From assembly GCA_964016885.1 (NCBI GenBank), contig OZ024755.1, positions 36,518,001 to 36,582,000 on the forward strand: a DNA stretch of 64,000 nucleotides. The letters run 5' to 3'. Within the stretch, counting starts at the first letter, position 1. The number at the start of each line of letters is the position of its first letter. Made by a program: the position numbers and the translations under genes. This document shows, in pieces, positions 1 to 64,000 of this stretch. The stretch is from Eledone cirrhosa. Taxonomy: Eukaryota. The notes under the pieces are model-generated. The model saw only the letters and a program-made list of their open reading frames with translations. It was not told the origin of the DNA and ran no database searches.

Positions 1-545
1 GTTGTGTAGGTGTCACAACAAAAAGCACCCAGTCCACACTGTAAAGTGGTCATATAGGTGTCACGACAAAAAGCACCCAGTCCACACTGTAAAGTGGTCA
101 TGTAGGCGACACGACAAAAAGCACCCAGTCCACACTGTAAAGTGGTCATGTAGGCGACACGACAAAAAGCACCCAGTCCACACTGTAAAGTGGTCATGTA
201 GGCGACACGACAAAAAGCACCCAGTCCACATTGTAAAGTGGTCATGTAGGTGTCACAACAAAAAGCACCCAGTCCACACTGTAAAGTGGTTGTGATGGCG
301 ACACAACAAAAAGCACCCAGTCCACACTGTAAAGTGGTCGTGTAGGTGTCACGACAAAAAGCACCCAGTCCACACTGTAGATGAGGTTGGTGCTAGGAAG
401 GGCATCCAGCTGTAGAAATCAAACCAAAATCAGTTCTGTATGAGCAAGACATGGTCACCTCACTTGGCATTGCTCACAACAGGACAACTTGTCAAACCCA
501 TGCTAGTGTGGAAGAATGGACATAAAACGGTGATGATGATGATAT
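1..545 (+). mobile_element. RTE-family 3'UTR module with ~8 copies of a 48-bp internal repeat and a (GAT)n tail
   Basis: gtccacactgtaaagtggt recurs every 48 bp over 1-380, then ggaagggcatccagctgtagaa...cccatgctag...gatgatgat. The same module follows the RTE ORF end at 27722-28281. Confidence 0.75.
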
Positions 546-750
546 GTGTCATCACATTCTTGTTATACTCATCAGAGACTTGGACACTATATCAACAGCT
601 TGTCCCAAATTGTCAAAAGACTTCACTAGAGGTCTTGAAGACATATTGAACATCAGTTTGGAAATTTTTTACATCTTACACAAATGTTTTATGACATATT
701 TGAACATATTTCAAAGAAGCCGCCGCAAAGCAAATAAATCTAAAAAATAA

Positions 751-1510
751 TTTGACATTTTCTATGTCAGATGAAAACTGCCAAAATAGCACTTTTCTCA
801 CATAAAAAATACTGAAATTTAACACTTTCAAACACCTGCAAATGTTTTCATATGAACAACAGAAACATTTCTTATAGAAACAATAAATGTTGCTTTTGGT
901 GCAACCATATCATTAATTTTTTTGAAAAAAAAAAAAAATTGAACATTAAACTGGATAAAATTTCAAATAAGTCATCATCATCGTTTAACGTCCATCTTCC
1001 ACGCTAGCATGGATTAATGAAAATAGAAACCTTTTACATTAAAAAAACCTCAAAATAATCTATTTTAATAAATGTTAGAGACATATGTGAGCATGTTTAG
1101 ATGCAACAAAGTGAATATTTCTCAAGATCTTTGACATTTTCTAAGTTCAATGAACTTTTCTCCCATGTCCGGTTATGGCAAGAATTGTGAAGTTTCACAC
1201 ATTCTAAAATTGGACATTTTTTTTTAATCTTAACTGCTAAAGAATGTCTTGTAGAAACAATGTTGCTTTTAGTGCAACCACATCATTAATTGTAAAGAAA
1301 TGTAACATTAATTGAACATTAAGTTGGACGGAATGAGGCAAAATTTCAAATTTCTAACAGGTGTGTGTACTAATGAAAATAAAGACCTTTTTTCATCAAA
1401 AACCTCAAAATATTGCATTTTAACAAATGTACAATCACTTACTAGCATTTCAGAGCATTCTTGAATTCAGCTATGTGAATAATTCTTTAAATATTTGACA
1501 TTTTCTAAGC
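751..1510. repeat. Old diverged tandem duplication (~365-380 bp unit)
   Basis: ttgacattttcta occurs at ~752, ~1131 and ~1495. tagaaacaa..tgttgctttt.gtgcaacca.atcattaatt and aaaacctcaaaata each occur twice. Confidence 0.65.
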
Positions 1511-1539
1511 TGGAAGAAAATGTCTGAGAGGTTCGTAAG

Positions 1540-1800
1540 AGCAAAGTTCTCAGACATGCCTTCTTGAAGGTCCCATCAGCTTCCAAACATGGATGTGGAC
1601 GTTTTCAAGAAACATCTCGACACCCTGCTATCCAGGATCCCGGATGAGCCCACAGTACAATATACAATACAAAGGTAACCTAAGGGCAGCAGCAGCGAAC
1701 TCCCTCTTACACCAATGGCCAGCCAACACAGGCTGGAGATAGAATGTGTAGCAACAAGGGCAGTACCCCAGCATGGCTTCAGCTGGATGAGGTAAAAGAG
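1540..1800 (+). mobile_element. CR1/L2-superfamily LINE 3' end remnant
   Basis: Translates as DVDVFKKHLDTLLSRIPDEP...RAAAANSLLHQ, matching the FK..LD.FL..IPDEP...RAA..NSL C-terminal motif. Confidence 0.6.
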
Positions 1801-2087
1801 TAATATATATATATATATATATAATATAAGATCAAAAGATGGTTAAAGGAGTTCCATGTATTTTATTATGCGCATTTCAAAAACAAACATCATCATGCAA
1901 CAATATTTGTGTTTTCATCAGATAAAACAGGAGAACATGATATGAAGGCTAAAAAACACTTGTGGATAGTGCAGTTTTAAATCAACATATGCATACTATA
2001 TTATGCATACTCCAGTCCTACAAACTGTAGAGTGCTTCTTATCCGATATCTGCATTGCTTTATTGTACTACAATAAAACTCACCTCC

Positions 2088-2125
<38 letters not shown>

Positions 2126-2162
2126 AGAGTTTTGTAGCTTGCTTGAAGCATTGTTGAATAGG

Positions 2163-2454
2163 AAACACAAATTTAAATTTTGAAAACCAAACAATGTGTT
2201 ATGAAGAACATTAGATCACCAAGATAACAAAAGAATCTTACCTTAGCAAATTTAACGATCCCAAATAATTATGTTTGGAGAGTAAGTCAATCCAATCGAT
2301 TTTTAAGGCTCTCTTAGGGTTACTCCCTTGAAAATGGGTTTTTAAGCCCTAAAATATTTGGGATCGTTAAATTTGCTACGGTAAGATTCTTTTATCTTGG
2401 CAATTTAACATTCTTCATAATGCATTGTTCGGCTTTCAAAATTTAAATTTGTTT
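2163..2454. repeat. Fold-back inverted repeat (~105-bp arms)
   Basis: aaatttaaattttgaaa...agaatcttaccttagcaaatttaacgatcccaaata is mirrored by tatttgggatcgttaaatttgctacggtaagattct...tttcaaaatttaaattt. Confidence 0.85.
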
Positions 2455-3057
2455 CATCATCATCATCAACGTTTAACGTCCGTGTTCCACGCTTGCATGG
2501 GTTTGGACGGGGGTAGTCCCACTTGAGGCAAGAGTGATTGTCTTGCTCGCATAGGACTGTCTGGCAGGTTTTCTACAGTTGGATGCCCTTCCTAACACCA
2601 ACCACATTTACAGTGTGGGTCTGGGAGGTTTTTACCGTGTTGCCTACACGGCCACATTACAGCGTGGACTGTGCGTTTTTTTTGTCGTGACACCTACACG
2701 ATCTCATTTGTTTCGGCCTGGATGGTGTGGCACCAACACAACTTTACATAGAACGGGGTGGTGTGGATGGGGTGGGGGTGGTGGGACGGGGGGGGGGGGG
2801 GGGGGGTATTTTGTTAGAGATGCCTACTGGCTGTAGTAGGTTTTACTATGTATTTAGGTAAGGCGGGTCTTCTCTGTTACTGAGTACCGCCAAAGGTCTC
2901 GGTCCAGTGACATTGTCTTGGAGAGGTGTAAGTGTGTGAGGTCGGAGTTTATCAGCTCGTCCCAGGTTTTTCTAGGTCTGCCTATTCCGTGGCTACCGTC
3001 TATCTTTATTGCCCTGCACTTTGTTATACAGCTATCGACTTTCATGCGCATCACGTG
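2455..3057 (-). mobile_element. 5'-truncated RTE LINE (ORF C-terminus, 3'UTR, (GAT)n tail)
   Basis: ORF 2854-3081 reads HVMRM...GRPRKTWDELI...DRDLWR, a typical RTE C-terminus. Confidence 0.85.
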
Positions 3058-3070
3058 TATATATATATAT

Positions 3071-3300
3071 ATCATCATCATTTTACGTCTGTTTTTTCCC
3101 TGCTTGCAAGGGTGGGATGGTCCTATTCAGCACAGCATCTCTCCATTCGTCACAGTCCTTCGCCATCTCCTCCGTGAGCTTCAGCAATTCTGAGGTCAGC
3201 ACTCACCACCTCCGCCCATGATTTTCGTGGTTTTCCTCTACTGCGTCTTCCTTCTACTGGGATTTCTTGGCACTTCTTTATCCAGCGGTCATCCTCCAGG
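3071..3300 (-). mobile_element. RTE LINE 3' end, second subfamily
   Basis: Homologous to 30590-30905 and 60393-60700 (EGR.SRGRP.KTW.EVV..D). Confidence 0.8.
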
Positions 3301-3910
3301 GGATCACTAATGTAGGCGGGAAGCCACTAAAATTGGTTGAGGACTTCCTGTATTTGGGGGCAAAGATTGGGAATATGGAAGATGATGTGGTTGAGAGGGA
3401 GAGCAAAGCCTGGGCAGCGTGCCACAGCTTGAGATCGGTGTGGAAGTCGGACCTTCGTAAAGACCTGAAAATCCGCCTCTTCATTGCTGCAGTGGAGTCT
3501 GTGCTGCTGTACGGGTCTGAGACTTGGACACTGACCAAGAAACTCACTCAGATGGTGGATGGGTGCTACACGAGAATGCTGAGGATGGCTCTGAACATTA
3601 ATCAGTATACACTGAGGATGAAAAACTCAGAGCTGTATGGGAGCCTCCCAAAAGTCAGCTCAAAAGTGACACAAAGGAGACTGGACATGCACACCAACAT
3701 CCAGAGTTGACATGGCACTCAGTGCTCCTGTGGGAGCCCCTACATCGACACACTGGAAGAGGAAGACCAAGGTTAACGTATGTTGATGCCCTAAGGACAT
3801 ACACTGGTCTGTTGGAGACACAGGACACGGCAGCGATAATGAGGGACAGAGACCGCTGGAGAGAACTCGTCCATGGATCTCGGGAATTTTACCCGCCCTA
3901 GAATTACTAC
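3301..3910 (+). mobile_element. RTE LINE 3' fragment, third subfamily
   Basis: LKLVEDFLYLG...AVESVLLYGSETWTLTK...DGCYTRMLRMAL, then LLWEP..GRGRPRLTYVD after a frameshift. Confidence 0.85.
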
Positions 3911-4834
3911 AGCTTCTATCATCATCAATATAATCACAATTGCCAATCATAACTCCTATCACAATCAACTGTGTTGTTAGTGCCAGTCATTAGGTCTGCA
4001 ATCATCATCACCATCATCATCATACAGATGATCAGTTATAATGGCACTGCCATTATCTCACTACAATCATTAAACCGCCTCTCCCCTCCAACAACACCAC
4101 CACCACAAAACATCAACCAACGACAACACCAACGCCACAAAAACATCAACCAATGATCACAACAACAACAACAAAACCTTCTTCTTCCTACCCCACCTCA
4201 CACCAGAAGAACATCGAAACATGTCATCAATTGCAGGAACCACTGCACCACCAAACTACCACCGACACCACCACGACACTAGCTTTTGCATATTACATCT
4301 CAATAAATTCACCACAATCTCCGGCTATATCAACTATCAAATTAATTATTGCCTGGAAGAAGTAGACCTCCCTTAGCCTTTAGCTGTAAGCAGAACACTT
4401 GAAAGCTTCATGCGATATGGTCCCATCTTCAACCCTAATTACCATTTTCACTGACTCATCATTCATTGAGATAACTATTGCTTTATTACAAGCAATAAAA
4501 GCCTGCATGTGGATGTTAGCTTCCTTCAATTCAACCTCTTGCTCCACCATTCTCTCTTTTTTTCACTAACTCCAAACCTCTCTCTCTCCACCTCTACACA
4601 CACCCTTCCCTCTCCTACACTTCTACACACAGTCAAATACATGTTTTAATATATTAATTCTACTAATATTCTACCTAATTAAAGGAAATGAAATCTGTTT
4701 GTTTAGGGGGGTTTTTTTGGTGGGGGTGGAGGGATGGGGTGAAGGGGTGAAAGGGGTGTGTGTTTTAATACATGTTGAGTATTCATGTAAACAGAAAGCA
4801 TCTAAAGAAAATTGATAAAGAAATAAAACATTGA

Positions 4835-5160
4835 TGAAGATGGTGGTGTTGGGGGGGAGGGGTGAAGATGGTGGTGGTAAATGGTGATGATGATGATGTT
4901 GGGGTGGGGGTGATGAAGATGGTGGGGTGGTGAAGATGGTAGTGGTGGTGGTAGTGATGATCGAGATGGTGGTGGAGATGGTGAAGATGATGAAGATAGG
5001 GGGGGGGGGTGATAATGAAGACGATGATGGTGATGGTAGTGATGATGGTGGTGGTGGTGAAGATGATGGTGATTAAGATGAAGATGGTGGTGATTAAGAT
5101 GAAGATGGTGGTGATGATGATGATGATGATAATGAAGATGGAGGTGGTGAAGATGATGAT
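4835..5160. repeat. Low-complexity (GAT/GGT)n tract
   Basis: Degenerate trinucleotide runs. Confidence 0.85.
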
Positions 5161-5703
5161 TTTTTTTCTTGGTATAATTTCCATAATGGTAATAAAGAGT
5201 GAATTGAACTCCCCACCTGTATACTATCAGTACATAGTCACAGTGTCAACCTTTGGCAGACATAAGATAAAGTTACTCCCAGTTGGACCTGACCTTTTTG
5301 ACAAAAACTAAATATGCAGTTTATTCTTTTTTTTCCTTTTTACACTGAAGAAACTGTAGATTCTGTTTGATGGATGCCAGTTTCCTTCAACACATTGTCC
5401 TATTAATATTTATGAAGAACACAGTATGTTATGAGGCTTAAGATAAATTTAGTGTTGATATAACTAGAGTTTTAGAATTAGATAACATACTGTGGAAAAA
5501 AATCATGAAACATAAACACACTTTATATTCCTTTTGTACACAGAAAAGCGATGTTTGTCTCTTCAACGAATGATAACATCCTTATGAATCTTTTTACAGG
5601 GGTATCTTATAGCGGTTGCTATTTATAGCAAAATGGATGTAAAACATAAAATTGTTAGTCTTATTCGACTGATGTATCTTCATTTGGCAAAATAATTGAT
5701 TAA

Positions 5704-7110
5704 CCCATTACCATTTACATTACTCTATATATACTATTGTATTTTCACAGTAAAGGCTTTACCTCACATAATTATCTCATAATTCATCATCATCATCATC
5801 ATCGTTTAATGTCCCTGTTCCACGCTTGCATGGGTTTGGACGGGAGTTTTCCCACTTGAGGCAAGAGTGATTGTCTTGCTCGCATAGGACTGTCTGGCCG
5901 GTTTTCTACAGTTGGATGCCCTTCCTAACACCAACCACATTTACAGTGTGGGGCTGGGAGGTTTTTACCGTGTTGCCTACACGGCCACATTACAGCGTGG
6001 ACTGTCTGGCGTGTTTTCTACAGCTGGATGCCCTTCCTAACACCAACCACATTTACAGTGTGGGACTGGGAGGTTTTTACCGTGTTGCCTACACGGCCAC
6101 ATTACAGTGTGGACTGTGTGTTTTTTGTCGTGACACCTACACGATCTCATTTGTTTCGGCCTGGATGTTGTGGCACCAACATAACTTTGCATTGAAGGGG
6201 GCGGTGTGGATGGGGTGGGACGGGGGTGTATTTTGTTAGAGATGCCTACCGACTAGTAGGTTTTACTTTGTATTTAGGTAAGGCAGGTCTTCTCTGTTAC
6301 TGAGTACTGCCAAAGGTCTCGGTCCAGTGACATTGTCTTGGAGAGGTGTAAGTGTGTGAGGTCGGAATTTATCAGCTCGTCCCAGGTTTTCCTGGGTCTG
6401 CCTACTCTGTGGCTACCATCTATCTTTATTGCCCTGCACTTTGTTATACAGCTGTCGTCTTTCATGCGCATCACGTGACCATACCAACGTAGCCTTCTCT
6501 CGAGTAAACAACATCTGATCCCTCTTATTTCTAATTTTTTTCCTTAGTTCGTTTATGCTTTGCCGTTCACATATATTACTATTACACATCCAGCGGAGCA
6601 TGCAAGCTTCGTTCCTCTCTAGTCTGCGTATATCCTCTGCACACAATGCCCAGGTCTCACTGCCATGCAACAATGCTGTTCGTATGCAGGCATCATACAA
6701 CCTACCTTTCATTTTTAGGGAGAACCCTTTAGCGGCTAATAGTGGTATAAGCTCTCTGAACTTTTTCCATCCAGTTCTGACTCTAGCTACTGTACTTTCA
6801 GAGCACCCTCCCCCACTGCTGATTTTGTCACCCAGGTAACGGAAGCTGTCCACTATTTCTATAGAACCCTCTGCGCAATTGAAAGAGTTAGTATTTTGTG
6901 GGCACTTGCTGCTACTTATTGCACCAGAGCACCGGCCACATGTAATTATTATTATTATTATTATTATAATATTGAATGTATGAGATTTTGATATTATTTA
7001 TTTTGAGAACAATACCTTAATATCAGTATGAGTGGCCAGTTTCAGCCGGATTGAACAGAAAATAGTGAAAGAATTCTGGCCAGATACAGCTGGTTTAAAT
7101 ACTTAAGGAT
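5704..7110 (+). mobile_element. piggyBac-like MITE interrupted by an RTE insertion
   Basis: The TTAA-CCC start at 5700 matches the MITE at 28287. The MITE resumes at ~6965 (aatattgaatgtatgagattttg). Confidence 0.7.
5785..6945 (-). mobile_element. 5'-truncated RTE LINE
   Basis: DSFRYLGDKIS...LLHGSETWAL..WMC and GRPRKTWDELI. The 3'UTR has a 112-bp internal duplication. Confidence 0.9.
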
Positions 7111-7158
7111 TCAGTAGTAAATATTAATGCAAAACAATATATATTGAAAGGTTTTTAA

Positions 7159-7378
7159 CCCTTTAGCATTTAAACCAGCCATATCCAGCCATAATTCTCT
7201 CACATCTTTCTGGTCAAACTGGCTGTAACTGGCCGCTCATACTAAAGTTAAGGCATTGTTCTCAAAATAAATAACATCAAAACCACATAAATTCAATATT
7301 ATGTGAGGTAATTATATGAGATAAAGCCTTTACACAAAAATACAATAGTAAATATAGAGTAATGTAAATACTAAAGGG
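7159..7378 (-). mobile_element. piggyBac-like MITE (~220 bp)
   Basis: TTAA|CCCTTTAG...CTAAAGGG|TTAA termini. It is the reverse complement of the family at 28287-28501. Confidence 0.8.
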
Positions 7379-7794
7379 TTAAACCAACCGTATCCGGCTA
7401 GAATTCTCTCACCTTTTTCAGTCCAAACCAGCCGTAACCTCAAATGAGATGGTCACATGGTGGGCTGGTTAAACTGTACATAGATGTGAGCTGTAGCATC
7501 AACAAAACTTTTCAGTGCCAAAAGAACTTCTGATTGTCAAAATTTCTGTTGGAATCAAAAGCTCATCGGACGTCTGTTATGGTAATGACAGAATGATTCC
7601 CTTACATCGAGTGCTCACTTTGGTAAACCTACAGTACCTCGATGCTGCCGTCCACCGGGAAAATGCCTTCTCCATTCTGTCCGCCGGGGCTGTGGGTGGG
7701 CCCCATCGCGTATCATTTTTGTAAATATAACAACAATCTATCCAACTCTATATATACTATTGTATTTTTATATCCCTTAACTATATATATATAT

Positions 7795-7983
7795 AATTGT
7801 TTCTACTTTAGGCACAAGGCCAGCAATTACCCAGTGCATTACTGGTACTTTATTTTATCGACCCCGTAAGGATGAAAGGCAAAGTCAACCTCGGCGAGAT
7901 TTGAACTCAGATCGTAAAGGGACGTAACTATGCTGGAAAGCATGGCGTCCGACCCTCTACCGATACTGCCAATCCACCGCCCT
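7795..7983 (-). mobile_element. tRNA-derived SINE (family A)
   Basis: A box tggcagtatcggtag, B box gagttcaaat, and core ctttgcctttcatccttacggggtcgataaaataaagtaccag. About 15 copies in the window. Confidence 0.85.
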
Positions 7984-8146
7984 TATATATATATATAATC
8001 ATTACTATTTAGTATCTATTTTCTATGCTTACAATAGTTAGACAGGTTCTCATGTTTTGAGCCTTCGCAGGTCAAGTGACCATGTCTTGTTCATATATTC
8101 CATTTTTTTGGTATCATTTCTAAAGCTTACTCTTTCTACAGCCAAC

Positions 8147-11100
8147 CACTTTACAGTGTATACTGGGCAAATTTTATTGTGACACAAGTGCTAGAACTTT
8201 ACAATGTGTGCTGTGTACATTATATCATGACACCACCTCTACCACTTTACAGTGTGTACTTGGTACATTATATCATGACACTATCTCTACCACTTTACAG
8301 TGTGTGCTGGGTACATTATATCATGACACAATCTCTACCACTTTACAGTGTGTACTGGGTATATTATATCATGACACTATCTCTACCACTTTACAGTGTG
8401 TGCTGGGTACATTATATCATGACACTATCTCTACCACTTTACAGTGTGTGCTGGGTATATTATATCATGACATTATCTCTACCACTTTACAGTGTGTACT
8501 GGGTACATTATATCATGACACCACCTCTACCACTTTACAGTGTGTACTGGGTACATTATATCATGACACTATCTCTACCACTTTACAGTGTGTGCTGGGT
8601 ACATTATATCATGACACTATCTCTACCACTTTACAGTGTGTACTGGGTACATTATATCATGACACTATCTCTACCACTTTACAGTGTGTGCTGGGTACAT
8701 TATATCATGACACCACCTCTACCACTTTACAGTGTGTGCTGGGTACATTATATCATGACACCACCTCTACCACTTTACAGTGTGTGCTGGGTACATTATA
8801 TCATGACACCACCTCTACCACTTTACAGTGTGTGCTGGGTACGTTATATCATGACACTATCTCTACCACTTTACAGTGTGTACTGGGTACATTATATCAT
8901 GACACTATCTCTACCACTTTACAGTGTGTACTGGGTACATTATATCATGACATTATCTCTACCACTTTACAGTGTGTACTGGGTATATTATATCATGACA
9001 CTATCTCTACCACTTTACAGTGTGTGCTGGGTACATTATATCATGACACCACCTCTACCACTTTACAGTGTGTGCTGGGTACATTATATCATGACACCAC
9101 CTCTACCACTTTACAGTGTGTACTGGGTACATTATATCATGACACCACCTCTACCACTTTACAGTGTGTACTGGGTATATTATATCATGACATTATCTCT
9201 ACCACTTTACAGTGTGTGCTGGGTACATTATATCATGACACCACCTCTACCACTTTACAGTGTGTGCTGGGTACATTATATCATGACACCACCTCTACCA
9301 CTTTACAGTGTGTGCTGGGTACATTATATCATGACACCACCTCTACCACTTTACAGTGTGTACTTGGTACATTATATCATGACACTATCTCTACCACTTT
9401 ACAGTGTGTGCTGGGTACATTATATCATGACACAATCTCTACCACTTTACAGTGTGTACTGGGTATATTATATCATGACACTATCTCTACCACTTTACAG
9501 TGTGTGCTGGGTACATTATATCATGACACTATCTCTACCACTTTACAGTGTGTGCTGGGTATATTATATCATGACATTATCTCTACCACTTTACAGTGTG
9601 TACTGGGTACATTATATCATGACACCACCTCTACCACTTTACAGTGTGTACTGGGTACATTATATCATGACACTATCTCTACCACTTTACAGTGTGTGCT
9701 GGGTACATTATATCATGACACCACCTCTACCACTTTACAGTGTGTGCTGGGTACGTTATATCATGACACTATCTCTACCACTTTACAGTGTGTACTGGGT
9801 ACATTATATCATGACACTATCTCTACCACTTTACAGTGTGTACTGGGTACATTATATCATGACATTATCTCTACCACTTTACAGTGTGTACTGGGTATAT
9901 TATATCATGACACTATCTCTACCACTTTACAGTGTGTGCTGGGTACATTATATCATGACACCACCTCTACCACTTTACAGTGTGTGCTGGGTACATTATA
10001 TCATGACACCACCTCTACCACTTTACAGTGTGTACTGGGTACATTATATCATGACACCACCTCTACCACTTTACAGTGTGTACTGGGTATATTATATCAT
10101 GACATTATCTCTACCACTTTACAGTGTGTGCTGGGTACATTATATCATGACACCACCTCTACCACTTTACAGTGTGTGCTGGGTACATTATATCATGACA
10201 CCACCTCTACCACTTTACAGTGTGTGCTGGGTACATTATATCATGACACCACCTCTACCACTTTACAGTGTGTGCTGGGTACATTATATCATGACACTAT
10301 CTCTACCACTTTACAGTGTGTGCTGGGTATATTATATCATGACACTATCTCTACCACTTTACAGTGTGTGCTGGGTACATTATATCATGACACCATCTCT
10401 ACCACTTTACAATGTGTACTGGGTACATTATATCATGACACTATCTCTACCAACTGGGTATATTATATCATGACACCACCTCTACCACTTTACAGTGTGT
10501 GCTGGCTACATTATATCATGACACTATCTCTACCACTTTACAGTGTGTGCTGGGTATATTATATCATGACATTATCTCTACCACTTTACAGTGTGTGCTG
10601 GGTACATTATATCATGACACCACCTCTACCACTTTACAGTGTGTACTGGGTACATTATATCATGACACCACCTCTACCACTTTACAGTGTGTACTGGGTA
10701 TATTATATCATGACACCACCTCTACCACTTTACAGTGTGTGCTGGGTATATTATATCATGACATTATCTCTACCACTTTACAGTGTGTACTGGGTACATT
10801 ATATCATGACAATATCTCTACCACTTTACAGTGTGTGCTGGGTACATTATATCATGACACCACCTCTACCACTTTACAGTGTGTACTGGGTACATTATAT
10901 CATGACACTATCTCTACCACTTTACAGTGTGTGCTGGGTACATTATATCATGACACCACCTCTACCACTTTACAGTGTGTACTGGGTACATTATATCATG
11001 ACACTATCTCTACCACTTTACAGTGTGTACTGGGTACATTATATCATGACATTATCTCTACCACTTTACAGTGTGTACTGGGTACATTATATCATGACAC

Positions 11101-13680
11101 TATCTCTACCACTTTACAGTGTGTACTGGGTACATTATATCATGACACTATCTCTACCACTTTACAGTGTGTGCTGGGTATATTATATCATGACATTATC
11201 TCTACCACTTTACAGTGTGTGCTGGGTACATTATATCATGACACCATCTCTAATACTTTACAGTGTGTGCTGGGTACATTATATCATGACACCACCTCTA
11301 CCACTTTACAGTGTGTGCTGGGTACATTATATCATGACACTATCTCTACCACTTTACAGTGTGTACTGGGTACATTATATCATGACACCATCTCTACCAC
11401 TTTACAGTGTGTGCTGGGTACATTATATCATGACATTATCTCTACCACTTTACAGTGTACTGGGTACATTATATCATGACACCACCTCTACCACTTTACA
11501 GTGTGTGCTGGGTATATTATATCATGACACTATCTCTACCACTTTACAGTGTGTACTGGGTACATTATATCATGACACTATCTCTACCACTTTACAGTGT
11601 GTGCTGGGTATATTATATCATGACATTATCTCTACCACTTTACAGTGTGTACTGGGTACATTATATCATGACAATATCTCTACCACTTTACAGTGTGTGC
11701 TGGGTACATTATATCATGACACCACCTCTACCACTTTACAGTGTGTACTGGCTACATTATATCATGACACTATCTCTACCACTTTACAGTGTGTGCTGGG
11801 TACATTATATCATGACACCACCTCTACCACTTTACAGTGTGTACTGGGTACATTATATCATGACACTATCTCTACCACTTTACAGTGTGTACTGGGTACA
11901 TTATATCATGACATTATCTCTACCACTTTACAGTGTGTACTGGGTACATTATATCATGACACTATCTCTACCACTTTACAGTGTGTACTGGGTACATTAT
12001 ATCATGACACTATCTCTACCACTTTACAGTGTGTGCTGGGTATATTATATCATGACATTATCTCTACCACTTTACAGTGTGTGCTGGGTACATTATATCA
12101 TGACACCATCTCTAACACTTTACAGTGTGTGCTGGGTACATTATATCATGACACCACCTCTACCACTTTACAGTGTGTGCTGGGTACATTATATCATGAC
12201 ACTATCTCTACCACTTTACAGTGTGTACTGGGTACATTATATCATGACACTATCTCTACCACTTTACAATGTGTACTGGGTACATTATATTATGACACCA
12301 TCTCTACCACTTTACAGTGTGTACTGGGTATATTATATCATGACACCACCTCTACCACTTTACAGTGTGTACTGGGTATATTATATCATGACACTATCTC
12401 TACCACTTTACAGTGTGTGCTGGGTACATTATATCATGACACTATCTCTACCACTTTACAGTGTGTACTGGGTACGTTATATCATGACACTATCTCTACC
12501 ACTTTACAGTGTGTACTGGGTACATTATATCATGACACCTATCTCTACCACTTTACAGTGTGTACTGGGTACATTATATCATGACACCACCTCTACCACT
12601 TTACAGTGTGTACTGGGTATATTATATCATGACACCACCTCTACCACTTTACAGTGTGTGCTGGGTACATTATATCATGACACCACCTCTACCACTTTAC
12701 AGTGTGTGCTGAGTACATTATATCATGACACTATCTCTACCACTTTACAGTGGGTACTGGGTACATTATATCATGACACCACCTCTACCACTTTACAGTG
12801 TGTGCTGGGTACATTATATCATGACACTATCTCTACCACTTTACAGTGTGTGCTGGGTACATTATATCATGACACCACCTCTACCACTTTACAGTGTGTG
12901 CTGTGTATATTATATCATGACACTATCTCTACCACTTTACAGTGGGTACTGGGTACATTATATCATGACACTATCTCTACCACTTTACAGTGTGTGCTGA
13001 GTACATTATATCATGACACTATCTCTACCACTTTACAGTGTATACTGGGTACATTATATCATGACACCACCTCTACCACTTTACAGTGTGTGCTGGGTAC
13101 ATTATATCATGACATTATCTCTACCACTTTACAGTGTGTACTGGGTATATTATATCATGACACTATCTCTACCACTTTACAGTGTGTACTGGGTACATTA
13201 TATCATGACACTATCTCTACCACTTTACAGTGTGTGCTGGGTACATTATATCATGACACCACCTCTACCACTTTACAGTGTGTGCTGGGTACATTATATC
13301 ATGACACCACCTCTACCACTTTACAGTGTGTGCTGAGTACATTATATCATGACACTATCTCTACCACTTTACAGTGTGTGCTGGGTACATTATATCATGA
13401 CACTATCTCTACCACTTTACAGTGTGTGCTGAGTACATTATATCATGACACTATCTCTACCACTTTACAGTGTGTGCTGGGTACATTATATCATGACACT
13501 ATCTCTACCACTTTACAGTGTGTACTGGATACATTATATCATGACACTATCTCTACCACTTTACAGTGTATACTGGGTACATTATGTCATGACACTATCT
13601 CTACCACTTTACAGTGTGTGCTGGGTACATTATATCATGACACTATCTCTACCACTTTACAGTGTGGGCTGGGTGCATTT
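8147..13680. repeat. 48-bp minisatellite, ~115 copies, derived from the RTE 3'UTR repeat
   Basis: Unit ccactttacagtgtgt(a/g)ctgggtacattatatcatgacac(ta/ca)(t/c)ctcta. Both flanks grade into a diverged RTE-3'UTR module. Confidence 0.95.
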
Positions 13681-14244
13681 TATTGTGCACCAGCACTACC
13701 ATTTTACAGAATCAGCTGGGGACATTTTATCATGGCACTCTCACTACCTATTACACCATAGACCAATCAATAGAAGAATACATAAACACACACATCACAC
13801 ACAGGCATTTCTCATTAACTAATTGCGATTCCTAAGATTAACCTATGAAATGGATGTGGTTTGTATATCTTCTTCCAGCCAAATGTTTTACACCTAGATC
13901 AACTTCTGAAGTATGAAGTGGGTAGACTAGCACGTTTATACAGCAGCATACCTTTACAAACACCCACCATTAAACTACAAAGTGGATGTAATACCCATTT
14001 TTTGCTAGGTTGATTGGCGACATTTCAAATAATCAGTCAAGGGATAAAATGATGATGAGTGAGTTTAAAATTTGATCTGTCAGCCAACACGTCTCTTCTT
14101 TTAAATTCTCCTTCAAACACTGTCTCTGGTGTGGAAATCATCTTGGTGACAACAACCTGGTCTTTTATTATAAACAATAAATTATTAAATAAAATTATTA
14201 ACCATCTTGCCAACAACAACTCTGAACACTTTTTTGAATTTCAT

Positions 14245-15625
14245 GTTTAACACACGTGGGCAAGCCAACAAAGTCAGAAAACAGCACAGTTCCCATGACT
14301 TTCAGGAACATTGTTTCACACTCAGAGTTGCTGGAGCATGGAACAAACTCCCTGCATCAGTTGTTAGCTGTCGGGACACTGCATCCTTTAAAACCTCCAT
14401 GGAACAAACTCCCTGCATCAGTTGTTAGCTGTCGAGACACTGCATCCTTTAAAACCTCCATGAAACAAACTACCTGCATCAGTTGTTAGCTGTCGAGACA
14501 CTGCATCCTTTAAAACCTCCATGGAACAAACTACCTGCATCAGTTGTTAGCTGTCGAGACACTGCATCCTTTAAAACCTCCATGGAACAAACTACCTGCA
14601 TCAGTTGTTAGCTGTCGGGACACTGCATCCTTTAAAACCTCCATGGAACTAACTGCCTGCATCAGTTGTTAGCTGTCAAGACACTGCAACCTTTAAAACC
14701 TCCATGGAACAAACTACCTGCATCAGTTGTTCGCTGTCGAGACACTGCATCCTTTAAAACCTCCATGGAACAAACTCCCTGCATCAGTTGTTAGCTGTCG
14801 AGACACTGCATCCTTTAAAACCTCCATGAAACAAACTACCTGCATCAGTTGTTAGCTGTCGAGACACTGCATCCTTTAAAACCTCCATGGAACAAACTAC
14901 CTGCATCAGTTGTTAGCTGTCGAGACACTGCATCCTTTAAAACCTCCATGGAACAAACTACCTGCATCAGTTGTTAGCTGTCGGGACACTGCATCCTTTA
15001 AAACCTCCATGAAACAAACTACCTGCATCAGTTGTTAGCTGTCGAGACACTGCATCCTTTAAAACCTCCATGGAACAAACTCCCTGCATCAGTTGTTAGC
15101 TGTCGAGACACTGCATCCTTTAAAACCTCCATGAAACAAACTACCTGCATCAGTTGTTAGCTGTCGAGACACTGCATCCTTTAAAACCTCCATGGAACAA
15201 ACTACCTGCATCAGTTGTTAGCTGTCGAGACACTGCATCCTTTAAAACCTCCATGGAACAAACTACCTGCATCAGTTGTTAGCTGTCGGGACACTGCATC
15301 CTTTAAAACCTCCATGGAACAAACTACCTGCATCAGTTGTTAGCTGTCGAGACACTGCATCCTTTAAAACCTCCATGGAACAAACTACCTGCATCAGTTG
15401 TTAGCTGTCGAGACACTGCATCCTTTAAAACCTCCATGTTTCCTGAAATTCGCCAACAATACACTTAATATTCCCCCTCCATACACACGCACACATGTAT
15501 ATCATGACTCATACACTGTTCACTTTCCTGACATTTGTACATTATTCTATGTACTATACATTATTCTATGTACTTTGATGAGTTGTAGTGCACCTGATCA
15601 CTGTACACAATAATTTCATTCATTA
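14245..15625 (+). mobile_element. CR1-type LINE 3' end containing a 61-bp tandem array
   Basis: NTRGQANKVRKQ...FTLRVAGAWNKLPASVV...SFK motif. The 3' tail gtagtgcacctga.cactgtacacaat is also present inverted at ~22590-22620. Confidence 0.8.
14338..15438. repeat. 61-bp minisatellite, ~18 copies
   Basis: Unit gaacaaacta/ccctgcatcagttgttagctgtcgagacactgcatcctttaaaacctccatg, starting at 14341, 14402 and onward. Confidence 0.95.
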
Positions 15626-15628
15626 TTG

Positions 15629-15850
15629 AGGGCGGTGGATTGGCAGTATCAGTAGAGGGTCGGACGCCATGCTTTGCAGCAGTGAGTTACGGCTCTTTAT
15701 GATCTGAGCTCAAATCCCGCCGAGGTTAACTTTGCCTTTCATCCTTACGGGGTCGATAAAATAAAGTACCAGTCACGCACTGGGGTCGATTTAATCGACT
15801 TGCCCCGCCCCCAAAATTACTGGCCTTGTGCCTATATAAGAAACCATTAT
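15629..15850 (+). mobile_element. tRNA-derived SINE (family A)
   Basis: A/B boxes, core and (ATT)n tail. Confidence 0.85.
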
Positions 15851-15964
15851 TATTATTATTATTATAAAGAATTAGTGCAATAGTGAAGTGGTTCTATAAT
15901 AGTGACTAAAGGGCACTAAGGTGATTGGAAAATTACTAACAGCACACTATGTTTGCCTCTTAAA

Positions 15965-16300
15965 CAATATAATGAAGAACAGTACATACTGCAAAGTGAT
16001 AGTGCTGGTGCCATAATAAAATGGACCTAGTACACTCTGTAAAGAGATAGTGATGGTGCCACAATAAAACACACCCGGTACACTTTTGTAAAGTGGTAGT
16101 GATAGTGCCATGATAAAATGCACCTAGTACACTCTGTACAGTGGCTGGCATTAGTAAGGGCATCCAACTGTAGAAAACATGCAAATCTGGAACATATGAA
16201 ACAAGATGATGTTTCTCCAGCCCATCTCGTCTTAGACAATGACAATACATACAACCCATGCCAGTTTGGAAAGTAGATGTATGATGATGATGATGATGAT
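15965..16300 (+). mobile_element. Diverged RTE 3'UTR module
   Basis: Degenerate 48-bp repeats, agggcatccaactgtagaaa, and a (GAT)n tail. Confidence 0.6.
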
Positions 16301-16402
16301 GTGAGGAAGAAAAGACTCTGTATAAGAAATGTAAAATGACTAAAGAATCAAAGAAAGCTGAAAAGAAGGAAATGGTAAGGAAACAGAAAACAAAATCTTT
16401 AA

Positions 16403-16500
16403 CCCTCTTGGCACTACGGGCACCAATAGAGTAGTTTCCCCTTAATACATCATACAGTATCAAGGGAGGCAATTCATAAAAATATTCAGCCTCCAGAAGG
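16403..16500. mobile_element. ~100-bp TTAA-flanked mini-element (second copy ~23639-23736)
   Basis: TTAA on both sides. Both copies share ccaatagagta...tcaaggga.gc.attcataaaatattcagc. Confidence 0.55.
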
Positions 16501-17149
16501 TTAAGGAATTCAAAAGTAATCAAAATTGTTCCGCAGGATTGATAAATTCTATCTTATACCCTTGCAACAAGGTCTAAAGTGACCTTTTAAATCATGAAAT
16601 ATATTCTAGTGTCATTACACTAGGACTATGCTGTGCCCACACAGAGTTGAGTAAACTTGGTGTCAAAATAAGAAGGAAAAATAATGTATGATGTGAGAAA
16701 TAAAAGATGCTTAAAGCTTCTATACATTGGTGGTGACATATGAATTAATTCTGCATCAGAAATTGAGTAGGTTGGTTAAGAAAATACAAAAATGCAAACA
16801 AACAAAACTGGTATCAAATGTAGTTTGAGCTGAGAAAGACAGTATTGATAGAAACTAAATTATCTCAAGATGGCAGGCTAGCTTCAATATATCTAATGTT
16901 ACATAGTAATTATACTTCTCTGTCATATCTTTGTGGTAATATCAATTATCATTGAAGAAAAGGATTAAAAAAAAGATGAATATTAAAATGGGAATGGAAT
17001 CTTTGTGTATTTTGATTTATTTGGTTTCTTTTGATAATTATTAGCATCTCATGTCCGATGTAGATGGCATGTCATAAAGAATCCAACTGGACAGTAGAAA
17101 TAATACAAATATAACAGAGGTTTTCTTTTATTATTTTACTGCGTATAGA

Positions 17150-17650
17150 GCGCAGTGGATTGGCAGTATCGGTAGAGTGTCAGATGTCATGCTTTGCAGC
17201 ATAGAGTTACAGCCCTTTATGTTCTGAGTTCAAACCCCACCAAGGTTAGCTTTGCAGCATAGAGTTATAGCCCTTTATGTTCTGAGTTCAAATCCCACCA
17301 AGGTTAGCTTTGTCTTTCTTCCTTATGGGATCGATAAAATAAAGCACCAGTAATGCACTGGGGTTGATTTAATTGACTCCCCCCCCCTGGCCTTATGCCT
17401 ATAGTAGAAACAAATTATTTTACTGGGTATAGGGTGATAGATTGGCAGAATCAGTAGAGTATCAGACAGAATGATTTGTGGTATTAAGTTACGACTTTCT
17501 ACCTTCTGAGTTCAAGTCCCGCCAAGGTCAATTCTGCCTTTCCTCCTTCTAGGGTCAATAAAATAAAGTACCGGTAAAGTACTGGGGTTGATATAATTAA
17601 CTTTTCCTTCCTCACAAATTGCAGGCTTTCTGCCTAAATTAGAAGTCCAT
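17150..17650 (+). mobile_element. Two adjacent family-A SINEs, the first with an internal duplication
   Basis: ctttgcagcatagagtta..gccctttatgttctgagttcaaa is duplicated at ~17192 and ~17250. A second SINE starts at ~17430. Confidence 0.8.
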
Positions 17651-17789
17651 ATTTTACTCTGTATGCTGGTGTTGGCTTAGCATAACAAAAATAAAAAAAA
17701 GTCAGATGATGCAAGTGATATCTCCATCAACAAAAAGCAGTCCAAATTTGTAGAACTAAAATTTTTTTCAACACACTGTTCCATGTGTG

Positions 17790-18195
17790 CACAAAGATTC
17801 AGCACACTTTCTCCAATTGTCCTGGTCAAGCATGACATTTCTCAGTTCATCGATGTTATCAATGTTGACATCTCTCAGCAGGGTATCAATGAATGAGACG
17901 GCCTGTCTTCCCACACTTCTTCATCTGACCGTCAGTTTCCAGAGCCCAAGTTGTGATGCTATCTCTTCTGGGTGACAGATGCAGTACCCAGCCAGTTTCA
18001 TTTGTCTGCAGGCAACATTTTTTTTGAGACTGGTGGTAATGATCTGTATAGTTCCTTATTTGTCAGCTTCTGTTTCCAAGAAATGTTGAGAGCCATTCTC
18101 AACATCCTCGTGTGACATCCATCACTGCCTAGCACTTTGTCAATAGTCCACATTTCACTGCCGTAAAGTAGGACGGACTCAACAGTTGCGCTCCT
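17790..18195 (-). mobile_element. RTE LINE 3' fragment
   Basis: ATVESVLLYGSEMWTI...TRMLRMALNISW. Same subfamily as 25665-26145. Confidence 0.8.
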
Positions 18196-18315
18196 TGATT
18201 TTGCTTGATTTTGCATATGTGCATATGCATACATTAAACGATGGTGATATACATATACATACATGTTTGATAGAAGGGAAAACAAACATTAAATGATGAT
18301 GATGATGATGGTGAT

Positions 18316-18930
18316 CATCATCATCATCATCAGGTTTAGCGTCCGTGTTCCACGCTTGCATGGGTTTGGACGGGGGTTTTCCCACTTGAGGCAAGAGTGG
18401 TTGTCTTGCTCGCATAGGACTGTCTGGCGGGTTTTCTACAGTTGGATGCCCTTCCTAACACCAACCACATTTACAGTGTGGGGCTGGGAGGTTTTTACCG
18501 TGTTGCCTACACGGCCACATTACAGCGTGGACTGTCTGGCGGGTTTTCTACAGCTGGATGCCCTTCCTAACACCAACCACATTTACAGTGTGGGGCTGGG
18601 AGGTTTTTACCGTGTTGCCTACACGGCCACATTACAGCGTGGACTGTCTGGCGGGTTTTCTACAGCTGGATGCCCTTCCTAACACCAACCACATTTACAG
18701 TGTGGGGCTGGGAGGTTTTTACCGTGTTGCCTACACGGCCACATTTACAGCGTGGACTGTGTGTTTTTTGTCGTGACACCTACACGATCTCATTTGTTTC
18801 GGCCTGGATGTTGTGGGACCAACATAACTTTACATTGAAAGGGGCGGTGTGGGTGGGGTGGAGGTGGTGGGACGGGGGCGTGTTTTGATAGAGGTGCCTA
18901 CTGACTGTAGTAGGTTTTTACTTTGTATTT
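18316..18930 (-). mobile_element. RTE 3'UTR with a 112-bp unit in 3 copies
   Basis: ggactgtctggcgggttttctacag..ggatgcccttcc repeats at a 112-bp period. Confidence 0.85.
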
Positions 18931-18951
18931 ATATATTTGATATATATATAT

Positions 18952-19652
18952 ATATATTTATTAAAATAACAGATTAAAGTTTAAGCAAAGAATCGCTGCT
19001 TTCACCCTTAACGGGATCTTCTGAAACTAACAAAGTCAATCTGTGAATGCAGAAGTGAATATTTCAAAAAACATTGCAACCGGAGGAAGACAGGAAGACG
19101 ATACTTTGGTTCGTGGAAACGTTCCCTGGCAAAGAACGGGAAGAAACGAATATAATACGTCATTATTTGGAGCGGTGAAAAACAATTACACGCAAAGACA
19201 AAACCACGTTTATGGTATAAAAGAAGTTGTGCGATGTTTTCGCGTATGCTTGTGTATGTACGTATATGGATGCGTGTATGTATTTATTTAATTTCAATTA
19301 CCTCTGTATTTTTTTAACTTTATTCTTAACTCTGAAGCGGAGATTCATTCAGTTTCCTAGTTAGAATTTTAGTCTACGACTTCAGTTATACCATAAACGT
19401 CGTTTTGTCTTTGCGTGCAATTGTTTTTCACTGCTCCAAATAATGACGTATTATCTTCGTTTTTTCCCGTTCTTTGCCAGGGAACATTTCCACGAACCAA
19501 AGTATCGTCTTCCTGTCTTCCTCCGGTTGCAACATTTTTTGAAATATTCACTTCTACGTTCACAGATTGACTTTGTTAGTTTCAGAAGATCCCGTTAAGG
19601 GTGAAAGCAGCGATTCTTTGCTTAAACTTTAATCTGTTATTTTAATAAATAT
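18952..19652. repeat. Inverted repeat (~280-bp arms, ~145-bp spacer), Penelope-terminal-like
   Basis: 18952-19230 is the reverse complement of 19375-19652. The ORF track shows the same peptide on both strands. The element borders (TA)n. Confidence 0.9.
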
Positions 19653-19810
19653 TTGCTCTATGGTTCTTATATATTTGATATATATTTATCCTTATCGAGC
19701 TCTCTTTGGATTTTAGTCTTCAAATTTATTATTATTACTATATATATATATATACAAAATAAAGTAATTAAGTCAAATATTTAAAATTTGGCTTCGTTTA
19801 TTAAAGATGT

Positions 19811-19865
19811 ACTGCTATATATATTTCGGTGACAGTCATTATTGGCTGTGACCTCTTCAGGCAGT
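19811..19865 (-). ncRNA. Type I hammerhead ribozyme
   Basis: Reverse complement reads actgc CTGAAGA ggtcacagcc aataat gactgtcacc GAAA tatat ATA gcagt. Confidence 0.75.
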
Positions 19866-20121
19866 CCGAATTGGTGTGGTAGAGACAGGTAGACATGTTG
19901 TTAAAGTGTTTTACTCCGTCAATACTCCGATATGTCCAGCTCCTGGTTGGGTTGTTATTTCTCTGAGGAACTGGAATCATATCTGGATATGGTGAACTAA
20001 CTGGATATGATTCCAGTTCCTCAGAGAAATAACAACTCAACCAGGAGCTGGACATATCGGAGTATTGACGGAGTAAAACACTTTAACAACATATGTACCT
20101 TTCTCTACCACACCAATTCGG

Positions 20122-20176
20122 ACTGCCTGAAGAGGTCACAGCCAAAGATGGCTGTCACCGAAATATATATAGCAGT
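20122..20176 (+). ncRNA. Type I hammerhead ribozyme
   Basis: Stem I actgc/gcagt; core CTGAAGA (20127-33); stem II ggtcacagcc/ggctgtcacc; GAAA (20160-63); palindromic stem III; AUA cleavage site. Confidence 0.82.
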
Positions 20177-20326
20177 ACATCTTTAATAAACGAAGCCAAA
20201 TTTTAAATATTTGACTTAATTACTTTATTTTACATTACTCCGGAGTAACCAAACCAACCTGCGTACTTCGTTGAGTGCTCCAATATGCATACCGAGGTGT
20301 CGGTAAACAACCAACATATACTCAGA

Positions 20327-20359
<33 letters not shown>

Positions 20360-20440
20360 AGGGGGGGGGGGGGGGGGGGGTAGAACACTGGAAGGTAATA
20401 TCCGTAGTGGTAGAGCACTCAGTCTATGGGACAAGTTAGG

Positions 20441-20588
20441 TAGAAGTGGTAATACAACAGTTAGTTCACCATACCGAAAACAATTGTTTCACCTTAGCGG
20501 ATCCTCAGGTCGTAAACGAACTGAGGATCCGCTGAGGTGAAACAATTGTTTTCAGTATGGTGAACTAACTGTTGTATTACCACTTCTA
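20441..20588. repeat. Short fold-back of a Penelope 3' terminus with a hammerhead core in each arm
   Basis: Plus strand CTGAGGA tcc gctga ggt GAAA caattg TT (20521-20550), with an inverted copy at 20473-20512. The downstream tail matches 54364-54400. Confidence 0.8.
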
Positions 20589-20623
20589 TATACATATATA
20601 TATATATGTGTGTGTTACCACTT

Positions 20624-21194
20624 CATCATCATCATCATCAACGTTTAACGTCCGTGTTCCACGCTTGCATGGGTTTGGACGGGGGTAGTCCCACTTGAGG
20701 CAAGAGTGATTGTCTTGCTCGCATAGGACTGTCTGGCAGGTTTTCTACAGTTGGATGCCCTTCCTAACACCAACCACATTTACAGTGTGGGTCTGGGAGG
20801 TTTTTACCGTGTTGCCTACACGGCCACATTACAGCGTGGACTGTGTGTTTTTTTGTCGTGACACCTACACGATCTCATTTGTTTCGGCCCGGATGGCGCG
20901 GCACCAACATAACTTTACATAGGACGGGGTGGTGTGGATGGGGTGGGGGTGGTGGTGGTGGGACGGGGTGTATTTTGTTAGAGATGCCTACTGGCAAGGC
21001 GGGTCTTCTCTGTTACTGAGTACCGCCAAAGGTCTCGGTCCAGTGACATTGTCTTGGAGAGGTGTAAGTGTGTGAGGTCGGAGTTTATCAGCTCGTCCCA
21101 GGTTTTTCTAGGTCTGCCTATTCCGTGGCTACCGTCTATCTTTATTGCCCTGCACTTTGTTATACAGCTATCGACTTTCATGCGCATCACGTGA
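20624..21194 (-). mobile_element. 5'-truncated RTE LINE, near-identical to 2455-3057
   Basis: Same peptide HVMRMKVDSCITKC... and same 3'UTR, with a short internal deletion. Confidence 0.85.
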
Positions 21195-21437
21195 TATATA
21201 TACATCTTTGATAAAACGAACATTAAATGATGATGATGATGATAATGTGTTATACTTTACATACAGCTTGCACAATAGCTCATTCTCTTCATGAATGTCA
21301 AGTAAATATGACAATTTTGGTTCCTTCCAAGCAGTGCTAAATAGCATTGATGCTAAAAGAGGATGTCCAAATGCTTTTGGTGCACATCATAACATGCTAT
21401 TATTTTTTACTCCTGTCATCTTTGCCTTACAACACCT

Positions 21438-21491
<54 letters not shown>

Positions 21492-22091
21492 ACTCACACA
21501 CACACACACACACACACACAGCCACACACATTCAACCCTCGACATTAAAACAACGAGAATGATGCCATATATGTATATAATACACATACATACATACATA
21601 CATACATACAGTGTCTTGTATATTTGTATAAATAAAATAAACCTTGTTTTTTCTTTTCATTCTTTTTGTGTTATTTTGTTGTTATGGTAACTAGAGATAA
21701 GTATAACAAATTCTGCTTTAAAATACCTGAATCCTAATCAATTTGGTTAAAGCTAAGAAAAGAAAATGAAATGCATATATAATGAATAAATAAATGAATA
21801 AAACAAATAATTCCATTCTATTGATCTTACTAACATCTGACTTTAATGTGTTATGCTGTTTACACCACTGAACTAGTGCAGGGTTAGCTATATAGATAGA
21901 AAGAGATGAGGGCGTAGAGAGAAGAGGCAAAAAAGACAAACATTGTCAAACCTCTGATGTCAAAACATCAACACAAATTTTAAAGAGAACCACTTTTAAC
22001 AGGCAGCAAAACATTTCATTTTTGGCAACATTAAATTTTACAGCAAAACAAGGTAAAGCAACAAAAGTGAAGATAGATAAATAAATGAATA

Positions 22092-22141
<50 letters not shown>

Positions 22142-22309
22142 TTTCATTTATTGGCCACAAGGGCCAACATAATTATAAATAAAATAAAATAATGAATAAA
22201 TAAAATAAAATAATAATAAATAAAATAAATAAAAATAAATAAATAAATTAATTAATTATTATATATTATGTATCATATATTATTACTATATATCATGTAT
22301 AATATATAA

Positions 22310-22518
22310 TGGTTTCTTATATAGGCACAAGGCCAGCCATTTTGGGGATGGGGAAATTCAATTAAATCGACCCCAGTGCTTGACTGGTACTTTATTTTAT
22401 CGACCCCGTAAGGATAAAAGGCAAAGTTAACCTCAGTGGGATTTGAACTCAGATCATAAAGGTCCGTAACTCTATGCCACAAAGCATGGCCTCCGACCCT
22501 CTACCAATACTGCCAATC
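22310..22518 (-). mobile_element. Family-A SINE
   Basis: Core and A/B boxes. Confidence 0.8.
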
Positions 22519-23284
22519 TTAAAAGAGAATTATTTGGTGTATTTCAATATTTAGCTTAAAACAACTAAAAAATATTGATAATAATGAAATATTGTGTACA
22601 GTGCTCAGGTGCACTACAAATATTGTGAGGTAAAAACCAAAAAAAATAGAACTTAATATAATCTAAAAAATATATTACAGAAAACAGAAGACAAGACAGA
22701 GAACTACTTTTTTTTTTTTGCATTTATCCTTACTCATCTACAGAATGTGTAAATGTATGTTTTTACAAGTGATGGTGTAGTTAGAATTTGGATACTCTAC
22801 CTAACTCCCAACTACACAGTGGATAGGAAATATAGTCTTTTTTTCTTTTTTCTTTTCACTGTTTATAACAGTTATGAGCAACCTGCAGGCCATGAAGCTT
22901 TCTAAGTCACCTAAGTGAAATCTTGTTGAAAGTAAGGTTTCCAATTGGCAGATATTCATATGTTTTGTTTCAAAAACAGACGTTCATAATAATTCTTTTC
23001 TCCAGGGAAAGATTTTTGGAGCTAATTTACATATCAGAATAATAAAATCTATGATTAAATGAAAGTAAAATCTTTCTGATTTTTTTACCCCAACTTTTCA
23101 GTCGTAATTTATCTTTCTATCATTTTTACAATTGAGGAAAACAAACAAATCAAAACAACCTGAGTTACTGCCTCCTTTTTTTAATCTAATGTAAATTAGC
23201 GATTGTGGCCCGCCTGATGATGAGCCATATCTCATGCGGCCCCCTTCTCAAAAAAGGTAGCCCATGCCTGGTTTATAAGTTAGG

Positions 23285-23470
23285 TCAGTGGTAACCAAAG
23301 TAGCTTCTGCAGAACCCAAAGGTTCTGCAGAGGAGTGTCTGGGGTTCCATGAAAAAAGGTAGAGGAGTTTATTCATATTATGACCATATTACAGTATTAA
23401 ACTTTGGGATTCCCTAAAAAGTTTATGAACAAAAAGGGTTCTGCGTTTGAAAAGGTTTGGGAAACCCCGA
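23285..23470. mobile_element. Probable hAT-type MITE remnant
   Basis: cagtggtaaccaaa... and ...aaaggtttgggaaacccc ends resemble CAGGGGTTCCCAAAC-type TIRs. Confidence 0.4.
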
Positions 23471-23984
23471 CAGGCAGAGCTAACTCTGAGACTATAACAA
23501 AATAATGTTTATTAAAGTCCCAAATTCATACACATAGTTCAGATCAGGTCATCTAGCCATATGTAACCATGTATGAGTGCAACTGTGCATGCTTGTGAAT
23601 GTACTTCAATGCATACCTACTTGCATACATATGTTTAACTTTCTGGACACACTAGGTGCCAATAGAGTAATCACCCCTTAATATATAATTCAGTGTCAAG
23701 GGATGCCATTCATAAAATATTCAGCATGCTAAAGATTAAGTAAGCACATAAAAATACTTTTACAATCTCTATATTTGAAAAAAAAAAGGAAATGAAAATT
23801 ACAGCTTACGCCAATTCAGGTTTAGCTGGCCTCATATGAGGTTGTATCTCATAGGAGGTTCTGGATGTTTTACTAATAGGATTCTCAGTCATAAAAAGCA
23901 ATGTAAAATGAAGCATCTTGAATCAAACACCCTAACCACTAGGTCATGTTCTTTCACCCTCTATATATTTCCAGAAGAAAAAAA

Positions 23985-24365
23985 GACAGCTGGTGATCAT
24001 TTCGGTCGCTTGTATTCGCGATCGCATTCTTTCGGTCATTATCCAAGATTCATAACCATAGGTAAGGATTGGCATGAATATCAAATTGAAAATAGCGAGT
24101 TCGGCTTTTACGCCTACCTCCCTTCTGATTACTGAATACTGAAGCTGGCACATTACTGCACCAACTCCTGCAATTCTTGCCCTTAATTCAGCCTCCATTC
24201 ATCACTCGTGAACATGACCCCAATATACTTGAACTTCACCTGCTTCAGTGGAACTCCACTCGCATGTAGAGTGCACTGCACGGACTTCCTTGAGAGAATG
24301 AGTGTCTCAGTTTTTGCAGCAGTGATTTTCATTCCAGCCATGCAACACTTGGCATCAGACCTATC
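23985..24365 (-). mobile_element. RTE LINE internal fragment
   Basis: GMKITAAKTETL...LKQVKFKYIGVMFTSD and IFMPILTYGYESWIMTERMRSRIQATEM. Confidence 0.8.
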
Positions 24366-24605
24366 AAGATAATTTTCCTCAGGCCTCTTATGATGTTGTG
24401 TCTCATAGGATGTTACAGTGCGTTTACTAATAGTATCCTCAGTCCTAAAAAACAACATAAAATGAAGTACCTTGCTCCAGAACACGTGTTGCCCAGCTCA
24501 TGAATCAAACACTCTAACCACTAAGACAGAAGATGGTTAAAAAAAAAAGCAGTATTTATACACTGGAGTTAAAAAAAACAAATATGAATTTTTTACAATT
24601 CTTAC

Positions 24606-24706
24606 CTTGACGGATTAAATTCTTGTTTATCATATAATCTCTCTTCATAACTTTGATTGCATAGAGTCTTTCTGGGTTTTCTTTTTTACACCCAAGGAAT
24701 ACTTTA
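24606..24706 (-). CDS. MASTL: Internal exon of a Greatwall/MASTL-like serine/threonine kinase (subdomains I-II)
   Basis: tttttacAG|T AAA GTA TTC ... CGT CAA G|GTAAG encodes (G)KVFLGCKKENPERLYAIKVMKRDYMINKNLIRQ(V). This matches the MASTL pattern GAFGKVYLG..K..KLYAVKVVKKADMINKNM..QV. Splice sites are canonical, phase 2 in and phase 1 out. Confidence 0.85.
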
Positions 24707-24771
24707 CTGTAAAAAATAATAAAGTTTATATCAATGATATAATTGTATATACATGTGTATATATGCATGTA

Positions 24772-24975
24772 TCATCATCATCATCACCGTTTTACATCCA
24801 TTCTTCCGTGCTAGCGTGGGTTAGACAAGTTGTCCTGGTGTGGCCAATGCTAGGTCAGGTGACTATGTCTTGCTCATATAGAATTGATTTTGGCTTGGTT
24901 TCTACAGCTGGATACCCTTCCTAACGCCAACCTCATTTACAGTGAGTACTGGGTGCTTTTTTACCATGGCGCCTA
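24772..24975 (-). mobile_element. RTE 3'UTR module
   Basis: (CAT)n followed by ctacagctggatacccttcctaacgccaacc. Confidence 0.7.
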
Positions 24976-25129
24976 CATATATATGTACATATATATCAAT
25001 ACATATGAACCTGCAGAAATTTCTCCTGATGGCAATTCTTTCATCTATACTAAATAATACTATAACATTAAGTGAGCAAGATTAGAATATAAAATAAACA
25101 TGCAAAACTGCAATACTATATTATAATAA

Positions 25130-25321
25130 TAATTGTTTCTACTTTTGGCACAAGGCCTGCAATTATCTCAGTGCATTACTGGTACTTTATTTTATCAATC
25201 CCGTAAGGATGAAAGCCAAAGTTAACCACGGCAGGATTTGAACTCAGACTGTAAATGGCCATAGCTCTATGCTGCAAAGCATGGCGTCCGACCCTCTACT
25301 GATACTGCCAATCCACCGCCC
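25130..25321 (-). mobile_element. Family-A SINE
   Basis: Core and A/B boxes. Confidence 0.85.
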
Positions 25322-25664
25322 TTATATTATAATAATAATAATATACGAGGGGATACTGAAAAGTTCCTGGCTTTGGTTAAAAGAAAATACAGGAGTATCA
25401 GTTAATTATGATCATTGAATCTGTCAAAGAAATTCTAAATATGGAAACAAAGCGTTGAAGTGAGAGCCCTCAGAGTAAACTGAGATGTTAGCAAGCAGAA
25501 AAGAAGGTAGGACTCTAGTGCACCAGTTGTAAAATATAAGCTATGGGTGCACAAGAGATGCAGTAGGATCACAGGCAGGTTGATAAAGAAGAGAGACTTC
25601 ATATGTAGCAGATGCACATGAGGAGTTTAGCAGTAAACTACTACTAACTATGGCCGAGTTTACA

Positions 25665-26145
25665 CTCGCAAAGATTCAGCACACTTTCTCCAATCATCCC
25701 AGTTGAGCGGACATTTCTCAATTCATCGATGTTATCAATGTTGACATCTCTTAGCAGGGTATCAATGAACGAGACGGCCTGTTTCCCCACACTTCTTCAT
25801 CTGACTGTCGGTTTCCAGAGCACAAGTCGTGATGCTATCTCTTCTGGATGACAGATGCAGTGCCCAGCCAGTTTCATTCGTCTGCAGGCAACTTTTCTTG
25901 AGACTGGTGGTAATGATCTGTATAGTTCCTTATTTGCCAGCTTCTGTTCCCAAGAAATTTTGAGAGCCATTCTCAACATCCTCATGTAACATCCATCAAG
26001 TCTCTTGCATAGTACTTTGTCAATAGTCCACGTTTCACTACCGTAAAGTAGGACGGATTCAACAGTTGCTAGGATGAGGTGCTCCTTGATTTTGTGGTTT
26101 AGATCAGACTTACACACCTTCAGTAGCTTGTGGCATGCCGACCAG
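25665..26145 (-). mobile_element. RTE LINE 3' fragment
   Basis: ATVESVLLYGSETWTI...LAGHCICHPEEIASRLVLWKP. Confidence 0.85.
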
Positions 26146-26179
26146 TAAAAGCACCCTTGAAATTAATTCCTTCATATGC

Positions 26180-26420
26180 TAGGAAGGCTCCATAGAAGTA
26201 ATTGATAGCTTTCAAGGCAGGTATTCCAGTAAGACTGGTGAAGAAAAAGTTCTGAGAGCTATTACATCTGCTGGCAACAAAAAGATTCTCAGCCCAAGTG
26301 AAAAGCAGATTGTATGATGCTTGTATATTATGCGTGATGTTGCATGATAGTCAAACAGAGGTACTGAATATGAATCATGTGCAAATGCTGGAAATAAATA
26401 AGGACAGTACACTCCCCTGG
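26180..26420 (+). mobile_element. Highly decayed RTE fragment
   Basis: Aligns by eye to the reverse complement of 6600-6870 (GSIEVIDSF...KKF.ELL.LLA.K.FS...LYDACI). Confidence 0.55.
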
Positions 26421-26732
26421 ATATGTAATGTTAGTATGTGTGAATGACAGAATACAAATCAGCTGAGAGAAAAGCTTGGTATAATAGAAGTCACAATAAT
26501 TACACCCAGTACACGCTGTAAGGGTATCCAGCCTTAGAAAACTTACCAAACAAAGGGTCGAGAGAATCCTTCTGTTGTGTCAAAGACACTGGTACAATAT
26601 GCTGATGCTCTACAACAGTGGTTCCCAGCCTTTTATACACCATGCCCCACCTCAACATTTCAAAAGTTGTTATTGCTCCCCACCCCATATTTATATGAAA
26701 ACAGCAATGATCAACAGCAAAGTGTAAAGAAT

Positions 26733-27585
26733 TTGGTGTAGGTGGTGCCAGATGCACAATAACACGTGTGGAAGAGGTGGGACAGGAGTTTCCGACAGTA
26801 ATGGGTACCAAAGTTGCCTTGGTGTAGGTGGTGCCAGATGTACAATAACATGTGTGGAAGAGGTGAGACAGGAGTTTCCGACAGTAATGGGTACCAAAGT
26901 TGCCTTGGTGTAGGTGGTGCCAGATGTACAATAACATGTGTGGAAGAGGTGGGACAGGAGTTTCTGACAGTAATGGGTACCAAAGTTGCCTTGGTGTAGG
27001 TGGTGCCAGATGTACAATAACATGTGTGGAAGAGGTGAGACAAGAGTTTCTGACAGTAATGGGTACCAAAGTTACCTTGGTGTAGGTGGTGCCAGATGTA
27101 CAATAACATGTGTGGAAGAAGTGAGACAGGAGTTTCTGACAGTAATGGGTACCAAAGTTGCCTTGGTGTAGGTGGTGTCAGATGTACAATAACATGTGTG
27201 GAAGAAGTGAGACAGGAGTTTCTGACAGTAATGGGTACCAAAGTTGCCTTGGTGTAGGTGGTGCCAGATGTACAATAACATGTGTGGAAGAGGTGGGACA
27301 GGAGTTTCTGACAGTAATGGGTACCAAAGTTGCCTTGGTGTAGGTGGTGCCAGATGTACAATAACATGTGTGGAAGAGGTGAGACAGGAGTTTCTGACAG
27401 TAATGGGTACCAAAGTTACCTTGGTGTAGGTGGTGTCAGATGTACAATAACATGTGTGGAAGAAGTGAGACAGGAGTTTCTGACAGTAATGGGTACCAAA
27501 GTTGCCTTGGTGTAGGTGGTGCCAGATGTACAATAACACGTGTGGAAGAGGTGAGACAGGAGTTTCTGACAGTAATATGTACAAA
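26733..27585. repeat. 86-bp minisatellite, ~10 copies
   Basis: Unit ttggtgtaggtggtgccagatgtacaataacatgtgtggaagaggtgagacaggagtttctgacagtaatgggtaccaaagttgcc. Confidence 0.95.
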
Positions 27586-27721
27586 GGTTACCTTAGTGTC
27601 AATGTAATAAGGTAAAATATGAGGTTTGTTTTCATTAACATCATTTTCAAATGGTCTCCATAAATATTGAAATTACCTCCTTGAATCACTGTTCTACGGA
27701 AAGTTATTAATATCTATATTT

Positions 27722-28281
27722 AAGGAGTGGGGAGACCCAAGAAGACCTGGGATGAAGTGATAAAAGCCAACCTTACCCAATTACACCTCTCAAAGGCGAT
27801 GACACACAACCGTGACCTATGGCGTCATGCTTTAATACAGAAGACCCCCACCCCCACGGGTACAAGCCGAAGCTGAAGCATATAGACAATATGCCCCACA
27901 CCCTCCCACTGCAAGGTGGTCGTGGAGGTGCCACGCCAAAAAAGCATCCAGCCCACACTGTAAAATGGATGTGTAAGTGCCACGCCAAAAAAGCACCCAG
28001 GCCACACTGTAAAGTGGATGTGTAGGTGCCACAGAAAAAAAGCACCCAGCCCACACTGTAAAGTGGTCATGTAGGCGCCACAGTAAAAAGCACCCAGCAC
28101 TCACTGTAAATGAGGTTGGTATTAGGAAGAGCATCCAGCTGTAGAAATCAAGCCAGAATCAGTTCCCGTATGAGCAAGACATGGTCAGCCAACCGGCTAC
28201 TGCCCACAACAGGACAACCCGTCTAACCCATGCTAGCGTGGAAGAACAGATGTAAAACGGTGATGATGATGATGATAATGA
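27722..28281 (+). mobile_element. 5'-truncated RTE with 48-bp 3'UTR repeats
   Basis: GVGRPKKTWDEVIKANL, followed by 48-bp repeats and a (GAT)n tail. Confidence 0.85.
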
Positions 28282-28286
28282 TTTAA

Positions 28287-28501
28287 CCCTTTACCATTTA
28301 CATTACTCTATATATACTATTATATTTTTTTGGTAAAGGCTTCACATAATTATCTCACATAATATCGAATCTACAAGATTTTGATGTTATTTATTTTGAG
28401 AACAATACCTTAAATTACTACGAGTGGTCAGTTACAGCTGGTTTGAATAGAAAGAGGTGAGAGAATTCTGGTTGGATATGGCCGGTTTATATACTAAAGG
28501 G
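28287..28501 (+). mobile_element. piggyBac-like MITE (intact)
   Basis: TTAA|CCCTTTA...TAAAGGG|TTAA. Confidence 0.8.
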
Positions 28502-28559
28502 TTAAAAGAACTCTAGAAAATCAGATTGACAATAAATTGGCTTGCCAATTGCTTCAGAT

Positions 28560-28760
28560 AAATCTTGTAGCCAAGAATGACCACAAGAATGACCACTTGG
28601 CAGAAAATTATAAATCCATTGCTGCACTAAATATAATGTAGAAAATTTACACAATCTTTCTAAATAAATTCCTGAAGGTTGGTGAGGAAAAAAGCCTGTG
28701 TAGAGATGTGCCAAATAACTTTTGATAAATAACATTTCCAATAGAAGAGACTTGTTTCTA
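28560..28760 (+). mobile_element. Decayed R4/Dong-like LINE RT fragment
   Basis: KNDHLAENYKSIAALNIM*KIYTIFLNKF resembles the NYRPIACLN..YK motif at the start of the RT. Confidence 0.45.
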
Positions 28761-29324
28761 GGTTAGTAACCAGCTCTTTCCATATTGATGATAAATTTGA
28801 TCATGAAAGAACTTACATGCAAGAGAAAGTACATATATATATATGTGTGTGTGTGTGTGTGCGTGTGTGTGCATCCTGTGTATATATATATATATATACA
28901 CATATGGGTATGTATATGTGTGTGTTTATACACACACACATACACTCATGCATAAACAAACATGTATACATAAACATATATACAAAAGGATATGAAAGCT
29001 GAATGAGGAAACAAAAAAAGATAATTATTCCGATTTAGAAGAAAAGTCCTTTTATGTCATTAAAAGCTATCAATTTTGTAACAGATATCGAATATCAGAT
29101 ATAAATTGAATTTTCAGTACTTTGAATTCTAATCAACAGTAGTAGTAGTAGTAGTTGTTGTTGTTGTACTTATGCTAGAAACAACAACAGTGGTTGTGGT
29201 GGTGACAGTGGCAATAGAAGAAGTGGAGGCTGTGATTGGAATGGTGGTAGTAATGGAAGAGGTAACAGCAACAAGGAGGGAATGGGGGTGATGATGACAA
29301 TAATTCTGGTATTAGTCCCAGCAG

Positions 29325-29778
29325 TTTCTCTATTGCTAGTTTGGTAAGTACAAGGCCAGCAATTTGAAGGCGGAGGCGAAAGTCGATTAAATCTTTATTC
29401 AACGACCTCGTAAGGATGAAAGGCAAAGCTAACTTCTGCGGGATTTGAACTCAGAATGTAAAGAGATGTAACTATATGCTGCAAAGCATGGTGCCCGATT
29501 TTCTACTGGTACTGCCAATCCCCCACCTTTACAGTGGTAATAATAGCAATGGTAGTGTAGCTAGAAGAGGATGTTGTAGGAGGTAATAATAGTAATTGTT
29601 TCTACTTTAGGCACAAGGCCACCAATTACCCAGTGCATTACTGGTACTTTATTTTATCGACCCCGTAAGGATGAAAGGCAAAGTCAACCTCGGCGGGATT
29701 TGAACTCAGATCGTAAAGGGACGTAACTATGCTGGAAAGCATGGCGTCCGACCCTCTACCGATACTGCCAATCCACCG
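29325..29778 (-). mobile_element. Two family-A SINEs (29325-29527, 29595-29778)
   Basis: Core and A/B boxes. Confidence 0.8.
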
Positions 29779-30589
29779 ATAGTAATACTGAGGAATAAGG
29801 TGTTAGAAACTGCAGTACATCAGATTTAGTAGGACGGAATTCTACTTGTGATATACTTTAAATTAAATTAACGGCAAAATGAATTATTTCAATATCAGTA
29901 GCTAATGTGTTCATTAAACAAAGCAAAACTGCTCTGATCTACAACTATTGCAAATAAAACTGATAGAAATAGTGATATCTCAAGTGAAATTAACAGCAAC
30001 AACAGCAACAACAATATTTAGAAAGATGGGCAATGGTTTTATCATTATAACTACACATCTTTTTACACAAGTTTCACACACACACACACCCACACACACA
30101 CACACAGGTCCTGCTAACCCAAAACTATTGAAAAACACTTTAATATGTTATAGATTGTACCCAACACTAACAATCTTTTACCAGCATCTGGCTAATAGAA
30201 TATTTGAAGAAACTTAATCACTCATTAATTTTAATGCATCCGGTGTTAAATTTTGTAGACGCAATTAATGAACACAGCTCAAAGACTTCAAGTCCAAATC
30301 ATGCAGCCATAAATTGCATGTTATTAGATGTTAGATTGTGCAAAATCAATGAAGGTACTAGATTCCAATGTAAAGAAAACTAGTTCAATTTAACAGGTGA
30401 CTGGTTATTCTAATATTCAGAATGAAAGGTAGGAATCGTTTAGAAACCGATATAATCCACCAACTATAAATGAACTTGATCAAATGTTGAAAACATTTAA
30501 TTCATTTAGTGTCCTCTTCATTATACATTTTTTACCAGCAGACCATAACTTAACCTCTGATAGAACACCAAGCCTGAGAGGAATTCATG

Positions 30590-30905
30590 CTTGAGAGGAA
30601 TTTATGCTTAAGAGGAATAAACTGTAGTGTGAGGGAGAGAAGACTGTGATGGTATGGACATGTGATGCACATGGAGGATGGCCGCTGGGTAAAGAAGTGC
30701 CAAGAAATCCCAGTAGAAGGAAGATGCAGTAGAGGAAGACCACAAAAAACATGGGTGGAGGTGGTGAGAGCTGACCTCAGATCGCTGAAGCTCACGGTGG
30801 AGATGACGACAGACCGTGACAAGTGGAGAGATGCTGTGTTGAATAGGACCCATCCCACCCTTGCAAGCAGGGAAATGCAGACGTATGATGATGATGATGA
30901 TGATG
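30590..30905 (+). mobile_element. RTE LINE 3' end
   Basis: WYGHVMHMEDGRWVKKC...RGRPQKTWVEVV, with a (GAT)n tail. Confidence 0.85.
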
Positions 30906-31971
30906 AGAATGATGATGCAATAAGTGAGGCAAGTAAGATTAATCATTGCATGGTCAACATAACATTTTGTGAACTGATGAACTGGCATTGTGTCATTCGA
31001 TCATCTTTTGATCCACTTGTTAGTATTCTTTAAAATGTGGTTCTCAACCTTTTTGAAGGTACATTCTATATAACTAACTTGTTCATGATAATGCAGCTCA
31101 ATATGAATTCAAAATCAAAACAATAGCACTAAAAAAAAGCTTCAAAACTCTTGGGAATGTTGTTTACGAATACCGTATACTTTAATACTATAGCAGTACA
31201 CAGTGATAAGAAACTTGTATTGAAAATGGTTGGTTTATAAGAATAGTGAAGCTAGTGAAAAAGAATAGCTGCCAGCAGTTTTGATTTCAAATAATTATAA
31301 TTTTGCTTTATGAAAGAAAATGGAAAAGAAAAATTGTTTAATTCTATGGTTTTCAGTGAAAATCAACTAAATTACAAGTTTATTTACAAAGGCTTTCTGA
31401 ATCACTGTCTCTGAAGCTGATACAAAATTAGTTATCCATCAACTCAGGCTTTGCTGTTGTTAAAAAATATTTATGACATAAGGCACAAGATAAAATATAG
31501 AATTTAAGACAAAGACTTAGTTTGCAGGAAAAACAAAAGGAAATGATTTTGAAAAATACATGTTCTATGCATGATCAAAAGAAGCTACCTTTGTGTGAAT
31601 GATGCAGACTGGAATTTGAAGATATTTGAATAACTTAAAGAATTTACAGCTTAGCAAAGAGTTAAAATATTGTAAAAAAAAAGTTTTAACCCTTTTATTA
31701 CCTATATTTTGATTCATTAATGAAGAATTTTGAGGGATTTACTAAAATTATTAATTATTTCAATCTTAAGTCAGTATTTGTAACAAAATCAAATAAAACT
31801 ATGTTGAAAGGTTTCAATTTAAATGAGAACCCTTTAAAATGGGTGGTTTTACTTCATAGGACCAAAGGCAATTTAATAAAACTTTAAAAGACAGTGGTTT
31901 AAAATTCTATGATTCAGAAAAAATAGCTCAGCATTATCATGTATGTTCATAATACTAAGGAAATGTCTTTA

Positions 31972-32193
31972 ACCCATAGGCATTTAAACCAGCTGTATCA
32001 AGCCAGAATTCTCTCACCTCTTTCTGTTCAAATCCGCCATAACCGGCTGCTCATACTGATGTTAAGGTATTGGTCCCAAAATAAATAATATCAAAATCTC
32101 ATAGATTTGATATTATGTGAGATAATTATGCGAGGTAAAGCCTTTACCACGAAAATACAATAGTATATATAGAGTAATGTAAATGTTAATGCG
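31972..32193 (-). mobile_element. piggyBac-like MITE
   Basis: TTAA-flanked, same internal sequence as 7159-7378. Confidence 0.75.
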
Positions 32194-32471
32194 TTAAATA
32201 TGAGGATTATTCAAAGTGAAAAGCAAGTCATACACCATCATCACCACCACCATCGCGCCCACCATCATCACCACCACCATCGCGCCCACCACCACCACCA
32301 CCACCATCATCATCATGTTGAGTTTTCTCAGACAACGTTGATAATTCTTCTTCTCCACTTGTCCATATCCAACATGGCTTCTGTGAGTTCATTCTTTCTA
32401 AGATTTGTGTCTTTAAAAACCTGCTCCAGAAATATAGCATGAGGCCACCATCCTCTTGTTCTACATGTGTG

Positions 32472-33440
32472 GGTTCCCATAGCAGTAACTGGTATAATGT
32501 CTCAGTCATGTGACAGTTCCCATAGCAGTAACTGATATAATGTCTCAGTCGTGTGACAGTTCCTATAGCAGTAACTGGTATAATGTCTCAGTCGTGTGAC
32601 AGTTCCTATAGCAGTAACTGGTATAATGTCTCAGTCATGTGACAGTTCCTATAGCAGTAACTGGCATAATGTCTCAGTCATGTGACAGTTCCCATAGCAG
32701 TAACTGGCATAATGTCTCAGTCATGTGACAGTTCCCATAGCAGTAACTGGTATAATGTCTCAGTCATGTGACAGATCCCATAGCAGTAACTGGTATAATG
32801 TCTCAGTCATGTGACAGTTCCTATAGCAGTAACTGGTATAATGTCTCAGTCATGTGACAGTTCCTATAGCAGTAACTGGTATAATGTCTCAGTCATGTGA
32901 CAGTTCCTATAGCAGTAACTGGTATAATGTCTCAGTCATGTGACAGTTCCTATAGCAGTAACTGGTATAATGTCTCAGTCATGTGACAGTTCCTATAGCA
33001 GTAACTGGTATAATGTCTCAGTCATGTGACAGTTCCTATAGCAGTAACTGGTATAATGTCTCAGTCATGTGACAGTTCCTATAGCAGTAACTGGTATAAT
33101 GTCTCAGTCATGTGACAGTTCCTATAGCAGTAACTGGTATAATGTCTCAGTCATGTACAGTTCCTTGAGCAGTAACTGGTATAATGTCTGTCATGTGACA
33201 GTTCCTATAGCAGTAACTGGTATAATGTCTCAGTCATGTACAGTTCCTTGAGCAGTAACTGGTATAATGTCTGTCATGTGACAGTTCCTTGAGCAGTAAC
33301 TGGTATAATGTCTCAGTCATGTGTGAGTTCCCATAGCAGTAACTGATATAATGTCTCAGTCATGTGACAGTTCCTATAGCAGTAACTGGTATAATGTCTC
33401 AGTCATGTGACAGTTCCTAGAGCAGTAACTGGTATAATTT
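32472..33440. repeat. 43-bp minisatellite, ~22 copies
   Basis: Unit (c/t)atagcagtaactggtataatgtctcagtcatgtgacagttcc. Confidence 0.95.
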
Positions 33441-33532
33441 CTGTCTTCTAGCCTGTATTATCTTTGTTATTGGTCTCAGGTTGCTGTATAATGACTTGTT
33501 TCTTCTTTGCTCCCTCCAAGATACATTTTATA

Positions 33533-33971
33533 CTGTCCTCAATAGTCTTGTATATGTACCATCTCTTTTGTGAGTGTCCAACACTCTGCTCCAAACACAA
33601 GCACCCTGTCCTCAATAGTCTTGTATATGTACCATCTCTTTTGTGAGTGTCCAATACTCTGCTCCAAACACAAGCACACTGTCCTCAATAGTCTTGTATA
33701 TGTACCATCTCTTTCGTGAGTGTCCAACACTCTGCTCCAAACACAAGCACACTGTCCTCAATAGTCTTGTATATGTACCATCTCTTTCGTGAGTGTCCAA
33801 CACTCTGCTCCAAACACAAGCACACTGTCCTCAATAGTCTTGTAGATGTACCATCTCTTTCGTGAGTGTCCAACACTCTGCTCCAAACACAAGCACCCTG
33901 TCCTCAATAGTCTTGTATATGTACCATCTCTTTCGTGAGTGTCCAACACTCTGCTCCAAACACAAGCACAC
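33533..33971. repeat. 73-bp minisatellite, ~6 copies
   Basis: Unit ctgtcctcaatagtcttgtatatgtaccatctctttcgtgagtgtccaacactctgctccaaacacaagcaca. Confidence 0.95.
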
Positions 33972-34371
33972 TTTCAACTGTTGATCAAAAGAACTTAACC
34001 TTTAGTTTGGTGTTCAAGTTTGATTTCCAAATGACATCCATTTTGTTTGCAACTGTCCAGGTTCAAGTCTTTTTCTGAAGTGTTGATCCACAAACAAAGT
34101 TACTTAAAATCTTCAACTCCTTTTAGGTAATCTCCATTGTGTGACACAAGATCACCCTCTTTCTGGTTGTATGCAATATATTCCATTTTAGTAATGAGAT
34201 ATTTTAGTTGGTTTAGTTGAAAGATCATCTCAGAAGAAATATTTTTAAGATGTGTGAAGAAATTATGAGAAAGTGGTTAAAATATGACAAATTATTTATT
34301 TTGTCCATAAATTAATTTAAACACAAGGTGATTGAAAAGCCGGCAGCATACTACATTATTAAGTTGAACAA

Positions 34372-34560
34372 GAGAGCGGTGGATTGGCAGTATCGGTAGA
34401 GGGTCGGACGCCATGCTTTGACGCATAGAGTTATGGCCCTTGCCATTCTGAGTTCAAATCCCGCCGAGGTTAACTTTGCCTTTCATCCTTACGGGGTCGA
34501 TAAAATAAAGTACCAGTAATACACTGAGTAATTGCTGGCCTTGTGCCAAAAGTAGAAACA
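34372..34560 (+). mobile_element. Family-A SINE with 17-bp target-site duplication
   Basis: attattaagttgaacaa at 34355-34371 and 34561-34577. Confidence 0.9.
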
Positions 34561-34899
34561 ATTATTAAGTTGAACAATAAAAATGTATTTGAAATAAGGG
34601 AAGAATGTTGCTGGGCCCTTTCCGAGATTTCTTGTTTAGTGCTACAGCTAGCTAGTATCGTCCGGGAATGTAATTAGTAAAGACTTGTCTCCACGAAATG
34701 AAAACAGGAACTCTTTAGAAGTGAAAAAAGGTGCAGATTTGTTTGCCAGCTGGAAATCATTGCCTGGTATTTCTACGACGACGACTTACAGGCCCGGGGA
34801 CTTACCAAGCGCAACCCAATTGTTCCGCTACAGTAAGTAGTTCCCGTTGCTCACTACACCATCATCTCGTTTATGCAGCCTATTCCACCCTCTATAACA

Positions 34900-35135
34900 A
34901 CAACTATGTGTCTGATAAGTGTGCCATATCACCTGCAACATCAACATCAGTTATTGTTATTTCAGGGTGTCTAGTGCTATGTTGAAGATGTAGTGTGAAT
35001 CCTGTTTGATGAGCATGATACAGTGTAGGTTGTCTCATTACATAGTCAGGTATTAATATAAAGAGAAACGGAGCTAGTGTATCTCTTTGAAGAACACCTG
35101 CATTCATTTTAACCTCTTCAGTATCGTAGACGAGA
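34900..35135 (-). mobile_element. RTE RT fragment
   Basis: AGVLQRDTLAPFLFILIPDYVMR...ITDVDVAGDMAHLS, a decayed FADD region. Confidence 0.75.
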
Positions 35136-35194
35136 TAACTCATCCTAACATGTATGTATTCCAGTGCCACGAACAAGATAACTCGTCCTAACAT

Positions 35195-35410
35195 GTTTGA
35201 ACTCTTTTCCAACAGTTCATAACTTCAAAGTTATGAACTCATTTCCAACAGTTCATAACTTCAAGTTATGAACTCGTTTCCAACAGTTCATAACTTCAAA
35301 GTTATGAACTCGTTTCCAACAGTTCATAACTTCAAAGTTATGAACTCGTTTCCAACAGTTCATAACTTCAAAGTTATTAACTCTTTTCCAACAGTTCGTA
35401 ACTTCAAAGC
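35195..35410. repeat. 36-bp palindromic minisatellite, ~6 copies
   Basis: gttatgaact-cgtttccaac-agttcataac-ttcaaa, with a 10-bp inverted repeat in each unit. Confidence 0.9.
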
Positions 35411-35693
35411 TAGATGGGGTTACTAGTTTATTGTTGCAACATTTGTCAATCATTCAGATATGTGTTGTTAATAAATGTTTGTTTAAAAAAATAGTCATTT
35501 TACTGAGAAAAAACCCGGCATAGCAACTGTAACTGTGTAAAATATACACAGCAGTCAACATAGCAAGTGTAGCTGTGTAAAATATACGCAGCAGTCAACA
35601 CAGCAACTGTAGCTGTGTAAAAATATAACCTGGAATCTATTCCTTGAGCTCATTGAATTATAGGGGATTAACGCGAGTCTATAACTCCGTTTT

Positions 35694-35725
<32 letters not shown>

Positions 35726-35945
35726 GAGTACTTTGCTTAATTTAAATGTAAAAAATTAACACAATACAACCTTAGGTGAACTAAAAACAATTGTAATTTA
35801 ATTAAAATTATTTTGTTTTCCTTAAAAAATAAAACTTGGAAAGTATCTCTTCCTATCTATAATTATGAAATAAATATACCATCCTATAATGGGTTATGTG
35901 AAAAGTTAAGGGGCCACATTCTGTTCTACTTCCTTCTAAGTTATC

Positions 35946-36295
35946 TTCATCATCATCGTTTAACATCTTCCATGCTGGCATGGGTTAGACGGGAATTGTC
36001 CCACTTGAGGCAAGATTGGTCGGGTGACCGTGTCTCACTCGTATAGAACTATCTGCCAGGTTTTTTACGGCTGGATGCCCTTCCTAACACCAACCACATT
36101 TACAGTGTGGACTGGGAGCTTTTTACCGTGTTACCTACACAACCACATTACAGCGGGGACTGTGTTTTTTTGATCTCATTAGTTTTTTTTATCTCATTAG
36201 TTTCTTTGATCTCATTAGTTTCTTTGATCTCATTAGTTTCTTTGATCTCATTAGTTTCTTTGATCTCATTAGTTTCTTTGATCTCATTAGTTTGG
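35946..36295 (-). mobile_element. RTE 3'UTR module ending in an 18-bp array (~7 copies)
   Basis: ttgatctcattagtttct repeats over 36170-36295. Confidence 0.75.
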
Positions 36296-36884
36296 ACTAT
36301 TCAAGTCTAATCCATACCTGAGGTTTCAGAAAATACATGGAACTTGACAGCCATAGGTTTGCATCGCTGCTTACTTTATAAACAAAATAGTTCAAAATTT
36401 TCTGAATTTCTCAAAGGAAAACAGAGAAGATATCGAAATAAGAATAAGCTTAACAGAAAGCACAACATTAGAACAAAGGATTTGTTCAAAGAATCAAAAA
36501 TTCTCAGAAGGATAAAAATGATGTCATAATGACTGCTGAAAGGCAGAAATAGTAAACTAAGATAAAGAAAGTTTTCTGGTTTTCTCTTTAAAAAAAAAAG
36601 TTCAGAAGTAAATCTAATTCAGAGAGAGAAAGAATATAAACAACCAAAACTAGATTTAGATAATTAGTATTTTTCTAGTTCTTATGAACTCAGAAAAAAT
36701 CTTTTAAGAAATACAAAAATATTGTCATGGCAGCAGTGGCTGTGAGATCAACAAGAATAAGAATTAAGATAGCATTCAGTAAACATCCAAAATTATGACA
36801 AAACAAATTAATGGTAGCAGCAGGGGAGGGGGTGATTTTTATGATCATTGTCAAAACAATTCTTAAGAGAGTCTAAAGGTCTAA

Positions 36885-37160
36885 CGTCTGTCTTAAGCCA
36901 GAAGGCTCATTTGGCCGGTGCTTATCCCAGTTTCATGGCGTGAAGCGACTTAGAGTACAAGACTCCCTCCTGGACAGGATGCCAGTCCATCGCAGGGTTA
37001 AACTTCCAGCTATTGCTGGTACTCATTTTCAGCTGAGTATACTGGAGCAACGTGAAATGAAGTGTTTTGCTCAAGAACACAACACACAACCCAGGAATCG
37101 AGCCCACAACATTATGATCGTAAGTCCAACACCCTTACCACTAGGCCACGTGCCTCCACT
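36885..37160 (-). mobile_element. tRNA-derived SINE family B (CORE-like central domain)
   Basis: Reverse complement ggaggcacgtggcctagtggtaag...tgtgttcttgagcaaaacactt. Related copies at 38533-38680, 61155-61480 and 61540-61620. Confidence 0.7.
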
Positions 37161-37324
37161 CTTAAGTGGAATAAATAACAAATCATACAAAAGTAAGAGA
37201 AGTCTGTAACTTAAAACCAAACTGGAGAAAAGTAGCCCGATGCTAATGAAGACATATATAGAAAGAAAAAAAAACTGAACAGGTCAAAGGATTTATGATA
37301 AAATTAATAATTGCTACTATTTAA

Positions 37325-38025
37325 CCCTTTAGCATTTACATTACTCTATATATACTATTGTATTTTCGCAGTAAAGGCTTTATCTTACATAATTATCTCA
37401 CGGCAACAAGCCGAAGCTGAAGCATATAGACAATATGCCCCCATCCCCTCCCACTGCAAAGTCGTTGTGTAGGTGTCACGACAAAAAAGCACCCAGTCCA
37501 CACTGTAAAGTGGTTGTGTAGGTGCCACAGTAAAAAAGCACCCAGTCCACACTGTAAAGTGGTTGTGTAGGTGCCAAAGCACCCAGTCCACACTGTAAAG
37601 TGGTTGTGTAGGTGCCACAGTAAAAAAGTACCCAGTCCACACTGTAAAGTGGTTGTGTAGGTGCCACAGTAAAAAAGCACCCAGTCCACACTGTAAAGTT
37701 GTTGTGTAGGTGCCACAGTAAAAAAATGAGGTTGGTGTTAGGAAGGACATCCTGCTGTAGAAATCAAGCCAAAATCAGTTCCTGTATGAGCAAGACAAGG
37801 TCACCCGACCAAACATCAGCCACAACAGGACAACCCATCTAACAACCCATGCTAGCAAGGAAGAATGGACGTAAAACGGTGATAATGGTGATGAATATTG
37901 AATCTATAAGATTTTGATATTTATTTTGAGAAGAATATCATAACAACATGAGTGGTGGTTCTGTCAAAACCGGTTACGGCCAGTTTTGACAGAAAGAGGT
38001 GAGGGAATTCTGACCGGATAAAGGG
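37325..38025 (+). mobile_element. piggyBac-like MITE interrupted by an RTE 3'UTR (37401-37893)
   Basis: TTAA|CCCTTT...AAAGGG|TTAA with an inserted 48-bp-repeat module. Confidence 0.8.
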
Positions 38026-39009
38026 TTAAACAGTTGAAATTTGCTTTAATGAGTTAACCAGTATATTACAGATGGTATGTGAAAGATTAACAGAAAATGC
38101 TACATAATAAAATCATCATTACCAACAACAGCTACATCACCCACAGAGACAGAATACTTGAAATAAGTAGATGAGATTTTGTGATTTCCAATTTCACCAG
38201 CTCTGAACCATCATCTTCATCGTTTAATGTCTAGTTTTCATGCCTGCATGGGTTAGATGAGTTGTCCTGTTGAGACAAGTCAGGTCAGGTGACCATGCCA
38301 TACTCATGGGATCTGTTTTAGGTTTGGTTTCTACAGCTGAATGTCCTTCCTAATGCCAACAATATTACAGCATGGGCTGGGTGCTTTCTCGTTACATCAC
38401 CAATACAATCACCATGCAATCTAGTCTGGGTGATTTTTGATAATCCAAAGTGGAGAAAGCTGGCTTTGCTAACATCAATTTTTGTACATGTTATAAATAT
38501 CCTTTATATATATATTTATATATATATGTATATGGAGGCACATGGCTTAGTGGTTAGAGCATTGGCCTTGCAATCGAAAGGTTATGAGTTCAATTCTCAG
38601 ACCGGGTGATGTGTTGTTTCCTTGAGCAAGACACTTTATTTCACATTGATCCAGTTTACTCAGCTGTAGAAATGAGATGATAGGGACTGGGGTCCCTATC
38701 ATTCCACTGCAAAGTGGTCATGGAGGTGCCACAGCAAAAAAGCACCCAGCACTCACTGTAAATGAGGTTGGTGTTAGGAAGGGCATCCAGCTGTAGAAAT
38801 CAAGCCAGAATCAGTTCCCGTCCCACCCTTGCAAGCAGGGAAAAAGTGGACGTAAAATGAAATGATGATATATGTATATACATATATGTGTGTATATTTT
38901 GGTATAATTTGTGGGGTGGCAATGCGGGTGTGTATTCACCAGTATTCATATGCGCATTTATCTGTATATTTATGTGAGCGCGCGAGCAATTAGAAAGAAA
39001 ATGTAAAAA

Positions 39010-40610
39010 CCTTTTCATTAAAAATATAGGACTTCAAATAGAACTTCAACAGACAACCCAAACCGCCAACTCTCTCAACATAACTGTAGAACTAGAAACC
39101 GGACTATAGCCTCATACCACAAGCCTAATGAATGTCTCCGGTACTTAAATAACCATACCAACCATCCCAAGTGCTAAATTCCATCGTGAAAGGTGTATCC
39201 AACAGAATATCCAGCATCGGCCAACGCAGAGATATTCAAACAATTTGCTGAATACTTTAACGCGCTGACTGGGGCTGGTTACACCGAATCTATTAGGTTC
39301 AATTGCCGTAGTGGCCTTAATGTAGCTAACTCCGACACCAGACACCAGACACAGAATTCCAAGACATAACCCACGGACCCACCCTCGACTGCATTTTGAC
39401 ATCCGCTAACCTAACCCGACCAAAGCTAAGCGGAATCTCCCAGCCACGACAACATACAGGCCATGGTTGAACAAGGCACAGTGGACACTCCGACAACAGT
39501 TGCCCTCCTACGAACCATATACCAGTTTGCACTGAGAACCACACCGACAATGACAACCACAACTCTACCCCCACAGCTGGTACCAACACCATAACCAGCC
39601 TTGATAACAACAGCATTGCCCACATTCAGACTGGAAGAACCAACCAAGCCTCAGGTTCCCACCCCCAACTATCGCCTCCCTGACACAGAAGGAACCAGGG
39701 GTAGGAGTGCCAAACCCTTCGACATCATTCGACGTGGTCATCACCACGGAACCTGAACTAACAAGCCCCTCTTTCTGGTCCTTACCATCAACCAACAAAA
39801 TAACTGCAGACACTTCCGTAATGCGATGACCAACAGCCAGATCACTCCACCCAATGCACGTCCGACCCCAGCACAGTCTGCCTACTACAACGCCACACAA
39901 AGGCCATCCACTGCGCACAGAAGATCCCGCAATATATATGTCACCTGGTTTAACATGCCTTACTCCACACATGTCAGTACGAACATCCCAGGAATATTCT
40001 TCAGGGTCCTTAACCAGTGCTTCCCCCCAACATATAGATACCATCAGATCTGCAACAGGCACACAACCAAGTTCTCTTTCTCAACAACACCAAACCTTTA
40101 GAGCTTGATAATGGCCATCAACCAAAATAAGATCGGGAAACACCCACAGTAGCCATGACTCTGCACCCAACCACCAACTCCGGGTTGCAAACAAATATGA
40201 CAGTCCCAACCATCGGACAAACAACATCCAACCAAACCATGCCACAGATCTTCCACAAACCCACACCACCGAGCTGCCAGACACCCATGCCCCCATGAAT
40301 CGGAAGTGCAACTGCAGATCCCGTATGGAGTGTCAGTTTCGAAACAACTGCTTGGTCTCCGGTATCATATACAGATGCACCATTCATGTGGAAAACAGTA
40401 GAAAATATGTATACATAGGGACAATTGGCGGAGATTTTAAATCCCGTTTCTACAACCATGCATGTTCCTTCAGACATCGGCATAAAAGATTGCAATCCAG
40501 TCTGTCTGAACAGGTATGGCAGCTTAAGGACGGTAACATCACCTTTAGAACGGAATGAGACATCACTTAGGAGGACAACACTGCCGGTTATGCCTTGCGG
40601 AAGCAGTGGA
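39010..40610 (+). mobile_element. Penelope-like element fragment (RT thumb, linker, GIY-YIG endonuclease), decayed
   Basis: PYHKPNECLRYLNNHTNHP; RNIYVTWFNMPYSTHVSTNI; CNCRSRMECQFRNNC (CxCx5Cx5C); GIIYRC..YVYIG..FKSRFYNH. Confidence 0.85.
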
Positions 40611-40759
40611 AATAATAAAACTAAAATAACATGGTATAAACGCAAGGCCTGAAATCAGGATTTGAACTCAGAACATAAAGGGCCGTAACTCTATACTACA
40701 CAGCATGTTGCCCAGCACACTACTGATAACTGCCAATTCACCACTCTCATTAGAAATAT

Positions 40760-41302
40760 ACGGGAAAAAGGCTCCCAGTCCACACTGTAAAGTGGTCGTG
40801 TAGGAGACACGGTAAAAAGGCTCCCAGTCCACACTGTAAAGTGGTCGTGTAGGAGACACGGTAAAAAGGCTCCCAGTCCACACTGTAAAGTGGTCATGTA
40901 GGAGACATGGTAAAAAGGCTCCCAGTCCACACTGTAAAGTGGTCATGTAGGAGACATGGTAAAAAGGCTCCCAGTCCACACTGTAAAGTGGTCATGTAGG
41001 AGACACGGTAAAAAGGCTCCCAGTCCATACTGTAAAGTGGTCATGTAGGAGACACGATAAAAAGGCTCCCAGTCCACACTGTAAAGTGCTCATGTAGGAG
41101 ACACGATAAAAAGGCTCCCAGTCCACACTGTAAATGTGGTTGGTGTAAGGAAGGGCATCCAGCCATAGAAAACCTGCCAGAGACACTTCCATACAAGCGA
41201 GGCACGGTCTCCCGACCATGCCCACATCAAATGGAACAAAACCATCTAACCCATGCTAGTGTAGAAGATGGACGTTAAACGATGATGATGATGATGATGA
41301 TA
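40760..41302 (+). mobile_element. RTE 3'UTR module with ~8 x 48-bp repeats
   Basis: aaaaggctcccagtccacactgtaaagtggtc repeats, then a (GAT)n tail. Confidence 0.8.
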
Positions 41303-41956
41303 ATATAGAGTAATTTCAATGTTAAAGGGTTAAATAACATTTGATCAGATAAAAAAAAAGAGATGGGGTAACCTTTTATCAGATGAAACAAAAGGGATGA
41401 TTTTTGAACCCATGAAATTAAAGGGGAGCCAAAAATCCCAAGTGACAGGAGTCACAGCCACCATGACATTAGACATGGTTTAATTTTAGCTCGTGCTAAT
41501 GAGAGCAACAAAAGATTTTATCGCTAAAACAAAAATCAAGCTATCAAGATCTGGTTACATCTCTACATATTGAAATCTATTTCAATAACACATTTATAGC
41601 AGACTTTTCTCTCTTAAGAGTCTTAAAAGATATTACATTCAGGGAATCACTCTCTTCACCATAAAATATACCACATAGTAATATTATATCCAGTTATTAG
41701 ACTGTCTATCTTGATACAATTTGACAGCTAAAACAGCTAAATGTCAATATCTATATCAGCTAACATTGAAAAATAATACAATATACAAGAAAGCTAATAT
41801 AACATATTTTGTTATATTTAGTGACACTTATTTCTAACAGAAATATTTATAGAAAAACAATACATTGTAATAGAATAGAATTAATGTTTAGCCTTTTTTC
41901 GTAACAGCAGATTTTTGTTCTGGCAGAAGCTTGATACTTCAAACTATATATATATA

Positions 41957-42845
41957 CAGGGTGGGGACGATATTTGTTTGCAAATTTCAACAGCTAATTT
42001 TATGCAAATTTTTTTTACTTCCGTTGTCACTCTTGTTTTCATAAAAACAGTGACTATATTTCCATTATTTATTTTCAGAATAATTGATTATGAATAATTT
42101 TGAACCTCCAAATTTGTGGATGAGACACGGAGTTATTCTTGGAATCCGCACCGGGGGGACAATTAAGGACCAGAAGATCAACTCCCAGAACAACAGGTGG
42201 CTCGCTGTCTCATCCAAAGACGTGCCCAGAGTCATGCAGACAAAGTTTCCAGCAACAACATTGGTCTTAGGTGTTGTCAGCAGTGAAGGTGACGTCATGC
42301 CACCTCAATTTCTTCCCTGAGGGCCTCAAGCTGAACACCAATGGCTACATCCGCGTTCTGAGCGAGGTAGTAAAGCCCTGGATCAACCAGGTAGCTGCAG
42401 GTAGTCCGTACGTGTGGCAGCAAGACTCAGCGCCCTGCCATACCAGCTGAAAGACCCAAGCCTTTGTCAGAGAACTTTGTCGACCACACTTCACCTGACA
42501 TCTGGCCTCCCAGCTCGCCTGACTGCAACCCCCTCGACTTCTTTGTGTGGGGCGCAGTGGAACGAGACACCAACAGATCTAGCTGCAATACGAAAGACGA
42601 TCTGAAGGCCAGGATCGCAAGTGCCTTTAGAGGCCTAAGTCGGGGGACAGTGACGAAGGCCTGTAGCCGGTTCCGAGGCCACCTTGAGGCCGTCATCAAA
42701 GCCAATGGCGGTTTTATCGAGTGAGATCGAAAGAACAAGTCATGAAGACAAACTGACCCAAGTTTGATAAATAAATCTTAAAAAATAATGCTGTGTTATT
42801 TTTTCCTAGACAGTAATCTTGCGAACAAATATCGTCCGCACCCTG
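41957..42845 (+). mobile_element. Internally deleted Tc1/mariner element of the DD37D (maT) type
   Basis: TA-flanked 27-bp TIRs cagggtg(g/c)ggacgatatttgtt(t/c)gcaa. WQQDSAPCH...WPPSSPDCNPLDFFVWG has 37 residues between the D's once a 2-bp deletion is repaired. Confidence 0.9.
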
Positions 42846-42894
42846 TATATATAGTTATATACACACACACACACATATATACACATATACCTAT

Positions 42895-44800
42895 ATACTT
42901 GGTGTGGCAATAAAGTCTTCAGAAGAGTAGACTGTGTGCCGTATATAACAGTAAATGTAGTTAATATTAGTATGAGTTATTTTGGAATTTGAACTTTGTT
43001 GTACACGTGTGATATTCTGTGTAGATGCAGAATTTTGTCACAGGCCTCTGATATTCTGTGTAGATGCTGCATTTTGTCACAGGCCTCTGATATTCTGTAT
43101 GGATGCTGTATTTTGCCACAGGCCTCTGATATTCTGTGTAGATGCAGTATTTTGTCACAGGCCTCTGATATTCTGTGTAGATGCTGCATTTTGTCACAGG
43201 CCTCTGATATTCTGTATGGATGCTGTATTTTGTCACAGTTCTATGATATTCTGTATGGATGCTGTATTTTGTCACAGTTCTATGATATACTGTATAGATG
43301 CTGTATTTTGTCACAGGCCTCTGATATTCTGTATGGATGCTGTATTTTGTCACAGTTCTATGATATTCTGTATGGATGCTGTATTTTGTCACAGTTCTAT
43401 GATATTCTGTATGGATGCTGTATTTTGTCACAGTTCTATGATATTCTGTATAGATGCTGTATTTTGTCACAGGCCTCTGATATTCTGTATGGATGCTGTA
43501 TTTTGTCACAGTTCTATGATATTCTGTATGGATGCTGTATTTTGTCACAGTTCTATGATATTCTGTATAGATGCTGTATTTTGTCACAGGCCTCTGATAT
43601 TCTGTATGGATGCTGTATTTTGTCACAGGCCTCTGATATTCTGTATAGATGCTGTATTTTGTCACAGGCCTCTGATATTCTGTATAGATGCTGTATTTTG
43701 TCACAGGCCTCTGATATTCTGTATAGATGCTGTATTTTGTCACAGGCCTCTGATATTCTGTATAGATGCTGTATTTTGTCACAGGCCTCTGATATTCTGT
43801 ATGGATGCTGTATTTTGTCACAGGCCTCTGATATTCTGTATCAATGCTGTATTTTGTCACAGGCCTCTGATATTCTGTATCAATGCTGTATTTTGTCACA
43901 GGCCTCTGATATTCTGTATAGATGCTGTATTTTGTCACAGGCCTCTGATATTCTGTATCAATGCTGTATTTTGTCACAGGCCTCTGATATTCTGTATCAA
44001 TGCTGTATTTTGTCACAGGCCTCTGATATTCTGTATCAATGCTGTATTTTGTCACAGGCCTCTGATATTCTGTATCAATGCTGTATTTTGTCACAGGCCT
44101 CTGATATTCTGTATCAATGCTGTATTTTGTCACAGGCCTCTGATATTCTGTATCAATGCTGTATTTTGTCACAGGCCTCTGATATTCTGTATCAATGCTG
44201 TATTTTGTCACAGGTCTATGATATTCTGTGTGGATGCTGTATTTTGTCACAGCTCTATAATATTCTGTATGGATGCTGTATTTTGTCACAGGCTTCTGAT
44301 ATTCTGTGTAGATGTTGTATTTTGTCACAGGCCTCTGATATTCTGTGTGGATACTGTATTTTGTCACAGGCCTGTGATATTCTGTATGGATGCTGTATTT
44401 TGCCACAGGCCTATACATGATTATTTTGTTGTCATTCTTGTATCAAACATGTATCAAACTGCTCAATCCACAAAAGATTCTTTCCAGAGGATAAGAGTTA
44501 CAATGACCAAACAATCACCCTATAGTCCCAACTTAAATATGTGCAATTGTTGGGTGTTCAAGTTATTAAAGTAACATCTTTGAAAATTTGTTTTCACTTC
44601 ATTAGAAGAGGTGGTAGATAAATTGTTGCGCTGGTTTAGACAATTGCCAAAGGAACGACTCCAAAAAGAATTAAATGCTTTGCATAAGCACTGTAAAGAT
44701 GTTATTACATTCAATGGAGATTAAGTTTTGCAGAATAAATAAATTTTAGTTTCAATATGTTGTGCATTTTCATTCTAAAGACGTTATTGTCATGCCACAC
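42895..44800 (+). mobile_element. Decayed mariner-like element hosting a 39-bp satellite
   Basis: TIR pair tggtgtggcaataaagtcttcagaa / ttctaaagacgttattgtcatgcca (20/25 match). C-terminus IHD...QSPYSPNLNMCNCWVFKLLK. Confidence 0.65.
43007..44415. repeat. 39-bp minisatellite, ~36 copies
   Basis: Unit ttttgtcacaggcctctgatattctgtatggatgctgta. Confidence 0.95.
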
Positions 44801-45211
44801 ACACACACACATTGTTTAACATCCATTTTCCATCCTAGCAAGGGTTAGATGGGTTGTCCCCTTAGAGGCAAGTTGGGTCAGGTGACCGTGTCTTGCTCAT
44901 ATAGAACTGTTTCTGGCTTGGTTTCTACAGCTGGATGCCCTTCCTAACACCAACCACATATACAGTGTGGGCAGGGTGCTTTTTGTTGTGACTCCACAAC
45001 CACTTAACAGTGTGGGATGGATACAAACATAGTGTGTGTGTGTGTGTGTGTGTGTGCACACTTGCTTCAGTTTTGTATTTGTTTTGCAGGATTCTTGATG
45101 TGAAATGATGTGTTAAAAGAGATAGTTATACTTTGAGAGGGTCATGCTGCCAATAAACACACACACACACACACACACACACATACCAGTTGAATTTCAT
45201 TTCAGCTTTTT

Positions 45212-45546
45212 ATTAGTTAAGTTACGAATCCATTCCTTGGTGAATTTAGTAACCAAATGGTTGTTTAATTGTCATTTATTGTTAATTCTCAAAGTGCTTT
45301 CGTCACACATCCTGTCACCTTCTCAATGCCTTTTCTTGCTCTTCAGTGCCTTCTCTTTGTTCTGATCTTGTTCTATGTACATGTTCATGGGGTTATTTAG
45401 AATAAGGTCAGAACAAAGAGACTCAGAAGAACAAGAATAGTCCTTGGGATAGTCACAGGTGTAATGAAAGTGCTTTGACAATTAACAATAAATATGACAA
45501 ATGACATCTATAAAAAGGAGATGGAGACTCGTAATGTAGCAAATAA
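45212..45546. repeat. Old diverged fold-back with a decayed hammerhead core
   Basis: tctctttgttctgatcttgttcta / tagaataaggtcagaacaaagaga. The minus arm reads CTGAAGA g...c GAAA gcac TT. Confidence 0.6.
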
Positions 45547-45584
45547 CTGGGAGTTTCTACTGCCACAAACCCGATCTATTGATA

Positions 45585-48500
45585 GGGCTACTTCCCAGTT
45601 AGTCAGAAGTTGACATGGTGGTGGAATGGTACAATAGATGGAGCTACTTCCTAGTTAGTCAGAAGTTGACATGGTGGTGCAATGGTACAATAGATGGAGC
45701 TACTTCCTAGTTAGTCAGAAGTTGACATGGTGGTAGAATGGTACAATAGATGGAGCTACTTCCTAGTTAGTCAGAAGTTGACATGGTGGTAGAATGGTAC
45801 AATAGATGGAGCTACTTCCTAGTTAGTCAGAAGTTGACATGGTGGTGGAATGGTACAATAGATGGAGCTACTTCCTAGTTAGTCAGAAGTTGACATGGTG
45901 GTGGAATGGTACAATAGATGGAGCTACTTCCTAGTTAGTCAGAAGTTGACATGGTGGTGGAATGGTACAATAGATGGAGCTACTTCCTAGTTAGTCAGAA
46001 GTTGACATGGTGGTGCAATGGTACAATAGATGGAGCTACTTCCTAGTTAGTCAGAAGTTGACATGGTGGTAGAATGGTACAATAGATGGAGCTACTTCCT
46101 AGTTAGTCAGAAGTTGACATGGTGGTGCAATGGTACAATAGATGGAGCTACTTCCTAGTTAGTCAGAAGTTGACATGGTGGTAGAATGGTACACTAGATG
46201 GAGCTACTTCCTAGTTAGTCAGAAGTTGACATGGTGGTGCAATGGTACAATAGATGGAGCTACTTCCTAGTTAGTCAGAAGTTGACATGGTGGTGCAATG
46301 GTACAATAGATGGAGCTACTTCCTAGTTAGTCAGAAGTTGACATGGTGGTAGAATGGTACAATAGATGGAGCTACTTCCTAGTTAGTCAGAAGTTGACAT
46401 GGTGGTGGAATGGTACAATAGATGGAGCTACTTCCTAGTTAGTCAGAAGTTGACATGGTGGTGGAATGGTACAATAGATGGAGCTACTTCCTAGTTAGTC
46501 AGAAGTTGACATGGTGGTGGAATGGTACAATAGATGGAGCTACTTCCTAGTTAGTCAGAAGTTGACATGGTGGTGCAATGGTACAATAGATGGAGCTACT
46601 TCCTAGTTAGTCAGAAGTTGACATGGTGGTAGAATGGTACACTAGATGGAGCTACTTCCTAGTTAGTCAGAAGTTGACATGGTGGTGCAATGGTACAATA
46701 GATGGAGCTACTTCCTAGTTAGTCAGAAGTTGACATGGTGGTGCAATGGTACAATAGATGGAGCTACTTCCTAGTTAGTCAGAAGTTGACATGGTGGTAG
46801 AATGGTACAATAGATGGAGCTACTTCCTAGTTAGTCAGAAGTTGACATGGTGGTGGAATGGTACAATAGATGGAGCTACTTCCTAGTTAGTCAGAAGTTG
46901 ACATGGTGGTGGAATGGTACAATAGATGGAGCTACTTCCTAGTTAGTCAGAAGTTGACATGGTGGTGGAATGGTACAATAGATGGAGCTACTTCCTAGTT
47001 AGTCAGAAGTTGACATGGTGGTGCAATGGTACAATAGATGGAGCTACTTCCTAGTTAGTCAGAAGTTGACATGGTGGTAGAATGGTACACTAGATGGAGC
47101 TACTTCCTAGTTAGTCAGAAGTTGACATGGTGGTGGAATGGTACAATAGATGGAGCTACTTCCTAGTTAGTCAGAAGTTGACATGGTGGTAGAATGGTAC
47201 ACTAGATGGAGCTACTTCCTAGTTAGTCAGAAATTGACATGGTGGTAGAATGGTACACTAGATGGAGCTACTTCCTAGTTAGTCAGAAATTGACATGGTG
47301 GTAGAATGGTAAACTAGATGGAGCTACTTCCTAGTTAGTCAGAAATTGACATGGTGGTAGAATGGTACACTAGATGGAGCTACTTCCTAGTTAGTCAGAA
47401 GTTGACATGGTGGTAGAATGGTACAATAGATGGAGCTACTTCCTAGTTAGTCAGAAGTTGACATGGTGGTAGAATGGTACAATAGATGGAGCTACTTCCT
47501 AGTTAGTCAGAAGTTGACATGGTGGTGGAATGGTACAATAGATGGAGCTACTTCCTAGTTAGTCAGAAGTTGACATGGTGGTGGAATGGTACAATAGATG
47601 GAGCTACTTCCTAGTTAGTCAGAAGTTGACATGGTGGTGCAATGGTACAATAGATGGAGCTACTTCCTAGTTAGTCAGAAGTTGACATGGTGGTGCAATG
47701 GTACAATAGATGGAGCTACTTCCTAGTTAGTCAGAAGTTGACATGGTGGTGGAATGGTACAATAGATGGAGCTACTTCCTAGTTAGTCAGAAGTTGACAT
47801 GGTGGTGGAATGGTACAATAGATGGAGCTACTTCCTAGTTAGTCAGAAGTTGACATGGTGGTGCAATGGTACAATAGATGGAGCTACTTCCTAGTTAGTC
47901 AGAAGTTGACATGGTGGTGCAATGGTACAATAGATGGAGCTACTTCCTAGTTAGTCAGAAGTTGACATGGTGGTGGAATGGTACAATAGATGGAGCTACT
48001 TCCTAGTTAGTCAGAAGTTGACATGGTGGTGCAATGGTACAATAGATGGAGCTACTTCCTAGTTAGTCAGAAGTTGACATGGTGGTGGAATGGTACAATA
48101 GATGGAGCTACTTCCTAGTTAGTCAGAAGTTGACATGGTGGTGCAATGGTACAATAGATGGAGCTACTTCCTAGTTAGTCAGAAGTTGACATGGTGGTGC
48201 AATGGTACAATAGATGGAGCTACTTCCTAGTTAGTCAGAAGTTGACATGGTGGTGGAATGGTACAATAGATGGAGCTACTTCCTAGTTAGTCAGAAGTTG
48301 ACATGGTGGTGGAATGGTACAATAGATGGAGCTACTTCCTAGTTAGTCAGAAGTTGACATGGTGGTGCAATGGTACAATAGATGGAGCTACTTCCTAGTT
48401 AGTCAGAAGTTGACATGGTGGTAGAATGGTACAATAGATGGAGCTACTTCCTAGTTAGTCAGAAGTTGACATGGTGGTAGAATGGTACACTAGATGGAGC

Positions 48501-50301
48501 TACTTCCTAGTTAGTCAGAAGTTGACATGGTGGTGCAATGGTACAATAGATGGAGCTACTTCCTAGTTAGTCAGAAGTTGACATGGTGGTAGAATGGTAC
48601 AATAGATGGAGCTACTTCCTAGTTAGTCAGAAGTTGACATGGTGGTAGAATGGTACAATAGATGGAGCTACTTCCTAGTTAGTCAGAAATTGACATGGTG
48701 GTAGAATGGTAAACTAGATGGAGCTACTTCCTAGTTAGTCAGAAGTTGACATGGTGGTGGAATGGTACAATAGATGGAGCTACTTCCTAGTTAGTCAGAA
48801 GTTGACATGGTGGTAGAATGGTACACTAGATGGAGCTACTTCCTAGTTAGTCAGAAGTTGACATGGTGGTAGAATGGTACAATAGATGGAGCTACTTCCT
48901 AGTTAGTCAGAAATTGACATGGTGGTGGAATGGTACAATAGATGGAGCTACTTCCTAGTTAGTCAGAAGTTGACATGGTGGTAGAATGGTACACTAGATG
49001 GAGCTACTTCCTAGTTAGTCAGAAATTGACATGGTGGTAGAATGGTAAACTAGATGGAGCTACTTCCTAGTTAGTCAGAAGTTGACATGGTGGTGGAATG
49101 GTACACTAGATGGAGCTACTTCCTAGTTAGTCAGAAGTTGACATGGTGGTGGAATGGTACACTAGATGGACCTACTTCCCAGTTAGTCAGAAGTTGACAT
49201 GGTGGTAGAATGGTACACTAGATGGAGCTACTTCCTAGTTAGTCAGAAGTTGACATGGTGGTGGAATGGTACAATAGATGGAGCTACTTCCTAGTTAGTC
49301 AGAAGTTGACATGGTGGTGGAATGGTACACTAGATGGACCTACTTCCCAGTTAGTCAGAAGTTGACATGGTGGTAGAATGGTACACTAGATGGAGCTACT
49401 TCCTAGTTAGTCAGAAGTTGACATGGTGGTGGAATGGTACACTAGATGGAGCTACTTCCTAGTTAGTCAGAAGTTGACATGGTGGTGGAATGGTACACTA
49501 GATGGACCTACTTCCCAGTTAGTCAGAAGTTGACATGGTGGTAGAATGGTACACTAGATGGAGCTACTTCCTAGTTAGTCAGAAGTTGACATGGTGGTGG
49601 AATGGTACAATAGATGGAGCTACTTCCTAGTTAGTCAGAAGTTGACATGGTGGTGGAATGGTACAATAGATGAAGCTACTTCCTAGTTAGTCAGAAGTTG
49701 ACATGGTGGTAGAATGGTACAATAGATGAAGCTACTTCCTAGTTAGTCAGAAGTTGACATGGTGGTAGAATGGTACAATAGATGAAGCTACTTCCTAGTT
49801 AGTCAGAAGTTGACATGGTGGTGGAATGGTACAATAGATGGAGCTACTTCCTAGTTAGTCAGAAGTTGACATGGTGGTGGAATGGTACAATAGATGGACC
49901 TACTTCCCAGTTAGTCAGAAGTTGACATGGTGGTAGAATGGTACACTAGATGGAGCTACTTCCTAGTTAGTCAGAAGTTGACATGGTGGTAGAATGGTAC
50001 AATAGATGAAGCTACTTCCTAGTTAGTCAGAAGTTGACATGGTGGTGGAATGGTACAATAGATGGAGCTACTTCCTAGTTAGTCAGAAGTTGACATGGTG
50101 GTGGAATGGTACAATAGATGGAGCTACTTCCTAGTTAGTCAGAAGTTGACATGGTGGTAGAATGGTACAATAGATGGAGCTACTTCCTAGTTAGTCAGAA
50201 GTTGACATGGTGGTGGAATGGTACAATAGATGGAGCTACTTCCTAGTTAGTCAGAAGTTGACATGGTGGTGGAATGGTACAATAGATGGAGCTACTTCCC
50301 A
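45585..50301. repeat. 56-bp minisatellite, ~84 copies
   Basis: Unit gagctacttcctagttagtcagaagttgacatggtggt(g/a)gaatggtacaatagatg. Confidence 0.97.
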
Positions 50302-50374
50302 TGCTAATGGGGAAGATAAACATTAAACAATGATGAGTATGGTTTGGGAAAGTTGTCATAGTCCAAGACCAGAT

Positions 50375-50850
50375 GAGTGAGAAAAACCTCATCTTGTTCA
50401 TGCTTTCCAGATTTGGCATGGTTTTTATGGCCAAATGCTTTTCCTAATTCCAACCCTTTTGCAGAGTGTACTGGGTGCGCTTTTTCGTCACACAAGCACT
50501 ACCACTTTATAGAGTGTACTGGGTGCATTTTTTCGTCACACAAGCACTACCACTTTATAGAGTGTACTGGGTGCACTTTATCGTCACACAAGCACTACCA
50601 CTTTGTAGAGTGTACTGGGTGCACTTTTTCGTCACACAAGCACTACCACTTTATAGAGTGTACTGGGTGCACTTTATCGTCACACAAGCACTACCAATTT
50701 ACAGAGTGTACTGGATGCATTTTATCATGACACTAGTACTAACATTTTACAGGGTGTAGTGGGTGCATTTTATCTTGACACCAGCACTAACACTTTACAG
50801 AGTGTAGTGGGTGTATTTTATTGTAACACCAATACTAAATACCACTTTAA
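50375..50850 (-). mobile_element. RTE 3'UTR module with 48-bp repeats
   Basis: agagtgtactgggtgcactttatcgtcacacaagcactaccacttt repeats. Confidence 0.7.
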
Positions 50851-51058
50851 AAATGCATCCATTGCACTCTGTAAAATGTTTGGCAATCAAAGACAAAGCC
50901 CATGTCATGTGATGACGCATGGTGCTGGAGAAAAGCCACTCCTACTTGTGCAAGCATGGCACATGTTAAATTGTTTATGGTGAAGGTTGAAATGTATAAT
51001 ATATCTCATTCAGGCAATAAACAATACTGTATCACCATATATTCAAACATACACTCAG

Positions 51059-51843
51059 TAGATACCTCATAATCCACTATAACCTGCCTGCCATACACCA
51101 CCACCACCCCACCCCACAGCCCTACACCTCCCTCCCACTTCTGCCCACACCACCCTTACTCTGTAAAGTTATGTTAGTATCACAAAAAGCACCCAGTCCA
51201 CACTGTAAAGTGGTAGTGTAGGTCTCACGACAAAAAGCCCCCAGCCCACACTGTAAAGTGGTAGTTTTGGGATCACGAGAAAAAGCAGCCAGTCCACACT
51301 GTAAAGTGGTTGTGTAGGTGTTACGACAAAAAGCACCCAGCCCACACTGTAGATACCTCATAATCCACTATAACCTGCCTGCCATACACCACCACCACCC
51401 CCACCCCCTACACCTCCCTCCCACTTCTGCCCACACCACCCTTACTCTGTAAAGTTATGTTAGTATCACAAAAAGCACCCAGTCCACACTGTAAAGTGGT
51501 AGTGTAGGTGTCACGACAAAAAGGCCCCAGCCCACACTGTAAAGTGGTAGTGTAGGTGTCACGACAAAAAGCACCCAGTACACACTGTAAAGTGGTTTTG
51601 TAGATGCCATGACAAAAAGCAACCAGTCCACACTGTAAAGTGGTTGTGTAGGTGTCACGACAAAAAGGAACCAGTCCACACTGTAAATGTGGTTAACGTT
51701 AGGAAGGGCAACCAGCCGTAGAAATCTAGCCAGAAACAGTCCTATAATGAGCAAGACACGGTCAGCCGACCCAACTTGCCTCTAAGGGGACAAACGCGTC
51801 TAACCCATGCTAGCATGGAAAATAGACAATAAATGATGATGAT
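51059..51843 (+). mobile_element. RTE 3'UTR module with a ~291-bp local duplication and 48-bp repeats
   Basis: agatacctcataatccactataacctgcc at 51060 and 51351; (GAT)n tail. Confidence 0.75.
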
Positions 51844-52262
51844 ACTGCACAATAATCAACATCATACTCATTACAAATAAACAACAAAATTAAGAGAGTA
51901 TCATAATAAAAAATGTTTAATACCTATAAGATCTCACCTATGATCTAAAGAGGATAAACTATTATTGTATAATACTGTAAAGGTGCAACAAAGCACTTAA
52001 TAGTTTTATTCTCTGACATTTCATTTAGAGAATACAAAGATATAATAATACCCACAAAGCAATCGTATGACTGATATATTCCCTGGTTATCCATCAGATC
52101 AATTGAAAGAAATTAACTATAATAATTACAAAATATTACCCTATGCCATTAGCAACAACACAATGCCAACACATATTTATACAAAAAAAAAACATAACAT
52201 ATTCCTAATACAAATTTTCTCACAAGCAATACATCGACTGCTACTTATTATCATGTCCACAA

Positions 52263-52455
52263 TAGTTGTTTCTACTTTTGGCACAAGGCCAGCAATTACG
52301 CCAGTGCATTAATGGTACTTTATTTTATCGACCCCGAAAGGATGAAAGGCAAAATTAACCTCGGCGGGATTTGAACTCAGACCGTAAAGAGCCGTAACTC
52401 TATGCTGCAAAGCATGGTGTCTGACGCTCTACCAATACTGCCAATCCACTGACAC
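52263..52455 (-). mobile_element. Family-A SINE with 14-bp target-site duplication
   Basis: tatcatgtccacaa at 52249-52262 and 52456-52469. Confidence 0.9.
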
Positions 52456-52479
52456 TATCATGTCCACAAGAGTGTCAGC

Positions 52480-52790
52480 TACAAAGCTTGGCTAGATGTG
52501 GTTCCACCCAACTGAACACATTGCTGTCCTTTCTCATTAAACTCTGCCAAGTCCAATGCTGTGTAGGAGTGTTCCAGCAGGAGGCATATCAGGAGGTGCT
52601 GTGTAGTCTGTGGTTCGATGACGCAGTCACACACAACATCCCCATCCTTTAAATATCCCCATTTTACAAGATTGATTTTTAGTCTGTTGAGGCATTTCCA
52701 CTCTGCATAGTTTTGTATCTGCTCCAGGGGAAAGTATCTCGCTCGCCTTTAGTTCCATTGTTGTTACTGATGGGAGGTTGTTAAGTTTTT
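52480..52790 (-). mobile_element. Vingi/Ingi-like LINE 3' end
   Basis: YAEWKCLNR..KINLVKWGYLKDGDVVCDCVIEPQTTQHLLIC, matching W..LNR...KWG...CxC...QT..HLL.C. Confidence 0.65.
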
Positions 52791-53064
52791 TTTTAAATAC
52801 ATCTGCTACAACAAACGCACATACGTTCAGTAAAAAAAAGAGTATTTTGCAAGCAGTACGTTTCATTGAAATTACCTGCGAAATTATTCAAAGCTACAGT
52901 GGAATCAATCTTACTGTATTCCTGTGAATAATGGTCAGTGACAATATAAGGATAAAGATCTCATAATTCCTTGTGAAGTCGGAGAGGCACGTCTACGGCA
53001 CTTTTAAACCTGGCAGAGCCCAATACTCTCCAGGTCTGAACACAGCCAATTTTTTCTATAGAGG

Positions 53065-53232
53065 AAGAATCGACCCCAGTAGTACTAGACTGGTACTTTT
53101 TTTATCGACCTCGAAAGGATGAAAAGCAAAGTTGACCCTGGCAGGATTTGAACTCACAGCGCGCAATGAGGTGGGATGAATACCATAAAGCATTCTATCT
53201 GACATCTTAACGACTCTGCCAATTCACCGCCT
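53065..53232 (-). mobile_element. Diverged family-A-related SINE
   Basis: Shared core and B box. Confidence 0.65.
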
Positions 53233-53589
53233 TTCGCCAAAGCTTTAGATGGTTGCTACACCCGCATGCTAAGAAAGATGAAAATCATCAAACCTCTCAA
53301 CCATATTATAAACAAAATTCTCTATATCAACCTCTTGCCCATTAGCCATACCATCCATATCAAGCATCTCCAATTTTCACGTCCTGTCAGGAGGGGCAAC
53401 GAACCCGCAACTTTTACTATGGGAGCCCACTAATGTTAAACACAAATGCGGAAGACCTCTAAAGACATTAAAGAGTCACTGAGGAAAATACAGAAGAATC
53501 CGGTGAAGAACTGAGGCAATTAATGTTAGATTGAGTTGGAAAGGTTTTATCATGTCACCACAAAGACGTGGATGAATTTAGTAGTTAGG

Positions 53590-54400
53590 AATAGGTTCCC
53601 TTTACAAATACCGCTCCATGTTTAACAGACACAGGGTGAAACTAGGATACTCCTGTACTAAGAATATGAAGGCCCACATCACCAACAGCCCTAAGAGCAA
53701 AACCCCACCAGCATGCTCTTGCCAAAAGCCTGAAGCTTGTTCCCTTCAACAACAATGCAACACACCCGCTGTAATTTACAAAGCTATGGTCACTTCTAAC
53801 CGACCAAATCAACAACAAGAGGTTAAATCCGATGTAGGCATGGCAAAGGGCCGGTTTAAGGAACGCTTCCTGAACCATAAGTCGACCTTCAGATACCCGG
53901 ATAAACGATCGTCCACAAAACTTGCAAGCCCCGTATGGTCCCTCAAGGACTCAGGCATAGACTACTCCATCCAATGGAAAGCTATTTCTAAGTCCAAGCA
54001 AGGGGAAATCCGTCTTGTGGACTGTGCATTGAAGAAAGGATTTATATCCTGAGAAGATTACATAATAACGATTGCCTAAATTCAAGAAATGAACTCGTTT
54101 CACGTTGTCCACACATCTGGAAACACCTATTACATAATTACAAAGCTCCAGATTGACTCACATCAACAATCTATAATATTCTGAATAACTTGAATAATTT
54201 ATTCCGGACATCCACAGTTATCTCCCTTACATCGATCTATCATGGGTTTACCTCACCCAGGAGTGACTGTTTCTGCGCACGCGTATTCATACGGTTGTTT
54301 TTCCTTTTCCATACAACTTCATTTAGACCGAGCTGAGGATCCAAATAAGGTGAAACATTTGTTCTCGGTATCGTGAACTAACTGTTGTGGAACTACTTCT
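53590..54400 (+). mobile_element. Penelope-like element 3' part: GIY-YIG endonuclease, 3'UTR and ribozyme terminus
   Basis: FNRHRVKLGYSCTKNM; CSCQKPEACSLQQQC; VIYKA..VG.AKGRFKERFLNH. After a frameshift CGLCIEER..LNSRNELVSRCPH, with the stop at 54156. Confidence 0.88.
54327..54369 (+). ncRNA. Minimal type I hammerhead ribozyme in the Penelope 3' terminus
   Basis: accgag CTGAGGA t cc aaataa gg t GAAA catttg TT ctcggt: perfect 6-bp stem I and a GUU site. Confidence 0.75.
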
Positions 54401-54449
54401 ATATATATATATATTATACACATACATTATATACATATTATATGTATTA

Positions 54450-54640
54450 AGGGCGGTGAATTGGCAGTATCGGTAGAGGGTCGGATGCCATGCTTTGACG
54501 CATAGAGTTACGGTCCTTGCCATTCTGAGTTCAAATCCCGCCGCGGTTAACTTTGCCTTTCATCCTTATGGGGTCGATAAAATAAAGTACCAGTAATACA
54601 CTGGGTAATTGCTGGCCTTGTGTCAAAAGTAGAAACAATT
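54450..54640 (+). mobile_element. Family-A SINE
   Basis: A/B boxes and core. Confidence 0.85.
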
Positions 54641-54646
54641 ATATAC

Positions 54647-54682
<36 letters not shown>

Positions 54683-54764
54683 CAGAGAGTGTAAACACAA
54701 AAAATATCCTAAAAAATATATAAAAAATATAGATTCCAAAAAATTCACTGTACTTACTATATGT

Positions 54765-54845
54765 GCCCTTACCGCAGTTTCAGATCCCAAACAAATAGAT
54801 AATCCACGTGGATTTCCATTGAGAAAGAGATCCTCGTCAGAAGGC
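54765..54845 (-). ncRNA. Type I hammerhead ribozyme with long stem II
   Basis: Reverse complement reads gcctt CTGACGA ggatctc...gggatct GAAA ctgcgg TA agggc. Confidence 0.72.
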
Positions 54846-55344
54846 TTTTCTCTCTCGGAGAATATAAAATTCCTGAGTTCAAATTACAAACTGGCGCCAT
54901 ACAAAACTGCCTCAGAATGAGAATAAATGAAACCGCGGTAAGGGCACATATAGTAAGTACAGTGAATTTTTTGGAATTTCTATTTTTTAAATATATTTTT
55001 TAGGATATTTTCTGTGTTTACACTCCCTGATTTTATATGTTCTGGCTTGTTAATTTATTAACTTGCCATTGAACCACACTAGCATACGGTCGGACTATAC
55101 TTATGTCCCTATGTGTATTAATTACGTGTAGGAACATATACCTTTAATATTATTCTCCCCAACGGTAGAGAAACCTTTGGTCGTATGAACGGCTGCTATT
55201 TTTAGCAGCACGGGATTGACCTGACCACCTTGCTTTCTGTCTTTGCACACGGTACTAGACAAAATTGTTTCATTCTGAGGCAGTTTTGTATGGCGCCAGT
55301 TTGTAATTTGAACTCGGGAATTTTATATTCTCCAAGAGAGAAAA

Positions 55345-55425
55345 GCCTTCTGACGAAGATCTCTTTCTCAATGGAAATCCGCTTGGATTATCTATTTGTT
55401 TGGGATCTGAAACCGTGGTAAGGGC
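55345..55425 (+). ncRNA. Type I hammerhead ribozyme with long stem II
   Basis: gcctt CTGACGA agatctc [38 nt incl. aatcc/ggatt hairpin] gggatct GAAA ccgtgg TA agggc, GUA site. Confidence 0.8.
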
Positions 55426-55620
55426 ACATATAGTAAGTACAGTGAATTTTTTGGAATCTCTATTTTTTAATATATTTTTTAGGATATTTTCTGTGTTTAC
55501 ACTCCCTGATTTTATATGTTCTGGCTTGTTAATTTATTAACTTGCCATTGAACCACACTAGCATATGGTCGGACTATACTTATGTCTCTATATGTATTAA
55601 TTACATGTAGGAACATATAC

Positions 55621-55679
<59 letters not shown>

Positions 55680-56138
55680 TACACATATCTACATATATTT
55701 TATACATTATATATATATATATATACACATATATATATTATATACATGCACATATCTATACACATATACACACACTTGAAGTTACTACATTACCTCTGTA
55801 ACAAGCTATAGTAGACACCCTCTGTTGCACACAGCTACATACAAAGAATTAAGCAAAGCTTTCATCAATGGTGGAAATAAGAATAAATTAGTAAATTGCA
55901 GAAGAAATCAAATCAAAACCAAATGAAAGAACTAGAACAAAGGCACACAATAAAGATATACAAATAATCCATTATGAAAACCACTCTAGCTCAGATATTA
56001 AAACTAATCGAAAGAGTTATTAAACAAAGCACCAAACCATTTGTAACTTCAGAAATTTTATTATATATTTTCTATGAAGATATTATGTCCACAGAAATAC
56101 TGATTAAAATATCAAGAGTTCTAAATCTATCACTGGTA

Positions 56139-59100
56139 TACAGTAGTCCCTTCATATTTGTGGGAGACTACTGTATGTGATATACAGTAGTCCCCTGGTA
56201 TTGTGGGGCACTACTGTATGTGATATATATGTACAGTAGTCCCCTAGTATTGTGGGGCACTACTGTATGTGATATACAGTAGTCCCCTGGTATTGTGGGG
56301 CACTACTGTATGTGATATACAGTAGTCCCCTAGTATTGTGGGGCACTACTGTATGTGATATATATGTACAGTAGTCCCCTAGTATTGTGGGGCACTACTG
56401 TATGTGATATACAGTAGTCCCCTAGTATTGTGGGAGACTACTGTATGTGATATACAGTAGTCCCCTGGTATTGTGGGGCACTACTGTATGTGATATACAG
56501 TAGTCCCCTAGTATTGTGGGGCACTACTGTATGTGATATACAGTAGTCCCCTGGTATTGTGGGGCACTACTGTATGTGATATACAGTAGTCCCCTGGTAT
56601 TGTGGGGCACTACTGTATGTGATATACAGTAGTCCCCTAGTATTGTGGGGCACTACTGTATGTGATATACAGTAGTCCCCTGGTATTGTGGGGCACTACT
56701 GTATGTGATATACAGTAGTCCCCTAGTATTGTGGGGCACTACTGTATGTGATATACAGTAGTCCCCTAGTATTGTGGGGCACTACTGTATGTGATATACA
56801 GTAGTCCCCTAGTATTGTGGGGCACTACTGTATGTGATATACAGTAGTCCCCTGGTATTGTGGGGCACTACTGTATGTGATATACAGTAGTCCCCTGGTA
56901 TTGTGGGGCACTACTGTATGTGATATATATGTACAGTAGTCCCCTAGTATTGTGGGGCACTACTGTATGTGATATACAGTAGTCCCCTGGTATTGTGGGG
57001 CACTACTGTATGTGATATACAGTAGTCCCCTAGTATTGTGGGGCACTACTGTATGTGATATATATGTACAGTAGTCCCCTAGTATTGTGGGGCACTACTG
57101 TATGTGATATACAGTAGTCCCCTAGTATTGTGGGGCACTACTGTATGTGATATACAGTAGTCCCCTGGTATTGTGGGGCACTACTGTATGTGATATACAG
57201 TAGTCCCCTAGTATTGTGGGGCACTACTGTATGTGATATATATGTACAGTAGTCCCCTAGTATTGTGGGGCACTACTGTATGTGATATACAGTAGTCCCC
57301 TGGTATTGTGGGGCACTACTGTATGTGATATACAGTAGTCCCCTAGTATTGTGGGGCACTACTGTATGTGATATATATGTACAGTAGTCCCCTAGTATTG
57401 TGGGGCACTACTGTATGTGATATACAGTAGTCCCCTAGTATTGTGGGAGACTACTGTATGTGATATACAGTAGTCCCCTGGTATTGTGGGGCACTACTGT
57501 ATGTGATATACAGTAGTCCCCTAGTATTGTGGGGCACTACTGTATGTGATATACAGTAGTCCCCTAGTATTGTGGGGCACTACTGTATGTGATATATATG
57601 TACAGTAGTCCCCTAGTATTGTGGGGCACTACTGTATGTGATATACAGTAGTCCCCTAGTATTGTGGGAGACTACTGTATGTGATATACAGTAGTCCCCT
57701 GGTATTGTGGGGCACTACTGTATGTGATATACAGTAGTCCCCTAGTATTGTGGGAGACTACTGTATGTGATATACAGTAGTCCCCTGGTATTGTGGGGCA
57801 CTACTGTATGTGATATACAGTAGTCCCCTAGTATTGTGGGAGACTACTGTATGTGATATACAGTAGTCCCCTGGTATTGTGGGGCACTACTGTATGTGAT
57901 ATACAGTAGTCCCCTAGTATTGTGGGACACTACTGTATGTGATATACAGTAGTCCCCTGGTATTGTGGGGCACTACTGTATGTGATATACAGTAGTCCCC
58001 TAGTATTGTGGGGCACTACTGTATGTGATATATATGTACAGTAGTCCCCTAGTATTGTGGGGCACTACTGTATGTGATATACAGTAGTCCCCTAGTATTG
58101 TGGGGCACTACTGTATGTGATATACAGTAGTCCCCTGGTATTGTGGGGCACTACTGTATGTGATATACAGTAGTCCCCTAGTATTGTGGGGCACTACTGT
58201 ATGTGATATATATGTACAGTAGTCCCCTAGTATTGTGGGGCACTACTGTATGTGATATACAGTAGTCCCCTAGTATTGTGGGGCACTACTGTATGTGATA
58301 TACAGTAGTCCCCTGGTATTGTGGGGCACTACTGTATGTGATATACAGTAGTCCCCTAGTATTGTGGGGCACTACTGTATGTGATATATATGTACAGTAG
58401 TTCCCTAGTATTGTGGGGCACTACTGTATGTGATATACAGTAGTCCCCTAGTATTGTGGGGCACTACTGTATGTGATATACAGTAGTCCCCTGGTATTGT
58501 GGGGCACTACTGTATGTGATATACAGTAGTCCCCTAGTATTGTGGGGCACTACTGTATGTGATATATATGTACAGTAGTCCCCTAGTGTTGTGGGGCACT
58601 ACTGTATGTGATATACAGTAGTCCCCTAGTATTGTGGGGCACTAATGTATGTGATATACAGTAGTCCCCTGGTATTGTGGGGCACTACTGTATGTGATAT
58701 ACAGTAGTCCCCTAGTATTGTGGGGCACTACTGTATGTGATATATATGTACAGTAGTCCCCTAGTATTGTGGGGCACTACTGTATGTGATATACAGTAGT
58801 CCCCTAGTATTGTGGGGCACTACTGTATGTGATATACAGTAGTCCCCTGGTATTGTGGGGCACTACTGTATGTGATATACAGTAGTCCCCTAGTATTGTG
58901 GGGCACTACTGTATGTGATATATATGTACAGTAGTCCCCTAGTATTGTGGGGCACTACTGTATGTGATATACAGTAGTCCCCTAGTATTGTGGGGCACTA
59001 CTGTATGTGATATACAGTAGTCCCCTAGTATTGTGGGGCACTACTGTATGTGATATACAGTAGTCCCCTAGTATTGTGGGGCACTACTGTATGTGATATA

Positions 59101-60211
59101 CAGTAGTCCCCTAGTATTGTGGGGCACTACTGTATGTGATATACAGTAGTCCCCTAGTATTGTGGGGCACTACTGTATGTGATATACAGTAGTCCCCTAG
59201 TATTGTGGGGCACTACTGTATGTGATATACAGTAGTCCCCTAGTATTGTGGGGCACTACTGTATGTGATATACAGTAGTCCCCTAGTATTGTGGGGCACT
59301 ACTGTATGTGATATACAGTAGTCCCCTAGTATTGTGGGGCACTACTGTATGTGATATACAGTAGTCCCCTAGTATTGTGGGGCACTACTGTATGTGATAT
59401 ACAGTAGTCCCCTAGTATTGTGGGGCACTACTGTATGTGATATACAGTAGTCCCCTAGTATTGTGGGGCACTACTGTATGTGATATACAGTAGTCCCCTA
59501 GTATTGTGGGGCACTACTGTATGTGATATACAGTAGTCCCCTAGTATTGTGGGGCACTACTGTATGTGATATACATATACAGTAGTCCCCTAGTATTGTG
59601 GGGCACTACTGTATGTGATATACAGTAGTCCCCTAGTATTGTGGGGCACTACTGTATGTGATATACATATACAGTAGTCCCCTAGTATTGTGGGGCACTA
59701 CTGTATGTGATATACAGTAGTCCCCTGGTATTGTGGGGCACTACTGTATGTGATATACATATACAGTAGTCCCCTAGTATTGTGGGGCACTACTGTATGT
59801 GATATACAGTAGTCCCCTAGTATTGTGGGAGACTACTGTATGTGATATACAGTAGTCCCCTAGTATTGTGGGGCACTACTGTATGTGATATACAGTAGTC
59901 CCCTAGTATTGTGGGAGACTACTGTATGTGATATACAGTAGTCCCCTAGTATTGTGGGGCACTACTGTATGTGATATACAGTAGTCCCCTAGTATTGTGG
60001 GGCACTACTGTATGTGATATACAGTAGTCCCCTAGTATTGTGGGGCACTACTGTATGTGATATACATGTACAGTAGTCCCCTAGTATTGTGGGGCACTAC
60101 TGTATGTGATATACAGTAGTCCCCTAGTATTGTGGGGCACTACTGTATGTGATATACATGTACACTAGTCCCCTGGTAGTGTGGGGCACTACTGTATGTG
60201 ATATACATGTA
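56139..60211. repeat. 43-bp (51-bp variant) hairpin satellite, ~90 copies
   Basis: Unit TA-CAGTAGTCCCC-tagtattgt-GGGG(C)ACTACTG-TA-tgtgata. Confidence 0.97.
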
Positions 60212-60903
60212 CAGTAGTGAGCCGGTATTCGCAGGGCTTATGTTCCTAGAGCACCAGTGAAGAGTGAAAACTGCAAATATTTGATGTGGTCCATAAAAAT
60301 GCCTATAAACGTCAAAATATAACGTAAAATATAATAGAGAAAGAGGGAGCATCTTATGCAAAGGGGGCATTCAATAGGCCAGCAAATATGGTATCATCAT
60401 CATCATCATTTTATGTCCGCTTTTCCCTGCTTGCAAGGGTGGGACGGGTCCTCTTCAGCACAGCATCTCTCCACTTGTCACGGTCCTGCGTCATCTCCTC
60501 CGTGAGCTTCAGCGATCTGGGGTTTGCTCTCACCACCTCCGCCCAAGTTTTTTGTGGTCTTCCTCTACTATGTCTTCCTTCCACTGGGATTTCTTGGCAC
60601 TTCTTTACCCAGCAGTCATCCTCCATGCACATCACATGTCCACACCGTCTCAGTCTTGCCTCACTACCATGCAGCATCGCGCATCTCATACAGGCATCAT
60701 ATAACCGGTATATTGTTGTTAATTTGGCATTAAAAAAATATATATTGCCACGAAAAAAGACATTAAAAAAAATCAGGGGAGATATTTACGACTCTGCAAA
60801 TATGAGGTGGTTTCCACAAACAATTATTAGTTAAGTTCTAAGGGAAATTCCATGAATAACTGGGACCACGAATGTCAGGACCACAAATAACAGGGGTACA
60901 CTG
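60212..60903. mobile_element. Tigger/pogo-like MITE with a nested RTE 3' end (60393-60700, minus)
   Basis: Starts ta|cagtagtgagccggtattcgcaggg..gttcc and ends accacaaataacaggggtacactg. Confidence 0.6.
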
Positions 60904-60952
60904 AACATTGAAACTAAAATATTGTTTTTCCTAAAGTAGTAATTCCAATAAT

Positions 60953-61137
60953 TGTTTCTACTTTTTGGCACAAGGCCAGCAATTATCCCAGTACATTACT
61001 GGTGCTTTATTTTATCGACCCCGTAAGGATGAAAGGCAAAGTGAACCTCGGCGGGAATTGAACTCAGATCGTAAAGGGAATTAACTATGCTGGAAAGCAT
61101 AATCCAACCCTCTACCGATACTGCCAATTCACCGCCC
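60953..61137 (-). mobile_element. Family-A SINE with 15-bp target-site duplication
   Basis: agtaattccaataat at 60938-60952 and 61138-61152. Confidence 0.9.
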
Positions 61138-61639
61138 AGTAATTCCAATAATGATGAGGCATTCCATTGGTTACAATGAGTATTCCAGTTGATCCAATCA
61201 ATGGAACAGCCTGCTCATGAAATTAACATGTCAGTGGCTGAGCATTCCACAGATATGCATACACTTAACGTAGTTCTCAGTGAGATTCAGTGTGACACAG
61301 AATGTGACAAGGCTGGCCCTTCAAATTATTGGTACAACTCATTTTTGCCAGCTGAGTGGACCGGAGCAACGTGAAATAAAGTGTCTTGCTCAAGGACACC
61401 ACACGCAACCGGGAATCAAACTCACAACCTTACAATTGTTAGCAGAATATCCTAATCGCAAAGCCATGCGCCTTCACAGTTAGAATAATAATTTTCCATT
61501 ATACGTACACACAATAATTAAATATTTCTACTTGAACATACATAGCTTAGTGGTTATAGTGCTCGGCTTATGATCATAAGGATATGTGTGCTGTGTCCTT
61601 GAGCAAGACACTTTATTTCCCAGAGGGCACCTGTGCCCT

Positions 61640-62780
61640 ATTCTCATTTCTACATACTAGAACTTTAGTCTTAGACAAGTTAACTTTAAGGCCTTTTGAT
61701 TCTAGGCCATGCTTCCATATTTGGAATTTCTTCTCTAGTTCAGCCATAGATTCAGGTATAGATCATCTGCATATAGAAGTTCCTATGGGCAGCCAGTCTT
61801 AAACTCTTCTGTTATAGCATATAAGGCAATAATAAACAGGAGGAGGCTAAGGACGGAACCTTGGTGAACACCTACTTTTACGCTAAATTCTTCACTATAT
61901 TCATTAATTCTAACCTTGCTGATTGTTCCTCTATACATGGCTTGTAGAGATCTCACAAGCCACTCATCTACTCCTAGTTTTCTAAGAGCCCACCAGATAA
62001 TGGAGCAAGGTACTCTGTCAAAGGCTTTCTCCAAGTAAACAAAAGCTAAGTAGAGGGGTTTACCTTTAGCTAAGTACTTCTCTCATAGTTATCATACAAG
62101 GAAGAGAGCATCTATGGTACTTTTACCTGGCACAAACATAAACTCTAATCAGTGGTGCAAGAACTCTTTCTGTGACCTTCATGACCTGGTTAACTAACTT
62201 AATGCCTCTATAGTTTTCTATATCTAGAGCATCTCCTTTGCCCTTGCAGTAGTTAACTATGATGTTGCTATGCCAGTCCTTTGGTATGACCCTATTCTGC
62301 ATTACTTGGTCTACTATCCGGGTGACCATAGTCTGTCCCTCTGTTAGCTCAATTTGGGGCACAATATCTTCATCCCATTATTCTCCTCATTTAGTAGTTT
62401 CTTGTAGTGACACTTCCAAGCTACCTTCTGATCACTATCAGCAAGGGCAAGTATACCATCATCATTACGGACACACTTCTCCCCAACAATATCACAATTT
62501 TCCTTGACACATTGTCTTACAATCCTGAACACCTCACGCTTTTGGTCCTCGCGTTGTAGAACATGCTTGAACTTTCTATCCTCTGCTTCCTTTCTTGCAA
62601 AGTACACTGTCGCCTAGCTTCTCTCCTAGCCACCTAATAGTGTTCTCTACTTCCCCCCATTCTTTCCAAGCCGGCTTTTTGGCCTTGATTGTCTCCTCCA
62701 CTTTACTGTTCCACTACCAAGTTACTCCCCTCCTGCCTAAAGGTCTGCTCCAGCCACAGATTTCATATGTTGCCTTCAGC
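61640..62780 (-). mobile_element. RTE LINE RT fragment (decayed)
   Basis: KGKGDALDIENYRGIKL; EKAFDRVP..IWWALRKLGV; GVHQGSVLS.LLF. Confidence 0.9.
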
Positions 62781-62789
62781 AGGTTAACT

Positions 62790-63300
62790 TCCCTAAACAG
62801 CACAGGTACCGCACCATTTTCAGCAGGCACACAATTGAATTGTCCAACTCCACAACTGCATCTTCCTCCAATAGGAACACTATGAACTGACTGCGACCAC
62901 GGAAACATAAAGTACAGTCCAGGCAGCAACACCTCCTCGAATTGTAGAAGCCTCGGTAACTGCTCCTTGGAAGGCAAATGCCTTGGCAGTAGCTTAGTCT
63001 ATGAATGTAGGGTGAGTACCAATAACCAAACCTTCACCTATATTGGAGCTACAGCTAATAAATTTAAAGAACGCTGGTACAACCACTGCCACACCTCTAG
63101 GAGAATGGATAAGAAAAACAGCTCTGCCCTCTCTGAACTGGTGTGGCTGCTCAAGCATGACTCGTGCAATCTATGTCGCCAAGATTATGGAGATAATCGA
63201 GAGGAGAACGCAGATTATCAATAAGAGGAGTAACCTGTTCAGCACCTACCACCACAGATCAACTGGAACTTTCCTCAGACTGTATGGAATAGCAGCGTAG
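62790..63300 (+). mobile_element. Penelope-like GIY-YIG fragment
   Basis: HRYRTIFSRHTIELS; NCRSLGNCSLEGKC; LVYECRV..YIGATANKFKERWYNH; CNLC..INKRSNLFS. Confidence 0.8.
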
Positions 63301-63774
63301 TTGTACTGGTTCACGTCCAGTACAAAGCTTGACCATGGGAACTGGACATGGCCACACAACGACCCCAGCATCAGGTGAATCCTGGATAACCTGTGTCCCC
63401 CTCTACCACCCCTCTATCACCATTCTGTTATGCACGTATAGGATTTTATACTCGCGACATGAGGGTCTATGTTTTATATCCCTTTGTTCCTTGTTCTCCG
63501 TATGTATACCTACTTTTGTATTTATGTATATTCTTTGTTCCTATGTTCTCCATGTGTACCTGAATTTATATCTACATACCAATATGTATGTTGTTGTCCT
63601 TATATTCACTTCCTGCAGCTCACTTCTAGTGGTTGTTACTATTGTTATTATTAATACCAATGTAGTTACAACTGACTACTATTGTGGTAACTAATTATTA
63701 TTTTGCACTGAGATTATTGCTGGCCTTGTGCCAAAGGGTAGAAGCGATAATTATTATTATTATTATTTTAGTAA

Positions 63775-63965
63775 CGGCGTGAATTGGCAGTATCGGTAGA
63801 GGGTCGGACGCCATGCTTTGACGCATAGAGTTACGGCCCTTGCCATTCTGAGTTCAAATCCCGCCGAGGTTAACTTTACCTTTCATCCTTACGGGGGTCG
63901 ATAATATAAAGTACCAGTAATGCACCGGAGTAATTGCTGGCCTTGTACCAAAAGTAGAAACAATT
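63775..63965 (+). mobile_element. Family-A SINE
   Basis: A/B boxes and core. Confidence 0.85.
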
Positions 63966-64000
63966 ATTATTATTTTAGTACTATTATTACTGTACCAGTA

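Follow-up and report, generated by a model that had tools for sequence, protein, structure and literature searches.

A type I hammerhead motif with U·U at the base of stem II in a Hydra-type Penelope-like element of Eledone cirrhosa

Position 10.1-11.1, at the base of stem II of hammerhead ribozymes, is usually a purine-pyrimidine (R-Y) pair, commonly G-C, although such a pair is not obligatory. In a 64,000-nucleotide stretch of the Eledone cirrhosa genome (contig OZ024755.1, positions 36,518,001 to 36,582,000; here called the window and numbered from its first letter), a short sequence with hammerhead layout carries two opposed uridines at this place. The locus raises the question of whether this U·U arose by decay of a single copy or belongs to a family, and of whether RNA from that family could still be expected to cut itself.

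The hammerhead at 54327-54369 and its host element

The motif occupies 54327..54369 on the plus strand and was recognized by pattern, fold and alignment to full units of its element. A 6-bp stem I (54327-54332 pairing with 54364-54369) encloses the core CUGANGA..GAAA..UH, represented by CUGAGGA at 54333-54339, GAA at 54352-4, A15.1 at 54355 and a GUU triplet ending at 54363, after which the cut is predicted. Stem II consists of 2 bp, CC/GG (54341-2 with 54349-50), capped by a 6-base loop, and the short stem III of 2 bp (2-3-bp pairing is possible) within an imperfect palindrome; both stems can pair. The usual, non-obligatory R10.1-Y11.1 pair is absent, and U10.1 (54340) faces U11.1 (54351) instead. 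The original prediction, made from the letters of the window, had spelled out this motif and placed it about 170 bp from an endonuclease stop codon; it is present letter for letter, and stem I begins 170 bases downstream of a stop at 54156. This sequence is a real minimal type I hammerhead motif.

Folding calculations for the window copy gave -4.2 kcal/mol for the hammerhead fold versus a predicted minimum of -8.6 kcal/mol, with pair probabilities of the hammerhead fold of at most 0.19. Free folding of five stretches yielded z-scores without significance and did not produce the hammerhead fold. The energy of a dimer through stem III is -2.9 kcal/mol for this copy, compared with -6.4 for the usual CAAUUG form.

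Upstream of the motif, 53606..54156 (+) is the 3' part of the open reading frame (ORF) of a 5'-truncated Hydra-type Penelope-like element (PLE), 78-82% identical in amino acid sequence to the proteins of two other loci, L179 and L181; we refer to this family as A. Homology starts at 53606, the frame changes near 54000, and a CxCx5C linker and a GIY-YIG endonuclease precede the stop at 54154-54156. The GIY-YIG ORF that had been predicted here therefore exists as an endonuclease frame, but as a 5'-truncated, frame-changing fragment that escapes Pfam: a search with the window fragment and three full-length-like proteins gave no RT or GIY-YIG match. Comparison with family copies assigns 54157..54326 (+), from stop codon to ribozyme motif, to the 3' UTR or pseudo-LTR, and sequence and alignment define an element tail 3' of the predicted cut (54370..54401, +) that ends at a (TA)n tract. 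The entire fragment, 53606-54401, matches full units from the same genome. Since its best matches among 38 family copies compared are 87-89% identical to it, this copy is old and likely dead, as its frameshift and broken palindrome also suggest.

Our protein search scored 150 of 49,129 candidates. The downstream motif was seen at 11 of 14 other endonuclease loci, in every case with U·U, and three loci were without it. At L179 (family A) and L184 (a second family, B), an RT-linker-GIY-YIG ORF lies between two pseudo-LTRs with a hammerhead in each, the hammerheads being spaced 2,577 and 3,259 bases apart, respectively; the same arrangement of a single ORF, with RT followed by a C-terminal GIY-YIG domain and flanked by pseudo-LTRs, was found at L180, L181 and L183. 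The C-terminal endonuclease rules out the Naiad clade. Pattern searches located DKT, YRDD, CxCx5C, CxxC and CxH motifs in the element proteins, with RWR standing where the Hydra clade has RWK, and TA tracts follow the element tail in the window and at many loci. These motifs and (TA)n ends fit the Hydra clade defined by Craig et al. 2021 (PMC8557442), suggesting a PLE host with Hydra-clade protein motifs, a clade call based on the motifs. The proteins of families A and B are 36-38% identical. A third Hydra-type family is represented in the window by a 189-base piece at 1803-1991 (-), 98% identical to the ORF region of that family (L193), which likewise has a U·U hammerhead.

Conservation and abundance of the U·U core

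The original prediction regarded U·U as a real core variant rather than decay, and named a normal R-Y pair in the family consensus as evidence that would count against this. The consensus proved to be U·U: both uridines occur in 6,694 of 7,096 family A copies (anchored on downstream sequence), and they are kept while stems and loops are rewritten. Decay of a single copy is thus ruled out as their origin. Within a single family, such conservation is mostly a legacy of the master copies from which its members descend.

The pattern CTGANGATCC..GGTGAAA has 3 matches in the window and 0 in 500 block shuffles, and a looser T..T pattern likewise has 3 window matches versus a shuffled mean of 0.37 (maximum 3 in 200). 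A genome-wide descriptor search, proposed together with the prediction, returned 8,658 matches to the strict pattern in the 3.0-Gb genome, compared with 0 for its reversed control. Genome-wide, CTGANGAT..TGAAAC..GTH gave 88,138 matches versus 262 in the control, a count in which overlapping matches may appear twice, and a pattern with C at 11.1 gave 83,446 versus 9,848. U·U therefore appears to be about as common here as C-at-11.1 motifs, allowing for patterns and controls that differ, and descriptors demanding a 10.1-11.1 pair would heavily undercount hammerheads.

The U·U motifs divide into about seven groups, between which the stem II sequences are unrelated (CC/GG, CCC/GGG, UUC/GAA, AGCU/AGCU, CGC/GCG, UGC/GCA and UUCU/AGAA). 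A PLE ORF adjoins three of these groups, the third in 1 of the 8 loci fetched for that group, and one U·U group forms a 310-bp tandem array. Loci L208 (568-4836) and L209 contain head-to-tail arrays of 310-bp units (99% match), in back-to-back orientation and with a U·U hammerhead per unit, together with a roughly 490-bp array of another U·U group; this organization is retrozyme-like. Of 121 metagenome matches, 8 close both stem I and stem III (shuffled mean 0.5, maximum 4), although one appears spurious, and no PLE protein match was found near these 8. Full type I U·U hammerheads, with a PLE protein match absent nearby, were observed on metagenome contigs L060, L065, L077, L078, L081, L082 and L166.

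Recurrence within the window had also been put forward in favour of the variant. The U·U pattern does occur at both sites that were named, but their independence fails. The first, 20473-20553, is a single inverted duplication whose arms, 20441-20513 and 20516-20588, are 96% complementary; it belongs to family A, like 54327, and to an inverted, fold-back stump of a family A pseudo-LTR that alignment resolves as one insertion (20379..20588). The U·U cores of this stump, at 20521-20550 (+) and 20508-20479 (-), both have a damaged stem I. The second site, 19583-19606, lacks CUGA, reading CAGAAGA, and is a family B sequence with a minus-strand mirror at 19023. It lies in an inverted insertion of pseudo-LTR ends from this second Hydra-type element (18954..19737, by repeat and protein comparison), in which the hammerhead-like motif spans 19578..19628 (+; pattern, alignment and folding) and its mirror copy in the other arm 18978..19028 (-; inverted-repeat comparison). 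Because the recurrences comprise duplicated arms and a second family, they constitute weak evidence.

The expectation that standard searches would miss the motif was borne out for Rfam: among 74 matches at E<=1 in a scan of the window, hammerhead families were absent and only microRNA-type matches to hairpins and satellites appeared. Rfam also missed G-C motifs at 19860 and 20127, however, so U·U is not the cause of the miss, and U·U hammerheads are among those that Craig et al. recovered with RNAmotif. The G-C motifs belong to an inverted pair of another repeat (19756-20231) in which the hammerhead core has G-C and stem II is long, the cores lying at 19860 on the minus and 20127 on the plus strand; Rfam reads the hairpin as MIR807, below the gathering score. 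Inspection by eye of an inverted repeat pair at 54663-55500 showed hammerhead cores at 54840 (minus) and 55350 (plus), in which stem II looks very long and the palindrome CCGCGG provides stem III. Tandem arrays occupy 8179-13822, where long overlapping open frames have repeat-type Pfam hits, and 56259-60150, which attracts many spurious microRNA matches. Outside the window, CAGAUGA..UGAAA followed by a palindrome lies on the opposite strand just upstream of a U·U hammerhead at L204 (2760 and 3149) and L210 (3203); this antisense CAGAUGA..GAAA string, part of another repeat family, was set aside because its stem I was not found.

An A at core position 4 in family B

The family B motif has a 5-bp stem I, the core segment CAGAAGA, U·U, a 3-bp stem II and a 5-bp stem III, the last of which needs no dimer. 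With A in place of U4, the motif at 19578 is hammerhead-like and lies outside the type I class. Position 4 is A in 20,776 of 21,005 family B copies (at least 21,005 copies exist), and the other 229, spread over G, T and C, are as expected from later mutation. Over at least 200 aligned bases, 26 copies are 85 to 100% identical to the reference (median 96%). The flanks of the motif are also fairly conserved, so that the constraint may not be specific to the ribozyme. In three runs from one sample, possibly the assembly's own, no other letter reached 5% or more at the A4 site. Genome matches to CTGAAGATCCC were considered as true U4 copies and rejected, as those viewed were family B fold-back centres.

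A rarer, divergent subfamily has changed loops II and III but has kept the stems, and carries A4 in 18 of 22 copies; two of its three T4 copies are fold-back centres. At one of its loci the motif sits in inverted orientation next to an ORF piece that shares 73% identity with the main subfamily, and we infer that motif and ORF piece belong to one insertion. At loci L278 (3249) and L279 (3369), which look like one duplicated segment, the family B motif differs by a U-A change in stem II and by one additional A ahead of the second U.

Deep mutational scanning of a type III hammerhead found low activity for single changes in CUGA (PMC9901934), and U4C is the only natural change of this kind that Perreault 2011 mention (PMC3088659). 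Among the papers listed by our literature searches, a natural U4A or CAGAAGA hammerhead was not found, and the U4-to-A core of family B may be new.

Published relatives and likely function

The suggestion that the variant is lineage-specific, and by implication novel, did not survive comparison with published hammerheads. U·U has been reported in phage, axolotl and Hydra-clade families (PMC3088659, PMC7229834, PMC8557442), and U10.1·U11.1 is neither new nor lineage-specific. Perreault 2011 described U10.1-U11.1 as a natural variant, ranked it as the most active mispair and called 2-bp stems II common; among the active variants there, the PaP3 phage motif appears from figure text to be U10.1-U11.1 (PMC3088659). 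The mismatch is the same as ours, but was there a rare phage or microbial variant, whereas here it is the family consensus in an animal retroelement. The axolotl retrozyme hammerhead HHR_Amex2, of which there are about 60,000 motifs, carries U·U at the same place in helix II; in 1 h, 22% of the monomer cleaves itself, and the dimer does so to a much greater extent (Cervera and de la Pena 2020, PMC7229834). It is likewise an animal type I hammerhead with a 2-bp helix III and tens of thousands of copies; it differs in residing in non-coding 350-bp tandem repeats rather than in an autonomous element, and in having loop 1-loop 2 contacts, of which the present motif shows none (PMC7229834).

The closest relatives are in File S2 of Craig et al. 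2021, where U·U, visible as the core segments ..GAU and UGAA, occurs in 14 of 25 Hydra-clade families, from Hydra, sea cucumber and copepod; two of the Hydra rows are identical, and the text calls the motifs canonical without comment (PMC8557442). Those elements share with ours a type I hammerhead near the 3' end, an RT with C-terminal GIY-YIG, the DKT, CxCx5C, CxxC and CxH motifs, and (TA)n targets. They differ in stem II, which has 3-5 bp in Craig's U·U families versus 2 bp here, and in stem III, which here is a 6-base palindrome, unlike those of the listed Hydra families; the listed octopus family Hydra-1_Obim is not U·U, and A4 occurs in no listed Hydra family (PMC8557442). The 2014 consensus for metazoan PLEs, CUGANGA-H-G..C-GAAA, has an extra base after A9 and G10.1-C11.1 where we find U·U, and only 1 of its 56 rows, from Hydra magnipapillata, appears to be U·U (via the File S2 sequence). 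Otherwise these metazoan PLE hammerheads, found in both pseudo-LTRs, with a weak palindromic helix III, a dimer model and low in vitro activity, are of a similar kind (PMC4209133). To this published variant our results add copy numbers and covariation.

Taken as a whole, the motif is quite probably a minimal type I hammerhead that a truncated Hydra-type element carries in its 3' pseudo-LTR, with an inherited U·U, and would act in its family as a slow ribozyme with a putative cut after GUU, made mainly as a dimer or with the help of protein. Going by published hammerheads, the residues needed for catalysis (C3, G5, A6, G8, A9, G12, A13, A14 and A15.1-U16.1) are intact, so RNA of intact family A elements likely cuts itself after GUU, weakly and slowly; the U·U would stack where G-C is usual and slow the reaction to some degree. 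In most copies the palindrome of stem III reads CAAUUG, and it could pair the two pseudo-LTR hammerheads of a tandem transcript, and the combination of an unstable monomer fold with self-complementary CAAUUG fits the PLE dimer model (PMC4209133, PMC6765202). Copies end some 30-45 bases beyond the cut site, which argues that they were copied from uncut RNA, and a weak ribozyme would suit such an element. The hammerhead of the Anolis Poseidon element needs the element's protein, and its main template is uncut RNA (PMC11167929).

A competing explanation, which we think improbable, holds that the pseudo-LTR retains the motif for a structural or protein-binding role that no longer requires cutting, relaxed selection allowing U·U, a 2-bp stem II and U4-to-A to persist. 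The spread of at least 21,005 family B copies, most with A4, would suit it, as would the low activity after single CUGA changes (PMC9901934) and the finding that PLE insertion in vitro proceeds without hammerhead cleavage, with no RNA-seq reads ending at the cut (PMC11167929). Junctions, too, show no clear pile-up at the cut. Scoring a junction wherever a copy departs from the family at two upstream bases, we obtained 46 junctions at the predicted cut versus 21 three bases upstream in family A, and 341 versus 170 at the control in family B, with micro-homology confounding both comparisons; in many of the 60 cut-site loci inspected, the junction was a point change, a small indel or a micro-homology fold-back. 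Against this explanation, the core is kept in about seven groups whose stems are fully rewritten, and U·U hammerheads cleave elsewhere (PMC3088659, PMC7229834).

Still less likely, in our judgement very much so, is that the core has been read in the wrong register: the first U might be the additional base that PLE hammerheads usually carry after A9 (PMC4209133), leaving the second unpaired and C-G as the true 10.1-11.1, or an inactive fold might pair A9 with the second U. By eye, A9-U, U-G and C-G pairing is possible in families A and B, and the duplicated family B loci L278 and L279 have one more base before the second U. Yet when 46 distinct motifs with stems I and III, preselected for T..T, were compared in both registers, the U·U register was better in 45, one was a tie and the shifted register won in none, in a test where a U·U pair and two opposed unpaired uridines are indistinguishable by sequence. 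The A9-U pairing is also not extendable, by eye, in the AGCU, CGC and UGC groups, and published drawings show a U·U mismatch (PMC3088659, PMC7229834).

The slow, inherited U·U ribozyme thus remains our preferred reading for family A. For family B, it is conceivable, though doubtful, that the motif is a natural, selected hammerhead which combines U4A with U10.1·U11.1 and has kept its ability to cut, though perhaps only when the element's protein is present. Activity would mean that the accepted consensus for the hammerhead core is too narrow; inactivity, that a family of more than 20,000 copies can do without cutting. Either way, an A4 in the uridine turn of so successful a family offers a handle on whether Penelope-like elements need hammerhead cutting.

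Follow-up and report, generated by a model that had tools for sequence, protein, structure and literature searches.

Introduction

In the accessible parts of two reports (PMC7229834; bioRxiv 10.64898/2026.07.22.740005), animal non-LTR retrozymes are described as non-coding tandem units with one type I hammerhead per unit, a GC content below 50%, strong self-pairing, a short palindromic stem III, monomer-to-multimer copies and co-occurrence with Penelope-type elements (PLEs). Animal hammerhead repeats yield circular RNAs, circles being the main form in the animal retrozymes tested, and copying of circles by a PLE or LINE enzyme has been proposed (PMC7229834, accessible part); the mobility mechanism is stated as still to be shown in the accessible part of the later report (bioRxiv 10.64898/2026.07.22.740005). 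Endonuclease-positive Neptune-type PLEs, as far as the available parts of the sources describe them (PMC8557442; PMC3846280; PMC4209133), use microsatellite targets, carry a hammerhead near the 3' end, and leave partial tandems with an inverted 5'-truncated copy and an optional tail, which is confined to one end. To account for Penelope structures, earlier work put forward antisense self-priming (PMC3846280). In vitro, purified protein of the green anole PLE Poseidon PAc uses two internal reverse transcription start sites downstream of the hammerhead and cleaves and extends both strands of an AT-rich target, and it is predicted to be a dimer (PMC11167929). Finally, Chlamys elements such as MRC1 are non-coding PLE dependants with multicopy head-to-tail insertions (PMC8557442).

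The Eledone cirrhosa family treated here shares the sequence and insertion features listed above for animal non-LTR retrozymes and Neptune-type PLEs, resembles Poseidon PAc in its two start sites and AT-rich target and Chlamys elements in its non-coding, multicopy habit, and has, in many copies, a U-U or other weak pair at the stem II base, like axolotl HHR_Amex2 in the part of the literature available. There are also significant differences. Compared with animal non-LTR retrozymes as the accessible parts of the two reports present them, its units of 474-496 nt exceed the 150-450 bp of one account (PMC7229834) and lie within the 51-972 bp of the other (bioRxiv 10.64898/2026.07.22.740005), stem II is extended to ~52 nt and is missed by Rfam, and comparison with the one PLE family examined at length showed no likeness of the unit to the pLTR of an autonomous element beyond a short stem-loop; for the Eledone units, the DNA resolves where insertions end, the two start sites and the marker pedigrees. 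Unlike the Neptune-type PLEs, again as far as the accessible text goes, the unit has no ORF, measures 0.48 kb, occurs in up to 19 copies and has a tail of 108-112 nt rather than 30-40 bp. Poseidon PAc is autonomous, uses uncut RNA and shows no strand difference in start site (PMC11167929), whereas the Eledone genomic record has one site per arm and points to a cut, re-copied monomer. Non-autonomous Chlamys elements share 3' sequence with their autonomous partners, and most are without a hammerhead (PMC8557442).

The class is thus already known; what is new, as read from the genome, is a cephalopod member and a mechanistic record of it. No report of a cephalopod retrozyme or of such a marker pedigree was found in the literature searched, as far as its accessible parts go; subscription papers, supplements and Repbase, which may list the family, lay outside it. 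The terms ribozyme, hammerhead and retrozyme are absent from the main text, the part available, of an octopus repeat annotation (PMC13282606). The insertion under study is an old copy, with two arms, of a non-coding 480-nt family that bears a hammerhead; its units are likely cut from tandem transcripts by the ribozyme, likely circularised and likely reverse-transcribed into (TA)n by a Neptune-type enzyme acting in trans. Read directly in the DNA are the family, a covarying stem, two fixed 3' ends, one site per arm, and daughter arrays that repeat one unit's markers.

Architecture of the Insertion

The window, the whole stretch of 64,000 nt that was analysed, contains from left to right a (TA)n tract (54640-54678), an inverted arm running from 54931 to 54674, a 4-nt overlap, half a hammerhead, a 480-nt unit, ~209 nt more and a second (TA)n tract (55625-55744). 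The inverted arm (54674-54931, reverse strand) comprises unit positions ~319-480 followed by 1-98, and its 3' end is start site S1, set against (TA)n; its extent to 54931 was derived by comparison with family copies that keep a stretch absent from the forward unit. It carries a complete type I hammerhead at 54765-54845, with G-U at the stem II base and the stem III loop CTGCGG. The arms meet head to head at the overlap TGAA (54928-54931), placed by comparing the window sequence with family copies.

On the forward strand, a 5'-truncated hammerhead (54928-54945) keeps only GAAA, the palindromic stem III, the cut site and the stem I 3' strand. It is followed by a full, ORF-less 480-nt monomer from cut site to cut site (54941-55420; 36.9% GC), which ends in a complete type I hammerhead (55345-55425) with a 52-nt extended stem II and a predicted cut after 55420. 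A tail at 55421-55629 is a second pass of unit positions 1-210, 96.7% identical to the first copy, and its 3' end is start site S2. Directly 3' of S1 (unit position 98, here 55038) lies a conserved forward-strand stem-loop (55039-55074), a candidate RT-docking element common to other families, and a second copy of it lies in the tail (55518-55553, forward strand). In terms of turns around the unit, the inverted arm corresponds to S1 plus ~0.5 turn and the forward arm to S2 plus ~1.5 turns. An A/U-rich long hairpin is predicted right after the cut site (54952-55022), in the window unit and in a young unit alike, and S1 sits between this hairpin and the shared stem-loop.

The structure that the original prediction had described here was borne out: a repeat of the hammerhead's 3' half 480 nt upstream (54929-54945), an inverted complete hammerhead (54845-54765), the flanking (TA)n tracts, and the lack of a recognisable ORF, as stop-to-stop frames touching the insertion reach at most 95 aa and are of low complexity. 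Its further proposal that 54941-55420 is a self-cleaving monomer proved right in the unit boundaries, which are those of the family, but release of a monomer from this particular copy is unlikely, because the upstream ribozyme consists of its 3' half only and a predicted fold of the read-through RNA has 78 of the forward ribozyme's 81 bases paired to the inverted arm. The arms are 96% complementary (54721-54920 against 55270-55469). With an inter-arm difference of 3-6% and nearest relatives 91% identical among the scored matches, the copy is judged to be old, and on these predicted folds it is probably a daughter that produces no circles, a dead end.

The Hammerhead Ribozyme

The forward hammerhead of the window matches the original prediction exactly in position and parts: stem I of GCCTT (55345-55349) and AGGGC (55421-55425), CTGACGA (55350-55356), GAAA (55409-55412), and a 7-bp stem II (55357-55363 with 55402-55408) that encloses a 38-nt insert. 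The stem III palindrome is broken in both complete window hammerheads (CCGTGG and CTGCGG), whereas the young subfamily has a longer palindrome. The stem II base is A-U or G-U in the window rather than G10.1-C11.1, and canonical G-C in the young subfamily. Folding of the isolated hammerhead stretches of the window was no better than that of shuffles (z -0.76 and -0.87), but the whole monomer folded far better than its shuffles (z = -5.06; young unit, z = -2.61). The Rfam Hammerhead_1 model, which had been suggested as a check, gave no match on the window unit at E<=1; Rfam returned no hammerhead on two young loci and only miRNA-type noise on six other loci. The misses on the window unit and the young loci are attributed to the long stem II.

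A pattern for the intact core, CTGANGA-N45-60-GAAACCGCGGTA, had 481 matches genome-wide, against 0 for a control pattern. The proximal stem II sequence is swapped among subfamilies with pairing kept (GATCTC/GGGATC, TGCTCC/GGAGCA, GGTTCC/GGAACT and others). This was quantified in 97 related copies, each from a different locus and picked because its core is intact, with 500 shuffles and slid controls: 93.7% of cells were paired, four of six pairs had changed on both sides, and the covariation score was 0.248, which none of the shuffles reached (slid controls <=0.085). The percentage of paired cells and the changed cells likewise lay above all 500 shuffles and all slid controls. Kinship of the copies inflates these three measures, and two pair-counting covariation measures did not exceed shuffles (361/500 and 279/500). 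Overall, the compensatory way in which stem II varies from one subfamily to another speaks for a functional fold and for a ribozyme that would be under selection. The strict core is retained in 49 of 71 copies, and many old copies have weakened ribozymes. A type I hammerhead is present in each repeat unit of the family; the forward arm of the window copy has one complete ribozyme only.

Family Size and Coding Content

Genome-wide searches found both dispersed and tandem copies, as had been anticipated. In the 3.0-Gb genome there are at least 1,544 exact junction matches, 415 in older subfamilies and 1,129 in the young subfamily (controls, 0), and the units form arrays of up to 19; a first look at the unit gave 2,353 candidates, of which 40 were scored. 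The family is non-coding, with a GC content below 50% and a self-paired predicted fold. After removal of duplicates, 171 loci (115 older, 55 young and one array) were examined with flanks of ~1-3 kb; ~50 were the best matches and the rest were taken by chromosome order, stem II variety or array shape, a sampling that could miss a rare coding parent.

In none of these 171 loci does a PLE ORF end with its UTR run into the unit, although a PLE-like protein fragment of some kind occurs in 47. The unit itself contains no ORF for RT and GIY-YIG endonuclease. Animal non-LTR retrozymes lack an LTR, a primer-binding site and a polypurine tract; the end maps of the family loci contain no LTR pair, and the possibility that the unit is a tRNA-derived SINE was discarded, no tRNA gene having been detected in five loci. 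In old copies, arms of the same locus belong to the same subfamily, with median ranks of within-locus against between-locus distance of 0.04 (inverted) and 0.07 (direct), values blurred by truncated pieces. By every DNA-testable feature, the family is an animal non-LTR retrozyme. The retrozyme-like or non-autonomous Penelope class named in the original prediction is supported, as the units are ORF-less, are inserted in two-armed Penelope fashion and are ORF-linked at 0/171 loci; the contrary outcome that the prediction itself had named, every homolog attached to a Penelope ORF, is not what these loci show.

Insertion Ends and Start Sites

Among 149 arms, 90 end at S1 (unit position 98), 40 at S2 (unit position 210) and 19 elsewhere, and 122 of the 130 S1 and S2 ends adjoin a TA run. 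The two sites are 112 nt apart. The 5' ends of the arms are ragged and the flanks are unrelated; target-site duplications, which exceed 4 bp in those animal non-LTR retrozymes that have them, are not readable inside (TA)n tracts. Two-armed loci with tails outward, the partial tandem with inverted truncated copy that the original prediction had cited for Penelope insertions, number 35 among 113 classed loci, and further ones occur among the young loci.

Of 24 two-armed insertions in which both ends could be classed, 23 have S1 as the end of one arm and S2 as that of the other (p 1.5e-6 against 0.5). The same holds for 11/12 young loci and 5/6 further loci, and the overall count, the window copy included, is 39 of 42 classed two-armed insertions, with 16 loci that have an unclassed end left out. 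In the large Neptune-type family described below, the same one-site-per-arm pattern was read by eye in 7/7 pairs, with sites ~90 nt apart. As recorded in the genome, the 39/42 pattern is the Penelope 'tail at one end' signature, and we infer that both cut DNA strands would be primed in coordination on a single template.

Unit ends and Neptune-type ends often lie on opposite sides of a single TA tract (L006, L024, L217 and L243), which indicates that insertions pile up in shared targets. A short strong-hairpin repeat often adjoins the same TA tracts, sometimes as inverted pairs (L035, L139, L144, L158 and L259).

Arrays and Marker Pedigrees

All array and marker patterns described here are those of the assembly sequence. 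The longest array, L122 (C1:176.444-176.453 Mb), is old, 5'-truncated and ends at S1; its 19 full units have a mean divergence of 11.4% and a mostly star-like tree. A few local clades (A11-A13) suggest later duplication or conversion at the DNA level. The young arrays L184 (8 units) and L243 (10 units, identical on both arms) show internal differences of 0-1 nt. In mixed young loci units differ from one another by 1-3 nt (L185), 4 nt (L212), 5 nt (L237) and 9, 9 and 0 nt (L239), from which it follows that template switches or later changes occur.

A very young burst comprises 16 loci (L243 and L280-L294). Three variants were at first taken as private to L243, and this was abandoned because a pattern that spans two of the three has 65 matches, spread over 16 loci. 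Because these variants are common to the 16 loci, array identity alone is no proof of a circle.

More can be learned from L288, where the end of one unit carries 460C and the start of its neighbour carries 61C/98C. These markers straddle one cut site at a distance of 86 nt, and each is confined to one unit. At L287, 460C is present in 4/4 copies together with 61T/98T; several 1-2 nt indels at this locus may be assembly errors. At L291, 61C is present in 4/4 copies and 98C in 3/3, together with 460T, and L281 has the L291 pattern in its 2 and 1 informative copies. A further marker, 345T, is fixed in 11/11 copies on both arms of L285. Linear read-through of L288 would be expected to place 460C beside 61C/98C, and this arrangement was seen in none of the three daughters, being absent already at the first junction. 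Marker inheritance in the youngest copies thus places the template boundary within the 86 nt that contain the cut site. The L288 markers are inherited separately and are fixed across daughter arrays, which fits re-copying of a ribozyme-bounded monomer, likely a circle, rather than linear read-through. We infer the direction of descent, with L288 as the parent; L288 could instead be a mosaic of three monomers, and unit-length templates would be needed in that case too.

Away from arm ends, 6 of 11 substitutions in the youngest burst (L243 and L280-L294) are T>C on the sense strand, a hand count of small numbers; this lean could be due to misreading of U by RT or to editing of the antisense strand. 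Three coded runs at a young locus gave short repeat contigs only and nothing on an empty site.

The Candidate Driver and a Shared Stem-Loop

One PLE family is very abundant, with 42,202 protein candidates at a first look, and its elements terminate in a degenerate hammerhead followed by (TA)n. It has open 709-aa ORFs in L095, L103 and L107, motifs are visible in the ORF, and its look-alikes carry GIY-YIG, RVT_1 and HTH_animal. We provisionally take it to be Neptune-type by the cysteine-rich linker between RT and the C-terminal GIY-YIG, as such a linker is described in PMC8557442. Pfam on two Neptune-type frames and on neighbouring window fragments named nothing beyond one weak GIY-YIG match.

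The unit is joined directly to Neptune-type sequence at 3 of the 171 loci, and two different families are involved. At L143, 1.2 units lie inside the ribozyme of the large Neptune-type family, a junction seen once. At L186 an arm begins on sequence of the same family, in a variant that occurs once, and then switches to the unit. L146 is a chimera in which the unit is joined to the middle of an inverted ORF piece of a second Neptune-type family. BLAST of the unit against the body and UTR of the large Neptune family showed no similarity, other PLE families having been compared as fragments only.

The stem-loop 3' of S1 is also present in a ~720-nt ribozyme family that is unrelated to the unit. 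Its motif has 2,906 exact matches in the two families taken together, two of its pairs are compensatory between them, and its ends are found in four more repeat families. Similar stem-loop ends lie at the same place in the large Neptune family, whose counterpart was not scored by a covariance model of the shared stem-loop. In sequence, the unit and this family are only marginally alike in the stem-loop, since 436, 30 and 11 out of 500 shuffles scored equally high, and a relaxed motif that does match it (background ~7e-4 per 20-nt slot) was chosen post hoc. Two other repeat families were considered as possible coding partners and set aside, both being ORF-less. Given the three chimeras and the weak shared motif, the drivers are likely Neptune-type elements whose ORFs are open, with no member family singled out.

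Neighbouring Repeats

Several other repeats were noted in the window and in the flanks of family loci. A second Neptune-type PLE family is represented at 53603-54399 of the window by a decayed 3' end, which has a GIY-YIG remnant and stops against TA; this family is unrelated to the 480-nt unit and is the chimera partner in L146. Within this remnant, at 54327-54369, there is a small hammerhead (Rfam E 0.037), likewise unrelated to the unit. A short two-armed insertion of the large Neptune-type family, with the short end left and the long-tail end right, is found at 18958-19740, and further PLE ORF remnants at 39940-40564 and 62744-63276. Long minisatellite arrays occupy 8145-13748, 45587-50299 and 56137-60207, with periods of 48, 56 and 43 nt; the 43-nt repeat is partly self-complementary and gives spurious miRNA matches in Rfam.

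Elsewhere, L172-L183 and L187-L199 belong to a second ORF-less family of ~650-720 nt (1,185 first-look candidates), with a 49-nt stem II in its hammerhead, an internal CA/TA microsatellite and the shared stem-loop after its short end. Three more hammerhead repeat families occur in flanks (L236/L244/L068; L238/L184/L130; L119/L008/L168/L203), each with the shared stem-loop ends after a TA-type end. An ORF-less tandem family of ~585 nt in TA tracts (L255-L279; 2,926 first-look candidates) also has the stem-loop ends, and no hammerhead was noticed in it by eye.

Proposed Mechanism and Alternatives

The preferred reading can be set out as a sequence of events. An array would be transcribed, and adjacent hammerheads would cut the transcript into monomers, probably while folded as dimers via the palindromic stem III. 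A host ligase would then close the monomer to a circle. The Penelope protein may dock on the stem-loop between S1 and S2 and cut both (TA)n strands, after which one strand would be primed at S1 and the other at S2 of the same template. Each cDNA would circle the template for anything from a fraction of a turn to ~19 turns, and the two cDNAs would finally be joined head to head via short homology. Two published results count against this explanation: in vitro, a PLE used uncut RNA as its main substrate and its own hammerhead was dispensable (PMC11167929), and eight of nine frog retrozyme dimers were without cleavage (bioRxiv 10.64898/2026.07.22.740005, accessible part).

Much of this scheme would also hold if the same element and driver used a linear, ribozyme-cut monomer, with the RT jumping from the 5' end to the 3' end of mostly the same bound molecule and no covalent circle. 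Such a template explains the separation of markers at the cut site equally well, and it accounts for mixed arrays (L185 and L239) and for chimeras with other RNAs. However, random jumps within a pool would not fix rare markers in 11/11, 4/4 and 4/4 copies, so that up to 19 re-jumps on one molecule would be needed, and circles predominate among those animal retrozymes that have been tested (PMC7229834, accessible part); we regard the linear monomer as unlikely. Slightly less credit still is given to a non-autonomous PLE copied from uncut linear multimers of homogeneous source arrays, with the hammerhead unused in template making. The purified PLE's preference for unprocessed RNA (PMC11167929), the existence of near-identical arrays as potential sources, and the weakened ribozymes of many old copies (strict core 49/71) all speak for such multimers. 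They nevertheless predict 460C next to 61C/98C by way of L288, found in 0/3 daughters, they require an unseen homogeneous source for each marker, and they sit poorly with compensatory stem II change across subfamilies, which points to a working fold.

It is highly improbable that the unit is a mere pseudo-LTR or internal-deletion remnant of an autonomous Penelope element, left behind by truncated insertions. Its target, tails and inversions are as in coding PLEs, frog retrozymes resemble pLTRs in the accessible part of one report (bioRxiv 10.64898/2026.07.22.740005), and the copies examined are part of the genome's total only; yet none of the 171 loci continues into an ORF end, up to 19 copies of the unit itself follow one another head to tail in an array, and the unit has no BLAST similarity to the body or UTR of the large Neptune family. 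Least credible of all is the reading in which the family is a satellite or minisatellite that multiplied through duplication and gene conversion of the DNA, its ribozyme being a relic. Clades A11-A13 of the old 19-unit array show that some DNA-level duplication has taken place, but the marks of retroposition are plain: the 3' ends are fixed and the 5' ends ragged, the flanks are unrelated, inversions have two arms, and each arm uses one start site. In addition, markers are fixed across the oppositely oriented arms of L285. This end structure rules out the satellite as the main route, and copying of a ribozyme-cut, circularised monomer is retained as the preferred reading.

Conclusion

A wider picture may be drawn, tentatively and with more doubt than confidence, in which at least six unrelated non-coding RNA circles form a guild that docks on a dimeric Neptune RT-endonuclease via one stem-loop. 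On a single circle, the two subunits would prime both cut strands at fixed sites flanking the stem-loop and then roll round that circle; such copying would be going on today, and the genome would record single-circle parent-daughter pedigrees.

For the family itself, genomic pedigrees distinguish a re-copied monomer from linear read-through. One start site per arm is a counted rule, under which the inverted repeats and the long-noted Penelope 'tail at one end' would both result from coordinated two-strand priming. In addition, the family supplies the parts for a direct test: its young units are nearly identical, its two start sites are mapped, and there are candidates for the docking stem-loop and for the partner ORFs.
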